Origin: Thermodesulfobacteriota bacterium
GTDB taxonomy: Bacteria; Desulfobacterota_D; UBA1144; Nemesobacterales; UBA2774
Assembly (NCBI GenBank): GCA_963422265.1
Contig: OY729416.1
Coordinates: 640,001 to 704,000 of the forward strand
Length of the DNA stretch: 64,000 bases
Reading direction: 5' to 3'
Numbering within the stretch: position 1 is the stretch's first letter; every line of letters begins with the position of its first letter. The notes beneath the pieces were generated by a model. It did no database searches. It was not told the DNA's origin and was given only the letters and a program-made list of their open reading frames with translations. The translations under genes and the position numbers were made by a program. Below, piece by piece: positions 1 to 64,000 of this stretch.

Positions 1-282
1 TCAAAAAAAACAATTACAGTTGAAATTTACGAGTGTGATTACGTCCACGACGACGGCACACGCTGCGAAAGCGAAGGAGAAAGGCAAGGTATAAAGTCGT
101 GCGCTCTGTGCCAGAAAGACCTTTGTAGTCGGCACTATGAACAAATTGTTGTTTCCAGCCGTGGGGGACGCGACACTCTTAACTATCACTTCTGCGAAGA
201 TCACACGCAGGAATTTATAGATACGTTGGTAAACACTTTCGGTGACACGCGTCCTGTTTCTTACGGCGGTATGGCTAAGTAG
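1..282 (+). CDS. Partial (5'-truncated) small Cys/His-rich putative zinc-binding protein
   Basis: Frame 1 is open from base 1 to TAG at 280-282: SKKTITVEIYECDYVHDDGTRCESEGERQGIKSCALCQKDLCSRHYEQ...YHFCEDH...GMAK*. It ends 11 nt before nnr and is not in the ORF track because its start lies outside the window. Confidence 0.7.
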   Translation, partial: SKKTITVEIYECDYVHDDGTRCESEGERQGIKSCALCQKDLCSRHYEQIVVSSRGGRDTLNYHFCEDHTQEFIDTLVNTFGDTRPVSYGGMAK

Positions 283-293
283 TTTCAGCAGGC

Positions 294-1850
294 ATGAAAA
301 TAGCGACGCGGGAAATCATTAGAGAAATAGATAGACTTGCAATCGAAAAATACGGTATCCCCAGCATTGTTCTAATGGAAAACGCTGGGCGCGCTGCTGC
401 CGACGTTTTGGTTAAAGAATTCCCCTACGCCAATAGAGCCGCGGTATTTGCAGGTAGTGGGAATAACGGAGGGGACGGCTTTGTCATTGCGCGCCACCTA
501 ATCGGCCAGGGACTTAAAATTACTACTTACATCGCCTCCGATATACGTAAGTATAAAGGGGATGCCCTTATAAACTTAAACGCTTTAATTAAAATGGGAG
601 CAAAAATAGTCGAGCTAAACGATAATGGCTTAAGAAAATATAGACGCGCAGACGTAATTGTGGATGCGCTTTTAGGAACGGGGATTGATAGGAAAATTAC
701 AGGGTTTTACCAGAGAATCATTGAATTCATAAATGCACGGGAAGAACCATGTCTTGCAGTAGATATACCCTCCGGATTGGATTCTAATACAGGATTCCCT
801 CTAGGTTCAACCATAGTTGCAGACTTGACTGTAACGTTCGTCCTTCCTAAACTCGGCACGTCAATCTACCCCGGGGCCGAATTCGCAGGGGATATATACG
901 TAGCGGACATTACGACTCCAAAATTGCTTGAGGCCAATATAAAGTATGAACTTCTTACAAACAAAGAAGTGCGCGACCTTCTAATACCCAGGCGTCCGGA
1001 TAGTCACAAAGGCACCTATGGTCACCTGCTTATCCTGGCGGGGTCAACAGGAAAATCAGGCGCCGCCACACTAGCCGCAATGGGAGCCTATAGGGTTGGC
1101 TCGGGACTAGTTACGGTTGGAGTCCCTGAGAGCCTCAACGCAATTATGGAAGAAAAAACAACAGAGGCTATGACCGAACCAATTCCTGAGACCAAACAAC
1201 ATACGTTTGGGTCGGTATCGCTCCTAAGAGTGCTTGAGATTCTTTCTGACGGGAAAACTGCTCTTACCATAGGTCCCGGCATATCTACAACCGACGACGC
1301 GCTTGAGTTTTTATACGAAATAATAAGGCAGTGCGAAGTTCCTATTTTGATAGATGCGGATGGTATAACCCTAGTAGCGAAAGAACCGAAAATATTGAGA
1401 GAAGCCAAAGCTCCCGTAGTCTTAACCCCTCATCCAGGAGAGATGTCTCGCCTGATGGGTATCAGTACGGAAGAAGTGCAAAAGGATAGAATTGGGTTAT
1501 CAATTGACTTTTCTAAACGCTTTAACTCATACCTAATACTCAAGGGAGCTAGATCGTTGATTTCAACGCCTGAGGGGAATATATACGTGAATACTACAGG
1601 AAACGCCGGCATGGCATCAGGAGGCATGGGGGACGTGCTATCGGGCGCAGTAGGGGGATTTCTGGCTCAGGGGCTAGATCCTTCGAACGCCTGCAGACTC
1701 GGAGTATTTGCTCACGGGTTAGCTGGAGATATAGTTGCAAACCAATTAGGAAAAGTGGGTATTATAGCTAGAGACGTGGCAGATACTCTTCCCAAGTCGC
1801 TAAATGAAATCCCTTCAATGGATAAGTATCCCGTCACCCGAATCCGTTGA
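294..1850 (+). CDS. nnr: Bifunctional NAD(P)H-hydrate epimerase/dehydratase (YjeF)
   Basis: LMENAG, GSGNNGGDG, DALLGTG, DIPSG, HKGTYG, TPHPGE and GGMGDVL motifs. Confidence 0.95.
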   Translation: MKIATREIIREIDRLAIEKYGIPSIVLMENAGRAAADVLVKEFPYANRAAVFAGSGNNGGDGFVIARHLIGQGLKITTYIASDIRKYKGDALINLNALIKMGAKIVELNDNGLRKYRRADVIVDALLGTGIDRKITGFYQRIIEFINAREEPCLAVDIPSGLDSNTGFPLGSTIVADLTVTFVLPKLGTSIYPGAEFAGDIYVADITTPKLLEANIKYELLTNKEVRDLLIPRRPDSHKGTYGHLLILAGSTGKSGAATLAAMGAYRVGSGLVTVGVPESLNAIMEEKTTEAMTEPIPETKQHTFGSVSLLRVLEILSDGKTALTIGPGISTTDDALEFLYEIIRQCEVPILIDADGITLVAKEPKILREAKAPVVLTPHPGEMSRLMGISTEEVQKDRIGLSIDFSKRFNSYLILKGARSLISTPEGNIYVNTTGNAGMASGGMGDVLSGAVGGFLAQGLDPSNACRLGVFAHGLAGDIVANQLGKVGIIARDVADTLPKSLNEIPSMDKYPVTRIR

Positions 1851-1881
1851 CCGAACCCTCATTTCATTTACTAGGAATAAA

Positions 1882-2382
1882 ATGTCAGAAAGACAAGTTG
1901 TAAAAATACAATCAAGAAATACTAAGGAGACGCTCAGGCTTGGCGAGATTATTGGAAAATCCTTAAATCCCGGTAGTATTGTAGGTATTAACGGGAATCT
2001 TGGAGCTGGCAAAACGGTACTCGTTAAAGGTATGGCAAAGGGACTCGGGGTTGAAGAAGAAATCAATAGTCCGACTTTTGTTATCGTTAATTGTTACGAA
2101 GGACGCGTGCCGTTCTACCACTTTGACCTCTATAGGATTTCAAGTAAAGATGAACTACTGGATATAGGTTACGAAGAGCTTTTCTTCGGAGAAGGAATAG
2201 CAGCGGTGGAATGGGCGGATAGGGTTAAAGGAGTATTCCCGGAAGACGCAATTAGCATCGAGATAGAAACCCCTGAATCTGACCAGGAATCTATGGAAAC
2301 AACGAGAAAGATAAACTTTGAAGGAAGTAAAGAGTGGGTCTTATTGTTCAAAAGTATGGCGGAACAAGCGTCTCTAGCATAG
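1882..2382 (+). CDS. tsaE: tRNA t6A37 biosynthesis ATPase
   Basis: [18 protein letters not shown] and VEWA motifs; follows nnr; start moved to ATG 1882. Confidence 0.93.
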
Positions 2383-3569
2383 AAAAGATTAAGTGGGTAG
2401 CACAGCACGTCATAAAAACCAAAGAATCTGGTAGTGACGTTCTGGTGGTAGTCTCCGCAATGGCGGGAGAAACGGATAGGCTCTTAAATCTTTGTCTTCA
2501 GGTCATGGACCCACCGGACGAGAGAGAGCTTGACGTTATTACCTCAAGCGGTGAGCAGGTATCTTCGGGGCTGCTAGCGTTGACAATAAAATCGCTAGGA
2601 CGTCAAGCAAAGTCTTATCAAGGGCACCAAGTGCGCATTACAACCGACAGTGCTCACTCTAAAGCGAAAATAATCAGTATCAAAGCCGATAAGGTTATAG
2701 AAGCACTGGATAAAAGCAACATAGTGGTAGTCGCGGGATTTCAGGGTGTAGATAAAAACGGAAACGTAACCACTCTCGGAAGGGGAGGATCAGATCTTAC
2801 TGCAGTAGCCCTAGCGGTGGCTCTCAAAGCCGACTTCTGCGAACTTTATAAAGATGACGTTGATGGTATATATACGACGGACCCGGGGATAGTGCAGAAC
2901 GCTAGAAAACTCGAAAAAATCTCCTATGAAGAAATGCTCGAGATGGCTAGCCTCGGATCAAAGGTGCTTCAGGCAAGAGCCGTTGAGTTCGCAAAGAAAT
3001 TCGAGGTAAAGCTCCATATACGTCCTACGTCAAGACCGGATTCCGAGGGAACTTGGGTCGTTCAGGAGGAAAAAGAAATGTCTCATCTGGAAGATATAGT
3101 TATATCTGGAATATCCCATGACAAGAATCAGGCGAAAATTACTATCACCCAGGTGCCTGATAGTCCAGGAGTCGCAGCCAAAATCTTTACCCCACTCGGG
3201 GATGAAGGCATAATCGTTGACATGATTGTGCAGAACGTAAGTCGGGAGGGACACGCCGATCTTACCTTTACAGTGCCAAGGACGGACTTCAAGAAATCAA
3301 TTATAATTACAGAGGGAGTAGCGAATAAACTTGGGGCTAAGAACATACTGTCGGATGATAATATAGCTAAGGTATCATTGGTCGGCGTTGGAATGAAGTC
3401 TCACTCTGGAGTAGCTACTACTATGTTTGAAACACTCGCTAAAGAGAGAATAAACATTATAATGATAAGCACCTCTGAGATAAAAATCTCCTGCGTTATT
3501 GAAGAAAAGCACACCGAGGCTGCAGTAAGAGCTTTAAACGCCGCCTTTAATCTAGGAAAAGACGCATGA
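2334..3569 (+). CDS. lysC: Aspartate kinase
   Basis: [28 protein letters not shown] and C-terminal ACT domains; GTG start. Confidence 0.96.
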
Positions 3570-5170
3570 GGAAGAATTTAGTCAAGATATACGATGTTAC
3601 TCTACGAGATGGCACTCAGGGGGAGAATATATCCTTTTCCATTCATGACAAGGTCCGCATCGCCCAGAAGCTGGATGATCTTGGTGTTCATTACATTGAA
3701 GGTGGGTGGCCCGGTTCAAACGAAAGGGATAAAGGATTTTTTGAAGAAGCGAGAAATATCCGGCTTAGAAAAGCAAAAATAGCCGCATTTGGAAGCACTA
3801 GGCGATCAAAGACGACCTGCGAAAAAGATGGGAGCGTTCAGGCTCTGCTTAAAGCAGAAACGCCAGTCGCAACAATAGTAGGAAAGAGTTGGGACTTTCA
3901 CGTTACCGAAGCCCTTAGAATTTCACTCCAAGAAAACCTCGAAATCATAAGCGACACGACGGCCTATCTGAAGAAAAGGATAGATGAAGTGTTCTTTGAC
4001 GCCGAGCATTTCTTTGATGGATTTAAGAATAACCCAGAGCACGCGATAGAAGCAATACAAGCAGCCTACAACGCAGGGGCAGATGTGCTTGTGCTCTGTG
4101 ATACGAATGGTGGCACAATGCCTTGGGAAATCGAGTCTATAGTAGGGCAGGTAAACCTTAAACTCAATGACCCTGACCTTGGCATACATACCCATAATGA
4201 CGGAGAAGTAGGGGTCGCTAACGCTTTATATGCAGTTAGAGGGGGAGCTAGACAAGTGCAAGGAACGATAAACGGATATGGTGAAAGATGTGGCAATGCT
4301 AACCTTTGTTCAATCATACCAGACCTAAGATTAAAGCTGGGCATGGACTGTCTAGAAGACAAAGAGCTTAAAAAACTATATGACACTTCTCACTTCATCC
4401 ACGAACTTACTAACTTGCCCCCAATAAAACATCGTCCTTTTGTAGGAGAAAGCGCCTTTGCCCATAAAGGAGGGCTTCACGTAAGCGCCGTTATGAAAAA
4501 CTCTGAAACCTACGAGCACGTAAACCCCGAAGTAGTAGGAAACAGAAGGCGCGTGTTGGTGTCTGATCTTTCGGGGAGAAGCAACGTGCTTTATAAAGCG
4601 AAAGAGCTTGGTATCGACCTTCACTCAGGAGATAAAAGAGTGAGCTTTATCTTAAACGATCTCAAAAAACTTGAAAATGAAGGATACGAATTTGAAGGGG
4701 CTGACGCGTCCTTTGAGCTACTTATAAGAAAAGCGCTGGGCTCATATAGAAAACCCTTCCACTTGGAACGCGCGAGTACCATTACGGACAAACTCGCTGA
4801 TGATGAAGAGCCTAGCACAAAAGCGACTATTGTAGTCCAAGTTGATGGGGTGACCGAGCGTATGACCGCCATAGGAAATGGACCCGTGAACGCTATGGAC
4901 CAAGCGCTCAGAAAAGCCCTTGAAAAATTCTATCCTAACCTTAAAAAGGTGAGACTTAAAGATTACAGGGTTAGGGTTTTATCTACCAAACGTGGTTCAG
5001 ACGCCGTAGTGAGGGTTCTTATAGAATCAGGTGATGGAGATAGCGACTGGAGCACAGTAGGGGTTTCGGAAAACATAGTAGAAGCAAGCCGAAAGGCTCT
5101 TGTTGACAGCATTGACTATAAAATACTGAAAGATGAAGCTGAAAAAGTGAAAGAAGCTATGGGTCGATAA
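3566..5170 (+). CDS. cimA: Citramalate synthase (LeuA/CimA family)
   Basis: [36 protein letters not shown] and AHKGGLH motifs plus LeuA regulatory domain. Confidence 0.92.
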
Positions 5171-5224
5171 TAACCTTGGCTTTCTCGAAAACGGTTCCAG
5201 AAGCTATAGATGAACTTTCATGCT

Positions 5225-5734
5225 TTAGATTAAAACTAGTATCCCTAATACCGTTAAATATACTATGAACCCTATCATGCAAACGCCTATGGCTCGCCAG
5301 GTACTCTCGTAATCGAGCGCCTGCCTAGTTGCAATGACCATTGCAATTAGCATCCAGACATTCACAACTACCGATATTGCAACACCCAAAAAGGGGAGAA
5401 ACGCTAATACGCCAAGTATGCCAGGTGAGCTTGAAAAACCTATCGTGCGGAGTAGCTCACCCACGTCTGACCTAGTTTGCGGCTCGGGAAGAAGCTTAGT
5501 CCCAATCAAATACGTTAGAAAAGCCCATATAAACCATCCAAGTAGACCGCCAACCGTGCCGAAAACGATTCCCGAGACGCCTATAGTTCCAATAGCACCT
5601 ATACCAGACGCCACGCTTGATAGGACAACTACCGTCATCGCTTGCTTCATTGCTCCTTTGTCAGCTTCGACTTCCTCGTATAAATCGACGTCAAGCTTAG
5701 AAGCTCTTATCATGCGATCTAACAAACTGGCCAT
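5225..5734 (-). CDS. YIP1-family membrane protein
   Basis: YEEVEAD N-terminus, several TM helices, LLRTIGF and RQALD segments. Confidence 0.75.
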   Translation of the reverse strand: MASLLDRMIRASKLDVDLYEEVEADKGAMKQAMTVVVLSSVASGIGAIGTIGVSGIVFGTVGGLLGWFIWAFLTYLIGTKLLPEPQTRSDVGELLRTIGFSSSPGILGVLAFLPFLGVAISVVVNVWMLIAMVIATRQALDYESTWRAIGVCMIGFIVYLTVLGILVLI

Positions 5735-5772
5735 TTATATTATATACACATCCCTTAATCGAATAATAGAGA

Positions 5773-7401
5773 CTAAAGCGATCTCCTAATACCAGACACA
5801 AGCATATCATCTAAAAGCTTTAATAACAATAGCAAGTTTTTCTTTGAACACTCATCCATCAATGATATCTGAATCCAGTTCCTTTTTTGTAGATAAACGC
5901 TTCTCCAACTCAAGAAAAATCCCTCTCGTTCAAGACGCTCACCTAATTCTCTGGAGCTTATCTGAGGAGGAAGCACGATAGTTGTTAGTGAAGGAGAAAA
6001 ATTCTCTTCGGAAGCAATAATTAAGAACCCTAAATGACGAAGCTTCCCTCTTAGCCATAATGAAAGCTCCCTCAACGTGCCGAATCTTCTCTCAAAATCG
6101 GTATTTTCTATTGATTCCTTAAGTGCGTAAATAAGATTAGACGACAAGGTGTATGGAACTCCCTCCGACTTTGCGTAACCCCCTATATCCAAGTATCTAG
6201 GAATAAAGCAGGGGGCTGGAGAGATCTCATGATTATAGAAAACAAAAGAAAGCCCCGCATAAGAAGCGAGGCCTTTTCCACTTACCCCTGAGGCAAGATA
6301 TACATCGGATAAGTCAAGAGGCGTAGTGCCTAAAGAACTCACACAATCTAAGCACAGTAGAACATCCCTAGCGGTACAGATTTTTTTTAGAATTTCCAAA
6401 TCATTGAGAATGCCACTAGAGGTCTCCGCATGGACTACCCAGAGCCAGTTGATTTTTCTATCGGACTGAAGAGCTTTCTCTATTGCCCCTGGAGTAAATG
6501 AATTACCCCATTTAAGCTTTATTGAATTAAAAGATAAACCTGTTCTTACCGCATGATCACATAACCTCTCTCCAAATTCTCCATTAGAAATAATTAGTCC
6601 TTTGCCTCTTATAAGTGAGAGTTGATAAGCCACGGCGTCGTTCGCTAAAGTGCCTGATCCCATCAATATCTCAACGTGTTTGGAGTTTACGAGACTTGAT
6701 AGGATGGCTTTTACAGATTTAAGATCTTTTATAAACACCGGAGATCTGTGGGATACGGGGGAACTGACGAAGGCACTTTTTACTGAAGGCTTTACACTCA
6801 CGGGACCTGGTAATAGATTAAGGGGGATTCTGTCTAGTGGTTTAGGTTCTCTCATCCGCGATAGAAGCTTATTGCCTTCCTTAAATTTAAGATAAGATTC
6901 ACAGGTCATATACATCGGTTGATACGCCGCATTTTCTTTTCCAACGAGGGAACCGAAGGGAATAAACCCCAGCTTCTGATAAAGCTCTGACTGACTCGGC
7001 GTCGCGGAAATAAGGGCAAGGTCATAGTTCATTTCTTCGCAGTACTCCGCCAACAAAATAAAAAGCCCTTGTATGACTTTTCTGTGGCGGCGCCCTGTTT
7101 TTACGGATAACAACCTTATCTCACATAGAGAACTTGATTCTGGCAGATATGAATCCAGATTCTCAAGCTTATGATCAAGGGAAAAAGGACGCTTGTCTCT
7201 CACCGCTATCATTCCAACAAGCTCACCACTATCTAAACATATAATATATACGTTTTCATTATGAAACTTATCCTCAAGCACACGCACAGGGTTAGCGTCG
7301 TGCTGCGGTATCTCCTCCACAAACGTCTCGTAGTTGAGTTTGGCAATCTGCTCAAACTCAACTATATCGGAAGCAATCTTAAACTCTAAACCCCTTGCCA
7401 T
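5773..7401 (-). CDS. GNAT/acyl-synthase-like domain fused to a class V PLP-dependent aminotransferase
   Basis: N-terminal half has LNYETFVEEIPQH, CEIRLLSV and LYQKLGF; C-terminal half has LLPGP, SHRS, GSGT, VHAETSSG, DCVSS and SGKG. Start at 7401 (alternative 7428). Confidence 0.8.
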   Translation of the reverse strand: MARGLEFKIASDIVEFEQIAKLNYETFVEEIPQHDANPVRVLEDKFHNENVYIICLDSGELVGMIAVRDKRPFSLDHKLENLDSYLPESSSLCEIRLLSVKTGRRHRKVIQGLFILLAEYCEEMNYDLALISATPSQSELYQKLGFIPFGSLVGKENAAYQPMYMTCESYLKFKEGNKLLSRMREPKPLDRIPLNLLPGPVSVKPSVKSAFVSSPVSHRSPVFIKDLKSVKAILSSLVNSKHVEILMGSGTLANDAVAYQLSLIRGKGLIISNGEFGERLCDHAVRTGLSFNSIKLKWGNSFTPGAIEKALQSDRKINWLWVVHAETSSGILNDLEILKKICTARDVLLCLDCVSSLGTTPLDLSDVYLASGVSGKGLASYAGLSFVFYNHEISPAPCFIPRYLDIGGYAKSEGVPYTLSSNLIYALKESIENTDFERRFGTLRELSLWLRGKLRHLGFLIIASEENFSPSLTTIVLPPQISSRELGERLEREGFFLSWRSVYLQKRNWIQISLMDECSKKNLLLLLKLLDDMLVSGIRRSL

Positions 7402-7461
7402 ACTATTATCTCTCGCGCATATCAACAAACAAGCTAAGGATGCCTTAATGAAAGTTACAAA

Positions 7462-7878
7462 CTATAAGATAAATCTACTCTTAACATCCTCAGTCGGCAG
7501 CATGCACTTATCTCTTTTCCCAAGAATCTTATATCTATTTCTTACTATAGTATCGTAAAAAAAATCCCTTATTGAGACAGGAACAAGATAAAATAAGCAG
7601 AGTAAGCCCCAAGCACCCCCTAACTTTTGACATACTCTGAGAGAGGCGGTCGATTTTTGATAAGAATTGCCGTTTTCAATAAGTATGAAGGAATTTAGAT
7701 TGTCCGTTGGAAGATTGTATTTCTCTAATATCCTTATACCAGCTTCAGATCGAAGCGCTGCGAATCTGAATACCCTTCTGCGGTCCCTCTTTATCACAAG
7801 TTGAACCAAAGCTATGCAATAATTGCACACACCGTCAAACAGAATTGTAGAACTAGCAGATTTCTCGTCATTCACCAT
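7462..7878 (-). CDS. DCC1-like thiol-disulfide oxidoreductase (YuxK family)
   Basis: FDGVCNYC (DxxCxxC) and RNRYKILG motifs. Confidence 0.88.
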   Translation of the reverse strand: MVNDEKSASSTILFDGVCNYCIALVQLVIKRDRRRVFRFAALRSEAGIRILEKYNLPTDNLNSFILIENGNSYQKSTASLRVCQKLGGAWGLLCLFYLVPVSIRDFFYDTIVRNRYKILGKRDKCMLPTEDVKSRFIL

Positions 7879-7941
7879 TTTTGATAACCGAAAAAAGGAT
7901 AATAAGACGCCTTCCCTCGCCACGCGAAAGATCATAAGAAA

Positions 7942-8634
7942 TTAAACTATACCAGCAGAAGGGCAGAGGTGACTGATTGCGCATTCTTCACATTTAGGTT
8001 TCCTTGCAAAGCATACAGTGCGCCCGTGATCGCCAAGCGAGTTTGAGAAAAATGTCCATTTCTTCTGAGGGATTAACCCCTGAAGGTCAAACTCAATTTT
8101 GGTCGGGTCTAAATTATCCGTAAGCCTGAGCCTCGTGGACAATCTCTTAATGTGCGTATCAACTATAATCCCTGGCAACCCGTAATAGTTCCCAAGAACC
8201 ACGTTAGCCGTCTTTCTACCGACTCCCGCAAGCTTAGTAAGTTCCTGCATTGAGTTAGGGACTTGCCCCTTATACTCATCCACGAGAGCTTTACAACAGT
8301 TAATAATGAAATTAGCCTTGGCTCTATAAAACCCACACGAATGAATCTCATCTTCAAGCTCAACCCTATCCGCAAGGGCAAGCTCTTTAGGGGTCGTATA
8401 TTTTTTGAAAAGGTCTTTCGTAACCTTGTTTACCCTTTTATCAGTGCATTGCGCGGACAGAATACAACCGATTAGAAGCTCAAAAGCGCTTTTATAGTTG
8501 AGATGGCATTTTGCCTTCGGATATTCATCCTCTAGTACCGAAAGTATAGCACCCGCCCGCTCTTTCTTGAAAGCCAGAGCTTCATTAGGTCCCCCCCCCG
8601 CTTTTTCCTTAGATACAATACCCATTCGGAGCAA
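7942..8634 (-). CDS. nth: Endonuclease III
   Basis: LSAQCTD, HhH motif LAGVGRKTANV, VDTH and C-x6-C-x2-C-x5-C Fe-S motif. Confidence 0.96.
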   Translation of the reverse strand: MLRMGIVSKEKAGGGPNEALAFKKERAGAILSVLEDEYPKAKCHLNYKSAFELLIGCILSAQCTDKRVNKVTKDLFKKYTTPKELALADRVELEDEIHSCGFYRAKANFIINCCKALVDEYKGQVPNSMQELTKLAGVGRKTANVVLGNYYGLPGIIVDTHIKRLSTRLRLTDNLDPTKIEFDLQGLIPQKKWTFFSNSLGDHGRTVCFARKPKCEECAISHLCPSAGIV

Positions 8635-8676
8635 GACATAGAAAAAAGGATACGTAGCACATATTCTAAAAGAGCG

Positions 8677-8946
8677 TTAATCATCTTTCCTTGCGGGTTC
8701 CAACCCTTCTTTGCCTTCAAAGAAATTAGCGTTAATGTCAATATACTCACGCCACTTGTCAGGAAGCTCATCTTCGTGATAAATAGCATCAACCGGGCAA
8801 GGATCAACACAAGCACCACAATCTATACACTCCTCAGGGTGAATAACAAGCATTTTCTCCGCTTCGTATATGCAGTCCACCGGGCATGCCTCGACGCACG
8901 CTTTATCTTTCACATCTATGCACGGTTCTGCAATTATGTATGCCAT
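8677..8946 (-). CDS. fdxA: 7Fe-type dicluster ferredoxin
   Basis: C-x7-C-x3-CP and CxxCxxCxxxCP motifs; GGAGG SD upstream. Confidence 0.92.
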
Positions 8947-9090
8947 TTTTTAACGCTACCTCCTATTGGAATATACTCAATGCCACCATAGCATACAAGT
9001 AACGGAAATAAGAACCAACCATATAGCTAGTTGGGTGTTACTCTTTTTGCTATTACGGCTCAGCGCAACTGAATTTAGAATTGCTTTGCC

Positions 9091-9537
9091 TTATTTAGAC
9101 TCCGGAGACACTTGAACTGGCAGTGATTCATCCTGCTTCAAAAGCTTAGAACTTTCGGGTTCTTCAGGCAAGGTGACATCCTGTATCGTTTCGTCTTGAG
9201 GCACCGTTTCATCAGAGATGCCATCGGGTGAATCGGTATCTGAGATAGATTCCTCTACAGGAGCGACAACTATATCAGTAACTACTGATTTGCTAACTCC
9301 TTTTGTAGCAAAATATCCCAAAGATAGTGAAGTAAATATGAATAATACTGCCAACCCTCTTGTAACTTTGGACAAGAAAGGCACGGCGCCGCTTGATCCG
9401 AAAACCGACTCGCTTGATCCACCTCCGAATATAGAACCTAAATCCCCACTCTTGCCCGGCTGCAATAGCACAACCATAATAAGCAGTACGCATACTACTA
9501 CATGTATCACTTTTACACAAAAGATTATTAGCTCCAC
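9091..9537 (-). CDS. secG: Preprotein translocase subunit SecG with acidic C-terminal tail
   Basis: VLLQPGKSGDLGSIFGGG, two TM helices, follows tpiA. Confidence 0.92.
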   Translation of the reverse strand: MELIIFCVKVIHVVVCVLLIMVVLLQPGKSGDLGSIFGGGSSESVFGSSGAVPFLSKVTRGLAVLFIFTSLSLGYFATKGVSKSVVTDIVVAPVEESISDTDSPDGISDETVPQDETIQDVTLPEEPESSKLLKQDESLPVQVSPESK

Positions 9538-9543
9538 TGTTGT

Positions 9544-10305
9544 TTATCCCCCCGCTATTTGAACTATTTTTACCAGCGAATCAGCAACTAGACTTGCGCC
9601 ACCCACTAACGCACCGTCTATATCTTGTTTGACAAGAAGCTCTTCTATATTACCTTCTGTAACGCTCCCACCATAAACTATCCTCAAACGCTCCACAACG
9701 TTTTCACCCAACATCTTACCCGTTATTTCACGAATTGTAGCCTGCACGCGTTGAGCTTGATCAGGCGTCGCGTTCCTGCCCGTCCCTATTGCCCATACAG
9801 GCTCATAAGCAATAACCAGCCTAGTAGGATCGTCAAGCTCTAAGTCCAAGAGAGCACGCTCTAATTGGACAGACACAGCCCTAATTGTCTTTCCCTCGTT
9901 TCTTTCGTCAAGAGTTTCACCAACGCAGAGAATTACGTTTAGACCCTCTTCGAGAGAAAACTCAAGCTTCTTTTTTACCAATTCATCCGATTCACTCAAC
10001 GTATTCCTTCTTTCAGAGTGTCCTATAATCACCCATTTACAACCTACATCAAGAAGCATAGCCGGGGAAATTTCACCAGTAAAAGGACCCATGTCTTTCC
10101 AAAAAACGTCTTGTGCGCCAAGCATAATGCCCGTGTGCCCAATAGATCGTTCTACCAAGTCCAATACTGTATAAGGCGGACAGAGGACTACGTCTATATT
10201 CGCTATAGAGTCGTTAACGCCAGCTACAAACCTCTCCGTCAACTCTTTAGCTTCATTTCTGAGTATATTCATTTTCCAATTACCAGCTATAAATACTTTC
10301 CTCAT
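9544..10305 (-). CDS. tpiA: Triosephosphate isomerase
   Basis: AGNWKMN, GHSERR, AYEPVWAIGTG, YGGSV and LVGGAS motifs. Confidence 0.98.
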   Translation of the reverse strand: MRKVFIAGNWKMNILRNEAKELTERFVAGVNDSIANIDVVLCPPYTVLDLVERSIGHTGIMLGAQDVFWKDMGPFTGEISPAMLLDVGCKWVIIGHSERRNTLSESDELVKKKLEFSLEEGLNVILCVGETLDERNEGKTIRAVSVQLERALLDLELDDPTRLVIAYEPVWAIGTGRNATPDQAQRVQATIREITGKMLGENVVERLRIVYGGSVTEGNIEELLVKQDIDGALVGGASLVADSLVKIVQIAGG

Positions 10306-10435
10306 TTTTACGGTTTTTAGGGGCGTTTAATAACGACTGAATCATCCCGGATTCGGCTTCCGAAAATTATAAAGGAAGGATAATAATTGTTCAAATTACC
10401 TTCCGTAACGTCAATTTCTTTGACTGAAGAAATTA

Positions 10436-11590
10436 TTAATATACCGTTCCTCTCTTATCCTCAATATATCTTCCTAGTCTTCGAATCCCTTCTTTGATGT
10501 CAGAAATTGACGTCGCATAAGAAAACCTTAAATATCCCTGCCCCCCATGCCCAAAATCTATACCCGGCGTGATTGCCACTTTGGCGCTTTCAAGAATGTC
10601 AAAGGATAGCGCGTGTGAGTCTTTGCCCAGTGCGGAAACATCAACAAACACGTAAAAGGCACCTTTAGGCTCAGCCTTTATAGTGAACCCTAGCCTCCTA
10701 AGCCCTTTAAGTATAGTTTTTCTTCTCTCATCAAAATACAGAACCCGCCTAGCCGCTTGGTTCTTTGCGTCCCTCAGGGCTTTGATCCCCGCGCGTTGGA
10801 CGAAAGGACTGACCGATATGAAAAGGTTTTGCTGAAGCTTCTGTAAAGGACGCACACATGCCTCGGGGACGATTAAATATCCAAGACGCCAACCAGTCAT
10901 TGAATAGAATTTGGAGAAACCATTCACAACGCAGGCGTTATCCGTATATCTAAGTATCGTGTTAACCTCTTCGCCATAAGTAAGCCCGTGATATATTTCA
11001 TCTGATATAACGTATATACCAAGCCCAGCAATTTTTTTAATAACTTCACCCCTGAGGACCATGCCCGTGGGATTTGCAGGCGAGTTGATTAGTATTGCCC
11101 TTGTTCTTGAAGTAATAGCCTTTTTAAGTCTGCTGATGTTGATCTGAAATCCTTCTTCCTCATAGATTCTGACTGTCTTTGGCACCCCCCCAGCAATTTT
11201 AATGATCTGTGGATAACACGCGTAGTAAGGGTCAGTAATAACAACCTCATCCCCGGGTTCAATGTGCGAAATCATAGACAGAAAAAGAGCGGGAGAACTA
11301 CCCATCGTAACCGCAACGCGGCTAGGTGATAAGTTAATGCCATATGCCCTTTTATAGTCTTCCGAGATCGCCTCGCGCAACTCAGGCATTCCCATACTAT
11401 GTGTGTACTTCGTATCACCCTCGTTGATAGCGGACTCAGCCTCTCGGCAGATAGGAGCAGGAGTAGGAAAATCAGGTTCACCAACCTCAAAATGTATAAT
11501 TCTATCCCCTTGGTGCTCAAGCTCCTTTGCCCTTTCCAACACGTCCATTACATAAAAAGGTGATATATCTTGAGAGAGCTTTGACGGCAT
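10436..11590 (-). CDS. Class I/II PLP-dependent aminotransferase
   Basis: GEPDF, NSPANPTG, SDEIY and SKFYSMTGWRLG motifs. Confidence 0.93.
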   Translation of the reverse strand: MPSKLSQDISPFYVMDVLERAKELEHQGDRIIHFEVGEPDFPTPAPICREAESAINEGDTKYTHSMGMPELREAISEDYKRAYGINLSPSRVAVTMGSSPALFLSMISHIEPGDEVVITDPYYACYPQIIKIAGGVPKTVRIYEEEGFQINISRLKKAITSRTRAILINSPANPTGMVLRGEVIKKIAGLGIYVISDEIYHGLTYGEEVNTILRYTDNACVVNGFSKFYSMTGWRLGYLIVPEACVRPLQKLQQNLFISVSPFVQRAGIKALRDAKNQAARRVLYFDERRKTILKGLRRLGFTIKAEPKGAFYVFVDVSALGKDSHALSFDILESAKVAITPGIDFGHGGQGYLRFSYATSISDIKEGIRRLGRYIEDKRGTVY

Positions 11591-11641
11591 GGGGAATTTT
11601 ATTCTAAGCTTAAAGGAAAAAGTTGTCCACAGGACGCTTCG

Positions 11642-12178
11642 TTACACTTTATTTCCTTTTCCTAGTGCTTTATCAATTTGCCTCTTAAGAAGCTCTCGTT
11701 TCAGCCTCTCGAGCCTGTCAAAGAAAAGCACGCCATCTAAATGGTCAATCTCGTGTTGAAGCACCCGCGCCATCAATTCTCTTGCATCAATCTGCACAGG
11801 ATTACCTCCACGGTCGTAACCATCTACTACCACGCTTGCTTTCCTTTTAACGTTACTCAGAAAACCCGGAACACTAAGGCATCCTTCCTCTCCTATGGCT
11901 TCTCCATCTGAGAAAACTATTTCTGGGTTGATTAGCTCAACAAGCCCGGATCTGTCGTATTCTTCTTTAGAATTCGGGTTTTTTGGTGTAGTATCAGCGA
12001 CTATTACCCTCTTGTTTACACCGACCTGAGGAGCAGCCAGCCCGACTCCCGGAGCCTCATACATTGTATCAGCCATATCATCTAAGAGCTTTAAGACGTC
12101 CCCGTCTATCTCTTCGACTGGCTTACATTTCTTCCTTAAAATGGGATTCGGATAAAGAAGGATTCTTAATAATACCAT
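11642..12178 (-). CDS. def: Peptide deformylase
   Basis: GVGLAAPQ, EGCLS and QHEIDHLDG motifs. Confidence 0.97.
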   Translation of the reverse strand: MVLLRILLYPNPILRKKCKPVEEIDGDVLKLLDDMADTMYEAPGVGLAAPQVGVNKRVIVADTTPKNPNSKEEYDRSGLVELINPEIVFSDGEAIGEEGCLSVPGFLSNVKRKASVVVDGYDRGGNPVQIDARELMARVLQHEIDHLDGVLFFDRLERLKRELLKRQIDKALGKGNKV

Positions 12179-12216
12179 AAAGGCTAAATGCTATCCGAGA
12201 GCACATTATTGTCAAT

Positions 12217-12495
12217 TTATTCACTGTCCAACTTGCCTATTAGCCCTCTGCTTGGTCTGAAGTGTGGGAGCTTTTTTTCAGAAACAATAACCTTTTCTCC
12301 CGTCTTTGGATTTCTCCCTTCATACGACCCGTAACTTTTTGTAAAGAAACTACCGAAGCCCCTTATCTCAATTCTTCCTCCCCGTTCGAGCACCTCTGTC
12401 ATATGATCTATTATAGTATTGAGAATTTGCTCGGATTGAGACGGCTGAAGATTAAACTCATTTGCCAGCTCTCTTTCAATTTCTGATCTCTTCAT
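12217..12495 (-). CDS. ihfB: Integration host factor beta / HU-family DNA-binding protein
   Basis: RIEIRGFGSF, GRNPKTGE and PHFRP motifs. Confidence 0.8.
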   Translation of the reverse strand: MKRSEIERELANEFNLQPSQSEQILNTIIDHMTEVLERGGRIEIRGFGSFFTKSYGSYEGRNPKTGEKVIVSEKKLPHFRPSRGLIGKLDSE

Positions 12496-12546
12496 AGAAT
12501 ATATCTACCTGCAGCGGTAAAAGCACACAACTCAACCCCAAGTGCC

Positions 12547-12575
12547 ATTGTAGATAGTTGTTGAATGTTTGTCAA
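12547..12575 (-). promoter_or_regulatory. Sigma70-type promoter for ihfB
   Basis: Minus strand TTGACA-17 nt-TACAAT, about 50 nt upstream of the start codon. Confidence 0.7.
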
Positions 12576-12790
12576 ACTTTGTATGGGTAAAAAGGATTCG
12601 TCTAAACTAAAACCCTGCTAACAATGTGGCGTTTGTTTTCTATCTGCATTTATTCGTATTCCTTATCCCCATATGTCGTAAGCAGGGAGGTGCAACACCC
12701 CGATAACCGCATTTAGGGACATGCACACGGAACTATTTTGTCTGACTAAATCCTAAGACGAAGGAAGTCCTTGAGCTAGATGTTATAAAC

Positions 12791-13459
12791 TTACTTAGTA
12801 ATACGGTATCTTTCGTCATAACCGGTAGGTTTACTATAATCGCCTTCTATAAACATCTCCCTTGCGGGATCGATCTTCTCGGTGTTTCTTCTCTTATCAA
12901 GCTCATCTTCATATTTAGCTTCACTTAAAGCCCTGTAAGTGTATTCTATTTTCATAGTATTATCCTTTTTATTAGTGTGAAGGACGAGCTTTACCTTAGG
13001 TGTTTGCCACGTCCAAGAGTTAAAATAGAGCATACTATCTTCATCATTGGGCTTGCCGTATCGTTCATTTAAGTAATTTATGAGCTTATTCCTCAACTCC
13101 ACCCGCTCTAAAGCACTAAGGCTAACAAAACTAAGTGAGGTTGACAGTAACTTCTTATCATAAAATTCAAGAACTGTATGGACTTCCTTGCCATTTATAT
13201 CTAAAGGTAAATCAACCACCACGCCATGAATAACAATCGTTCTTATCTCCTTAGAGTCAACATTATTTTGCACTATGGCCTTGTGATTAGAATCAATAAT
13301 TCTCATAGCCTCCTTTTTAGAAATTTTGAACTGAAAACCCAAAGGTGCAAGATCAGTTCCCGGACTGGAGTTGGGGACTTGGTTTTGAGCCAAAGATACA
13401 GTGGAAACAAGAAAGAAAGACAAAATAAAAACCATATATGGCATCCTAACTAAACGCAT
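12791..13459 (-). CDS. Hypothetical exported protein
   Basis: 222-aa ORF with Sec signal peptide (ending VSLA-Q) and GGAGA SD. Confidence 0.75.
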   Translation of the reverse strand: MRLVRMPYMVFILSFFLVSTVSLAQNQVPNSSPGTDLAPLGFQFKISKKEAMRIIDSNHKAIVQNNVDSKEIRTIVIHGVVVDLPLDINGKEVHTVLEFYDKKLLSTSLSFVSLSALERVELRNKLINYLNERYGKPNDEDSMLYFNSWTWQTPKVKLVLHTNKKDNTMKIEYTYRALSEAKYEDELDKRRNTEKIDPAREMFIEGDYSKPTGYDERYRITK

Positions 13460-13564
13460 TATACAATTCTCCTTAATCTCTTAGTAATTTTTAGCTATTA
13501 GTTAAGTTAAGTTACGATTAAAATATAAAGTGAATGGAGAAAATCAAGTATATAGAAAATCAAA

Positions 13565-14026
13565 ATGCTTAAAACAATCGGAGTAATTGGGGCAAGTGAG
13601 CCTTCGGAAGAAGAATATAAAATTGCCCAAGAAGTGGGTAGGGAGATCGCTCGGAGGAAATGTGGTCTTGTTTGTGGAGGTATGGGGGGTGTGATGCAAG
13701 CCGCCTGCCTCGGAGCAAAGAGCGCTGGCGGTCTCACGATAGGAATCATTCCCGGAACGGAGAAGAGTGAAACCAACTCCTATGTTGACGTTCCGATAAT
13801 TACGGGGATGGGACACGGAAGGAACGTTATTGTAGTTCGCTCAAGCGACTCAATAATTGCAATAGGCGGTAGCTACGGTACATTATCAGAGATAGCGTTT
13901 GCCCTTAGGCTTAAAATACCCGTCATAGGAATAAGCACCTGGAATGTGTCTTCGAACATCGAGAAAGCCGAGAATCCGAAAGAAGCGGTGGATATGGCTT
14001 TTGGGCGTTGTGGTTCTAGCCTTTAA
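13565..14026 (+). CDS. TIGR00725-family (LOG/Rossmann-like) protein
   Basis: LVCGGMGGVM, TGMGHGRN and GGSYGTLSEIA motifs. Confidence 0.88.
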   Translation: MLKTIGVIGASEPSEEEYKIAQEVGREIARRKCGLVCGGMGGVMQAACLGAKSAGGLTIGIIPGTEKSETNSYVDVPIITGMGHGRNVIVVRSSDSIIAIGGSYGTLSEIAFALRLKIPVIGISTWNVSSNIEKAENPKEAVDMAFGRCGSSL

Positions 14027-14672
14027 CGGAGGTTGCGGTGAGAAGCCTTGGCCCGCGCCTACACTCTCAACTTCTAAAGTGTATAATAAAAAACTCAAGC
14101 GATGCCTAAAGAGCAGATCCTCTATCAGCAAAGCAGGTTACCATTACCATAGGCTCAAGCGCGGAGAAACCTTATACAAGGTGTCTAAAATCTATGGGAT
14201 TACAGTAAATGAGCTTATAGAGCTCAACAACATCTCGGATCATACAGATATAGATACCGGGACGAACTTGATAATAGCAAAAACTAGAGCATACAGCGGA
14301 ATGATTTGGCCGGTTACCGGTAGAATATCCTCGCACTACGGACCTCGCTGGGGAAGTTTCCACCAAGGCATTGACATAGCTGCACCAAAAGGCACGCCGA
14401 TTCGGGCAGCCTCTAATGGACTTGTTATAACCAGCATAAATAAATCAAAAAGATATTCTAAATATGGGAAAACTATAATAATAGAACACGCAAATGGGAT
14501 AAGAACTCTATACGCTCATAACAATAAAAACAAAGTTAAAGCCGGAGAGTGCGTCAAATCAGGGGAAATAATTGGTTCGGTAGGCTCCACGGGCAACGCT
14601 ACAGGAAATCATCTTCACTTTGAAGTAAGAAAAAATGGAAGACCTTCAAACCCGACAAACTACTTACAGTAA
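13944..14672 (+). CDS. LysM + M23 peptidase lipoprotein (NlpD-like)
   Basis: Basic/hydrophobic signal ending in GGC, LysM domain (GETLYKVSKIYG), HQGIDI, YAH and HLHFE motifs; exact start uncertain. Confidence 0.85.
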   Translation: MCLRTSRKPRIRKKRWIWLLGVVVLAFNGGCGEKPWPAPTLSTSKVYNKKLKRCLKSRSSISKAGYHYHRLKRGETLYKVSKIYGITVNELIELNNISDHTDIDTGTNLIIAKTRAYSGMIWPVTGRISSHYGPRWGSFHQGIDIAAPKGTPIRAASNGLVITSINKSKRYSKYGKTIIIEHANGIRTLYAHNNKNKVKAGECVKSGEIIGSVGSTGNATGNHLHFEVRKNGRPSNPTNYLQ

Positions 14673-14690
14673 GCGAAAAGGAGTAAACCA

Positions 14691-15212
14691 ATAGACTATC
14701 TTAAAACCTATATTAGGAACATACCCAATTTCCCCAAAAAAGGAATAACCTTTCACGATATTACTCCCCTTCTCCAAAATGCAAAGGCTTTTGAGGATGC
14801 TATAGGTGCCATGGCAAAAATACTGAAAGGAAAGGATATAGATTATCTAGTTGGCGTTGAGGCAAGAGGATTTATATTCGCTTCCGCCCTTGCGCTACAA
14901 CTTGGTACTGGACTTGTAATCGTGAGGAAGCCCGGAAAGCTGCCCTACTTGACTATAAACGCATCCTATGATCTCGAATACGGATCAGATACGCTGGAAG
15001 TGCACAGGGACGCTATAGATGATGGGGGTAAAATAGTGTTAATTGATGACCTCCTCGCAACTGGGGGTACGGCGAAAGCGGTGGGTGATCTTATTGGAAA
15101 GCTTAGAGGAGAAATCCTGGGCTACTGCTTCCTGGTTGAGCTAACGGAGCTCGGTGGAAAGGAAAGGCTGGCGCCGCACACCGTCTGGTCAGTGTTAAAA
15201 TATCCGGTGTGA
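14691..15212 (+). CDS. apt: Adenine phosphoribosyltransferase (probable ATA start)
   Basis: The conserved N-terminus IRNIPNFPKKGITFHDITPLL lies in frame upstream of the track's ATG 14811; EARGF, RKPGKLP, LEYG and DDLLATGGT motifs. Confidence 0.93.
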   Translation: MDYLKTYIRNIPNFPKKGITFHDITPLLQNAKAFEDAIGAMAKILKGKDIDYLVGVEARGFIFASALALQLGTGLVIVRKPGKLPYLTINASYDLEYGSDTLEVHRDAIDDGGKIVLIDDLLATGGTAKAVGDLIGKLRGEILGYCFLVELTELGGKERLAPHTVWSVLKYPV

Positions 15213-15253
15213 AAAACTAATTAAAATCTGAATTGGATTCGAACAAAGGGAAA

Positions 15254-16348
15254 ATGGAAAAAATCCGAGTTAACTTAAATAAAACCGAAGATAAATCCTA
15301 TGGAATCATTATCAAAAATGGAATATTGCAAGACGTGGCGAAGGACTTAAAAGAATCGGACATAGCTCATAAATACATAATAGTTACCGACTCAAACGTA
15401 GAACCACTCTATGGAGAGAAACTACTGTTAGAGTTTGAGAAAGAAGGTCTTAATACCGATATGATTTCTTTTTCGGCAGGAGAGAAATACAAGAACAGGG
15501 ACACTAAAGAATCAATAGAAAACTTTATGCTTGAAAGAAAATTCGGTAGAGACTCAGCAGTTGTAGCACTCGGAGGTGGAGTAGTAGGAGATATGGCGGG
15601 CTACGTCGCCGCTACATATATGCGAGGAGTTCCCTACGTTCAGGTTCCCACTACACTTCTGGCTTGCGTTGATAGTTCAATAGGTGGCAAGACTGCCGTT
15701 GACACTAAGCACGGAAAGAATCTAATAGGCGCCTTTCATCAGCCGCGCAAGGTTTATATAGACGTTGACACGCTCATAACACTTGAGGAAAAGGAGATGA
15801 AAGAAGGACTCGCCGAAGTAATTAAATATGGCGTGATTAGGGATGGTGAGCTATTTGCCTTTCTCGAAGAAAATATAAAAGGCGTATTCTTATACAATAA
15901 AAGAGCATTAGTCCATATTATTAAAGTGGGATGTAAAATCAAAGGACAAATTGTAGAGCAAGATGAAAGAGAATCTGGACTGAGAAAAATACTAAACTTC
16001 GGTCATACTATAGGCCACGCTGTAGAAAATCTTTCAGGATACGAATTATCTCATGGAGAGGCAATATCTATCGGTATGATTGTGGAAGGAAGACTGGCGG
16101 TCGCAATGAAACTTCTTCAAAACCATGAGCTGTCAAGGCTAACCGAGCTTATGAAAAAAGCGGGATTACCCACTGAAATCCCTAAAGGCATTGAGATGTC
16201 TAATATAATAGAAGCTATGAAGCTGGATAAAAAATCAAGAAGTGGGCAAATTGAGATGGCTTTACCTAAAGAAATAGGATGCATGGCGCAGGTGAACGGA
16301 AACTACGGGCTGAAGGTTGACGAATCGTTAATCGCCAATGTAACTTAG
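15254..16348 (+). CDS. aroB: 3-dehydroquinate synthase
   Basis: GGGVVGD, PTTLLACVDSSIGGK, LNFGHTIGHAVE, HGEA and DKK motifs. Confidence 0.96.
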   Translation: MEKIRVNLNKTEDKSYGIIIKNGILQDVAKDLKESDIAHKYIIVTDSNVEPLYGEKLLLEFEKEGLNTDMISFSAGEKYKNRDTKESIENFMLERKFGRDSAVVALGGGVVGDMAGYVAATYMRGVPYVQVPTTLLACVDSSIGGKTAVDTKHGKNLIGAFHQPRKVYIDVDTLITLEEKEMKEGLAEVIKYGVIRDGELFAFLEENIKGVFLYNKRALVHIIKVGCKIKGQIVEQDERESGLRKILNFGHTIGHAVENLSGYELSHGEAISIGMIVEGRLAVAMKLLQNHELSRLTELMKKAGLPTEIPKGIEMSNIIEAMKLDKKSRSGQIEMALPKEIGCMAQVNGNYGLKVDESLIANVT

Positions 16349-16367
16349 CATCTCGTTAGACTCAACA

Positions 16368-16994
16368 ATGTTGGACATAAACACATTAGAAGATCCAAAC
16401 GCCGCACTGGATGTTTCAGATTGTCCTATTCCATTGCCCCTCGATGAATTATTCAGAAACGAAGGGGACCTCGCGATTGAAATCGGTTCTGGATACGGTG
16501 AGTTCCTAACCGAGATGGCACTCATCCACAGGGAGAAAAACTTTCTCGGAATTGAGGTTAAAAGCAAGAGATTCAGAAAAGCCGTAAAGAAAGCCAACAG
16601 CCAAAACATATCCAATATCAGATTTCTTCACATGGACGCCAATATTGCCGCAGAGGAGTTATTTTATCCCAATACGATATCGCTCGCTTACGTTAATTTC
16701 CCCGATCCATGGCACAAGGACAAACATAAAAAACATAGAATAATAAACCGTCAATTTCTTGAAGTTCTTTCTAGGACTATGAAAAGGAACGCTTGCCTTG
16801 AAATAGTCAGCGACTACCATGAATATATGTTATACACCACTGAAATCTTGAACGGCGTGGATTGTTTTAATGGTCTATGCAGCAAGCCTACATGCCTGCG
16901 AGGTGATCCAGAGAGACCTATGACAAAGTATGAAAAGAAGTTTAGGTTGGAAGGTAGAGAAATCTACTATCTCAAGTTTACAAACGTAAAATGA
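16368..16994 (+). CDS. trmB: tRNA (guanine-N7)-methyltransferase
   Basis: EIGSGYG, NFPDPW.K.KH.KHR and TKYE motifs. Confidence 0.93.
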   Translation: MLDINTLEDPNAALDVSDCPIPLPLDELFRNEGDLAIEIGSGYGEFLTEMALIHREKNFLGIEVKSKRFRKAVKKANSQNISNIRFLHMDANIAAEELFYPNTISLAYVNFPDPWHKDKHKKHRIINRQFLEVLSRTMKRNACLEIVSDYHEYMLYTTEILNGVDCFNGLCSKPTCLRGDPERPMTKYEKKFRLEGREIYYLKFTNVK

Positions 16995-17079
16995 TTCAAG
17001 ATAATACTCATCAAGGTTTTTCTTCTATAATCCACTATAAATCAAACTGTCCGCCGTGTTTATAAGGAGGATGCTAAAT

Positions 17080-17355
17080 ATGAGAATGCTTATGAAACCG
17101 ATACTCGCCATCTTTAACGGTCTTTTTGTCGCAAGCTGCGCTGGGGGAGAAGATGGGCCAGGATACCTGTTTCACATTATTTTTATCGTAGTCCCTCTAA
17201 TAGCTATAGGCATTCTACTTTTGAGAAGAACCGAGAGCACAAATGATTCACTTTACATAGTGGAAGGACAGCTAAAAAGACTATCTTCCAAATTAGACGT
17301 TTTAGAAAAGAAAGTGAGCGAGGGGGAGGAGAAAGGAAAGAATGATGAGAAGTAA
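17080..17355 (+). CDS. Small hypothetical membrane lipoprotein
   Basis: AAGGAGG SD, lipobox-like VASC, one TM helix and a coiled-coil tail. Confidence 0.65.
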   Translation: MRMLMKPILAIFNGLFVASCAGGEDGPGYLFHIIFIVVPLIAIGILLLRRTESTNDSLYIVEGQLKRLSSKLDVLEKKVSEGEEKGKNDEK

Positions 17356-17493
17356 AAGGTTCAGCCCAACTTTTATAGACAAGGCAGTATTGCAAATTCT
17401 AAGATGAAGCTTTTACAAGCATGGTAGGTATCTGACAATCCATTGAAAGCATTGATATAAAATAAAGAATATTAAAACTGTAAATTGAAAAGT

Positions 17494-17781
17494 TCAGGCG
17501 GTATAACCCCACTTTTTGAATTGTTTTTGCAGTTCAAGATCACTTTTGAATGCCTGAAAATAGACATATTCCGGAGCTAGATCAGCTCCATTTGGCCAAA
17601 CAATAGTTTCCAGCTCCTTATCTACCGTAAAAGCTGAAAATTTCGATTTATCTTTTAAGGGTTCAAACATAGGGCCTTGCAAGGTGTCCGTTAAATCCGC
17701 TATAATTATGCGACCGTTATTAAACGATACCTCTACCCTGTAGTCACCCAAATATCTAGCATTAGTAAAGTGAAGAAACAT
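17494..17781 (-). CDS. DUF2442-family protein (putative toxin-antitoxin component)
   Basis: YLGDYRVEVSFNNG, PMFEPLKD and TIVWPNGADLAPE segments. Confidence 0.85.
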   Translation of the reverse strand: MFLHFTNARYLGDYRVEVSFNNGRIIIADLTDTLQGPMFEPLKDKSKFSAFTVDKELETIVWPNGADLAPEYVYFQAFKSDLELQKQFKKWGYTA

Positions 17782-17786
17782 AATTA

Positions 17787-18044
17787 TTACTCTAACGGCT
17801 CAATTGGTTTTGGCGCCCCATCTTTTTCGCAAAGCTTCCAGTTTTCAATCAATTCATCTCTATGCAGGTCATACCATTCGAGAACATGTCTTAATGCTTG
17901 CTTTGGAAATTTACCCTCTACTAAACCAGTGATAATACCTACGGTGATCTCATATTCCGCATATTTAGCATGAAAATATGGTGGCGCATGATCATCCCAA
18001 TACATAGCGATAATTATCCCAAGAAATCTGCTTATTACCAGCAT
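17787..18044 (-). CDS. DUF4160-family protein (putative toxin-antitoxin component)
   Basis: ISRFLGIIIAMY..DH.PP.FHA, EW..LH..EL..NW and PKPIEPL; tandem with DUF2442. Confidence 0.85.
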   Translation of the reverse strand: MLVISRFLGIIIAMYWDDHAPPYFHAKYAEYEITVGIITGLVEGKFPKQALRHVLEWYDLHRDELIENWKLCEKDGAPKPIEPLE

Positions 18045-18078
18045 CGCAGTATTCTTAAAATTCATGTCTGACTAATTT

Positions 18079-18110
18079 GAAGTAGCCCCTCCAAGAAGTA
18101 GCCCCTCCAA
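18079..18110. repeat. Perfect 16-bp tandem duplication GAAGTAGCCCCTCCAA x2
   Basis: Directly visible at 18079-18094 and 18095-18110. Confidence 0.9.
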
Positions 18111-18350
18111 ATAGATAGATTCAATCACACTTTGTAAACATCTAAAACTATGTAGCATCATTATAAATGACTATATTTACTAAATAAAAATATACAACTC
18201 GCTTCTGAAGCAAAGGAGAAAGAATTTACTTAGAAGCACTGAAGTGGATCAAACTGATTTGGGTCATTTTTGTAACGTTCTCTGTTGGAAGACTTCTTGT
18301 CAGAATAAAGCACAAGCAACAGGTAACAACAAGAGTATTTGCTTATCTGG

Positions 18351-19103
18351 CTAACTCCGAATTTCCACCTTTTTTAATTTCTCCTTCGTATTCGGGGAGT
18401 ACCAAACGTCAACAAACTCAGCGATTGTATATCGTTCTTCTCTTTCTATCTTCTCTAACGTCCCCCTCTTCAGAAGCCCTTTCACCCTTTTAAATGCCTC
18501 AGCATCCTTAGCGGCAAAATCAAGCGCAACCTTACTCACAGCTTGCTCAAATTCCTCTCCGGACGCACATTCATCAACCAAACCCATAGCAAGGGCTTGT
18601 TCAGCGGAATACATTGAGCCCGTGTAAAATACGTGCTCTGCACTCTTACTCCCGACCGCATATCTAAGCATTTCTACTACGCTTGTAAATAAGGTTGAGC
18701 CTAACGTCATCTCATTAAGGGCGATTTTTGACTTGCCAGATACCATTATCCGATAGTCGCAGGATAAGCTCAGCACGGCTCCTCCAGCTATGGCATGTCC
18801 GTTGATGGCTGCGATTACTGGTTTCTCAAACATGAAAATATCTTTAATTAACTCAGAAAACATCGTTACGTAATTATGAAAATCTTCCTTACTATGGTTC
18901 ATAAACCCCGGCACATCAAACCCAAAGGAAAAGAAACTTCCCTCACCCGTCAACACGACCGCCCCAACGCTAGAATCTCTTAAGAAACTACAAAAGACGT
19001 CTGTTAGCTCTTTTACTACCACTTCATTTAAGGCGTTCACTTTAGGTCTATTGAGCTTTACTGTAGCTACATTCTGAGATTTAGATAATTCAACGAAATC
19101 CAT
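18351..19103 (-). CDS. Enoyl-CoA hydratase/isomerase family protein
   Basis: LNRPKVNAL, FSFGFDV, KPVIAAINGHAIAGG and CDYR motifs; GGAGG SD. Confidence 0.92.
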   Translation of the reverse strand: MDFVELSKSQNVATVKLNRPKVNALNEVVVKELTDVFCSFLRDSSVGAVVLTGEGSFFSFGFDVPGFMNHSKEDFHNYVTMFSELIKDIFMFEKPVIAAINGHAIAGGAVLSLSCDYRIMVSGKSKIALNEMTLGSTLFTSVVEMLRYAVGSKSAEHVFYTGSMYSAEQALAMGLVDECASGEEFEQAVSKVALDFAAKDAEAFKRVKGLLKRGTLEKIEREERYTIAEFVDVWYSPNTKEKLKKVEIRS

Positions 19104-19316
19104 AATAACCTCCTTGAGTTAACCTTGCTAACTTTCAATTATCTCATCGATGAGCAGATACGGCAATAACTTCCTACTATACAAAACACATTTTAAGGTT
19201 AAACTAGAAGCGAATTATGGAGGATATGCAGAAATTGAGAGTGTTGGTAAGTTTTATGTAATTTTTAAACTCTTACGAGAACGACAGCCTATTTGCCACC
19301 AACAGGAGGTTATTTA

Positions 19317-19700
19317 ATGAAGAAACTGATAACAATAACGTTAATGATGCTCACTTTATTAGCAGTACCCCTCAATAATGGCAAGGCTAAAGAAGGCAGC
19401 CCTGCGGCTGGCAAGGAGCAATATCAAAATATATGCGCGTCTTGCCATGGACCTGGAGGTAAAGGAGACGGAATTGCATCGGCTGCGCTTGAGCCAAAAC
19501 CAAGGGACCTAAGCAATGCTAAATATGTATCTGCCCTGAGTGACAAGCATCTGTTCAAGGTAATTAAGGAGGGTGGAGCATCAGTAGGTCTGTCTCCTAT
19601 GATGGCAGCTTGGGGAGGTGTCTTGTCAGATCAGAAGATATGGGACGTTATCGCATATATACGTCAGGATATCTGCAAGTGTAACTACCAGAAAAAATAA
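19317..19700 (+). CDS. Periplasmic monoheme cytochrome c
   Basis: Signal peptide, CASCH heme motif, distal Met (PMMAAW), AGGAGG SD. Confidence 0.92.
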   Translation: MKKLITITLMMLTLLAVPLNNGKAKEGSPAAGKEQYQNICASCHGPGGKGDGIASAALEPKPRDLSNAKYVSALSDKHLFKVIKEGGASVGLSPMMAAWGGVLSDQKIWDVIAYIRQDICKCNYQKK

Positions 19701-19791
19701 GAGTGACGTTAGTAGCCGGCGCGCGGTGAATACCCTACTAACCAATGTTTACTGCTAAAATCTTTTACCAATTCCTAAGATGATAGAATCA

Positions 19792-19883
19792 GGAGAGGTG
19801 ACCGAGCGGCTGAAGGTGCACGCCTGGAAAGCGTGTAGGGGGTTAACGCTCCCTCGAGGGTTCGAATCCCTCCCTCTCCGCCA
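19792..19883 (+). tRNA. tRNA-Ser(GGA)
   Basis: GGAGAGG/CCTCTCC acceptor stem, anticodon arm CACGC-CTGGAAA-GCGTG, long variable arm, GGTTCGAATCC T-loop, encoded CCA. Confidence 0.97.
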
Positions 19884-19964
19884 TCAAACCAACCACTATT
19901 CAATTTCTTCATTATTTGCGATGCTATCAGGGAAATACCCTTAGTTTCAGACTTCCTTTATTAA

Positions 19965-20165
19965 TCATACTGGCGCTACCTCCTGTTCCCCTTCTACCAA
20001 GCTCTCCATAAGGGGCTCATCCCACCGACCAGCTAAAAGCTCATTCAGACGCTTAGCTGTCTCTTTTATCCATTTGTCAGTCTCTTTCTGATTACTAGAT
20101 ACCTCCTGCAGAATCTTTCGTATTTCCTCTGGAGTGGATATATCTTGTTGTAAATCTTTTTCCAT
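19965..20165 (-). pseudogene. Short coiled-coil ORF, probably a truncated fragment
   Basis: AGGAG SD; QKETDKWIKET...RW...LMESLVEG resembles the N-termini of longer coiled-coil/PD-(D/E)XK proteins but stops after 66 aa. Confidence 0.4.
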
Positions 20166-20307
20166 AATAACTCCTACTACAAGCCCCCCCTTGACAGTTG
20201 CTAGCCTAAAATAAAGGGAAAGTACATCAAGAATAGAATGACACTTATAGTTGTCCCATGAACGTGAGAGCCAATAACTAGATCTACCAACTTATGAATA
20301 AAGCCCA

Positions 20308-21108
20308 ATGAACAAAAACGCAAAACGAAGTAAGACAACTGAATATATCCCGGCGTGGTTCAAGCAGGGAAACGACTCGCTATTTTAACCACGACAATAT
20401 TCTTATATGCAACGACGATATCCTAAAAATAGTTGATATACCAAAATCATCCGTCGATCTTATCGTTACGTCACCACCTTACAACATAGATATACACTAC
20501 AATTCTCACAAAGATGACTTAGCATATCGAGAATACTTAGAATTCACTAAAAAATGGCTTAGCACATGCTATGAGTTGACGAGGGACGACGGACGATTCT
20601 GCCTAAACGTTCCGCTAGATAAAAATAAAGGAGGACAACAATCTGTCTGCGCTGATATTACCACCATTGCTAAAAATATAGGTTGGAAGTACCACTCAAC
20701 GATCATCTGGAACGAGGGTAACATATCACGCAGGACCACCTGGGGATCATGGATGTCCGCTTCTGCTCCTTACGTTATTGCCCCAGTTGAAGTGATCTTG
20801 GTTTTATATAAAAAGAACTGGAAAAAAATAACGGAAAGAAAAAGAACGACATTACTAAGCAAGAATTTATAGAATGGAAAAACGGCGTCTGGACTTTTCA
20901 AGGACAAGGTAAAAAGGGGGCAGGTGGACATCCTGCACCGTTTCCGATAGAGCTTCCACGGAGGTGTATCAAACTATTTAGTTTTGTTGGCGACACTGTT
21001 CTTGATCCATTTCTTGGAAGTGGCTCAACTATTGATAAGAATTACTGTGATATAGCCATCGACCGACTTAGGCAGGAGGCTAAAATTGATCAAGGGCACC
21101 TAATATAA
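20308..21108 (+). pseudogene. Disrupted beta-class N4/N6 DNA methyltransferase
   Basis: VDLIVTSPPYN (motif IV), HPAPFPIELP and VLDPFLGSGST (motif I) lie in different frames. There is a frameshift near the 5' end, another at the A7 run (20822-20828), and an apparent internal deletion after GSGST. Confidence 0.85.
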
Positions 21109-21113
21109 CAACA

Positions 21114-21701
21114 ATACCTAAGAAGAAAAAGACAATTGGAGATTTAATTAAAGAATATTTCATAAAGCATCCAAAGCAAGATATTAAGCACGGGCCAGTT
21201 ATAGATTATGTTGAAGAAAAATACTGTAAACCATACGGGCGTAAGCCTCGGGACACTTGGAGAAGTATTCGCAATTTCCATGAACAAGGTTTTCTCGTCA
21301 AAGTAAAGAAAGGCGTATATAGATATGAGCCTGCGGCTGTAACTCAAAGAATTCTTGAAGGTTTTACGCCTGAGCAAAAGGAGGTGATCTTCAAACAAGA
21401 TAAATATAAATGCGTTGTGTGTGGACTTGGGAAGGAAAATGGAATAGAACTACACGCCGATCACATTAAACCGCATAATCTTGGCGGGGTGGCGACTATA
21501 GAAAATGGACAAACTCTGTATGCACAGCACAATTTAATCAAGAAATCTCTTAAACAAACCGAGACCGGAAAGAAAATGTTTATTCGCTTATATGAACTCA
21601 CGAAGAAAGAAGGAAACAAGAAACTCAAAGACTTTTGCACAGATATTCTACAAACTTACGAAAGCCACGATATAAACGGTCACATTGAGTGGAAAAAATG
21701 A
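21114..21701 (+). pseudogene. HNH endonuclease (putative restriction enzyme), probably degenerate
   Basis: Frame open from ATA 21114 (IPKKKKTIGDLIKEYF...) through CVVC, HADHIKP and NGQTLYAQHN; no ATG/GTG/TTG at the N-terminus. Confidence 0.7.
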
Positions 21702-21781
21702 ATCGTGCAATCGTCTAAATAATCTGGTAACCTACTAGAGTAGTGAAAGACAGAATCAATTATTAACCTTGGTTAAGATAT

Positions 21782-21887
<106 letters not shown>

Positions 21888-21900
21888 CTTTAGGTGATGC

Positions 21901-23559
21901 ATGTCCTACCTTGTCCTCGCCAGAAAATGGAGGCCCCAGTCATTTGATGAAATTATAGGTCAAGATTATATAACAAAGACCCTTAAAAACGCTATATCCA
22001 CTGGAAAAACAGCCCATGCGTTTATCTTTTCCGGACCAAGAGGGGTAGGAAAAACTTCCGCGGCGAGAATTGTAGCCAAGGCGCTTAATTGCCAAAACGG
22101 ACCCACACCCGATCCTTGCACCCAGTGTGATAATTGCAGAGAAATTGCCGAAGGCAAATCGCTTGACGTAATAGAGATTGACGCTGCTTCTCATACTGGA
22201 GTAAATGACGTCAGAGAAATTATTGATAATATCAAGTACCTACCCACTTCAGCTAAAAACAAGGTGTATATTATTGATGAAGTACATATGCTCTCTCAGT
22301 CTGCTTTTAACGCCCTATTAAAAACCTTAGAGGAACCCCCTCCTCACGTACTTTTCATTTTAGCAACTACCGAGGTGCATAAGATTCCGATAACCATACT
22401 CTCTCGCTGTCAAAGATACGGCTTCAAAAAAGTCTCCGTTGAAAATATGAAAGATACCCTTTTTTCAATTGCCTTAAAAGAAAAGATTAAAATTACGGAG
22501 GAAACGTTATACATAGTCTCACAGGAAGCTGACGGAAGCATGAGAGACGCTCTTAGCTTGCTAGACCAGCTAATTGCAACCTTTGGGGGAAACGTTAGGC
22601 ATGAAGACGCTGTAAAATCCCTCGGAATTCTTGACAGATCGTTAATCAAATTGGCGGTCCAGGGAATAATAGATAACGACCCCAAGAGTTGCATTGAGAT
22701 CTTGCATCAGGCAATTGAAAAAGGAATAAGCCCCGGACGCTTTGCTGAGGATATGCTTAAATCATTAAGACATGCTTTAATACTCAAGACCAGCGGTGGG
22801 CAAGCCGTGAGCGATTTATCTAAAGAAGATAAAGTGGAAATGGAAAAAATAACGTCTGGAGAAAGCATTGAAACCCTTGAGATGATTTTCAAGCTTATGC
22901 TTGAAGAAGCAGAAAACATACAGAGATCATTCTACCCGCAAATGGCTCTTGAACTAGCCCTAATCAAGCTTTCAACTATTGAGAGGATAGTACCCGTAGA
23001 AAGTATCATAGAGAAAATCGAGAACCTCTCAAAATCGCTTAAGACGACTACACCTATACCTTCCAGATTTGATGAACCTCATGAAAGTTACTCTTCCGTT
23101 AAACAAGGTAAACACATCACCGATGAAACTACCCACGAGATGGTGGGGACAGCCAATAGGCAAGTTGAAAACAGCCCCAACGCAGGTGCTAACTATAGAG
23201 TTAAAGACTTTATTAAATTTGTTAAGACGAAAAAGCTCGTATTGGGCGCTAGGCTTGAGCAAGCGAATGAAATCATCTTAGAGGATTCTACATTCAGAAT
23301 CGTTTGCGCTAGCGAATCTCCAGAGTTGAACTATTTAAGACAAAACAGTTCTAAGAAAGTGCTTGAAACATATCTTGAGCGATTTTTCTCAGAAGACTTT
23401 AAGATCCACGTTGAAGGGGTTAATTTACAGAAAAGTGATCAGGGGAGTAATAAGAAAGGCACAGAAAAAAGAATAAAGGAGCACCCTACCGTTAAAGACG
23501 CTATTGAAGTGTTCAGCGGCAGGATAGTCAGTGTAAAACTAAAGAACAGGAGTGAATAA
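21901..23559 (+). CDS. dnaX: DNA polymerase III subunit gamma/tau
   Basis: LARKWRP, GPRGVGKT, EIDAAS, DEVHML and SRC motifs. Confidence 0.97.
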   Translation: MSYLVLARKWRPQSFDEIIGQDYITKTLKNAISTGKTAHAFIFSGPRGVGKTSAARIVAKALNCQNGPTPDPCTQCDNCREIAEGKSLDVIEIDAASHTGVNDVREIIDNIKYLPTSAKNKVYIIDEVHMLSQSAFNALLKTLEEPPPHVLFILATTEVHKIPITILSRCQRYGFKKVSVENMKDTLFSIALKEKIKITEETLYIVSQEADGSMRDALSLLDQLIATFGGNVRHEDAVKSLGILDRSLIKLAVQGIIDNDPKSCIEILHQAIEKGISPGRFAEDMLKSLRHALILKTSGGQAVSDLSKEDKVEMEKITSGESIETLEMIFKLMLEEAENIQRSFYPQMALELALIKLSTIERIVPVESIIEKIENLSKSLKTTTPIPSRFDEPHESYSSVKQGKHITDETTHEMVGTANRQVENSPNAGANYRVKDFIKFVKTKKLVLGARLEQANEIILEDSTFRIVCASESPELNYLRQNSSKKVLETYLERFFSEDFKIHVEGVNLQKSDQGSNKKGTEKRIKEHPTVKDAIEVFSGRIVSVKLKNRSE

Positions 23560-23560
23560 T

Positions 23561-23887
23561 ATGAAATTCGGCGGCGGCAATATAAAGAACTTGCTTAAGC
23601 AAGCTAGTAAAATGAAAGAGCAGATGGAGAAATTGCAGGCTGAGGCCGGTGAGAAAATCGTTGAAGCCTCATCGGGCGGTGGTATGGTAACAGTTGTAGC
23701 TAGAGCAAAGGGAGAAGTCGTTTCTATTAAAATAGAACCTGAAATTATTAGCGATGAAGATATAGATATGCTTCAAGACCTAATTACAGCCGCCGTCAAT
23801 GAAGCGCTTAAAAGGGGGCAACAGTTGATGCAGGAAGAAGTTTCTAAAATTGCAGGGAACCTAGGTCTTCCTCCTGGACTTTTATAA
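23561..23887 (+). CDS. ybaB: YbaB/EbfC nucleoid-associated protein
   Basis: SSGGGMV and MLQDLITAAVNEA motifs; dnaX-ybaB-recR synteny. Confidence 0.94.
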   Translation: MKFGGGNIKNLLKQASKMKEQMEKLQAEAGEKIVEASSGGGMVTVVARAKGEVVSIKIEPEIISDEDIDMLQDLITAAVNEALKRGQQLMQEEVSKIAGNLGLPPGLL

Positions 23888-23889
23888 AA

Positions 23890-24519
23890 ATGAACAGAAC
23901 CGTACTACCTAAGCCTATATCAAAACTGATAAATGAACTATCAAAACTTCCGGGGATTGGCGAGAAGAACGCAACAAGACTTGCATTTCACATTTTCAGA
24001 TCGCCTGCGAAGAATGCCGAAAATCTTGCAAAAGCTATAATAGACGCTAAAACTAAAGTAGTTTTGTGCAATAATTGTTTTAACTTCGCTTCAGAGTCAC
24101 CTTGCGACATTTGCGAAAGCAAGGAGAGGGATCAATTTTCAATATGCGTCGTAGAGGAACCGCTCGACCTGTTGGCAATTGAAAAGAGCAGGGAGTTTAA
24201 TGGGAAATACCATATTCTTCACGGCGTAATCTCGCCTATTGAGGGGATTGGTCCCGATGATCTGAGAATAAAAGAGCTTGTAGCCAGACTTAGGTTAAAA
24301 GAGTCTGCATCAGGTAGGAGACATAGCATAAAAGAAGTAATAGTAGCTACTAACCCTAGTGTTGAAGGTGAAGCCACAGCCCTGTATCTGGCAAAGCTTA
24401 TTAAACCCCTAGACATTGAAGTAAGCCGCATAGCTCATGGGGTACCCATGGGGGGCTATATAGAATACATAGATGAAATAACTATAGGCAAAGCCATAAA
24501 AAATAGAAAGCATATATAA
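23890..24519 (+). CDS. recR: Recombination mediator RecR
   Basis: LPGIGEK HhH, C4 zinc finger and Toprim ATNPSVEGEATA. Confidence 0.97.
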   Translation: MNRTVLPKPISKLINELSKLPGIGEKNATRLAFHIFRSPAKNAENLAKAIIDAKTKVVLCNNCFNFASESPCDICESKERDQFSICVVEEPLDLLAIEKSREFNGKYHILHGVISPIEGIGPDDLRIKELVARLRLKESASGRRHSIKEVIVATNPSVEGEATALYLAKLIKPLDIEVSRIAHGVPMGGYIEYIDEITIGKAIKNRKHI

Positions 24520-24540
24520 AACGCATCAAAGGAGGATCAC

Positions 24541-24987
24541 ATGCCGAGAATAGGAAGAGCATTTAACGAGCTTGCAGTTGGAGATAAAATATCTCAAAGG
24601 ATGACAATCACTGAAGCTCACGTCGTAAAATCAGCAGGTTTATTTAATGACTATAACGCCCTTCATACGAGCGAGCGTGATATGAAGAACTCAAGATTCG
24701 GTAAGAGAATAGTTCATGGAGCACTCACTTTCAGTCTCATGGTAGGAGTTTATAGTAAGGAGTTTCACGACACCGATATTTCAACGGTCGAGGCTTCAAT
24801 AAAATTCACAGCGCCAGTCTATATCAACGATACAGTTACTATGGAGTGGACCGTCACTGAGCTAGATACAAAATCGAAGCTAAATGGAGGACTAGTTACA
24901 CTTTCTGGCGAAGTAAGAGATACAGAAGATACCGTGCAGGCGACACTTGGAGCAAAAATTCTTGTCGGAAATGAAACTATTTTCTAG
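24541..24987 (+). CDS. MaoC/PaaZ-like hotdog dehydratase
   Basis: DYNALH, FGKRIVHG and FTAPVYINDT motifs. Confidence 0.88.
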   Translation: MPRIGRAFNELAVGDKISQRMTITEAHVVKSAGLFNDYNALHTSERDMKNSRFGKRIVHGALTFSLMVGVYSKEFHDTDISTVEASIKFTAPVYINDTVTMEWTVTELDTKSKLNGGLVTLSGEVRDTEDTVQATLGAKILVGNETIF

Positions 24988-24999
24988 CATTTATATATT

Positions 25000-26367
25000 A
25001 TGGAAAACGCGTTAGAGCATGAGCAATCAATCAGAAAACCACTTGTAGCAATTGTTGGAAGACCTAATGTCGGCAAATCAACCTTGTTTAATAGGCTTAT
25101 CGGTGAACGTAAGTCTATAGTCGAAGATGTGCCGGGCGTTACCCGCGACAGAATATACGCCGACACGGAATGGGACGGCATAGGGTTCAGCCTGATAGAT
25201 ACCGGAGGATTTAATCCTGAGGATGAAGAGCTATACCCGTCGTTAATAAAAGAGCAGATTCAATCTGCCATTGAAGAGTCCGATCTTATTTTATTTGTGC
25301 TTGACGGAAAGGAAGGAGCCATGCCCCATGACCTTGACGTCACTCGGTTACTTAGGAAAATGAGAAAACAGGTCATATACATAGTAAACAAAATTGACCA
25401 CAAGAAGCACGAAATTGCCGGACTTGAATTTCATTCTTTGGGAATCAACAAATACATACACGTCTCAGCCCTTCAGGGAAGGAATATAAATACTCTCTTA
25501 GACAACGTTATAAGCTTTATTAAGATGTTAGATATAAAAGTTGAAGTTGATGCTGAAGAAAACGAAGATACTATTAGAATTGCCGTGCTTGGTAAGCCAA
25601 ACGTTGGAAAATCCACGCTAATCAACAGGTTTCTTGGCGAAGACAGATTGATAACAAGCCCCCTTCCCGGAACCACTAGGGATACGATTGATATTCACTT
25701 CCGTAGAGACGGTAAAGAATATATTTTGATTGACACGGCAGGGGTAAGAAGAAAATCTAGAATTAACTTTCCTGTTGAAAGACACAGCGTGTTCAGAGCC
25801 ATACGAGCTATAGAAAGAGCAGACGTTGTTTTATTGATGATAGAGGCTGAAGCGGGACCTACGCATCAGGACTCCCGCCTCGCTAGGCTCGTAGCTGATA
25901 AAGGTAGGGCGTGCATCGTCCTGCTCAACAAGTGGGATCTCGCCCCAAGCAACGTAGTAGAAGAACCCAACGTAGTGGAAATACTGAAGGATAATCTGAC
26001 TGCAGTTGACTTTGCGCCGGTGCTAATAATCTCAGCCTTAACCGGCAGGGGAGTTCACAAAATATTTGATAAAGTAGATAACGTTTTCAGGAACTTTTCT
26101 CAAAGAATTCCTACTAAAAAGCTAAATTATTTTCTTCAGAAAACTGCACGCACTAGCCCGCCCCCTATTTATAAAGGCAGGGAAATTAAATTTTATTACG
26201 TATCTCAATCCCTAACGAAACAGCCAACTTTTGTAATATTCACCAATAAAATTGAAGGCATACCAACAAATTATAAGAGATTTTTGGAAAATCAGTTAAG
26301 ACAGGAGTTTGATTTCGAGGGAACCTCGATCAAACTAATTTTTAAGTCTGCAAGAAAAAAAGACTAA
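25000..26367 (+). CDS. der: Ribosome biogenesis GTPase Der
   Basis: Two G domains (GRPNVGKS and GKPNVGKS) and a KH-like C-terminus. Confidence 0.97.
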   Translation: MENALEHEQSIRKPLVAIVGRPNVGKSTLFNRLIGERKSIVEDVPGVTRDRIYADTEWDGIGFSLIDTGGFNPEDEELYPSLIKEQIQSAIEESDLILFVLDGKEGAMPHDLDVTRLLRKMRKQVIYIVNKIDHKKHEIAGLEFHSLGINKYIHVSALQGRNINTLLDNVISFIKMLDIKVEVDAEENEDTIRIAVLGKPNVGKSTLINRFLGEDRLITSPLPGTTRDTIDIHFRRDGKEYILIDTAGVRRKSRINFPVERHSVFRAIRAIERADVVLLMIEAEAGPTHQDSRLARLVADKGRACIVLLNKWDLAPSNVVEEPNVVEILKDNLTAVDFAPVLIISALTGRGVHKIFDKVDNVFRNFSQRIPTKKLNYFLQKTARTSPPPIYKGREIKFYYVSQSLTKQPTFVIFTNKIEGIPTNYKRFLENQLRQEFDFEGTSIKLIFKSARKKD

Positions 26368-27578
26368 GCATTTTGGGTAACTCCCAATATGTTTTTTTGT
26401 ATATCCATTGTTCTATCAAAAGCGGAAAATTTACTCTCTACCCTTTTCCTTCCAGCTTTTCCCATAGATTTACGCAGCTTAGGCTTGCTAATAAGCCTTA
26501 CTATTGCCATTCCCATTTGATCGACGTTTCCTAACTCGTTGAGAACACCGGTTACGGTATCCTCTACTGATTCCACTATCCCACCGGCGTAGAAGCCGAT
26601 GATCGGCAAAGAAAACGACATAGCCTCAATAACAGATCGTGGAAATGGGTCAGGATAACTAGATGGAATTACAAATATATCAAAATCCTTAAGACACGGT
26701 CGGACGTCCTCCTTAAATCCCATGAAAATAAAGTTTTCTCTCAGACCGTATTCAGAAACAAGGGTTTTAAGATAGCTCAAATGGTCATCCTGAAAGAAAT
26801 AAGGCGTATCTCCCACTATAACAAATTTTACATTTTCAGCGGCGCTGCCTAGCTCGCTCACTACAACCTTCGCCGATTTGATAAACAAGTCATATCCCTT
26901 TCTAGGAACTATTCTTCCTGTGCTTCCAACGATAATAGACTCTTCCCCTAGACTGAACTTCTCCCTAACCTCACCCTTTGTAGTCCTAGGATTATAATCT
27001 TGAACGTCTATACCGTTGTGTATGACCATGAGCTTTTTTTTCCCGTAACGGAACTGAGTAGCAGTAGGTCCAGAAACACATATAATCTTCTTTACCACAG
27101 GCATAAGGGCGAGAAAATTTATGACAAACCCTAGAAACGCCGTCTGCTGAATGTTCCTTACATGCCATATCACGGGACGACAATTAATAAAACCTATAAG
27201 AGCACCAACTATTTTGGCTTGCGTGCCATTGCAATAAATAAGTTTTATCTTGTTTCTTCGTATCAGGTATGGAGAGGTAATAATCAGTGAAAGTACCGCA
27301 AATATATTTATAATTATTGAAAGAAGCGTAAATATCGCCGAGCGGTGCCTCGAAAATCGAGGTTTTTTTAGATTCTCGGGAAATCTACTGTCAATAATTA
27401 TATTTTCGTAAAGCCCTTCGGCTTTTAGCCGCTCTGAAAAAACATCATCTTTAGGTATTAACACATAAGGCGTAAGCTTAGACCTGTCCAGGTACTTAAG
27501 TATGTAGAACAAACTCTGTCCAGGACCCCCATCCCTTACTGAATGATTAATAAACAGCACGTTCGGGGTGGATTCCAT
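26364..27578 (-). CDS. Glycosyltransferase family 4
   Basis: GRIVPRKG and DPFPRSVIEAM GT-B motifs. Confidence 0.9.
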   Translation of the reverse strand: MESTPNVLFINHSVRDGGPGQSLFYILKYLDRSKLTPYVLIPKDDVFSERLKAEGLYENIIIDSRFPENLKKPRFSRHRSAIFTLLSIIINIFAVLSLIITSPYLIRRNKIKLIYCNGTQAKIVGALIGFINCRPVIWHVRNIQQTAFLGFVINFLALMPVVKKIICVSGPTATQFRYGKKKLMVIHNGIDVQDYNPRTTKGEVREKFSLGEESIIVGSTGRIVPRKGYDLFIKSAKVVVSELGSAAENVKFVIVGDTPYFFQDDHLSYLKTLVSEYGLRENFIFMGFKEDVRPCLKDFDIFVIPSSYPDPFPRSVIEAMSFSLPIIGFYAGGIVESVEDTVTGVLNELGNVDQMGMAIVRLISKPKLRKSMGKAGRKRVESKFSAFDRTMDIQKNILGVTQNA

Positions 27579-27682
27579 AGCACTTTGGCAAAATATCTCT
27601 CTTTAATTAGAAAGACAAGTGAATATACTGGATTGCTATCTACAATTATATAGTCAGACACACATGTCTGAACTATAATCAC

Positions 27683-27738
27683 TCCCTCTCCCATCATTCC
27701 CAACGCGATTGGAAATCTAGCATCGTGGGGGAAGGGGA
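27683..27738. repeat. REP-like palindrome (ATTCCC...GGAAAT core within TCCCTCTCCC...GGGGAAGGGGA)
   Basis: 27691-27720 matches 46557-46586 at 26 of 30 nt. Confidence 0.7.
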
Positions 27739-27799
27739 TTGTAGAATGAGACCGCTTCTTTTTCACCACTCTAAACTAGTTAGTGGTTTCTTTATCCTT

Positions 27800-27837
27800 C
27801 TTTATCTAAAGACTCAACCTTTATCTAAAGACTCAAC
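27800..27837. repeat. 19-bp tandem duplication CTTTATCTAAAGACTCAAC x2 across the phaR stop codon
   Basis: Directly visible at 27800-27818 and 27819-27837. Confidence 0.9.
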
Positions 27838-28377
27838 CTTTTTTTCGAGCTCTTTTATCTTTTGCATTATTAACTCAACCTCTTCTCGGGTCCTCACAGT
27901 CGGATTTCTATCTTCGCCACTAGGGAGCTCGGCGTCACCACCCGAGCTACTGAGATTATCAAAATTAGGAGGAGACATATTCATGCCGGGCGGAAACCAA
28001 CCCATCTCCTGCCACGTAAGCACGTTTTTCTTAAAGCTTTCTTGAGCCGAGAGATACGGCTGAGACATCATCAAGAAATAGTTCTCAAAAAAATCTTTTG
28101 CAACCCTGTTCCCATACTTAATAAGCATATGCAAAAAGGAAACAGGTAAAACATCTTGTTTGTTTTTTTCGCTTTCCAAGATTACTTGTATTAGTATTAC
28201 CTTAGAGATATCAGTGCCACTTTGCGAGTCAATAACCTTTACCTCGTTGCCCTCTCTAACCAACTCAGCTATATCATCTAGCGTGACATATTTTTTGTTT
28301 GTAGAGTCATACAGCCTACGGTTGCTATACTTTTTTATAGTAACCTGCCTGACGTCATCATTCCTTTCTCTTACCAT
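27814..28377 (-). CDS. phaR: Polyhydroxyalkanoate synthesis regulator
   Basis: IKKYSNRRLYDST..KYVTL, DISKVILIQVILE and LPVSFLH.LI motifs. Confidence 0.85.
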   Translation of the reverse strand: MVRERNDDVRQVTIKKYSNRRLYDSTNKKYVTLDDIAELVREGNEVKVIDSQSGTDISKVILIQVILESEKNKQDVLPVSFLHMLIKYGNRVAKDFFENYFLMMSQPYLSAQESFKKNVLTWQEMGWFPPGMNMSPPNFDNLSSSGGDAELPSGEDRNPTVRTREEVELIMQKIKELEKKVESLDKG

Positions 28378-28487
28378 AATCTGTTATTATCAAATAAAAA
28401 TGTTACTTAGTCAAGAAAACGTTGTATTAAGCACTTGACAACTCAATTGAGCAGATGAAGCTTTTTCACTGGAACGGCAAAAGAGTC

Positions 28488-30200
28488 CTAAGATAACAAC
28501 GCCTCTTGTACTGTTTCAGCTACGTTCTCAAGTTTAACGTTCTTGGAAGCACCCCCTTTACGCAGCTTTATCTCAGCCTCGCCGTTCTTAATTGTCCTTG
28601 GACCTATTGCAACGTGAACCGGCACTCCGATTAGATCGGCATCCTTTAACTTAAACCCGGGCCCAACGTCTCTGTCATCTATTACCACCTCAAAACCAAG
28701 CTCTAAAAGCTCATTATAGATTTTTTCAGAAGCGGATAATATATCTTCATCTTTAATCTTTAGCGGTAACACGCTGACTTCAAAGGGGGCGATCGCCCTA
28801 GGTAAAATCATACCGCCCTCGTCATGGTTTTGCTCTATAGCCGCTGCTACCGTACGCCCTATTCCAATACCATAGCAACCCATAATAAAAGGCTTCTCAT
28901 TACCGCTTGAGTCCACAAAAGTAGCGTTCATAGCCTCGCTGTATTTAGTCCCCAGCATAAATACGTGACCGACCTCTATTCCCCTTGTTGAAGTCAACGT
29001 TCCGTTTTTACAATTGGGGCACGGATCATACTCTGAGGACACCCTTATATCAGCAAATTGATTAACTGTGTAGTCTCTATCGTGATTGACATTGATAACG
29101 TGATAATCCACTCTATTAGCCCCCGTAACGGAGTTACGCATATCTTGAACCGCTTGATCGGCAACCAAATGAATTTTAAGCCCAACGGGTCCGCTAAAGC
29201 CCATATCCCCACCCGTCACTTTGCGAATTGTCTCAGGGCTTGCCAGTTCTACAAGCTCTGCACCTAGGGCTTTCCTCAATTTAGTAAGACTTAATTCGTG
29301 ATCGCCTCTTAGTAACGCCGCAATAGGCCGTCCGTCAATCTCAACTATCATAGTCTTTATTAAATTAGAGGATACTACATTTAGAAATTCAGCTACTTCC
29401 TCAACTGTTTTCAGGTTAGGAGTATGAATCTCTGACAAGGAACGCAGTCCTTGTTTTGCACTTTCTGAAACGCAAGTTGGCTTCCCTATCTCCGCAAGCT
29501 CCAGATTCGCCGCATAGTTACATTTATCGCAACTCATTATCACATCCTCACCAGTCGGAGCAAGTACCATAAACTCATGTGAGAAATTACCACCTATATT
29601 GCCCGTATCAGCAAGAACCGCCCTAAATTCAAGCCCGCAACGCTCGAATACACGGCTATACGCCTCATACATAGACCAGTAAGATTTCTCCGCTTCTTCA
29701 ACTCCGGCACCAAAGCTATAGGCGTCCTTCATAATGAATTCGCGCGCTCGCATTACGCCAAACCTGGGGCGTATTTCATCCCTGAACTTAGTCTGAATCT
29801 GATACAAAGTGATCGGGAGCTGCTTATACGAGCGTATATCCCGCCTGACTACGTCAGTTATAATTTCTTCGTGAGTTGGCCCTATGCAGAACTCTCGTTC
29901 CGCCCGATCATTAAACCTGAGAAGCTCTCTGCCATAATAATCCCACCTTCCGCTCTCTTTCCATAGCTCGGCAGGTGAAACCGCTGGCATAAGAAGCTCA
30001 ATAGCGCCCGCCCTATTCATTTCTTCACGGACCATATTCTCTACCTTCTTGATTGAACGGAGTCCCAAGGGAAGATAATTATAGATTCCGGCAGCCAGCT
30101 TTCTTATCATCCCTGCCCTTATCATAAGCTTATGGCTTACAATCTCGGCATCAGCAGGATCCTCTTTAAGGGTTGGCACAAAATACGAAGAATATCTCAC
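28488..30200 (-). CDS. proS: Proline--tRNA ligase (bacterial type with INS editing domain)
   Basis: PTHEE, FRDEIRPRFG, SHEF, GIEVGHVF and MGCYGIG motifs; likely GTG start at 30200. Confidence 0.97.
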   Translation of the reverse strand: MRYSSYFVPTLKEDPADAEIVSHKLMIRAGMIRKLAAGIYNYLPLGLRSIKKVENMVREEMNRAGAIELLMPAVSPAELWKESGRWDYYGRELLRFNDRAEREFCIGPTHEEIITDVVRRDIRSYKQLPITLYQIQTKFRDEIRPRFGVMRAREFIMKDAYSFGAGVEEAEKSYWSMYEAYSRVFERCGLEFRAVLADTGNIGGNFSHEFMVLAPTGEDVIMSCDKCNYAANLELAEIGKPTCVSESAKQGLRSLSEIHTPNLKTVEEVAEFLNVVSSNLIKTMIVEIDGRPIAALLRGDHELSLTKLRKALGAELVELASPETIRKVTGGDMGFSGPVGLKIHLVADQAVQDMRNSVTGANRVDYHVINVNHDRDYTVNQFADIRVSSEYDPCPNCKNGTLTSTRGIEVGHVFMLGTKYSEAMNATFVDSSGNEKPFIMGCYGIGIGRTVAAAIEQNHDEGGMILPRAIAPFEVSVLPLKIKDEDILSASEKIYNELLELGFEVVIDDRDVGPGFKLKDADLIGVPVHVAIGPRTIKNGEAEIKLRKGGASKNVKLENVAETVQEALLS

Positions 30201-30594
30201 ATTGGTGATATAATTTACCAAGTATTTGGGTTAAAGACAACACGGAGGAGAGCACGAAACGGTGATGAGGATAGAAGTACCCGTGTCTCTGCTCAGCCCA
30301 TTATTCAGTGTGATGGTTCTTCAGGGTAAACAAGTTCAAAATGACGCAGATAGAAAATCCATAATAATCCTATTTAGCTACCCTACCTTTCAAGCCTATC
30401 TACAATCATCTGTATAATATACCTTCAACAACTTGTTTATAATATAACTTAGTCCTCACAAACATTGACTTTAAGTTATGAGTGGTTACCTTGCCAAGTT
30501 AAACTACATTGAAGCAACCCTTAAATGCATTACCCACAATATAAATTAACTTACAATGGTTCGGTAAGTTCACCGGACATGAAGGGAGATATTG

Positions 30595-31239
30595 ATGGAT
30601 TTTTTCTCAGGCGTTTTTGATATAGTAAGAAAATCTGGCACTTTTGGATATCCGATCATCCTTTGCTCTATCTTTGGGCTAGCCATATTTTTACAAAAAA
30701 TGTGGATGTTAAGGATTAATAAGATTGTCCCTTATGACTTTCTGGAACATCTTTATGGCTTTCTAAGGCAGGGCAAATTTGGCGGCGCTGAGGCTTATAC
30801 AAGGCAATCCAATGCCTCATCAATTTCAAGAATAGCGATCGCGGCTTTTGAAAATTCTAATAAATCCAGAGGCGAGCTGAGAGTGGATATAGAGGAAGCG
30901 GGAGAGAAAGAAGCTCTCGAGCTGACGAGACACATATCATGGCTAGGGGCGATTAGCAACGTCTCTACCCTTCTCGGGCTATTGGGAACTATATCTGGTA
31001 TGATCAAAATATTCGGCGTGATTGCCGACTCTCCAGTAGTCAATCCACCTGAGCTTGCGGGAGGAATATCCGAGGCGTTATACACAACAGCATTCGGGTT
31101 GTTTGTAGCCATACCCGCGTTTATTGCCTACAGATACATATCCAGCAAAGCGGACGAGCTAATTTTCCTCATGGAAGAGGAAGGTAGAAGAATAATGGAA
31201 TACGTCATGGTAACACAAGAAAAAAGTGATGTAGTATAA
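30595..31239 (+). CDS. exbB: MotA/TolQ/ExbB proton channel protein
   Basis: LLGLLGTISGMI and GISEALYTTAFGLFVAIPA motifs. Confidence 0.9.
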   Translation: MDFFSGVFDIVRKSGTFGYPIILCSIFGLAIFLQKMWMLRINKIVPYDFLEHLYGFLRQGKFGGAEAYTRQSNASSISRIAIAAFENSNKSRGELRVDIEEAGEKEALELTRHISWLGAISNVSTLLGLLGTISGMIKIFGVIADSPVVNPPELAGGISEALYTTAFGLFVAIPAFIAYRYISSKADELIFLMEEEGRRIMEYVMVTQEKSDVV

Positions 31240-31254
31240 GCAAGGAAAACTATA

Positions 31255-31692
31255 ATGAAATTCAGACCGCAAAGTAGGCGAATAGCGTCAGCCGGCGGAG
31301 GACTTGACGTTACCCCCATAGTAGATGTTGTGTTTAACCTTCTTATATTCTTTGCAGTAACGCTAAATTTCGCGGTTAATGCAGGGCTTGATATAAAACT
31401 GCCCTCTGCCGCGTCCGCCAAACCCGTTGAAACCAAAGAAATAACAATTAATCTCACAAAAGATGGAAACATCTTCTATAACGATACGAAGATAGAAGTC
31501 GAAAGTCTTGCTCCAAAGCTAAGAGCAATAGAAAACAAGAAATCGGTGGTGGTAATTCGGGCTGATGGTCTCGTCCCTCACGGTAAGGTTGTGAAAGTGA
31601 TAGATATCGCCAAGTCAGAAGGATTATCTCGTCTGGCGATTGCGACTGACACTTCTACAAACGTTAAAAAAGAGAAGACAAAAAGAAACTAA
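31255..31692 (+). CDS. exbD: ExbD/TolR biopolymer transport protein
   Basis: TPIVDVVFNLLIFF, IRAD and V..ID motifs. Confidence 0.9.
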   Translation: MKFRPQSRRIASAGGGLDVTPIVDVVFNLLIFFAVTLNFAVNAGLDIKLPSAASAKPVETKEITINLTKDGNIFYNDTKIEVESLAPKLRAIENKKSVVVIRADGLVPHGKVVKVIDIAKSEGLSRLAIATDTSTNVKKEKTKRN

Positions 31693-32589
31693 TTGCAAAA
31701 TAGATTTCCCTTAGTAGGTTATTTACTCCTCGTGGGAACAGCATTTTTTACTGCTTTATCCTACGCTTTTGGAAGGGCGGTAGATAGGAATCTCGATCCT
31801 GAAACCACGACTTTTTTCTGGTTCTTCGGAGCCTTTATTTGCTCAATTATCGTAGTAATCGCAACTCCTTCCCAAAAAGCCGAAGCTAAAAAACTAAGAA
31901 ATTACATCAAGATTTTCATTTACACATCGATGCTGACCTCGGTGGGAGCGGTCCTCTGGATAACGTCAATAAGGACGATTGGAATCCCTATCACCTCTTT
32001 CCTTATGAAGGCGCAGACGCTTTTCTCTCTTCTCTTGGGAGTGATATTTTTAGGTGAGAGGCTTAATAGAGGGGAAAGCATGGGAATTATCGTAACCGTA
32101 GCAGGGGGAATGATTGTAGCCTACCAAAGCGACACCGTGCTTTTACTCGGCACTTTAGCCTCCCTAGGTGCCGCGTTCTTCTACTCGTGCATGGCGTTTA
32201 TAGTCAAAAAAATCGCTCAGGATCTCAATATGCTTATGGTTGCCTCCCTGCGCGCCTTAGGTGTATCCCTTTTCCTCATTACCTATCTCATTATAACGGG
32301 CACTTTTGAAATGCCTTCCAGTCCGATAGATATAATTTTTATGGCTCTTGGGGGAATTACTGGCGCATATGTCGCCAAGGCAAGCCAGTTTCAGGCGATA
32401 AAGCTTATAGATATCTCTCGCACGACGGCGGTATTGCCTATGGAGTCACTCTTTGTCATTTTACTCTCTTATGCTCTTTTCGAAGAAATCCCATCCAACG
32501 CAAAACTCTTGGGAGGTGCTTTGATAATAACAGGCGTAGCTTTCCTTGTAATTTGCCGGGGACAAAAACCTGAAGTTATGGATAAATAA
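31693..32589 (+). CDS. EamA/DMT-family transporter
   Basis: About 10 TM helices with two EamA repeats (FLGERL, LFEE). Confidence 0.85.
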   Translation: MQNRFPLVGYLLLVGTAFFTALSYAFGRAVDRNLDPETTTFFWFFGAFICSIIVVIATPSQKAEAKKLRNYIKIFIYTSMLTSVGAVLWITSIRTIGIPITSFLMKAQTLFSLLLGVIFLGERLNRGESMGIIVTVAGGMIVAYQSDTVLLLGTLASLGAAFFYSCMAFIVKKIAQDLNMLMVASLRALGVSLFLITYLIITGTFEMPSSPIDIIFMALGGITGAYVAKASQFQAIKLIDISRTTAVLPMESLFVILLSYALFEEIPSNAKLLGGALIITGVAFLVICRGQKPEVMDK

Positions 32590-33205
32590 ACAGAATACTT
32601 AAAAAAGCATAAGCGCAGCAGGCAAGAATCAACTTGACAGATATTCTGTTGACAAGAGAAATACCCCGCCCGCCAATATGCTTGCCCAAACCAGACGTGA
32701 AATGACATATAACAAACCATGCGAGAATCGCCCCCGTCAATACACCGAGGATTAGAAGCACCGCTGAGTAATAATGAGAGACTGCGGATTCTAAAATTCC
32801 CATTATTGAGTATAAAGCGGTTATTGAAAGGATTACAAGTGGATTTGAAAGAGTAAGCAATAACGCCGAACTGAACGCTCCAAAGTGATTCACGTCTTTA
32901 TTAGCTCCTGCAAATTCAATCGGCTTTGACAAGTAAACGCTCAAGCCAAAGAATAGAAGTATCACTCCAGCGGCGACGCGAAACCAGACCTCATACTTAA
33001 CCAACACGTCATATATAAAAGTGAGTCCAAATACTGCGACAACGGCGAACACGGTATCCCCCATCGCAGCCCCTAGCCCCGATGCAACCCCGGAGAGCTT
33101 GCCATAGCTAATAGAACGCTGTATGCAAAGTGCGCCAACTGGACCTATAGGAGCGGAAATTATTATACCTACTAATACTCCTTTGAAGAAAAACAAAACT
33201 GGCAT
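32576..33205 (-). CDS. LysE-family translocator
   Basis: APIGPV, GLGAAMGD and LTLSNP motifs. Confidence 0.88.
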   Translation of the reverse strand: MPVLFFFKGVLVGIIISAPIGPVGALCIQRSISYGKLSGVASGLGAAMGDTVFAVVAVFGLTFIYDVLVKYEVWFRVAAGVILLFFGLSVYLSKPIEFAGANKDVNHFGAFSSALLLTLSNPLVILSITALYSIMGILESAVSHYYSAVLLILGVLTGAILAWFVICHFTSGLGKHIGGRGISLVNRISVKLILACCAYAFLSILFIYP

Positions 33206-33277
33206 AGTTAACCTTGATCACGAGGCGTTATGAGAACTATTATTGAATATATGATACCACTTTTCCCCAGTTGAGAT

Positions 33278-34465
33278 CTAGGACTTGCTTTGAGGAGGCA
33301 TTGGAAGACCGGTAAGACCCCATGCTATTATCAGTAGAAGTGATAGGATCAGTGGCAAGTGCTCACTCATTTCATACAGGTAGCCCGCCAATATGCCACC
33401 CAAGGAAGCCCCAAAGAAGGCTAACAGATTATAGAATCCCGTTGTTGCCCCTCTGCTCTCCTGACCGACTCTTTGAGTTAGGAAAGCAGGGAAGAGGGAT
33501 TGCAAAACCGCATGGCTCGCGAAATAGATCATGCCAACTAGATAAAGAACTGAGCTAGTCCACGCATTAGCAGGGTATATAAGAAAGCTCAAGGCTATAA
33601 GTGCCCAAGCGCCGAGCGTGACATTCCTTAACTTACCTAACCTTTCGGCACGCCTAATAAAAGGATATATAAATAGCATCGTCGGTATGAGCGTAACAAG
33701 ATATACGTGCCATAAGTCACCCGCTCCTACCCCGGCACTAGTCCAACTAAGGGGATAAATAAACACAAATAGGTTGACTGTGAACGACAAGATAAGAGCT
33801 GATATGAGGAGCCTTCTGATCTCAAGGCTGTCAAGAAAACCTAATACATTAAATCTCTGTGTTATTATCGAGTCTTTCTGTATGTGAGGGAAAAAGAGCA
33901 GGGTAACCGTGATTGCAAGGGCGCCCAAAGCGGCGAGTATATAAAAAAGCATAGAGAAGCCCATCTGCGCGGCGAGCAGTGGACCGGCGATGATTCCAAT
34001 TATGAAAGCGGCTCCTATGATCAACCCCACAATAGTGAACGACCTAGCCCTCATCTGAGAGCGCGTAAGGTCTCCTAATGAAGCGATAGCAACCGAGCTT
34101 ATCGCTCCTGAGCCTTGTATAATCCTTGTAAAAATAAGTTCCGTAAGGTTATCAACAATTGCGCACAGTATACTTCCAACGGTGAAGAGGATAAGTCCCA
34201 GAACTAGAACTGGCTTCCTGCCTACCCGATCACTTATCCAACCAAAGGGAATTTGAAGAAGGCTTTGAGCGAGGGCGTATATACCAAAAGCCACCCCAGC
34301 CAACGTCAAGCTCGCACCTGGATATCTTTCCACATAAACGCTGAACACAGGAAGAATTAAAAAGACTCCGAGCAGCCTTATAGCCATAATCACGCCTACC
34401 ACTATGACCGCTTCTATTTCTTGCCTTTCAAATCTTAGGTTTTGGCTGCTATTATTCCCTTCCAT
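33278..34465 (-). CDS. MFS transporter (YajR-like)
   Basis: RLLGVFLILPV, QIPFGWISDRVGRK (motif A) and about 12 TM helices. Confidence 0.88.
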   Translation of the reverse strand: MEGNNSSQNLRFERQEIEAVIVVGVIMAIRLLGVFLILPVFSVYVERYPGASLTLAGVAFGIYALAQSLLQIPFGWISDRVGRKPVLVLGLILFTVGSILCAIVDNLTELIFTRIIQGSGAISSVAIASLGDLTRSQMRARSFTIVGLIIGAAFIIGIIAGPLLAAQMGFSMLFYILAALGALAITVTLLFFPHIQKDSIITQRFNVLGFLDSLEIRRLLISALILSFTVNLFVFIYPLSWTSAGVGAGDLWHVYLVTLIPTMLFIYPFIRRAERLGKLRNVTLGAWALIALSFLIYPANAWTSSVLYLVGMIYFASHAVLQSLFPAFLTQRVGQESRGATTGFYNLLAFFGASLGGILAGYLYEMSEHLPLILSLLLIIAWGLTGLPMPPQSKS

Positions 34466-34583
34466 TAACCGAGTTAGTTTCTATAAGATTCTAAGGAGTA
34501 TAGGGAAGTTAATTCTAACACGCCCAACGCGAAATGATATAAACTAAATTGATATGTCCTAAGAGGCGTGTTACTTTCATAGA

Positions 34584-36131
34584 ATGACCTTTGATTTATC
34601 TTCACACGTTATAGAAACTGACTCGTTTGACAGAGAGCTTTTTTCAGAATTGTGCTCTGAGTCAAAAGAGCTTGCCGATTTGATTGAGAACGGCTCGCGC
34701 CTGCTACCTAAATTTGAAGCATTAGCCCTTGACCTATTCGCTTCCTTTTATAAATACAATATAGTCCTCCTTGAACTAGATAAACAGAACCCTACCCTAA
34801 GAAGAAAAATACTCTCTTTGGCGCTTGAGCAAGAGAAACATAAAGAACTAAGAGAAGAAACCGTTCTTGACGGCTTTAAGTCAGCTATGGCTACGGTTGA
34901 CGTGGCAAATCAAATCCTAAACTGGCTTAGATCGGAGGAGGGTCCCGGTGAAAAATCCCTCATAAGAGAATGGGAAATAGATAATGCAAAGCAGAAAACT
35001 AACGAACTTGGGAATGAAATAGATACATTAGAAGAGATAAAAAAGGAAAGGGAGTTCAGTAAGCCTAAGAATGAAGGGGAATCATCAGAGGCTTTTGAAA
35101 ATGTTCTTGCCAATAAGAGATCAGAACTCTCTAATCAGGAGTCTAAGCTGGGTGAGTTTCTAAAAATACAGGAGAGCAATTATGAAAATAAGGATTTTGA
35201 CGTTAAGAACTTGCTAAAGCAATCTCTAAAACAGACTCAGTATCGGGTAGATGAGTTTGAACAGGAAATGGAGATGTGGAACGCCGCGACGGGGAACTCT
35301 AAGGAGAAAAGCGTAGGAGAAAAACTAGACCTAGCCTCAAAGCTTTTCAACAATGATAAGATAAGAAAACTCGCGCGATTGGTCGGCAGCTTAAAAGAGG
35401 AGATGCTAAGCGCAAGAAAGAAATCATGGTCTAGAATGGGTACTGAGGTTTTCAACGTAGCTATGGGAAACGACATAGGAAGGATAATTCCATCCGAGTT
35501 AATAGCTTTAAGACGTCCTCTTCTAAAAATAGACTTCCAAAAGAGGTTTATTGAGAACAGTCTAGCCCAGTATTACCTTAAAGACGACAAAGGAAGGGGT
35601 CCGCTAGTGATCTGTCTTGACGGAAGCTCCTCAATGGAGGGTAAAAAGGAACTTTGGTCTAAAGGCGTGTGCCTTACCCTTCTTGAAATCGCTAAAAGGG
35701 AACGGAGAAAATTTAATGTAGTAGTTTTTTCTTCAGCAGGTTCTCCACTCAAAATCTTTGAATCCTTAGTAGATGAGGGTAGAAGTGGGTGGCAGATGAG
35801 GGAAAATGACGTATTTGAGCTTGCCGAATATTTCCCAGGAGGTGGAACCAACTTTGAGGAACCTATAAACAAAGCCCTTGAGATTCTTCAGGATTCAAAA
35901 TTCAATGGTGGGGATATAGTTTTCATAACCGATGGAGAATCCAACGTAGGCAATTCATGGCTCAAATCATTTAAAGAGCGCAAGAAAAGACTTAAGTTTA
36001 AGGTTTATTCAGTTTTAATTGACTTATCGGAAAGGGAATCGTGGACGATTCTCTCACGATTTAGTGATAAGGTTACCTGCATATCCAAGCTCAATTCCAA
36101 AGAAGGTCGAAGTATATTCATAGAGGTTTAA
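34584..36131 (+). CDS. VWA-domain protein (ViaA/CoxE-like)
   Basis: C-terminal MIDAS residues DGSSSM, GGTNF and ITDG; GNDIGRIIPSE; N-terminal helical/coiled-coil region. Confidence 0.82.
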   Translation: MTFDLSSHVIETDSFDRELFSELCSESKELADLIENGSRLLPKFEALALDLFASFYKYNIVLLELDKQNPTLRRKILSLALEQEKHKELREETVLDGFKSAMATVDVANQILNWLRSEEGPGEKSLIREWEIDNAKQKTNELGNEIDTLEEIKKEREFSKPKNEGESSEAFENVLANKRSELSNQESKLGEFLKIQESNYENKDFDVKNLLKQSLKQTQYRVDEFEQEMEMWNAATGNSKEKSVGEKLDLASKLFNNDKIRKLARLVGSLKEEMLSARKKSWSRMGTEVFNVAMGNDIGRIIPSELIALRRPLLKIDFQKRFIENSLAQYYLKDDKGRGPLVICLDGSSSMEGKKELWSKGVCLTLLEIAKRERRKFNVVVFSSAGSPLKIFESLVDEGRSGWQMRENDVFELAEYFPGGGTNFEEPINKALEILQDSKFNGGDIVFITDGESNVGNSWLKSFKERKKRLKFKVYSVLIDLSERESWTILSRFSDKVTCISKLNSKEGRSIFIEV

Positions 36132-36161
36132 CCACCTATACTAATGACGCTCCGCTAATAG

Positions 36162-37829
36162 CTAACGCGATTTAATCTGATCTAGCATCTCGCGTGCGGC
36201 GTCTAGGGTCTTTTGCGTAATATTAAGACCACCCATCATACGTGCTAACTCTCTTATCCTTTCTTCCTGATTTAAACTCTTTATAGTTACTCGCGTTTTA
36301 TTCTTTACTAAGGACTTAGACACCCTTACGTGGGACTCGGCAAATTTAGCAACTTGAGGCAGATGAGTTATACATATTACTTGATGCGTTTTAGAGAGTT
36401 CGCTTATTTTTTGTCCAACCCTTTCCGCAACAGCTCCACCTATTCCCGAATCCGCTTCATCAAATATCACTACTGACCCACCTTCTACATTAGCTATAAT
36501 CCCTTTTAGTATAAGCATAATACGGGACAGCTCACCCCCTGACGCAACCCTTACAAGGGGTTTGGGTTTCTCGTCTGGGTTGGCTGAAAACAAAAATTGA
36601 ACTTTATCAATCCCATCTGAGGAAAGCTCTTTTTCTTTAATCTCTACAACAAAACTTGCTCCCTTAATACCTACCTGCTTAAGCTCATCCTCGACTGAAC
36701 GAGATAGCTCTTGAGCTGTCTCGTCTCTTTTTTTTGAGATATTCTTAGACATATCTACCAGTTCTTCTTTTAATGTGGCGCAATTCTGGGTAAGATCGTC
36801 TATCTTCTCATCGTAGCTCTCTATTTCTCTAAGCTCTTTTTGTAACTCATCTTTTTTGTTCAGAATCTGCTCAATAGTCCCACCGTATTTTCTTTTCAAT
36901 ACACTCATATCCTGTAGCCTAGCCTCTATTTCGTTGAGCCTTTCGTTATCAAAGCTAAGACCGGACGCATAGTCCCTGAGAGCGAAAGCCACGTCCTGTA
37001 TCTGTGCAACGCTGCTCTCTATGATCTCAGATACTCCTTTTAATTCACCATCAATCTCACTCGCTTCCTGAATACTGTCAGATAGGGTTTTAAGCGTCCC
37101 GAGAACGGAGCGCTCATTTTCATAAAGCAGGTCATAAGCCACACTAGCGGATCTAAGCAAGAACTCCCTGTGTACAAGCACCTTTCTCTCTTCTTCAAGA
37201 TCGCTATCTTCGGTAAGACCGAGACCCGCCTGATCAATCTCCTCAAACTGGAATTTTAAGAAGTCCTCTTTTTCAATTTGACTCCTCTGGTTTTGAGACA
37301 TAGAGGTAAGCTCACCACTCAATTCTAAGTACTCACGGTGTAGTTTCCTATATTCGGACAATTCAACTTTACTCCCCCCTACCTTGTCTAACACCCTGAC
37401 GTGGTTTTCCTCCTTCAGGAGGCTCTGATGCTCGTGCTGACTAAATATATCTACGACTCCCTCCGTTATCGTCTCAAGCATCCTAAGAGTAACAAGGCTA
37501 CCATTCAAAAACACCCTACCCCTACCCCTGCGTGGGATAGTGCGTTTTATTAATAGCTCGCCATCAGATACATCAAACCCCAAAGAATCTATTCGGTCCT
37601 TTAGCTTGGTATCCAAGGAAAGATCAAAAAGTGCTTCGACTCTAGCTTCTTCTTCACCTGTCTTAATCTGCTCGGAAGTAACTTTATGCCCCAGCACGGT
37701 ATTTAAGGCGTCAACAATTATAGACTTCCCTGCCCCAGTCTCTCCTGTAACTATATTTAGGCCGTTACTGAAACTGATGGACAGTTCATCTATTACTGTA
37801 AATTGTCTAAGCGTGAGCCCAACTAGCAT
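36162..37829 (-). CDS. recN: DNA repair protein RecN
   Basis: TGETGAGKS, SQHEHQ, ASGGELSR, FDEADSG and ITHLPQVA motifs. Confidence 0.96.
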   Translation of the reverse strand: MLVGLTLRQFTVIDELSISFSNGLNIVTGETGAGKSIIVDALNTVLGHKVTSEQIKTGEEEARVEALFDLSLDTKLKDRIDSLGFDVSDGELLIKRTIPRRGRGRVFLNGSLVTLRMLETITEGVVDIFSQHEHQSLLKEENHVRVLDKVGGSKVELSEYRKLHREYLELSGELTSMSQNQRSQIEKEDFLKFQFEEIDQAGLGLTEDSDLEEERKVLVHREFLLRSASVAYDLLYENERSVLGTLKTLSDSIQEASEIDGELKGVSEIIESSVAQIQDVAFALRDYASGLSFDNERLNEIEARLQDMSVLKRKYGGTIEQILNKKDELQKELREIESYDEKIDDLTQNCATLKEELVDMSKNISKKRDETAQELSRSVEDELKQVGIKGASFVVEIKEKELSSDGIDKVQFLFSANPDEKPKPLVRVASGGELSRIMLILKGIIANVEGGSVVIFDEADSGIGGAVAERVGQKISELSKTHQVICITHLPQVAKFAESHVRVSKSLVKNKTRVTIKSLNQEERIRELARMMGGLNITQKTLDAAREMLDQIKSR

Positions 37830-37869
37830 CAACTCTAAGCCTATCCCCAACCCTGCTTAGGGATAAGGA

Positions 37870-39138
37870 TTATTCTCTTATCTGTCCTTCCCCATAGACA
37901 ATGAATTTGGTAGTAGTCAGTTCCTCAACGCCCATAGGACCAAAAGCGTGGAGCTTAGAAGTGCTTATTCCTATCTCGGCGCCAAGACCTAGCTCAAAAC
38001 CATCACTGAACCTTGTAGAGGCATTCACCATCACGGTTGAAGAGTTAACACCATTAATAAAAGCCTCTGAAGTTGAGTAATCCTGAGTAATAATAGATTC
38101 AGTGTGCATAGAGCCATATTTCTCTATATGTGCTATAGCTTGATTAAGATCATCTACCACCCTTATGCTTAGAATAAAGTCAAGATATTCCTCATACCAA
38201 TCATCCTCAGTAGCTCTGGCAACCCCTGGAACTATATATCTCGTCCGTTCGCAGCCTCGTACTTCGACTCCTTCTTCCCTCAGCTTGTTAATTACACGGG
38301 GCAAGAATTTATCTGCAACGGCTTTATGAACCAGCATAGTCTCCATAGAATTGCACACCCCCGGACGCTGCACCTTGGCGTTTAGGCAAACATCCTGCGC
38401 CACAACCAAGTCAGCACTCTCGTCCACGAAGACGTGGCATACGCCTTTATAGTGTTTAAGCACTGGTATCCTTGAACTCTCTGAAACAAACCTGATAAGA
38501 CCCTCTCCCCCCCTTGGAATAATTAGATCAACAAATTCCTCTAGCTTGAGCATTTCAAGCACTGCCTCCCTATCCGTAACCGGTATTATCTGAACTGCGT
38601 CCTCTGGCATCCCACTTTCCTTCAGCGCAGCCCTAAGCACTTCACCTATAGCCTTGTTAGACCTTATAGTCTCAGAACCACCCCTTAGAATTACGGCGTT
38701 ACCCGACTTGATGCAAAGCCCTGCTGCATCCGCCGTCACATTGGGTCTAGATTCGTAAATTATTCCTATCACCCCAAGAGGAATCCTCATCTTACCTACC
38801 CTAAGACCGTTAGGACGTTTCCATATCCTGACAACTTCACCGACGGGATCAACTAAGGAGCCGACTTCTCTTAAACCTTTAGCCGCCCTCTCAATTCTAT
38901 CCGGCGTAAGGGTAAGACGGTCAACAAGCACCTCAGGTAACTTGTTGGACAAGGCTTGTTTCACGTCTTCCTTATTTTCCTTAATTATAAGCTCCCTTTT
39001 CTCCAGAAGACCTTGAGACATCCTTGCTAATGCCTTGTTCTTTGAGGCAGTCTTAGCCCTTGCTAATGCCGAAGACGCATGTTTAGCCCTTTCAGCTATG
39101 CCACGTAGAAGTTTTGGTATTTGAGAGTTATTAGACAT
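37870..39138 (-). CDS. proA: Gamma-glutamyl phosphate reductase
   Basis: [30 protein letters not shown] and EIGIST motifs. Confidence 0.96.
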
Positions 39139-39294
39139 GTTTTCACATTAGTTTCAGATAGTTGAGTTGGTTTGAATCATCTGCTAAATGGTAGTTATAT
39201 ATAGCTATAAAGTCAAGGTAACATACAGATACTTAAGTTTTTTACATAAATTTTCTAAAAACATTTCAAAAAAATTAAAATCTGATACAGTATT

Positions 39295-39482
39295 GTTGAA
39301 CCGGATGTATCAACCTGAGCCCCGCCAAATTGGCTGTTAATTCTGTTGGCAGGAATTAGTAGTCTGTGGGGCTCATAGCCCTACTAAATATTAAATTATA
39401 TAACGACACCCCGGTTGAAAGCCAAGTTTGAGAAACCGAGTTTTACCCATATGAAAGAACAAAAAGTTCAAGCCCGGTTGGA
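39295..39482 (+). ncRNA. Candidate structured RNA or mobile-element end (unassigned)
   Basis: Roughly 60-nt hairpin at 39316-39375 with several G-U pairs on the + strand, flanked by complementary TCAACC/GGTTGA; extended -10-like TGATACAGT just upstream. Confidence 0.35.
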
Positions 39483-39486
39483 TGTT

Positions 39487-40140
39487 TTACTTTGTGAAAG
39501 TAAAACGATAGATTGGGACGGCTAACGCGGCACCCATAAAAGGGGCAGTTAGATAAACCCACAGTCCGGAAAAGTTGAGCACAACAGCTGCTGGCGCTAA
39601 CGATCGCGCCGGATTAATAGAAGCCCCCGAAATTGGACCAGCGAATAATACAGCAAGTCCTATGACAGCCCCAATGACGCCTCCTGCTATAATACCTTTC
39701 TCCATACTTCCCGTTGAAACGCTCAATATCACAAACATTAAAAATAGTGTCATTACAAATTCCATAACAAACGATTGATACACCGGCTCGCTCGGCACGG
39801 TTAAAGCTAAACTAGCTTGTTCGGGAAAGAGCAACCTTAAAATAAAACTCGCAAGCAGAGCGCCTAAACACTGGCTTATGATGTAAGGAAACACTTGGCT
39901 TCTGGGAAAGCGCCCAGCAAGCCAAAATCCTATTGTCACCGCGGGATTTATATGCGCGCCTGAAACGTCGCCCACAGAATAGACTACAGTCATAACAACG
40001 AGACCAGTAGCAATAGCTATTCCCATATGAGTTAGGACACCGCCTGAAACATTGTTGACTATTACAACGCCAGTAGCTACGAAAACAAGGAAAAAAGTCC
40101 CTATTAACTCCGTTCCAAACAATCTGATATCATCCCACAT
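39487..40140 (-). CDS. MIP-family aquaporin/aquaglyceroporin
   Basis: SGAHINPAVT and GASINPARS (two NPA motifs); AGGAGG SD. Confidence 0.95.
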   Translation of the reverse strand: MWDDIRLFGTELIGTFFLVFVATGVVIVNNVSGGVLTHMGIAIATGLVVMTVVYSVGDVSGAHINPAVTIGFWLAGRFPRSQVFPYIISQCLGALLASFILRLLFPEQASLALTVPSEPVYQSFVMEFVMTLFLMFVILSVSTGSMEKGIIAGGVIGAVIGLAVLFAGPISGASINPARSLAPAAVVLNFSGLWVYLTAPFMGAALAVPIYRFTFTK

Positions 40141-40234
40141 AATGGTTTATAGCCTCCTTTTAACTTCATTCATCTTAATACTAAATTCCCCGCGTTGGAA
40201 TCGCCCCCAACCAAAATGAAACAACTGACTTTGC

Positions 40235-40477
40235 TCACCACAAATATTCAGAATTATACACTTGCATTAATATCACAAGAAGAACCATTGCAACTATAAT
40301 GGTATGAGAGATAAAAGAAATTAACACCGCGATTGAATAGTTTCTTCTGTTTACGTTAGATGAATTGCTAAATGCCCAGTAAAGAAGAGTCACAAAACCC
40401 ACCAGCGGGATTGATTGCACAACCAAAATAGTAATCCAGTTCCTCACTGATAAAGGCTTATTGTTATGCTTACCCAT
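40235..40477 (-). CDS. Small two-TM hypothetical protein
   Basis: LSV.NW.....IP.VG...L.YWAF...N.NR.NY pattern of a widespread small membrane protein family. Confidence 0.7.
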   Translation of the reverse strand: MGKHNNKPLSVRNWITILVVQSIPLVGFVTLLYWAFSNSSNVNRRNYSIAVLISFISHTIIVAMVLLVILMQVYNSEYLW

Positions 40478-40637
40478 TGGCTAGTTAAGTTCTCACGCTC
40501 TTACCTTTTGATATTGGAAAGTATATTAAATCTCAAATTCTGTCAATTCAAAACTAGCGCGCCGAGACCCCACAATTTGCGCTCAGGCTAAGCTATAGTT
40601 TACAATATATTAAAAATAAGCTCGGGAAGATTGGAAA

Positions 40638-41288
40638 TTGGCGAACACATCCTCATTTCTCATACCTTCAGAAACAATCGTAGTAGAACAGGAAATAAGC
40701 AAAAGTCGGTTTATCGCCACTGTTGGACACGTCCAAAACAAGGGGAGCGCTAAAAAGTTTATTACAAACGTTGAGGTAAAGCACAATGGCGCAACGCACA
40801 ATGCTTATGGATTTATAGCAGGTAATCCATCAGGCACCGCAGATATAGGTTGTAGTGACGACGGAGAAATACCCGGAACTGCCGGAAAGCCAATACTAAG
40901 CATCCTTCAACACAAGAGCATAGGAGAAATCGCAGCCGTCGTTACAAGATACTTTGGTGGAATTAAGCTCGGAACGGGTGGACTCGTAAGGGCGTATTCG
41001 GGGACTTTGATTTTAGCTCTAGACAAAATTCATCTGATTGAGCGATTTGACGTTGTGAGGATGAAAATCATCATAGACTATAAGCACGAAAACCCCGTCC
41101 GCCGAGCGATCGAAAGAATGGGCGTATCAATCAAGAACGCAACTTATGCGAACAAGGCATCAATAGCAATAGAAGTCCCTGATAACATAATAGATGAGCT
41201 TGTGAACTCGGTTATGAACGTATCCCAAGGGCGAGCTAGGATGTTATCTACAGATTATGCGGATGGTAAGATAAAAAGAAGGAAATAA
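40638..41288 (+). CDS. yigZ: YigZ/IMPACT-family protein
   Basis: KSRFI, ATHN, SDDGE.PGTAG and RYFGGIKLGTGGLVRAY motifs. Confidence 0.93.
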   Translation: MANTSSFLIPSETIVVEQEISKSRFIATVGHVQNKGSAKKFITNVEVKHNGATHNAYGFIAGNPSGTADIGCSDDGEIPGTAGKPILSILQHKSIGEIAAVVTRYFGGIKLGTGGLVRAYSGTLILALDKIHLIERFDVVRMKIIIDYKHENPVRRAIERMGVSIKNATYANKASIAIEVPDNIIDELVNSVMNVSQGRARMLSTDYADGKIKRRK

Positions 41289-41290
41289 AA

Positions 41291-41656
41291 TTGACTGAAA
41301 TAGATAAGAATAAAGTCATACTGCAATCGGACGACGTTGACTGCTACTATTATTATCTCAATATGATTACTGAGAACGTGCGTAATGGATATAACTACAT
41401 GGTGATAAAGTATTGTGATCTGAGCCTTCCACTTATTCCTAAACTAATTGAGAAAACAAAGAAGCAAGCCAGCGAATTCGACGTGAGTTCTATACCTGCA
41501 ATTGAGCTTGGAGCCAAACTCTGGAGCCATCAGGGAAACAAAGAAAGGGTAAGGGAAATTGAGAAACTTATTGACTCCTACCCAGAACTCGAAAGCTGGC
41601 GCATACACGTTGAACGCGCTTATGAAACGTTATCTAAAACACGCTGCCGCTCTTAA
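41291..41656 (+). CDS. Hypothetical protein
   Basis: 121-aa ORF directly after yigZ with TTG start; no recognisable motif. Confidence 0.55.
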   Translation: MTEIDKNKVILQSDDVDCYYYYLNMITENVRNGYNYMVIKYCDLSLPLIPKLIEKTKKQASEFDVSSIPAIELGAKLWSHQGNKERVREIEKLIDSYPELESWRIHVERAYETLSKTRCRS

Positions 41657-43095
41657 TTATCTACCAGTTTAACGCCGTCTATCCCTTCTGGCACAGGATA
41701 ACCGAGTAGGTTTACTAAAGTAGGATAGACATCAACCGTTCTTACAAGTCCCTCACTAATTTTTGTATTTATTAGTATCGGGACAATCATATGATCCCTA
41801 AAAAGCGCCCCGTGAGATGAATGATGTTCTGGGTTCTCGTGTCTCGCCCTCAGGTCGTATCCCTTAGAAGCGCTTAGTACCAAATCCCCACTTCTTGGCG
41901 CTTCCATGAGTTGCACAATTTGAAGTGGCGCGTCCGGATATTCCGTGTTATAAGTATGCAAAAGCCCCTCATTCATATCCATACTCTCGGGAATACCCTC
42001 GTAACCAAATGGGTCACCGCTAATCTCCTCGTATCGCAGCTTCCCATAGGCGTCAAGCCACGCAGAAGCCTCACCTCTCACGCTTTTAACCCTTGCCCTA
42101 CCACTGTCGTCAATTCCAGCCACTATATCAACCTCAGGTCTCTCAAGCAAATTATCTACCAAACCCGAAAGCTCATCAAAAGTGGACTTCCTTTGCCAAC
42201 CGTCTTGACTCTTTACGTAAATATTCGCCATAGCATTTCCTGAAACCATCGTAGCAGCGTTGGCATTAGTGAAATGTTTGAAAACATTCGGGTAGGAGAA
42301 TGTCTTATAACCTTGAGCATTCATAAACTTAAGGGAATCAAAATGAGAGTGGCTCTGGGTAAGACCATGATCACTCGCAACTACAATTAGCGTTTCCTCA
42401 AGGCGTCCCTCACCTTCTAAATACCTTGATAGAACCCCAACGGCATCGTCTATCTTAATATAGGATTGAATTACCTTACGGTGAAACGGGTGGTTAAAAT
42501 GAGAATAAGTGTCTATTCCTAAGAAAACTACGTACACAAATTCAGACCGATCTTTCAGACATTTAAGTAACAACCTCTGCGCCACGGTGTCAACTTCATC
42601 GCTTTTGTCCGTAAAATGGCCTTTGACCTTATAGTATAACTTAGAGAAAAAAGTTTTATCCTTTCCAAAACTCACTCCCCGAGAGAGCTCGTTGAATATA
42701 CTGAAACTACTAGAAAATATCTCAAACAGACTTTTGTTATCGGTAGTTACGTCACTATTCATAAGATATGACTCTGGACTTATATAACTTCTAAAACGGT
42801 TGATAGAAAAGAGTCGAGGGTACTGCTTACGGTCAAACCATCTTATGCCTGGCAAGTTGCATCGTCCTGGAAACTTGCCTAACAGATAAGGGGCATAAGC
42901 CGGTCCTGTAGTAGAAGGGAAAGTAGAAACCCCTTTCCTATAGTCACCTTTCTCAACGACGTATTTTGAAATATTCGGAAGGTCTCCCCGTTTCAGAAGT
43001 TCTGAGAAGATGTCATCCCTCGCGCCATCAGCCATTATGAATATACAACTCCTAAACCCCGCTTTCACGCCATCCTTCTTTAACCAAGTTACCAT
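41653..43095 (-). CDS. Alkaline phosphatase superfamily / nucleotide pyrophosphatase-phosphodiesterase
   Basis: MADG, FPSTT (Thr nucleophile), DTYSH, SDHG and HG metal ligands; AAGGAG SD. Confidence 0.85.
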   Translation of the reverse strand: MVTWLKKDGVKAGFRSCIFIMADGARDDIFSELLKRGDLPNISKYVVEKGDYRKGVSTFPSTTGPAYAPYLLGKFPGRCNLPGIRWFDRKQYPRLFSINRFRSYISPESYLMNSDVTTDNKSLFEIFSSSFSIFNELSRGVSFGKDKTFFSKLYYKVKGHFTDKSDEVDTVAQRLLLKCLKDRSEFVYVVFLGIDTYSHFNHPFHRKVIQSYIKIDDAVGVLSRYLEGEGRLEETLIVVASDHGLTQSHSHFDSLKFMNAQGYKTFSYPNVFKHFTNANAATMVSGNAMANIYVKSQDGWQRKSTFDELSGLVDNLLERPEVDIVAGIDDSGRARVKSVRGEASAWLDAYGKLRYEEISGDPFGYEGIPESMDMNEGLLHTYNTEYPDAPLQIVQLMEAPRSGDLVLSASKGYDLRARHENPEHHSSHGALFRDHMIVPILINTKISEGLVRTVDVYPTLVNLLGYPVPEGIDGVKLVDN

Positions 43096-43147
43096 TAATA
43101 CTCCTTCGTCAATGAAAACGCTTGCTGCGGGCCGCTCCTCTTAATCT

Positions 43148-45967
43148 CTATCGCTTCAGAAAAGCACCATCGCCTGGAGGTGAGAAAAATATACGGTCGT
43201 ATATGTCTCTCACCTCCGCTGTCTTAGAGAGATATTTTTGCTTTAATTTTGCCCCGTCGTAATCCATACCGAGCACGGGGGCGAGTCTTTCAAAATCTCG
43301 TCCGTAGAGATCGTTAATAGACAGGTTATGCAGAAGTCTAAGTTGATTCTCCATCTTCTTAAAAAAATAGAGCCCGTCTTTTAGAGACTTATATTCATTT
43401 TCCAAAATTAGCCCGGCGCCCTTGAGTGCTGCAAGTGCACCCGCTGTATTTTGAACCCTAATCTCCTTATGTTTTTTCCCATACCTGAGTTGGAGCATCT
43501 GGACAATGAACTCAATGTCAACCAACCCCCCCTTTCCCGTTTTAATGTTGAGCTTTTTAGGGGTCTCCTGGGCAATCTCTTTCTCCATACGCTCGCGCAT
43601 ATGCTTAATCTCTTCATGGAAATTTACGGATATGGGATATTCGTAAACAATGCGTTTTATAAGTCTCTTAAGCTTAGCCCCTAGTCTCATGTCACCTGCG
43701 GCTGGAACAGCTCGAATTAGTGATTGTCTCTCCCAAATTTGAGCGCTCTCCTCATGGTATCTCTTAAAGGAATCGTATGAAGTAACAAGCGCACCTGAAC
43801 GCCCAGATGGCCTGAGCCCTAAGTCTATCTTATATGCGAATCCCTCTCCTGTAGAAATTGAAAGAACGGAAATCAACCTCTGTCCAACCCTTGAAAAAAA
43901 CTCGTGATCCTCTCCCTCATAGATGAACATAACGTCAAGATCAGAGCTATAACTCATCTCTCTCCCACCCATTTTACCCATAGCTAGAACAACCATATTA
44001 AGACTTCTTTTCCGTCCATTAGTAGCCTTAGAAACGTGCTTGAACGCTATATCAAGACCTACCTCTAGGACGGCTTCTGCAACCATAGTCAGATACTTGC
44101 ATACGTATAGGGAATCAACTTCATTGTTCAAATCCCTGAGACAGATTCTAAGCGTCTCCATGTGCTTAAACTTTCTTATGGTATCTAGTTGAGCTTCATA
44201 ATCCTTATCCTTGCTAATTGTATTCCTTAAGCCATTTAACATCTCCTCCTTACTGCCATACCCAGTTCTTACATCCTTTAGAATGATTATGTTTAAGTCT
44301 TCGGGATGACTTATAAGGAAATTGGTCAGGTAGCCAGTAGTTGAAAAGAGCTTAGACAATAGCTCAACAATCTCGGGATTCTCTAAAAGTACGGAGTAAA
44401 TGGAGGTCCGCCAGCCTATACCCGCAACAAAACGCTCTAGGTTAAGGAGGGCCGCATCGGGATCCGCACATTTCAGGATACTACTGAGGAAGGCTGGTAT
44501 CACCCTCCTGTTAGTTAACCTTTCGCTTTGCGTAAGTCCAGCCTTTTTCGGATCGAGAAGCTTAGAGAAAATAGTAATAGCATCTTCAGGATACTTAAAC
44601 CCGAGCTTCCTTAAATTTTCAATCTCTTCCTCCTCACTTACGTTCCCTTCGGTCAGGAAGTCCGCAAGCTGCCAGAACTCCTCTCCAATTTCCTCAGTTT
44701 TTTGAGAAGGTTCATAAAAGAGGCTCCTATAAATTTTTGAAACCTCAGACGTCGTCTTCTCAAAAGCTTCCTCAAATCGAGATTGGCTCTCTAACCCAAC
44801 CCTCTTTGCAAGCTTGTCTATATCGTCAGGAGAATCGGGAACTTTATGCGTTTGCCTCTCATCAACGAGTTGTATAGAATGCTCAACCTTTCTAAGAAAA
44901 AGATAAGAAGAGGTGAGTGATTGAAAGATGTCTTCCTCAATAATTTTATAGTCCCTCAATTTTTCAAGCGTTTCAAGGGTATTCCAACCCCTTATCTCCT
45001 CTATCTCCCCTGCGTTCACAAGCTGAAGAGCCTGCACGAAAAACTCAATCTCCCTTATGCCACCCCTACCCAATTTGACGTCTCGCTTCTTGTAGAGTTT
45101 ATCGAGCTTTGTTTTCATATCCTTCAGGTCTTCTATCAGAGTGAAATCAAGGAACTTTTTATATACAAAGGACTCAACGTCATCTATAAACTCTCTACCC
45201 AACTCCATATCCCCAGCCACTGGCCTTGCTTTGATTAGCGCTGCACGCTCCCAAGTATCACCCCAATAATAGTAGTGATCTACAGCGCCTTTTTTAGGAA
45301 CCGCTATTGTGCTTTTGCCCCCGCCCGGCCTCAGAGCCAAATCCACCCTGTATAAAAAACCATCCTCTGAAACGGCGCTCAGAGTTCTTGTTAGCTTCTC
45401 CGAAAGCTTGAAAAACGGATTAGGGTCAGGGGCACTGCTATCATCATAAATATATATAAGGTCAATATCAGAGCTTAAGTTAAGTTCTCTCCCTCCGAGC
45501 TTGCCCATAGCAAGCACGACAAACCGCGTGTCGCCCTCACAGTTAAGCTCTCGACGATAGTAGCGGAGCGTAGCTTCCAGAATTGCCCCAGCAAGGTCTG
45601 AGAGCTCTTCCATAATTTCAGGAAAAGTCCCCAATTCATCTAAGTCACGATAGATAATCCTTGAAAATTCTCTGTACTTATAGTTCCTTAAGTTAGATTC
45701 AAGCTCAGATTGAGAGGACGAGGAATTACGTATTTCTTCTGCCTCCGTTATGTATTCTGCACAGGATTTTTTTTCTAAAGAAGAAGGTTTTGTTAAATAA
45801 TCAAGAATGTAAGGATACTTCAGTGCCATTCTTCCCAAGAAATTGCTGTGCGAGGCGAGCAGACTGAGAATATCCTTTTTCCTAGAGGATATACTCTTAT
45901 TATAATCCGCTTTATAGCGCTCCAAAATTATGCGGGCGTTTTCTGAATCTGGAAAAGTTCTACTCAA
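43148..45967 (-). CDS. glnE: Glutamine synthetase adenylyltransferase/deadenylyltransferase
   Basis: Two nucleotidyltransferase domains (MGKLGGRELNLSSDIDL and MGKMGGREMSYSSDLD), WER and GGIREIEF/GGLVDIEF motifs. Confidence 0.95.
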   Translation of the reverse strand: MSRTFPDSENARIILERYKADYNKSISSRKKDILSLLASHSNFLGRMALKYPYILDYLTKPSSLEKKSCAEYITEAEEIRNSSSSQSELESNLRNYKYREFSRIIYRDLDELGTFPEIMEELSDLAGAILEATLRYYRRELNCEGDTRFVVLAMGKLGGRELNLSSDIDLIYIYDDSSAPDPNPFFKLSEKLTRTLSAVSEDGFLYRVDLALRPGGGKSTIAVPKKGAVDHYYYWGDTWERAALIKARPVAGDMELGREFIDDVESFVYKKFLDFTLIEDLKDMKTKLDKLYKKRDVKLGRGGIREIEFFVQALQLVNAGEIEEIRGWNTLETLEKLRDYKIIEEDIFQSLTSSYLFLRKVEHSIQLVDERQTHKVPDSPDDIDKLAKRVGLESQSRFEEAFEKTTSEVSKIYRSLFYEPSQKTEEIGEEFWQLADFLTEGNVSEEEEIENLRKLGFKYPEDAITIFSKLLDPKKAGLTQSERLTNRRVIPAFLSSILKCADPDAALLNLERFVAGIGWRTSIYSVLLENPEIVELLSKLFSTTGYLTNFLISHPEDLNIIILKDVRTGYGSKEEMLNGLRNTISKDKDYEAQLDTIRKFKHMETLRICLRDLNNEVDSLYVCKYLTMVAEAVLEVGLDIAFKHVSKATNGRKRSLNMVVLAMGKMGGREMSYSSDLDVMFIYEGEDHEFFSRVGQRLISVLSISTGEGFAYKIDLGLRPSGRSGALVTSYDSFKRYHEESAQIWERQSLIRAVPAAGDMRLGAKLKRLIKRIVYEYPISVNFHEEIKHMRERMEKEIAQETPKKLNIKTGKGGLVDIEFIVQMLQLRYGKKHKEIRVQNTAGALAALKGAGLILENEYKSLKDGLYFFKKMENQLRLLHNLSINDLYGRDFERLAPVLGMDYDGAKLKQKYLSKTAEVRDIYDRIFFSPPGDGAFLKR

Positions 45968-46219
45968 CGTCTATTCCCCTATTTCTTTTACTGCCATTAT
46001 CACTACTCTCTCTTTTATTTCACTCACATTAAGATCAATAAAACCTTACCATAAAGACAATGCTTTATCCGTAAAAGTTCATAATCAGGCGCTGGATCCC
46101 TATTATGATGAGGATAGGAGAAATGCTTGTTCTAGGGCAACCACTGACGTTATTGTATCTGGTGGCACCGCTGGCCAACCCAAGCTCATAGTTGGTTATG
46201 AAGCTCTTCCTTTTTTTTC

Positions 46220-46586
46220 GTAGGAGTAACCCTTCCCCAATCAAGTTGGGGACATGTCTTAATACATACAGGGATGGATGGATGGATGGATGGATTCCTA
46301 CCCCTTCCATCTTTTCGTAGGGGTAACACTTGTGGTTACCCATTGCCTTCACACCTTTGGGCGACTACAAGAGTCGCCCCTACAGGTAAAGAGGAAATCC
46401 ACCCTGACCCTCCTTTACGAAAGGAGGGGAATATCTTTTACTACTCTCTGAACTCGCCTAATTGCAAAGAGCAACCGAGGAATCTAGTCTTTTCCCCCTC
46501 TCCCTTGGTTGATGAGCCTGTCAAACCAGGTAGAGGGCAGGGGTGAGGTCGTTTTTCCATCATTCCCAACTAGATTGGGAATCCAG
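46220..46586. repeat. Cluster of REP/REPIN-like palindromes and a (GGAT)6 tract
   Basis: GTAG...CTAC inverted pair at 46317-46383, hairpins at 46234-46252, 46408-46428, 46494-46537 and 46562-46582, and GGAT x6 at 46272-46295. Confidence 0.8.
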
Positions 46587-46601
46587 AAGGGAGACTAGGG
46601 A

Positions 46602-49106
46602 TCAATTAAAATTATAGGGATCCATGTCTATTGAGACTCTGACGCGTTCAGACCTCTTTGAGGTTAAAGCGAGTATCTTTCTTGACAAGACATGAAGAAC
46701 ATCTGAATTATGAGATTTTAGTAGCATTTGAAAACGGTAGCGGTTTCTGATTTTTCTAATCGGACAAGGGGATGGTCCTAAAACCCGAGCGGTTCCAGAT
46801 GGGAGTTTTGAGATAAGCTCTCGCACTATTTCACCCGTGCTTACGGCGATTTCTGAAGTTTCACTTTCAAATCTTCCTGAAAACCTTACGTTCACAAGCC
46901 TTGAAAATGGAGGGTAATCAAGCTCTCTTCTGAGTTTTATTTCGTTATCTAAAAAACCGATGCTGTCTTGCCTCAACGCATACTTGATACTAGGATGGTC
47001 CGGATCATAAGTCTGGACAATAACATATCCAGGTTCTTCTCCTCTACCAGCTCTTCCCGCTACCTGAGTTACAAGCTGGAAGGTTCTCTCTCCGGAGCGA
47101 AAATCGGACATTCCAAGTGACATATCAGCAGATATGACCCCTACAAGCGTTACTCCAGGAAGATCATGACCTTTTGCAACCATTTGCGTCCCTATAATAA
47201 CATCTATCTCTGCCTTCTGAATCTTATCGTAGAGCTTCAGAAACTTTGTCTTGCCCTGAACAGCATCTCTATCCACCCTTATTACCGAGGCTTTAGGCAC
47301 AAGACGCTTGAGTTCTTTCTCAACCTTTTGCGTTCCTACTCCATAAACCCTGACGCTAGCCCCACAATTTGCACAACCTGCGGTGAGCTTCTCGGAAAGA
47401 CCGCATAGATGACACATACGCATCCCTGACTCCAATCGGGAAACAGAATTTTTCTTAACGTGATACGTGAGTGAAACCGAGCAGTTAGGACACTTCTGCA
47501 CGTCCCCGCAGGCTGGGCAGATAATAAGCGTAGAGAACCCCCTACGATTTAAAAAGAGTATAGTTTGACGTTTATTATTGTAATTATCTTGAATCGCCCG
47601 CTCGAGTTTTGTGGAAAATATATTATCCCTACTCTCCCCCCGCTTAACGTCCACGGGGACGTGCTTCATATCTATGACGCTCACTTGAGGTAAAGACCTG
47701 TTTTCAACCCTCAGAGGAAGCTTGAGATAATGAAACTTGTGCTTGACGGCGTTACAATACGACTCAAGGGAAGGAGTGGCGGAACCGAGAACTACGACGG
47801 ATGAAGTTATTTTCCCTAAAACGAGCGCGAGGTCCCTAGCGTTATAAGCGGGGGATTCATCTTGTTTATAGCTACTATCATGCTCTTCATCCACTACGAT
47901 CATGCCCAGATTCTTAAAGGGGGCGAATATTGCCGATCTTGCACCTATTAATACCTTAACTTCTCCCGTGCTAGCCATTCGCCAAGCGTCAAACCTCTCG
48001 CCGTCTGAAAGGGCACTATGAATTACCGCAACTTGGTTTCCTAATCTACCCTTGGCTCTTCTTACAAGCTGAGGGGTAAGGGAGATTTCAGGAACTAACA
48101 TCACAACCTCTTTACCTTGCTTAATAACCTCTTCCGTTGTGCGGAGATAAACCTCCGTCTTACCGCTACCGGTCACTCCATGAAGGAGAAACGGGGAGTA
48201 CTTACCCGCTTGAACGAACTCTCTTAGCCTACTACAAGCGATTTCTTGATCTACAGTGAGTTCAGGAGGGAAGTCCTTAGGAATCTTCATCTCGGAGAAT
48301 GGATCCCTTGATACTTTCTCAAGTCTGATCTTTATGAGACCCCTTTCCTCAAGCCAGTTGAGATGAATGCCCAAGTTCCCGAATATCTCCTTTAAATCAG
48401 AAAGCGGCATACTTCCATGCGTAAGCACGTATTCCAAAATCTGAGCCTTAGCGGGTTTCCTCTCTAAAAAGCGGCTCTTCAGATTAGCACCATCCCCCGC
48501 AACTATTATCTTTTCCATCTTTACCTTAGGATTGGATTTAAGCTCATAGTTAAACTCAATCAGACTTCTTCGTCTAAGCGAATTAAGTAACTCATTTCCC
48601 TGATGGGACTCAGAGACACGGGTGGCACTTTCAATCAGGGCAAGTAACTTCTTGGAGGTAATGCCTTTCGCGTTATAGACCGTGCGAAGAACCAAAAGCT
48701 CTCGTGCAGATAGCTCCCCATCATCTAACGCCTTGATTCCGTTATCCGTAATCCCGATTAGCCTACGTAGGCGGACGCCAAGCCCCCCTGGGTGCGCCAC
48801 CTTAAGCACTATTCCAAGAGACGACACATAGTAGTTAGCTACCCATTTTAAGAATTCAAGCCTCTTTTGGTCAAACAGAGGCTTCTCGTCAATAACGTCT
48901 AGGATGGAGCGGGGCTTTATATTGGGAGGTGGCTTTTCAAACCCAACGATAAATCCAACGTGCCTACTATTTCTAAAAGGAATAAGGACACGCTTTCCAA
49001 GTTGCACCCCATCCTTTAGATTATCAGGGACTTTGTAAGAATAAAATTCACCCCCATCCCCGACTTTAAGTGGTACAGGAACTGCAACCTGAACAGTTTT
49101 ACACAT
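46602..49106 (-). CDS. priA: Primosomal protein N'
   Basis: GVTGSGKTEVY, VPEISLTPQ, DEEH, GSATPS, Cys-rich zinc region and QVAGRAGR. Confidence 0.97.
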   Translation of the reverse strand: MCKTVQVAVPVPLKVGDGGEFYSYKVPDNLKDGVQLGKRVLIPFRNSRHVGFIVGFEKPPPNIKPRSILDVIDEKPLFDQKRLEFLKWVANYYVSSLGIVLKVAHPGGLGVRLRRLIGITDNGIKALDDGELSARELLVLRTVYNAKGITSKKLLALIESATRVSESHQGNELLNSLRRRSLIEFNYELKSNPKVKMEKIIVAGDGANLKSRFLERKPAKAQILEYVLTHGSMPLSDLKEIFGNLGIHLNWLEERGLIKIRLEKVSRDPFSEMKIPKDFPPELTVDQEIACSRLREFVQAGKYSPFLLHGVTGSGKTEVYLRTTEEVIKQGKEVVMLVPEISLTPQLVRRAKGRLGNQVAVIHSALSDGERFDAWRMASTGEVKVLIGARSAIFAPFKNLGMIVVDEEHDSSYKQDESPAYNARDLALVLGKITSSVVVLGSATPSLESYCNAVKHKFHYLKLPLRVENRSLPQVSVIDMKHVPVDVKRGESRDNIFSTKLERAIQDNYNNKRQTILFLNRRGFSTLIICPACGDVQKCPNCSVSLTYHVKKNSVSRLESGMRMCHLCGLSEKLTAGCANCGASVRVYGVGTQKVEKELKRLVPKASVIRVDRDAVQGKTKFLKLYDKIQKAEIDVIIGTQMVAKGHDLPGVTLVGVISADMSLGMSDFRSGERTFQLVTQVAGRAGRGEEPGYVIVQTYDPDHPSIKYALRQDSIGFLDNEIKLRRELDYPPFSRLVNVRFSGRFESETSEIAVSTGEIVRELISKLPSGTARVLGPSPCPIRKIRNRYRFQMLLKSHNSDVLHVLSRKILALTSKRSERVRVSIDMDPYNFN

Positions 49107-49405
49107 ATTTAGTTGGAGATTCTAATCATTTTAGAAATATGGCGCAATAGACCGCTTCATAGGAACTGAATTTTATTATAGGAGCTGCAAAAATAGATGA
49201 GGTTCGTAGCACTTAGGCAAGTATTTCACAAATACCCCTTCTGCTAGTGTGGAAGAACGACTGCAAAGGGTCGCCCCTTACCTATTCGTAAAACTGGAGA
49301 CCAACCACGTGGATAATTTTATCTCGTCTCAAAGTTGACAACCACCTAATAGGCACATATTATTTGTTGAATTCAGACCATACGCCTGAATGGCGCAAAA
49401 ACTAT

Positions 49406-50266
49406 ATGGGCAGACTCGACAGACTCCTAAATAAAGCGGATGACTTCAAAGAAGCGGGACGTTTTGAAGAGGCGATAAAAGAACTCAGCCAGGCAATAGA
49501 GATAGCGCCTGATGATCCAGATGTTTATTTATCGTTTGCTCTGACCTATGACGCCATGGAAAATTTTCAAACGTCGGTTTATTACTTCAAAAAAGCAGTT
49601 GACTTAAACCCGGAGGATCCATATACATGGAGCCAGCTTGGCATTACCCTTTCAAGAATGGGAAGGCACTCAGAATCCATACAGGCTTTCGATGAGGCTT
49701 TGACCATAGACCCCGAATGTATAACCGCTAAATGGCACACAGCTCTTATCCTCAGATCTCTCGGACTTTACGAAGACGCCCTCAGGAACTTCAAAGAATG
49801 TACTGAACTCAGTTCAGATTTTGACTACGTAAAGGACGAAATATATTATCAGATCGGATTGTGCTACTTTGACATGGGATGGACTAGAGAAGCGCTTAGG
49901 GAATTCAGGAAACACATAACGTTATATCCTAAAGACGCTTGGGCGCTCCTATCAATAGGCAATTGCTACTTTGATCTTGGCTGGATAGATGAATCAGCAG
50001 CACAGTTCAAAGAAGTAATAAGAAACGATCCCGAATTTATACCCGCTTATAATGCTTTAGCCATATCGCTAGCGGAAAAAGGATGGTACGACGAAGCGCT
50101 TGACGTATTAAGAACGGCGCTTCTAATCTCTCCCGAAGATGAATCTATAAAGGGTAGCATCGATTATGTCGAGTCCCTAAAAGATGACGACGGAGCTAAA
50201 GGAATAATACTAAGCCTAATACTAAAACTAATTAAGCATAGAAAAGATTCTTGCGGGTCTTCTTAA
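49406..50266 (+). CDS. Tetratricopeptide repeat protein
   Basis: Multiple 34-aa TPR units (A...F..A....P); start at ATG 49406 (track start 49364). Confidence 0.88.
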   Translation: MGRLDRLLNKADDFKEAGRFEEAIKELSQAIEIAPDDPDVYLSFALTYDAMENFQTSVYYFKKAVDLNPEDPYTWSQLGITLSRMGRHSESIQAFDEALTIDPECITAKWHTALILRSLGLYEDALRNFKECTELSSDFDYVKDEIYYQIGLCYFDMGWTREALREFRKHITLYPKDAWALLSIGNCYFDLGWIDESAAQFKEVIRNDPEFIPAYNALAISLAEKGWYDEALDVLRTALLISPEDESIKGSIDYVESLKDDDGAKGIILSLILKLIKHRKDSCGSS

Positions 50267-50273
50267 CTAATAT

Positions 50274-51395
50274 CTAAGCCGTTCCGTTGTCAATTACTGA
50301 CTTCTTAGCATACTCCCGTCCCTGATCAGTCAGTTTTAATCTTCCGCGTCTTAAGAGAAGGAGTCCCCTAGCCGACGCACGTTTTACCGCTTCGTTGGCA
50401 AACTTGTCTTTCCATCTTAGGTTCTTCTCCAAGTGTCTTAGTCGGGATTCTTCCTCTTCTTCAGGGCTTCCTTCATGATTTAATAGATGTATTGCAAGCA
50501 CCTTCCCCGCAAATTCCCATCTCTGCCGTGAACGCCTTCTGGCAATAGAGATCAAACCTCTCTCAGGCGCTAATAGGAAAACAACAAAAAACACAAGACC
50601 CGACATAGTTGCCATTGAGCCGGCGATATTGGAGTCAAGTAAAATAGCTATCCAGAAACCCCCTAGGGAGCTGAGTACCCCGATAAAAGAACTTATAACT
50701 AACATATGCGAGAGCTTATCCGTAAGTAGGTAAGCCGCTGCTGGAGGAGCTATCATTAAAGCTACTACCAATATTGAACCAACTGCGTCGAACGCACCCA
50801 CCGCCGTAACTGATACTAATCCCATAAGCCCATAATGGATAAGACCTGGGGAAAATCCTAACACCGCGGCAAGTCCGGCGTCAAAGGTTGCTATTTTGAG
50901 TTCTTTATAGAGAGACAATATGAAAATAAGGTTAAGGATTAATATAGCAACTATTACGTATAGCGATTTAGGACCTATATCTACCCCTCTAAAAACTAGC
51001 CTATCAAAAGGAGCGAAGGCAATCTCTCCCAATAATACGGCGTGCACGTCTAGATGTATATTCCACGCGTAACGCGCTATTAGTATTACGCCTATACTGA
51101 ATAGAACGGGAAAAACTAACCCTATTGCCGCGTCTTCCCTCAAAAGCTTGGTTTTGTAAAGAACCTCTACCAGACTCACCACCAGAACGCCGCTTAGGGA
51201 AGCCCCAATAATAAGAAAAGGCGACGTAACGTCTTTAACTACAAAAAAAGCCAAGACTATGCCAAGCAATATAGCATGACTTATAGCGTCGCTCATCATA
51301 GCCATCCTGCGCAATACTAGGAATACACCAGGTATAGCACAGGCTACAGCAACCAACGATGCTATTAGCTGAATCTCTATATATTCTATGCTCAC
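50274..51395 (-). CDS. mntD: Mn/Fe/Zn ABC permease (TroD/MntD-like) with C-terminal winged-helix tail
   Basis: DAISHAILLG and AVGSILVVALMIAPPAAA ABC-3 motifs; soluble tail ending LKLTDQGREYA. Confidence 0.88.
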   Translation of the reverse strand: MSIEYIEIQLIASLVAVACAIPGVFLVLRRMAMMSDAISHAILLGIVLAFFVVKDVTSPFLIIGASLSGVLVVSLVEVLYKTKLLREDAAIGLVFPVLFSIGVILIARYAWNIHLDVHAVLLGEIAFAPFDRLVFRGVDIGPKSLYVIVAILILNLIFILSLYKELKIATFDAGLAAVLGFSPGLIHYGLMGLVSVTAVGAFDAVGSILVVALMIAPPAAAYLLTDKLSHMLVISSFIGVLSSLGGFWIAILLDSNIAGSMATMSGLVFFVVFLLAPERGLISIARRRSRQRWEFAGKVLAIHLLNHEGSPEEEEESRLRHLEKNLRWKDKFANEAVKRASARGLLLLRRGRLKLTDQGREYAKKSVIDNGTA

Positions 51396-52525
51396 CTGAC
51401 GTTCCTTATACTAGACAGCCTCTTGGCTTCTAAAACGCCTTTCCTCGTAAGAGCCCATTCATCTGAATTTACACGACTAACCAAACCCCGCTCTTCAAGC
51501 TTCTTGAGCCCGCTTTCTACTCCCCCTCGTCCAGCATTCATTATCTTTAGAACCGACGTTGAATGGGGACGTTCAGGATCGTAATGCCTAACCGCTAATG
51601 AATAAAGGTCATCTAATATGCCTTCAAGACGAAGATTTCCCCTATTTTTCCGCTCATCCCACCACTTCCAGAAGAGCCCCCTCGCTGGGGCTAGGAGAAT
51701 TGAAACAATAACTATAGAGCTTATACAAAGCACTATGGTCGGGCCGGTTGGCATCCTTGCAATCAAACTGCTTAGCAGCGCCCCCACAATCCCCGCTACA
51801 GCCCCGAACAGCGATGATAACATAATCATCAAACCAAGCCGGTCAGTCCACTGTCTGGCTGCTGCGGCTGGGGCAACTATCATAGCACTCATAAGTATGA
51901 CGCCAACCGTCTGGAGACCTAAAACTATTGCAACTACTATCAAAGTAGTCAATAAAACGTCAAGAACACGGATAGGATACCCTATTGTCGCACCAAACTC
52001 GGGATCAAAACTGAGAAGCTTAAACTCCTTCCAGAAGAGAAATACTGCAAAAATTGCGATTCCTCCCAGAATAGACATTGTTATTACGTCACGTTCAAGT
52101 AGCGCCGCTGCCTGACCGAAAAGAAATTTATCAAGCCCTGCCTGCGTTGCGTCAGGTCTTTTTTGGATTATGGTTAAAAGCACAAGACCAACTCCGAAAA
52201 AAACGGATAGCGTCATTCCCAGGGCGGTATCATATTTTATCCTAGTTGATCTGACGATAACGATGATAAAAATCGTCGCTATCCACCCCGTAGCCATCGC
52301 CCCCAGAATTAGCACCAAAGTAAATTTGCTTCCGGTAAGGAGAAACGCTAAGGCAATACCGGGCAAAGCCGCATGGGAAATAGCGTCTCCCAAAAGGCTC
52401 TGCTTCCTAAGTAAAGCATAAGCGCCTAATGCTCCGCTAACCATGCCCAATACAGCGGAGCCTAAAGCTACCGTGCGTAGCGTATAGTCAAAAAGAAGGT
52501 CGCTAAAAAGATTTAGTATATACAA
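51392..52525 (-). CDS. mntC: Mn/Fe/Zn ABC permease (TroC/MntC-like) with C-terminal winged-helix tail
   Basis: GDAISHAALPG and VGVILMSAMIVAPAAAARQW motifs; tail ending WALTRKGVLEA. Confidence 0.88.
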   Translation of the reverse strand: MYILNLFSDLLFDYTLRTVALGSAVLGMVSGALGAYALLRKQSLLGDAISHAALPGIALAFLLTGSKFTLVLILGAMATGWIATIFIIVIVRSTRIKYDTALGMTLSVFFGVGLVLLTIIQKRPDATQAGLDKFLFGQAAALLERDVITMSILGGIAIFAVFLFWKEFKLLSFDPEFGATIGYPIRVLDVLLTTLIVVAIVLGLQTVGVILMSAMIVAPAAAARQWTDRLGLMIMLSSLFGAVAGIVGALLSSLIARMPTGPTIVLCISSIVIVSILLAPARGLFWKWWDERKNRGNLRLEGILDDLYSLAVRHYDPERPHSTSVLKIMNAGRGGVESGLKKLEERGLVSRVNSDEWALTRKGVLEAKRLSSIRNVR

Positions 52526-52526
52526 A

Positions 52527-53318
52527 TTAGACTCTCCCGATTTCAGAGCCTTTTGTTAAACTAGAGCCTTTGATTTGGTTACTATCTTTTAAGAAAGACA
52601 CGCGTCCACCGTAGGTAAGGCGCAGGTTATCCTCGGTAAAAACGTCGCTAACGGCGCCGCTCGCCATGAGGCACACGTTTAGAAGCGTCACCCAATCAAA
52701 ATACTCGGGAACCGTTTGGAGATCGTGATGAACGACAACAACGGTTTTTCCGCCCGAGCGTAATTCTTGAAGTAAAGATATTATGGCGCGTTCTGTAGTC
52801 GCGTCTACCCCTTGAAAAGGCTCGTCCATAAGATATATCTGGGCATCCTGCACGAGTGCACGTGCAAGGAAAACACGTTGCTGCTGCCCACCCGAAAGCT
52901 GGCTTATCTGACGCCCCGCATAATCAGACATCCCCACTTTTTCAAGGGCTTCAAGAGCCATTTTAAGCTCCTTTGTCCCAGGCCTTTTTATCCACCCTAA
53001 AGCCCCATAACGACCCATCATAACCACGTCCCTCACGCTAGTCGGAAAATCCCAGTCAACGCTACCCCTCTGCGGAACGTAACCTACAAGCCGACGGTTC
53101 TTAGAATATGACTCGCCGTATATAAGCACCCTACCCGCAGCGGCGTTAACCAGATTAAGGATCGATTTTATTAAGGTAGTCTTGCCAGCCCCGTTGGGAC
53201 CTACGATTGACATAAGCACGCCTTCTGGCACGTGAAGGTCAACATCCCAAAGAACGGGTTTTTCTTTATACGCCACCGTTAAATCTTCAATTTCAATTGC
53301 TCCGCGCTTCATTTTCAT
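52527..53318 (-). CDS. mntB: Mn/Fe/Zn ABC transporter ATPase
   Basis: [20 protein letters not shown] and HHDL motifs. Confidence 0.92.
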
Positions 53319-53445
53319 CTTTTGCCTTTGTCTTTCATTCTTCTCATTTTTTCATTTGCAAACTAACGCAGACGAAAATAGGTGTAAATACGAGGGTTCA
53401 TCCCTCTACCCTACAGGCCTTGTTTCAGCATCTACCGGGCGGTTT

Positions 53446-54408
53446 TCAAAACCGCTCCTTGCTCTTAAGGGCATTCACAATCGTACCGACGTTGTAGCGA
53501 ACCATACCGATATAATTACCCTCGGGCTTACCCGGATTACCCATCGCGTCTGAGAAAAGCTTTCCACCAATCTCTACACTAAATCCTTTTGCCTTTACCG
53601 ATGCCTGCACCGCCTCTATGTACTTAGGCTGCACGGAAGACTCAATGAAAATCGCAGGGATTTGCCTCTCCACAATAAAATAGGCGAGCGATTGGACGTC
53701 TGCAGTGCCTGCCTCAGATTCCGTGCTTATTCCCTGAAGTCCCCTCACTTCAAATCCATAGCCTTTACCAAAATAATTAAAGGCGTCATGGGCAGTTACA
53801 AGAACCCTTCTCTCTTTAGGAAGGGTTTCAATCATGGCTTTTACATGCTCGTTAAGTCTTGAAAGCTCAGCCAGATAAGCTAGCGCATTTCGGCTATAAA
53901 TAGCTGCGTTGTCCCTATCTTCTTTACTTAGATTATCTCTTACCGATCCTACAACGTCCATCCATAAAGCTACGTCAAACCATACGTGGGGATCGTAGTT
54001 GCCCTTAAACTCAGGCGGGGCTAAAAGTCTACCTCGGGAAATTCCGTCCGTAACCGCAACGGTATCTATCCGGCGTTTTTCCATCCGCTCGAATACTTCC
54101 GACATCTTACCCTCTAAATGAAGTCCGTTATAGAAAATTATATCCGCCTTAGATAATAGAGCGACGTCTCCTGCACTCGCCTTGTAAAGATGAGGATCAA
54201 CCCCCGGGCCCATAAGACATTTAACTTCTACTCTATCCCCACCAACTATCCGGACCACATCGGCTATCATCCCAGTGGTAGCAACTACGTTAAGGACATT
54301 TCCGTCAGCTTCATTGCTTTTAGATCGTCCACCATTATTATCTGCAAAACAGGATGAAAGTGTCACTGCTAACAAGAGTAATAACGGTATAAAAATATTG
54401 TGGTTCAT
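53446..54408 (-). CDS. mntA: Mn/Fe/Zn ABC substrate-binding lipoprotein (TroA/MntA)
   Basis: Lipobox LSSC; DPHLY, DPHVW, HDAF and SD metal ligands. Confidence 0.92.
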   Translation of the reverse strand: MNHNIFIPLLLLLAVTLSSCFADNNGGRSKSNEADGNVLNVVATTGMIADVVRIVGGDRVEVKCLMGPGVDPHLYKASAGDVALLSKADIIFYNGLHLEGKMSEVFERMEKRRIDTVAVTDGISRGRLLAPPEFKGNYDPHVWFDVALWMDVVGSVRDNLSKEDRDNAAIYSRNALAYLAELSRLNEHVKAMIETLPKERRVLVTAHDAFNYFGKGYGFEVRGLQGISTESEAGTADVQSLAYFIVERQIPAIFIESSVQPKYIEAVQASVKAKGFSVEIGGKLFSDAMGNPGKPEGNYIGMVRYNVGTIVNALKSKERF

Positions 54409-54409
54409 C

Positions 54410-55144
54410 TTATATCACCTCGTCAGGCACTCCAGTAGCACCGGTAACAAATACGTGCCGCGCCGCTTCTATCCCTAGTATGTGGCTAATATCTTCAACC
54501 TTTATCGTTATGGGCCCTCCAAAAGGCTCTATTGAGATAACCTCTACCTCGGTTTTCGGATAAAGACCCATTTGGGCTATGTATCTAAGAAGGTTTGGAT
54601 CATGGTCACTCACCTCAACCACGACTCCTGACTGACCTGGATTAAGATCGGCAAGCGGTATGGAATCAATCTCTATTATGGTGCCGTCCCTACTAGGAAT
54701 GGGTGAGCCATGAGGATCCCTAGTCGGGTGACCGAGAACGGCGTCCATACGGTTTTCCAAGTCTTCGGACAACACGTGCTCCCACGTTTCTGCCTCCTGA
54801 TGAACTCGATCCCAAGGCACCCCCAAGGCTTCCGCTAGGTAAAGCTCAATCAATCTATGATGTCTTATTATCTCAAGGGCTATTTTTCGACCTGCCTTCG
54901 TAAGTTTAACTCCCTGATAAAGTTTATGAGTAATTAGCTTTTTCTCAGATAATTTTTTAATCATACTAGTAACGGACGCAGGCGCTACTCCTAACTTTCT
55001 AGACAGAGAGCTAGTGCTTACATGTTTCTCTTCTTTCTGAATCTCGTATATGGCTTTTAAGTAATCCTCAATTGATTCCGTGTACATTAATAATCTCCAA
55101 GACGCTTTCTCAACGGATTGGGGGTTTCCTCCAACGTTATTCAC
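54410..55144 (-). CDS. mntR: DtxR/MntR-family metal-dependent repressor with FeoA domain
   Basis: EDYLKAIY, RHHRLIELYL, EH.LS, DPHGSPIP and C-terminal FeoA domain; alternative start at 55087. Confidence 0.93.
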   Translation of the reverse strand: MNNVGGNPQSVEKASWRLLMYTESIEDYLKAIYEIQKEEKHVSTSSLSRKLGVAPASVTSMIKKLSEKKLITHKLYQGVKLTKAGRKIALEIIRHHRLIELYLAEALGVPWDRVHQEAETWEHVLSEDLENRMDAVLGHPTRDPHGSPIPSRDGTIIEIDSIPLADLNPGQSGVVVEVSDHDPNLLRYIAQMGLYPKTEVEVISIEPFGGPITIKVEDISHILGIEAARHVFVTGATGVPDEVI

Positions 55145-55212
55145 CTCTACTAAAATTAACTGCTACCAAAGGATCTCCCTTGAAAAAATATTTTAGTACA
55201 TAAAAACATAGA

Positions 55213-55230
55213 TTTTAGACATGCCTAAAA
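55213..55230. promoter_or_regulatory. Putative MntR/DtxR operator
   Basis: Palindrome TTTTAG-ACATGC-CTAAAA abutting the -10 of a minus-strand TTGACA-17 nt-TAGTTT promoter (55229-55257). Confidence 0.6.
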
Positions 55231-55381
55231 ACTATGTTAAAAAAAGAAATTTGTCAAGCTAGAACACAGGCCATATTATATTATAAAAGTAAGGTAAATT
55301 TCCTTTTCTGTTGACGATTTGCAGGACACTCAGGACACTATGGTTACGTCCGTAAAAGCAAACCATAGAGAGGCGCCACCA

Positions 55382-56182
55382 ATGAGTAGAGTTCTGTTAC
55401 TAGTCTTTATAGCTTTTGGGGTTATTGGGGGTTGTGGAGTAGGTAATATCCGCTCGGATAAAGAAAAAGTTAGAACTCCGATATACAGTTACAGAATTAT
55501 CAACGCCTATAACCACGATGACAGGGCTTTCACTCAGGGATTAGCCTTTGATAACGGCACTTTTTATGAAAGCACCGGACTACACGGTAAATCAACCATA
55601 AGGAAGGTTGACTTTAGAACGGGAAAAGTGCTTAAATCCTACAAACTGCCCAACAAGTATTTCGGTGAGGGAATAGCAATTGTGGGTAACGAGATAATAC
55701 AAATTACCTGGAAGTCAAAAATCGGATTTGTATATGACAAAAATACGTTTAACCACCTAAAAACCTTTCACTATAACTCTCAGGGGTGGGGTCTCACCTA
55801 TGACGGCAATTACTTAATTATGAGCGACGGGAGCGAGACTCTGCGCTTCTTGCACCCTAAGACTTTCAATTTAGTCAGGAAACTAAACGTGCATGACGAC
55901 AACGGAACCGTTAAAAAATTAAACGAGCTTGAATACGTCCCACGCGCCAATGGAGGAGAAATTTTAGCCAATATTTGGCAATCTGACAGTATAGCTAGAA
56001 TAGACCCCGTGAACGGACGCGTTAAGGGATGGATAGACATTAGTAACCTGCTAAACGAAGATGATGTTAAAAAACCGGCGGACGGACCAAACGGAATAGC
56101 TTATGACTCTGGAAATAAGCGGCTATTTGTTACCGGAAAATTCTGGCCTAAAGTCTTTGAGATTGAGTTGGTTTTAGATTAG
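55382..56182 (+). CDS. Glutaminyl-peptide cyclotransferase (beta-propeller type), lipoprotein
   Basis: FTQGL, ESTG, FGEG, QGWGL, SDGS, LNELE, NGIAYD and TGK.WP motifs. Confidence 0.92.
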   Translation: MSRVLLLVFIAFGVIGGCGVGNIRSDKEKVRTPIYSYRIINAYNHDDRAFTQGLAFDNGTFYESTGLHGKSTIRKVDFRTGKVLKSYKLPNKYFGEGIAIVGNEIIQITWKSKIGFVYDKNTFNHLKTFHYNSQGWGLTYDGNYLIMSDGSETLRFLHPKTFNLVRKLNVHDDNGTVKKLNELEYVPRANGGEILANIWQSDSIARIDPVNGRVKGWIDISNLLNEDDVKKPADGPNGIAYDSGNKRLFVTGKFWPKVFEIELVLD

Positions 56183-57068
56183 ATATTCTCTCAAGCGCGA
56201 GTAGCAAAGCCTGAGTGCCCTTACGCCCATGTCCCTGAGCTTTTGTAGCGATGTAAAGTTGATGCACTAATGACAGTCCGGGTAGGACAATACCCATCCT
56301 TTGGGACTCTTTAAGGGCAATTCCCATATCCTTAATAAAATGCTCAACGTAAAAACCCGGTCTGAAGTCCCTACTTACGATTCTAGGCGCCAGATTATCC
56401 AGCATCCAGCAGGCGGCAGCCCCTTTGCTAATGGAGCTAAGCATAGTGTTCACGTCTAGTCCTGCTCTATAAGCGTAAAGCAAGGTCTCACACGTGCCTA
56501 TCATAATCCCGGTTGCCATTATCTGATTGCACATTTTGGCGTGTTGTCCCTTCCCAGCTTTTCCTTGATGCACTATATTCTTTCCCATAAGCCTAAGCAA
56601 AGGCATAATTTCTCGAATCGCTCCCTTATCACCCCCGATCATTATAGAGAGCGTCCCTGCCCTAGCACCAATATCGCCACCCGAAACGGGCGCGTCAATG
56701 GCGGCTACCCTAAGATTTTTAGCGTAATTGTAAATCTCCTCGGCAAGAGATGGTTCAGTCGTCGTCATATCAACCAATGTGCTTCCCTCTTTAACGCCTT
56801 CAAACAAACCATTCTTTTCAAAATAGACCTCTCGGACATCTTTCGGGAAACCAATTATTGTAAATATAACGTTAGACCTTTCAGCTACCTGCTTCGGAGA
56901 CTTTGCCCATTCAGCCCCTTTGTCAAGCAACTGCTTCGCCTTTTTTTTCGTACGATTATAAACAACCACTTTATAACCCTTGTCAGTTAAATGCACACAC
57001 ATGGCGTTTCCCATAACGCCCGTTCCAATCCAGCCTATATTCGTTCTTGACGTGCTCACCCTAATCAT
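56148..57068 (-). CDS. NAD(P)-dependent beta-hydroxyacid dehydrogenase (3-hydroxyisobutyrate/tartronate semialdehyde reductase family)
   Basis: GWIGTGVMG, DAPVSGGD, KMCNQ and KDM motifs. Confidence 0.9.
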   Translation of the reverse strand: MIRVSTSRTNIGWIGTGVMGNAMCVHLTDKGYKVVVYNRTKKKAKQLLDKGAEWAKSPKQVAERSNVIFTIIGFPKDVREVYFEKNGLFEGVKEGSTLVDMTTTEPSLAEEIYNYAKNLRVAAIDAPVSGGDIGARAGTLSIMIGGDKGAIREIMPLLRLMGKNIVHQGKAGKGQHAKMCNQIMATGIMIGTCETLLYAYRAGLDVNTMLSSISKGAAACWMLDNLAPRIVSRDFRPGFYVEHFIKDMGIALKESQRMGIVLPGLSLVHQLYIATKAQGHGRKGTQALLLALERISNLKPTQSQRL

Positions 57069-57233
57069 ACCTTCCTCCCTTTAATAGAGATAATATCAAT
57101 TGAGAGCGGTGATGTAAATAATCAAACTACGCACAATTGTCTTTGCCCAAAATCTATGTAAAACTTAAATAAGTCAAGAATCAAAGAATGTTAGGCGCTA
57201 ACACTTTATCTGCGTAATCCGCGAATTGATAAT

Positions 57234-59894
57234 ATGCCCGAGCTCACCGCTAAACAGAAAGAAATAATTCAAGGCAAGGAGAATATACTGGTAATGGCAA
57301 ATCCGGGCACTGGTAAAACATTTATTCTCTCAAGTAAATTCTTATCCGCCATCCAGAATGGAGTCCGTCCGGAACAAATCCTCTGCCTTACGTTTACCGA
57401 TAAAGCAAGGCAAGAAATGGAGAGCCGCATTGTCCGATTGCTTTTGGAGAACCAGATAAGGATCGATTCCTCTAAACTACAGATAAAAACGTTTCATTCC
57501 TACGCTATGGAAAAACTGGAACAGCCGCCTATTATACCGTCTAACTTCCTAAGGTTCACCATATTTGAATACATAAAAGAAAACCACTTATTTGACTACG
57601 AACCATCCTACCTGATCTCGGAGATAGCATCTAAAATTGAGAGACTAATCCTTTTCTTAAAATCATTCGGTATAACCCCTGATAAGATAGATTTGGAGAA
57701 AACCAAATCCCTCCTTCAAAACGCGGATGAAACTAAGCTTGACGAAAAACACAAATTCGCAGAGGAGTTTGTAACTATATTTAATGATTACGAAAAGACT
57801 AAATCAGAGAAGGGTGTGGACTACACAGACTTGTTGATTAAATTCCTAGCACTTAAAAACATACCTAAGCATAAACTCGTTCTTGTTGACGAACTTCAAG
57901 ACCTAAACAGAATGGAAGCTGATATTGCCCTAAAGTCATCAAAAGAATTTTTCGCTGTCGGGGATAAAAAGCAAGCTATATTTGGATTTCAAGGAGGCTC
58001 AATCACAAATTTCGACCTCTTTCAGAGTAACTCAAGACAGTTCGTCCTATCAGACAATTTTAGGAGCACGGATGCAATTTTAAACTACGCAAAAGACTAT
58101 TTCCTTTCTAAAACTAAAGACCCTTCTCATAAAAAAGAGCTTGAAGATTTGAAAAGTGCCGATGGAAGAAGAGGCGATCCGCCAATTATCTACAAGGCTA
58201 AAAAAGAATTTATTCCAGATATAGCTAGTGAGCTATTAAAAAGATACGCGCAAGAACAAGGCCACATTGCCGTTATTACAAGAACCAATCGTCAGATTAC
58301 GGAAATATCAAAGCGCTTGACTAACAATGGAATAAACCATTCATCAACCTGTCTGGTAGCCTCAGGAGACGCCAAATTAAACGTTATACGGTTTCTAAAG
58401 GGTATCCTCAGCAACGATTTACTTGACGTTAGAAATGCCCTCTTTACGACTTTCGCGCCAGTGCCTTTGCGCACTGCTTTTGAGATCACCCAAATTACGG
58501 ATTTAACGCTCGAGAAACTTGAGAGGCTCACTCCAGAGTTCGCCAACCTTAGGCAATTCGTTAAGTCGCTTGAGCACGTCAACGAGCTTTTTAAGAATAA
58601 TATAATCCCCATAGCCGTATCACACGGGAGAGAATACTTTCTAGCGTCAACAAAAATCCAAGACGCCTTTCGAGAGTCGGTGGAATTTTTAAGCGACATA
58701 AAACTTGAAAACCTCATTGCTTATCTTGAGTCCACAAACTTAAATTACGAAGCGCCTGATACAGAGAGCAAAATTACTGTAACTACAATACATAAAGCTA
58801 AAGGAAGGGAGTTCGATACGGTTATCTACTTTCCAGGACAGACGAGCAATAAATCAAACTATCAGGATGAGGTTGTAGAATCCATACTTAAAACTCATGG
58901 CATTGATGCTGGACAACAAATTTATGAAGAAGGGTTGCGGACTGACTTCGTAGCGTTCACCCGCGCCAAAAACAAGCTGGTAATTTTGAGCGACTCGTCA
59001 CATAAGTTTATGAATCAATACGCCGTTGAAGGTAACTTATCATACAGGAATGAGGAGGGGATTCAGTTTAACGAATCTCAAAAAAAAGCCTACTCATTCT
59101 TCGTGGCGCGCGAGTTTGACAAAGCAAGAGAACTATTAGATAAAAAAGAGAAATGGATAACTGACTATGTGTTTAATTATTTTAACGATCTAAATAACAT
59201 TTCATTTTCATTTTTGATGGATAAGGCCTATGAATATCTTGTCACCTCTATACTCAGAATACGAGAGCAATCGGAGGCAATCACGATTGGACTGGAAGTT
59301 CACAGAATTGCAGAAAAGATAGTTAACGAAGGTAACTGTGACTGCACCGACGACTTTAAGCCGCTCAAAGATAATATCAACGCCCTAATTAGCTTAATAA
59401 AAAAGGAATATCCCGATAACTACGCCGCTGAGAAATTTATAAAGATTCCTCTGAATGAATTTATCGATACTGAAAAAGGCGGGGACATGTATTTCACAGG
59501 ACATATAGACGCAATTTTTCAAAATGGAGATAACTATTTTATCATAGATTGGAAAACCGACCGCAACCAAAACAGGGGAAGCACTCATCGCCAACAGTTA
59601 GCGGCTTATAAGAGGGCTTTTTGCATTGCGCATAAGATAGATACAGATAAGGTCCGCGTTGGAATCTGCTTTGTTAGACTAAGATCGGCTTTGAATACAG
59701 GAGAGCTAAGTTATCTGCTTGATAATAAACAACCAAATAAGCGTGCTTTCGAAACGTTCTCAAAGCGATTAAATAAAGTGCTTAAATGGAAAAGAGACCC
59801 TGAATCTTTTCTTAGCGAATTAAGCGAGACGGAAAGGGGTGAAGCACTGTGGAGAAGCATTGTAGAGCAATATCTCAAGGAAAAAGCGGTATAG
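57234..59894 (+). CDS. UvrD/Rep SF1A helicase fused to a C-terminal PD-(D/E)XK (RecB-like) nuclease
   Basis: Helicase motifs ANPGTGKT, TFT, DELQD, GDKKQAIFGF, NFRS, TIHKAKGREF and AFTRAK; nuclease motifs GHID...IDWKT...QLAAY. Confidence 0.88.
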   Translation: MPELTAKQKEIIQGKENILVMANPGTGKTFILSSKFLSAIQNGVRPEQILCLTFTDKARQEMESRIVRLLLENQIRIDSSKLQIKTFHSYAMEKLEQPPIIPSNFLRFTIFEYIKENHLFDYEPSYLISEIASKIERLILFLKSFGITPDKIDLEKTKSLLQNADETKLDEKHKFAEEFVTIFNDYEKTKSEKGVDYTDLLIKFLALKNIPKHKLVLVDELQDLNRMEADIALKSSKEFFAVGDKKQAIFGFQGGSITNFDLFQSNSRQFVLSDNFRSTDAILNYAKDYFLSKTKDPSHKKELEDLKSADGRRGDPPIIYKAKKEFIPDIASELLKRYAQEQGHIAVITRTNRQITEISKRLTNNGINHSSTCLVASGDAKLNVIRFLKGILSNDLLDVRNALFTTFAPVPLRTAFEITQITDLTLEKLERLTPEFANLRQFVKSLEHVNELFKNNIIPIAVSHGREYFLASTKIQDAFRESVEFLSDIKLENLIAYLESTNLNYEAPDTESKITVTTIHKAKGREFDTVIYFPGQTSNKSNYQDEVVESILKTHGIDAGQQIYEEGLRTDFVAFTRAKNKLVILSDSSHKFMNQYAVEGNLSYRNEEGIQFNESQKKAYSFFVAREFDKARELLDKKEKWITDYVFNYFNDLNNISFSFLMDKAYEYLVTSILRIREQSEAITIGLEVHRIAEKIVNEGNCDCTDDFKPLKDNINALISLIKKEYPDNYAAEKFIKIPLNEFIDTEKGGDMYFTGHIDAIFQNGDNYFIIDWKTDRNQNRGSTHRQQLAAYKRAFCIAHKIDTDKVRVGICFVRLRSALNTGELSYLLDNKQPNKRAFETFSKRLNKVLKWKRDPESFLSELSETERGEALWRSIVEQYLKEKAV

Positions 59895-59981
59895 TTGGGT
59901 TTGACATAATTACCAGTATAGGTTCAATATACGTTCGTATAGATGAAGCACACGTTATGAATTGCACACAATCACTGAACC

Positions 59982-60055
59982 GTCCCCGTAGCTCAGCAGG
60001 ATAGAGCACAGGATTCCTAATCCTGGGGTCAGAGGTTCGAATCCTCTCGGGGACG
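59982..60055 (+). tRNA. tRNA-Arg(CCT)
   Basis: GTCCCCG/CGGGGAC acceptor stem, anticodon arm CAGGA-TTCCTAA-TCCTG, GGTTCGAATCC T-loop; CCA not encoded. Confidence 0.96.
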
Positions 60056-60065
60056 CAGTTTCTTT

Positions 60066-60983
60066 ATGGATCAGATACATATAATTTTATTTTACAAATT
60101 CACCGACATAGCCAACCCTGAGGAGTTTGCCAAGTCGCACTTGAGTTTCTGTAAGGGAGAAGAGCTAGTAGGCAAAGTGCTAGTAGCAAACGAGGGCATC
60201 AACGGCTCGCTCTCAGGTTCTAAAGAGCAGGTTGGCAAATATAAAAGATACCTGACGGGAATAGAACAATTCTCGGACGTAGTTTTTAGAGAGGAGACTT
60301 GCTCGTTTCATCCATTTAAGAAAATGGTAGTCCGCGTTAAAAATGAAATAATAAGAATGGAGCAAGAACTAGATTTAACTAAAAGAGGAAAATACATAAC
60401 TCCTGAAGAATTACTTGAGCTTTATGAGACCGATGAAGACTTCATAATCCTAGATGCGCGAAATAGATATGAATCGGAGGTAGGAAGGTTCAAGAACGCT
60501 ATTACCCCTGACATAGAAACCTTTAGAGAATTTCCGGAAGCACTTAAATCGTTTAGCAAAGTAAAGGACAAAAAAATTGTCACCTACTGCACAGGTGGAA
60601 TAAGGTGTGAAAAAGCTACCGCATACATGTTAAAAGAAGGTTTTACAAATGTTTATCAGCTTAAAGGCGGTATTATAAACTTTTGCCAGAAACATCATAA
60701 CACAGTTTGGAATGGAAAATGCTTTGTATTTGATCAAAGACTAATCTCAGACGTCGATCCAGAAAGTGGCTCAATCACAACATGCGTTTCTTGCAACGAG
60801 AGTTGCGACAAGTATCGGAACTGTAAACACGTTGCCTGCGACAATCTGATAATACTATGTGATCTTTGCACTCACAGACTGAATGGATGCTGTTCTCAGG
60901 CTTGCGCTGAAGAATACAGCTCTCATGTAACTAAAAAATCACAAGAAAGACAAGCCCATCATCTTTTAAGAGAAGTTAAGTAG
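60066..60983 (+). CDS. trhO: tRNA uridine(34) hydroxylase (rhodanese-domain, YceA/UPF0176)
   Basis: LFYKF, EGING, DARNRYE..GRF, YCTGGIRCEKA, GKCFVFD.R and a Cys-rich tail. Confidence 0.92.
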   Translation: MDQIHIILFYKFTDIANPEEFAKSHLSFCKGEELVGKVLVANEGINGSLSGSKEQVGKYKRYLTGIEQFSDVVFREETCSFHPFKKMVVRVKNEIIRMEQELDLTKRGKYITPEELLELYETDEDFIILDARNRYESEVGRFKNAITPDIETFREFPEALKSFSKVKDKKIVTYCTGGIRCEKATAYMLKEGFTNVYQLKGGIINFCQKHHNTVWNGKCFVFDQRLISDVDPESGSITTCVSCNESCDKYRNCKHVACDNLIILCDLCTHRLNGCCSQACAEEYSSHVTKKSQERQAHHLLREVK

Positions 60984-61065
60984 AACCAAGAAGAGCGCTA
61001 GATTCCTCGGCTATGCGCAAGTAATGATAATAAGCAGTGGCATACCCTTAGGTTAGATGTCATAA

Positions 61066-64000
61066 TCACTCTACCGTTAGTTTTGCCTTCTTGGCTTTGG
61101 ACTTCTTAGCAATAAACTTTTTAAGTTCCCTTCCATCCGTTTTAAGAAGCTGCTTGAGGCGTGACGCGTTTACCTCAGCAACAATAATATCGCCTACTTC
61201 CATGTGAACGTTCCCATAAATTTGAAGAGCCTGCATACCCTTGGTCTGTTTCTGGTTGTCCTCAGTGGGGCTTACGTAATGGACTGAGATAGCCTTATAC
61301 CTATGAATCAGGAACAAATGTATCAAAGCCATCAATCTCTTCTGGCGATATTTAGCGTCAAACGTATTTTGATCCCTTACGGAAATTGTGGGTTTACCCG
61401 TGCGGTCATGGATCGTAGTGAAGACAACATCCGCTATCTTTTTCTCTTCTTCGTCATAAACCCCTAGTTCAAGGATATCCGAACCAGCGGTATGAGGCCT
61501 TAGCCGAACGTGGAAATATCCAGGGAAATTATTATGAGCCGTCCATAACTCTAGCCACTGCTCTAAAAGTTTAGGTGGCACCTCAGTCTCCACCAAGTGC
61601 TGGACCTGAGTAGAACCCTTACCCATAGCCTTAGTGGTAGCGGTGCGACCCGAAGAAGCAGAAAGGGCGCTATCCAGACGTGGACCACCAACCAAGGTCT
61701 GCGGCGTTTTGTAAGGCGAATCAAGCAGTCTGAACTTCCTCTGCAACCTAGCCAGCGCCAGCATACCATCTTGTCTAAGCGCAGTGGCGAACTCTTCGGT
61801 GGCAAGTCCGTCAATCTGGTGACCTCCGTAAGTAATAAAATCAAAAACGTAACCGAGCTTGCCGATCTCCTCGGGGAAAACTCTCATCTCATCCTCGGTC
61901 ATACCCGTAGTATCCCAGTTGAAGGATGGCGACAAATTGTAAGCAAGCATCTTATCAGGATAGACAGCGTGAATAGCATTGGCGAACTGCCTTGCTTCTT
62001 CTAAATTAGCGGTCTTAGTCTCCATCCATATAAGATCGGCGTAGGGTGCTACTGCTAAGGACTTAGCAATCGCATATTCAATACCGCCTTTCACTTGATA
62101 GTAGCCCTCAGGGGTTCGGGCAAGTTCACAATCCCACGAAGCCTCAACCCCCATTGACCTAGCTTGTTCACGTGCATTGTGAAACGAAGTGTGAGCCGCC
62201 AGCTCAAACCATTCATCAATACTCATACTCAGCTTCCTGCCCTCTTCTATCTGAAATTCCATCTTGTCGGCAACCGCCTGCGCGAACGTCATAAGACCGG
62301 ACTCCACTTCCCATACCTCAACAAACTTTGACACCGCATTGTCAAGCGGCTTGGTAATACTCCTTTCCTGTCCATCTTTAAGTGCCTGAATACTTTCATC
62401 AATAATTAAAGTCAAGCCCACTTGATCAAACCATTTATAAGTCTCTCCATATTCAGAATCAGAAAGTTGATACAAGAGATGACCGTTGACGTCGGTTACA
62501 CCTTTATCAAAGAATCTTTTAAGTATCGCCAGATAACAATTCTTATAGCCAGGTATGTTAATATTTGTAGCTCCAAGGATGAATGGGTGGTCACGCTCGT
62601 CACCCCTTCCGTCAAGAAGGGTCGCCGCCTCGGCATCAGTTCTGGCAACGATAATCCCCGGGACCTTCATAATATCAAGCTGGAATCTAGCGGCGTTTAA
62701 TCTCTTTATTTGCTCGTCAACTGGGACAAGCACTTTACCCCCTTGGTGTCCACACTTTTTTGTGCCGGGCTTTTGATCCTCAATGTGATATCCAGTAACC
62801 CCAACTTCAACAAACCTTCGTATGAGATTCCTCACATGGGCATCTCCGCCATGTCCCGTATCAGCGTCAGCAATAATAAAAGGCCTGTAGTCATAGTGTG
62901 GGGTAGATTTTCTCTCCTTATCAGACATTCTTGACCTTAGAAACGTCTGGTTTTTATCAGCAGTAAGTAGAGCGCGCACTAAAACCGCCGCTTCATCGGG
63001 CACTTGGCTAAGCGGATAGCTCGCCAGATCTGAACCAGGGTCCTCCTGAACGGATCCCTTCGCCGATGTTGCCCATCCCCCCAGGTAGATAGCCTCAACC
63101 CCGATCCTTTTCATGACAACCGCCTGACCCGGAGAGTAAGGACCAAAACTAGTAACCTGCTTGCCCTGTGAAAAGAGAACTCTAAGACGTCTATAAAACT
63201 CCTCAGAATATCTTCTCGCTATAGGATAGTCGTTCTCAAGAGTGCCCCTCTGCTGCACAACTTGGCGGGCGGAGTAAAGACGTCTAATACCCTTAAACCG
63301 AGGCCTCGCAAACCATTCTTTTGTTGCTTGCACTTCTCTTTCAAATGAATCAAGCTCATCCTCATAAAAAGTATCAAAACCACCTTCAGGCATAAAGTCT
63401 AAATTCTCGGTAATTCTACTTCCATCCTTCTTAAACGCGTCCATATATTGCTTTATTCTTATTTTAGCAGTAGGCAGATCGTGGTTGTTTAAGTTAATAT
63501 TCAACAGGTCAATATACCAAGGCGTTTTAACATCATCCTGAACGTAAGTCTCTACTATTTCCCTCGCAATCGGCAACGTAGTAGGCTTGGAGTTATCATG
63601 AACATCTTTGTCCTTTGCTTTAAGAAGCTTGTCGTATTCCTCGGCTAAGAGCTTTTTGAAGAGTCCAACCGTGAACACGTCTTCCTTATTCACTTTCGTT
63701 TCTTTGTCAGCTTCTGTAAGCTTTGCGCCCTTATGTACCCACTCCCAGAGTATGCTCAGGCGAATCTCCCCTGTGGCAGCGTCTTCCATAAGATAGAGTA
63801 TATTATCGTCACCAAAGAAATCCGCTGGCTTAAGAGCCGCTGCCTGAAAGCCCTGGCCAAAGGCGTTACCATATTGAAGCGCCACGCTAATCAAATTCCT
63901 CGCTCCCCTAATTGTTCTTGGCGCCGTTTCGAGAAGCCTAAGTCCATCGGCGTCCTGATCAGTATAAGTGAGAATAGGGAAACTTCTTCCAAGCTGATTG
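61066..64000 (-). CDS. Partial (5'-truncated) malate synthase-isocitrate lyase fusion protein
   Basis: Frame is open to the window edge. It reads NQL...[15 protein letters not shown]...[18 protein letters not shown] (malate synthase C-terminus), then with no stop codon a full isocitrate lyase ([45 protein letters not shown]) and an Icl2-like C-terminal domain. Confidence 0.88.

Follow-up and report, generated by a model that had tools for sequence, protein, structure and literature searches.

The far end of the window, as we call the entire 64,000-nt stretch of DNA analysed here, is occupied by the last 2,934 nt of a minus-strand gene (61066..63999) in which malate synthase (MS) is fused to isocitrate lyase (ICL). 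This segment comprises 977 of the 1416 codons of the gene followed by a TGA stop codon (61066..61068, minus strand) and contains no internal stops, in agreement with the original prediction of a single minus-strand frame open from the window edge to the stop at 61066. At ~44% G+C, the chance origin of a 977-codon open frame is far beyond expectation. The extent of the gene follows from the open frame and from its identity to P0001, a 1416 aa-long database protein encoded by the window's own genome on a 1.78 Mb contig: the translated fragment corresponds to P0001 residues 440-1416, with 977 of 977 positions identical. Codons 1-439 fall outside the window, and the N-terminal 439 residues considered below were taken from the P0001 record, the window itself supplying residues 440-1416. 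These upstream residues are in frame with the rest and carry the MS TIM barrel, just where it had been expected. The local G+C content (0.446) falls within the range found along the window (0.405-0.452), pointing to a native composition. A scan of positions 59900-61300 retrieved no promoter or terminator between the convergent gene ends, the numbers of promoter-like (4, with 2.9 expected) and terminator-like sites (1, with 0.9 expected) being close to expectation. Judging from the sequence, the end of the window very probably holds about two-thirds, counted from the 3' end, of a chromosomal gene that is native to its genome and encodes a bifunctional glyoxylate-shunt enzyme, its source being most likely a bacterium akin to Candidatus Dadabacteria.

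The part of MS encoded within the window consists of its C-terminal 202 residues (P0001 440-641; 63394..63999, minus strand), delineated by Pfam MS_C, by a local match to TIGR01344 and by an alignment (A1) of the P0001 MS part with nine stand-alone MS of ~625 aa (10 sequences). It terminates in ITENLDF, which is the end point of the stand-alone relatives. The motifs by which an MS C-terminus had been recognised in the original prediction, namely NQL at the window edge, T.RG.RN.I.V.LQY and the motif holding the catalytic Asp (fragment residues 70-87), are all present, and the fragment exceeds the Pfam cut-offs for both MS_C (PF20659; residues 67-159, 36.4 bits, cut-off 23.1) and ICL (PF00463; 418.7 bits, cut-off 26). 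In the full-length P0001, the MS_TIM-barrel domain (PF01274; residues 212-441, mostly outside the window) scores 157.5 bits (cut-off 26.4), MS_C (residues 506-598) 35.8 bits (cut-off 23.1) and ICL, starting from residue 661, 417 bits (cut-off 26). Among solved structures, B. anthracis (2e-45) and E. coli (1e-44) malate synthases A are closest to the MS part, and the FRTRG, LIEQ, GRWDY and LMEDAAT motifs of P0001 align with their counterparts in these enzymes. The last of these (63772..63792, minus strand) contains D512, presumably the catalytic Asp of malate synthases. Together with R214, R216, E299 and D327, this residue is invariant in 10 of the 10 sequences of A1. R214/R216, E299 and D327 match the catalytic Arg and the two acidic Mg-ligand positions of E. 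coli malate synthase A, and we take them to have these same roles, as known from malate synthase A and G structures.

The malate synthase A equivalog model TIGR01344 (cut-off 594.5 bits) is reached neither by P0001 (236.4 bits) nor by P0099 (252.7 bits), a stand-alone relative that is 78% identical to the MS part of the window protein. P0001 does not match the malate synthase G models TIGR01345 and NF002825 at E <= 1e-5, and the MS part finds malate synthase G in the PDB only through weak local matches (17.8-26.5 bits). Since P0001 remains below the TIGR01344 cut-off, we have filed it under a separate A-related MS subfamily rather than under isoform A. Members of this subfamily are ~625 aa-long and highly conserved, with a mean column identity of 76% in A1. 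The structure model of P0099 (pLDDT 84, pTM 0.89) matches E. coli malate synthase A (AceB, PDB 3CUZ) with a target-normalised TM of 0.87 (E = 6e-30); the TM values for this enzyme and that of B. anthracis (3CUX) are 0.87-0.88, indicating the same predicted fold, at structural-alignment identities of ~25-28%, whereas the window-type MS is longer by ~100 residues. On these grounds, the N-terminal half is assigned to an enzyme type of ~625 residues that is related to malate synthase A but distinct from it.

It could be argued that such an enzyme uses an acyl-CoA other than acetyl-CoA, to be condensed with glyoxylate or another 2-oxo acid, or that its role is chiefly regulatory or that of a scaffold. 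Its low TIGR01344 score together with the lack of a match to malate synthase G models, the ~100 residues beyond the length of malate synthase A and the absence from the literature searched of any report on a long MS family would all be compatible with this possibility. We nevertheless consider it improbable: no variation is seen at the Arg, at either of the two presumed Mg ligands or at the catalytic Asp, the entire malate synthase A fold is recovered in the P0099 model, and in 36 of the 80 loci described below the subfamily is coupled to ICL, the two being either fused or adjacent, which fits glyoxylate as the common intermediate.

Between the points where stand-alone MS end and stand-alone ICL2-type lyases start lies an acidic linker of 16 residues (63346..63393, minus strand). 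An acidic linker had been noted originally, and could be located at fragment residues 202-218 (nt 63346-63396). In an AlphaFold2 model of the fragment, residues 199-213 have pLDDT values below 50; this model (pLDDT 71, pTM 0.49), which does not include the MS barrel, served to assess confidence in the linker only, not contacts between the enzymes. Within a clade of 7 fused sequences to which the window protein belongs, the linker is constant in length and varied in its residues at the protein level, as fits a translated and evolving sequence. Linkers of fused relatives fall into two length classes, of ~16 and ~11 residues, a sequence pattern that hints at more than one fusion event.

The lyase part and M. 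tuberculosis ICL2 (residues 16-765) align without a single gap over 750 residues (phmmer, 1134-1140 bits; PDB 6edw/9obo), and the domain limits given for ICL2 in PMC6788997 were transferred through this alignment. The catalytic domain (61627..63345, minus strand; ICL2 residues ~18-590) is recognised both by phmmer and by the isocitrate lyase model TIGR01346 (445.6 bits, cut-off 275.9). It includes the KKCGH active-site loop mentioned in the original prediction, found at fragment residues 414-418 (62746..62760, minus strand) and aligned with the loop described as catalytic in PMC6788997, as well as a helical insert (62116..62565, minus strand; ICL2 278-427). A flexible inter-domain linker (61591..61626, minus strand; ICL2 591-602), mapped in the same way and situated inside a low-confidence stretch of the model (757-806), leads into a GNAT-like C-terminal domain with a short Lys-rich tail (61069..61590, minus strand; ICL2 603-766). 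The latter domain is aligned both with full-length ICL2 and with the isolated ICL2 domain (8g8k; E = 1.2e-49). The helical insert and the GNAT-like domain on a flexible linker are features of Group III (ICL2-type) lyases. The ICL is therefore complete and of the long form, as originally predicted, but its class can be given more specifically as ICL2 with a C-terminal domain presumed to bind acetyl-CoA, which had not been noted originally.

In M. tuberculosis ICL2, acetyl-CoA is reported to bind the C-terminal regulatory domain and to activate the lyase (PMC6788997; the domain is also treated in PMC13102942). Seven residues of this domain are named in PMC13102942 for contacts or NMR shifts. Five of the seven (R665, A681, T711, D713 and T718) are identical in the window protein according to a hand-read alignment, while E640 is conservatively replaced by D and Y716 is replaced by K; R665 is described in the same paper as contacting the acetyl group in simulations. 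The window protein shares with M. tuberculosis ICL2 the KKCGH loop, the helical insert and the GNAT-like domain, presumed to bind acetyl-CoA, and differs from it in possessing an N-terminal MS of ~640 residues and the 16-residue linker and in originating from a non-mycobacterial, Dadabacteria-like genome.

An alternative would be that the lyase half functions chiefly as a methylisocitrate lyase of propionate metabolism and is not primarily a glyoxylate-shunt module. Methylisocitrate cleavage yields pyruvate, which is not used by malate synthase, and the fusion or adjacency to MS favours production of glyoxylate. Moreover, the methylisocitrate lyase equivalog TIGR02317 gives 74-76 bits, far under its cut-off of 354.4. 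What speaks for this alternative is the behaviour of M. tuberculosis ICL2, whose activities as isocitrate lyase and as methylisocitrate lyase are both reported to rise upon binding of acetyl-CoA or propionyl-CoA (PMC6788997). We regard a chiefly propionate-related role as highly unlikely; by analogy with the mycobacterial enzyme, a glyoxylate-shunt lyase of this type could still serve methylisocitrate cleavage as its second pathway.

In order to place the fusion in a genomic context, we considered the best 80 of at least 566 bacterial loci encoding the long MS type in species genomes. MS and the ICL2-type lyase form one fused frame in 19 of these and are encoded by adjacent genes in 17, so that the two are linked in 36 loci altogether; in 37 loci MS stands alone and in the remaining 7 it is cut by a contig end. 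In the adjacent pairs, the MS stop codon is followed 2-214 nt further on by the ICL2-type gene on the same strand, and in 4 of the 17 pairs both genes share a common frame with one stop codon between them. At the protein level, length indicates fusion in 45 of the 120 best clusters. Clusters of fused length number at least 189, with cultured Planctomycetota among them, and both Pfam domains were found in 120 of the 120 listed. The fusion is therefore not rare, and the design is common in uncultured bacteria. According to record labels, relatives span about ten phyla. Record names of the fused proteins read "isocitrate lyase/phosphoenolpyruvate mutase family protein", "malate synthase A" or "isocitrate lyase" only, which points to an annotation gap.

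The existence of adjacent pairs raises the question of whether the fused frame might be an assembly or sequencing artefact, in which loss of a stop codon, or an error shifting the frame, at the junction made neighbouring MS and ICL2 genes look like one. The 17 adjacent pairs among the 80 related loci, and in particular the 4 interrupted by one in-frame stop, where a single base error could mimic a fusion, lend this idea some substance. The junction (63346-63393) was checked by conservation across genomes: the same in-frame junction recurs in the 19 fused loci, which come from independent species genomes, the fusion is seen in the 45 protein clusters, the 120 listed clusters of the at least 189 of fused length all hold both domains, and the linker in the clade of 7 is constant in length with varied residues. 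We consequently judge an artefact to be exceedingly improbable. The claim of an MS followed by an ICL in one bacterial polypeptide is thus borne out: both enzymes are complete in P0001, their junction is in frame across genomes, and the fused frame is related to a gene pair of the same order.

In a tree of MS domains, the nearest relatives of the window protein are from Candidatus Dadabacteria, and the clade of 7 fused sequences receives an SH-aLRT support of 100. A quick maximum-likelihood tree of 81 MS domains implies 8 changes between the fused and not-fused states, of which well-supported branches force at least 2; a single clade of all 20 fused rows is not rejected by the AU test (p = 0.186). 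In a further tree, rooted with malate synthase A-like sequences as outgroup, the clade has the fused proteins P0197 and P0351 at its base in unresolved order, and the fused pair L048 and L031 forms the first branch of the remainder. Considering these basal and first-branching positions, as well as the outlying giant proteins that contain both enzymes (see below), fusion may be the ancestral condition and the adjacent genes a product of later fission. P0351, a protein from a eukaryote transcriptome, possesses an identical full architecture (58% identity), and the MS-ICL2 module may also have been the seed of eukaryotic MS-ICL fusions. In the literature that we searched on bacterial MS/ICL fusions, ICL2, long MS and giant proteins, no description of the architecture of the window protein was found.

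We infer both activities, the activation by acetyl-CoA, the tetramer and any channelling from likeness to characterised enzymes, and propose the following scheme. Isocitrate would be split by the C-terminal ICL2-type lyase to give succinate and glyoxylate, and the N-terminal MS would condense the glyoxylate with acetyl-CoA into malate, the two enzymes being tethered by the 16-residue linker, which is predicted to be flexible. The lyase core is expected to be a tetramer, and the GNAT-like domain to bind acetyl-CoA and turn the lyase on, both by analogy with M. tuberculosis ICL2; acetyl-CoA would in that case be both the activator of the first step and the co-substrate of the second. Fusion would ensure 1:1 expression and bring the active sites close together, and may curb the loss of reactive glyoxylate. 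Substrate channelling is not produced by a short flexible tether alone. A broader reading, possible though in our view rather doubtful, is that the long MS and the Group III lyase constitute an ancient co-inherited module, the fused form of which is an acetyl-CoA-gated glyoxylate shunt. Glyoxylate would then be made via the C-terminal domain's switch and used at the tethered MS, acetyl-CoA being the one effector of both, and free glyoxylate would never build up.

These results bear on two statements in print. A 2026 paper (PMC13102942) contains the statement that Group III lyases have so far been seen in mycobacteria only, whereas ICL2-type lyases with the presumed acetyl-CoA-binding domain reach beyond this group, being fused or adjacent to the long MS in 36 of the 80 loci. 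Similarly, according to a statement in a 2021 paper (PMC8219788), MS-then-ICL fusions are reported from Euglena and Acanthamoeba only, whereas they extend beyond these two. Fusions like that of Euglena are reported from Acanthamoeba, three chrysophytes and one kinetoplastid (PMC1630690, PMC8219788). The MS-ICL2 fusions offer models from non-pathogens in which to study the allostery of ICL2, a natural setting for testing whether tethered shunt enzymes leak less glyoxylate, and a compact one-gene glyoxylate shunt that could be used in metabolic engineering.

In textbooks, bifunctional MS/ICL enzymes figure as curiosities of nematodes and Euglena. The original prediction had raised kinship with the Euglena enzyme, as well as glyoxylate channelling, as possibilities. 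The MS-ICL protein of Euglena is ~1165 aa-long and, if this length is right, would be too short to accommodate both an MS of ~625 aa and a full Group III ICL. In Euglena gracilis, the bifunctional glyoxylate-cycle enzyme shows the same domain order, MS then ICL, as the window protein (PMC1630690, PMC8219788); unlike the bacterial protein described here, this and similar fusions are eukaryotic and mitochondrial. The nematode (C. elegans) protein also unites both shunt enzymes in one chain, albeit in the opposite order, and is described as combining an ICL like that of Alphaproteobacteria (Group I) with an MS like Bacillus malate synthase A (PMC1630690).

Giant proteins of 1950-4828 aa from Candidatus Omnitrophota and Elusimicrobia records (P0199-P0216, P0352-P0354) possess the same long MS type as the window protein (37-50% identical over its full length) and, ahead of it or behind it in one chain, an ICL. 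They additionally contain PEPCK, class V aminotransferase, TIM, aldolase, GAPDH or HEAT domains, and the identity of their ICL parts to that of the window protein is as low as 25-48%, with alignments stopping ahead of the C-terminal domain.

Among bacteria, an MS/ICL fusion in A. dehalogenans (Anaeromyxobacter) was already mentioned in 2006 (PMC1630690). The protein of this type in our data set, P0358 (Anaeromyxobacter sp. SG17, 1109 aa), resembles the window protein in being bacterial and in carrying MS ahead of ICL in one frame, but its MS is a genuine malate synthase A (792.4 bits in TIGR01344, cut-off 594.5) and its ICL belongs to Group I (NF011645, 764 bits against 562), with neither the helical insert nor the GNAT-like domain. 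P0358 further contains an MS_N domain and a C-terminal hemerythrin domain, neither of which is matched in P0001. In the rooted tree, its MS groups with the malate synthase A-like outgroup sequences, so that the Anaeromyxobacter-type fusion arose independently of that in the window.

Translation of the minus strand from position 63999 to 61066 yields one open frame of 977 codons with zero internal stops, closed by a TGA stop codon (61066-61068, minus strand). The original prediction of a frame open from the window edge to the stop at 61066 therefore holds for the frame itself but not for its start, as the range 61066-64000 read in frame 1 is one base off and contains stops throughout. All motifs quoted in that prediction were located in the 977-residue fragment where stated, and the Pfam search proposed there places both domains above their cut-offs: MS_C at residues 67-159 (36.4 bits, cut-off 23.1) and ICL from residue 222 (418.7 bits, cut-off 26). 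NCBIfam likewise returned isocitrate lyase TIGR01346 (445.6 bits, cut-off 275.9), and malate synthase A matched locally over its C-terminal part. The first 215 residues of the fragment, used as a protein query, retrieved P0001, a 1416-aa database protein located on a 1.78 Mb contig and flagged as window-encoded, residues 440-1416 of which are identical to the fragment (977/977). P0001 possesses an MS_TIM-barrel at 212-441 (157.5 bits, cut-off 26.4), MS_C at 506-598 and ICL from 661, so that the malate synthase domain, cut by the window edge, is complete in the full-length protein, contrary to the outcome named in the original prediction as refuting it. The open frame is thus confirmed and, together with the domains of P0001, bears out the core interpretation of a single bacterial polypeptide carrying malate synthase followed by a long-form isocitrate lyase, which we regard as supported.

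The solved structures nearest to the malate synthase half are malate synthases A of B. anthracis (3cux, 2e-45) and E. coli (3cuz, 1e-44), whereas malate synthase G gave weak local matches only and the NCBIfam malate synthase G models gave no match at E <= 1e-5. Its FRTRGLH, LIEQIE, GRWDY and LMEDAAT motifs align with their counterparts in E. coli malate synthase A, and its score against the NCBIfam malate synthase A model is 236.4 bits, below the cut-off of 594.5. When P0001 is aligned to nine stand-alone relatives, its residues R214, R216, E299, D327 and D512, which we take from malate synthase structures to be catalytic and Mg-binding positions, prove invariant; the same alignment defines a distinct, highly conserved subfamily of ~625 residues (mean column identity 76%) to which the window protein belongs. 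The structure model of one stand-alone member, P0099 (78% identical to the malate synthase part of the window protein; pLDDT 84.1, pTM 0.89), superposes on E. coli malate synthase A with a target-normalised TM of 0.87.

Stand-alone members terminate at ITENLDF plus a few residues, which is the exact point where a 16-residue acidic linker begins in the window protein (63346-63393, minus strand, between ENLDF and FEREV), and the stand-alone ICL2-type genes of relatives begin 1-3 residues ahead of the equivalent FE.E motif. The AlphaFold2 model of the fragment (pLDDT 71.0, pTM 0.49) fits a flexible tether, since pLDDT falls below 50 at residues 199-213 and a helix starts at residue 213; because the malate synthase barrel is missing from it, this model is silent on contacts between the two enzymes. 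Linkers fall into two classes, one of ~16 residues with an acidic end like (S/E)EDE.D, the other of ~11 residues following ENLD(T/S)A and found in loci of Holophagae, Thermoanaerobaculia and Lacipirellulaceae.

The lyase half closely resembles ICL2 of M. tuberculosis, a Group III isocitrate lyase: fragment residues 217-966 align without gaps with ICL2 residues 16-765 (9obo; tagged 6edw; 1134-1140 bits), and the final 161 aligned residues match the isolated ICL2 C-terminal domain (8g8k, 1.2e-49). According to PMC6788997, ICL2 comprises a catalytic domain (residues 1-590, KKCGH at 213-217) with a helical insert (278-427), a flexible linker (591-602) and a GNAT-like C-terminal domain (603-766), whose binding of acetyl-CoA activates the enzyme. 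Each of these four elements has its counterpart in the window protein. Among the seven ICL2 residues named for acetyl-CoA contacts or NMR shifts in PMC13102942, five are identical in our hand-read alignment (R665, A681, T711, D713 and T718); E640 is conservatively replaced by D and Y716 by a different residue, K.

Species-representative genomes were scanned with the malate synthase alignment, which matched at least 600 stretches, at least 566 of them confirmed relatives; the best 80 confirmed loci (L001-L080) were then classified by script. Nineteen of the 80 possess a single fused frame of 1393-1469 codons (one ended by a contig edge), 17 a malate synthase stop followed 2-214 nt downstream by an ICL2-type gene on the same strand, and 37 a malate synthase with no isocitrate lyase in flanking sequence that extends 2.5 kb or more downstream, the other seven being cut off by a contig end. 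The lyase match extends into the C-terminal domain in 35 of the 36 lyase-bearing loci, the exception being the truncated L008. As deposited, and with mis-binned contigs possible, the fused loci are labelled Candidatus Dadabacteria or Thermodesulfobacteriota (6), Acidobacteriota (5), Planctomycetota, Nitrospirota, Candidatus Krumholzibacteriota, "Deltaproteobacteria" and "Spirochaetia". When database protein clusters were ranked by the C-terminal malate synthase region, the best 120 comprised 45 of at least 1200 aa and 75 of 540-700 aa. Clusters of 778-2478 aa matching the malate synthase part number at least 189, including records of Aeoliella straminimaris, Bythopirellula polymerisocia and bacterium HR37, and PF01274 and PF00463 are both present in all 120 listed. 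An artefactual fusion can for practical purposes be excluded, because the fused frame recurs both in the genome scan (19/80) and in the protein database.

The 37 malate synthase-alone loci (among L011-L080) are mostly labelled Bacteroidota or Balneolota and have no isocitrate lyase of any type in flanks of up to 7 kb. Records bearing ICL2-type lyases that include the C-terminal domain (within L009-L079; 17 adjacent-gene and 19 fused loci) are labelled Calditrichota, Gemmatimonadota, Acidobacteriota, Planctomycetota, Nitrospirota, Thermodesulfobacteriota and others. Their occurrence across these non-mycobacterial labels contradicts the statement, in a 2026 paper, that Group III lyases have so far been found in mycobacteria only.

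Eighty-one malate synthase domains were placed in a quick maximum-likelihood tree, where the window protein and L001-L006 form a clade of seven fused sequences (SH-aLRT 100), mostly labelled Candidatus Dadabacteria, the closest being 84% identical to the window protein; a nearby clade holds eight sequences with adjacent, unfused genes whose labels are Thermodesulfobacteriota or Dadabacteria. A gene for a TrhO-like tRNA uridine hydroxylase (UPF0176/rhodanese; 60066-60983, plus strand) is convergent with the fused gene, 82 nt from its stop, and is likewise convergent downstream of the fused gene in L006, there with a 130-codon frame in between; this synteny supports the same lineage as the tree. 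In L007, a Dadabacteria-labelled relative, the fused gene is followed immediately by fragments that match IS110 and DDE_5 transposases (11439-12867).

Parsimony on this tree requires eight fused/unfused changes, of which well-supported branches force at least two, while a single fused clade is not rejected by the AU test (p = 0.186). Four of the 17 adjacent loci (L018, L019, L021 and L022) have the ICL2-type gene in frame with that for malate synthase, whose TAG is the sole stop between the two; one base change could therefore turn such a pair into a fusion or back, and TAG read-through could yield a minor fused product. When the tree is rooted with malate synthase A-like sequences, the divergent fused proteins P0197 and P0351 are unplaced at the base of the clade holding all 31 bacterial rows, and the fused pair L048 and L031 is the first branch within the remaining rows, so that a fused ancestor later split by fission is no less possible than several separate fusions. 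P0351, a EukProt Trinity transcript of 1397 aa from a collection of eukaryote transcriptomes, has the identical architecture of malate synthase, linker, ICL2 and C-terminal domain (58% identity to P0001 over 1388 aligned positions), and may stem either from an authentic eukaryotic gene or from contaminating bacteria.

From the observed domain content and residue conservation we infer activities, allostery, oligomeric state and any channelling, the best-supported reading being a bifunctional glyoxylate-shunt enzyme. The lyase would cleave isocitrate to succinate and glyoxylate, and the tethered synthase would condense glyoxylate with acetyl-CoA to malate. Homology with ICL2 makes it probable that the lyase assembles into a tetrameric core and that acetyl-CoA activates it by way of the C-terminal domain, in which case acetyl-CoA would both open the first step and feed the second.

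Elsewhere in the window, a 306-aa HIBADH-family dehydrogenase (56148-57068, minus strand), ~4 kb from the fusion gene, best matches 2-hydroxy-3-oxopropionate (tartronate semialdehyde) reductase below cut-off (246.6 against 340.75 bits); a tie to glyoxylate metabolism is an unsupported possibility. The C-terminal ~340 residues of a 551-aa protein (5773-7428, minus strand) match class V aminotransferases of the 2-aminoethylphosphonate or aspartate-glyoxylate type, all far under cut-offs, and its first ~200 residues gave no match. A tRNA (59982-60055, plus strand) lies just upstream of the TrhO-like gene, and a bacterial small SRP RNA (21788-21884) and a second tRNA (19792-19880) are also on the plus strand. 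The remaining genes are ordinary housekeeping ones (dnaX, der, proS, recN, proA, glnE, priA and a metal ABC transporter with MntR).

Isocitrate lyase and malate synthase also occur in one chain, in either order, in giant proteins of 1950-4828 aa (P0199, P0200, P0201, P0202, P0203, P0205, P0211, P0216, P0336, P0348, P0352, P0353 and P0354). Most share the long malate synthase type of the window, with P0336 branching outside that clade, and the named records are bacterial (Candidatus Omnitrophota for P0201, on a 1.2 Mb contig; Elusimicrobia for P0353). Some carry PEPCK, a class V aminotransferase, TIM with aldolase and GAPDH, or HEAT repeats. These proteins look like mega-enzymes of the glyoxylate shunt and gluconeogenesis, or they may be gene-calling run-ons. 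In the literature searched, mostly outside subscription journals, no paper describing the window's architecture was found, nor one on the giant Omnitrophota isocitrate lyase proteins.

Judged by sequence, the gene belongs to a widespread family, visible in databases but so far undescribed, in which a long malate synthase of a distinct type is combined with a lyase of the ICL2 type. It is a variant within the bifunctional malate synthase/isocitrate lyase enzymes, an already known class; to Euglena and Acanthamoeba as carriers of the same domain order, PMC8219788 adds three chrysophytes and one kinetoplastid. Among bacteria, a fusion in A. dehalogenans was noted in 2006. Unlike the window protein, the related fusion compared here, P0358 of Anaeromyxobacter sp. 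SG17 (1109 aa), joins a true malate synthase A to a Group I isocitrate lyase and a hemerythrin.
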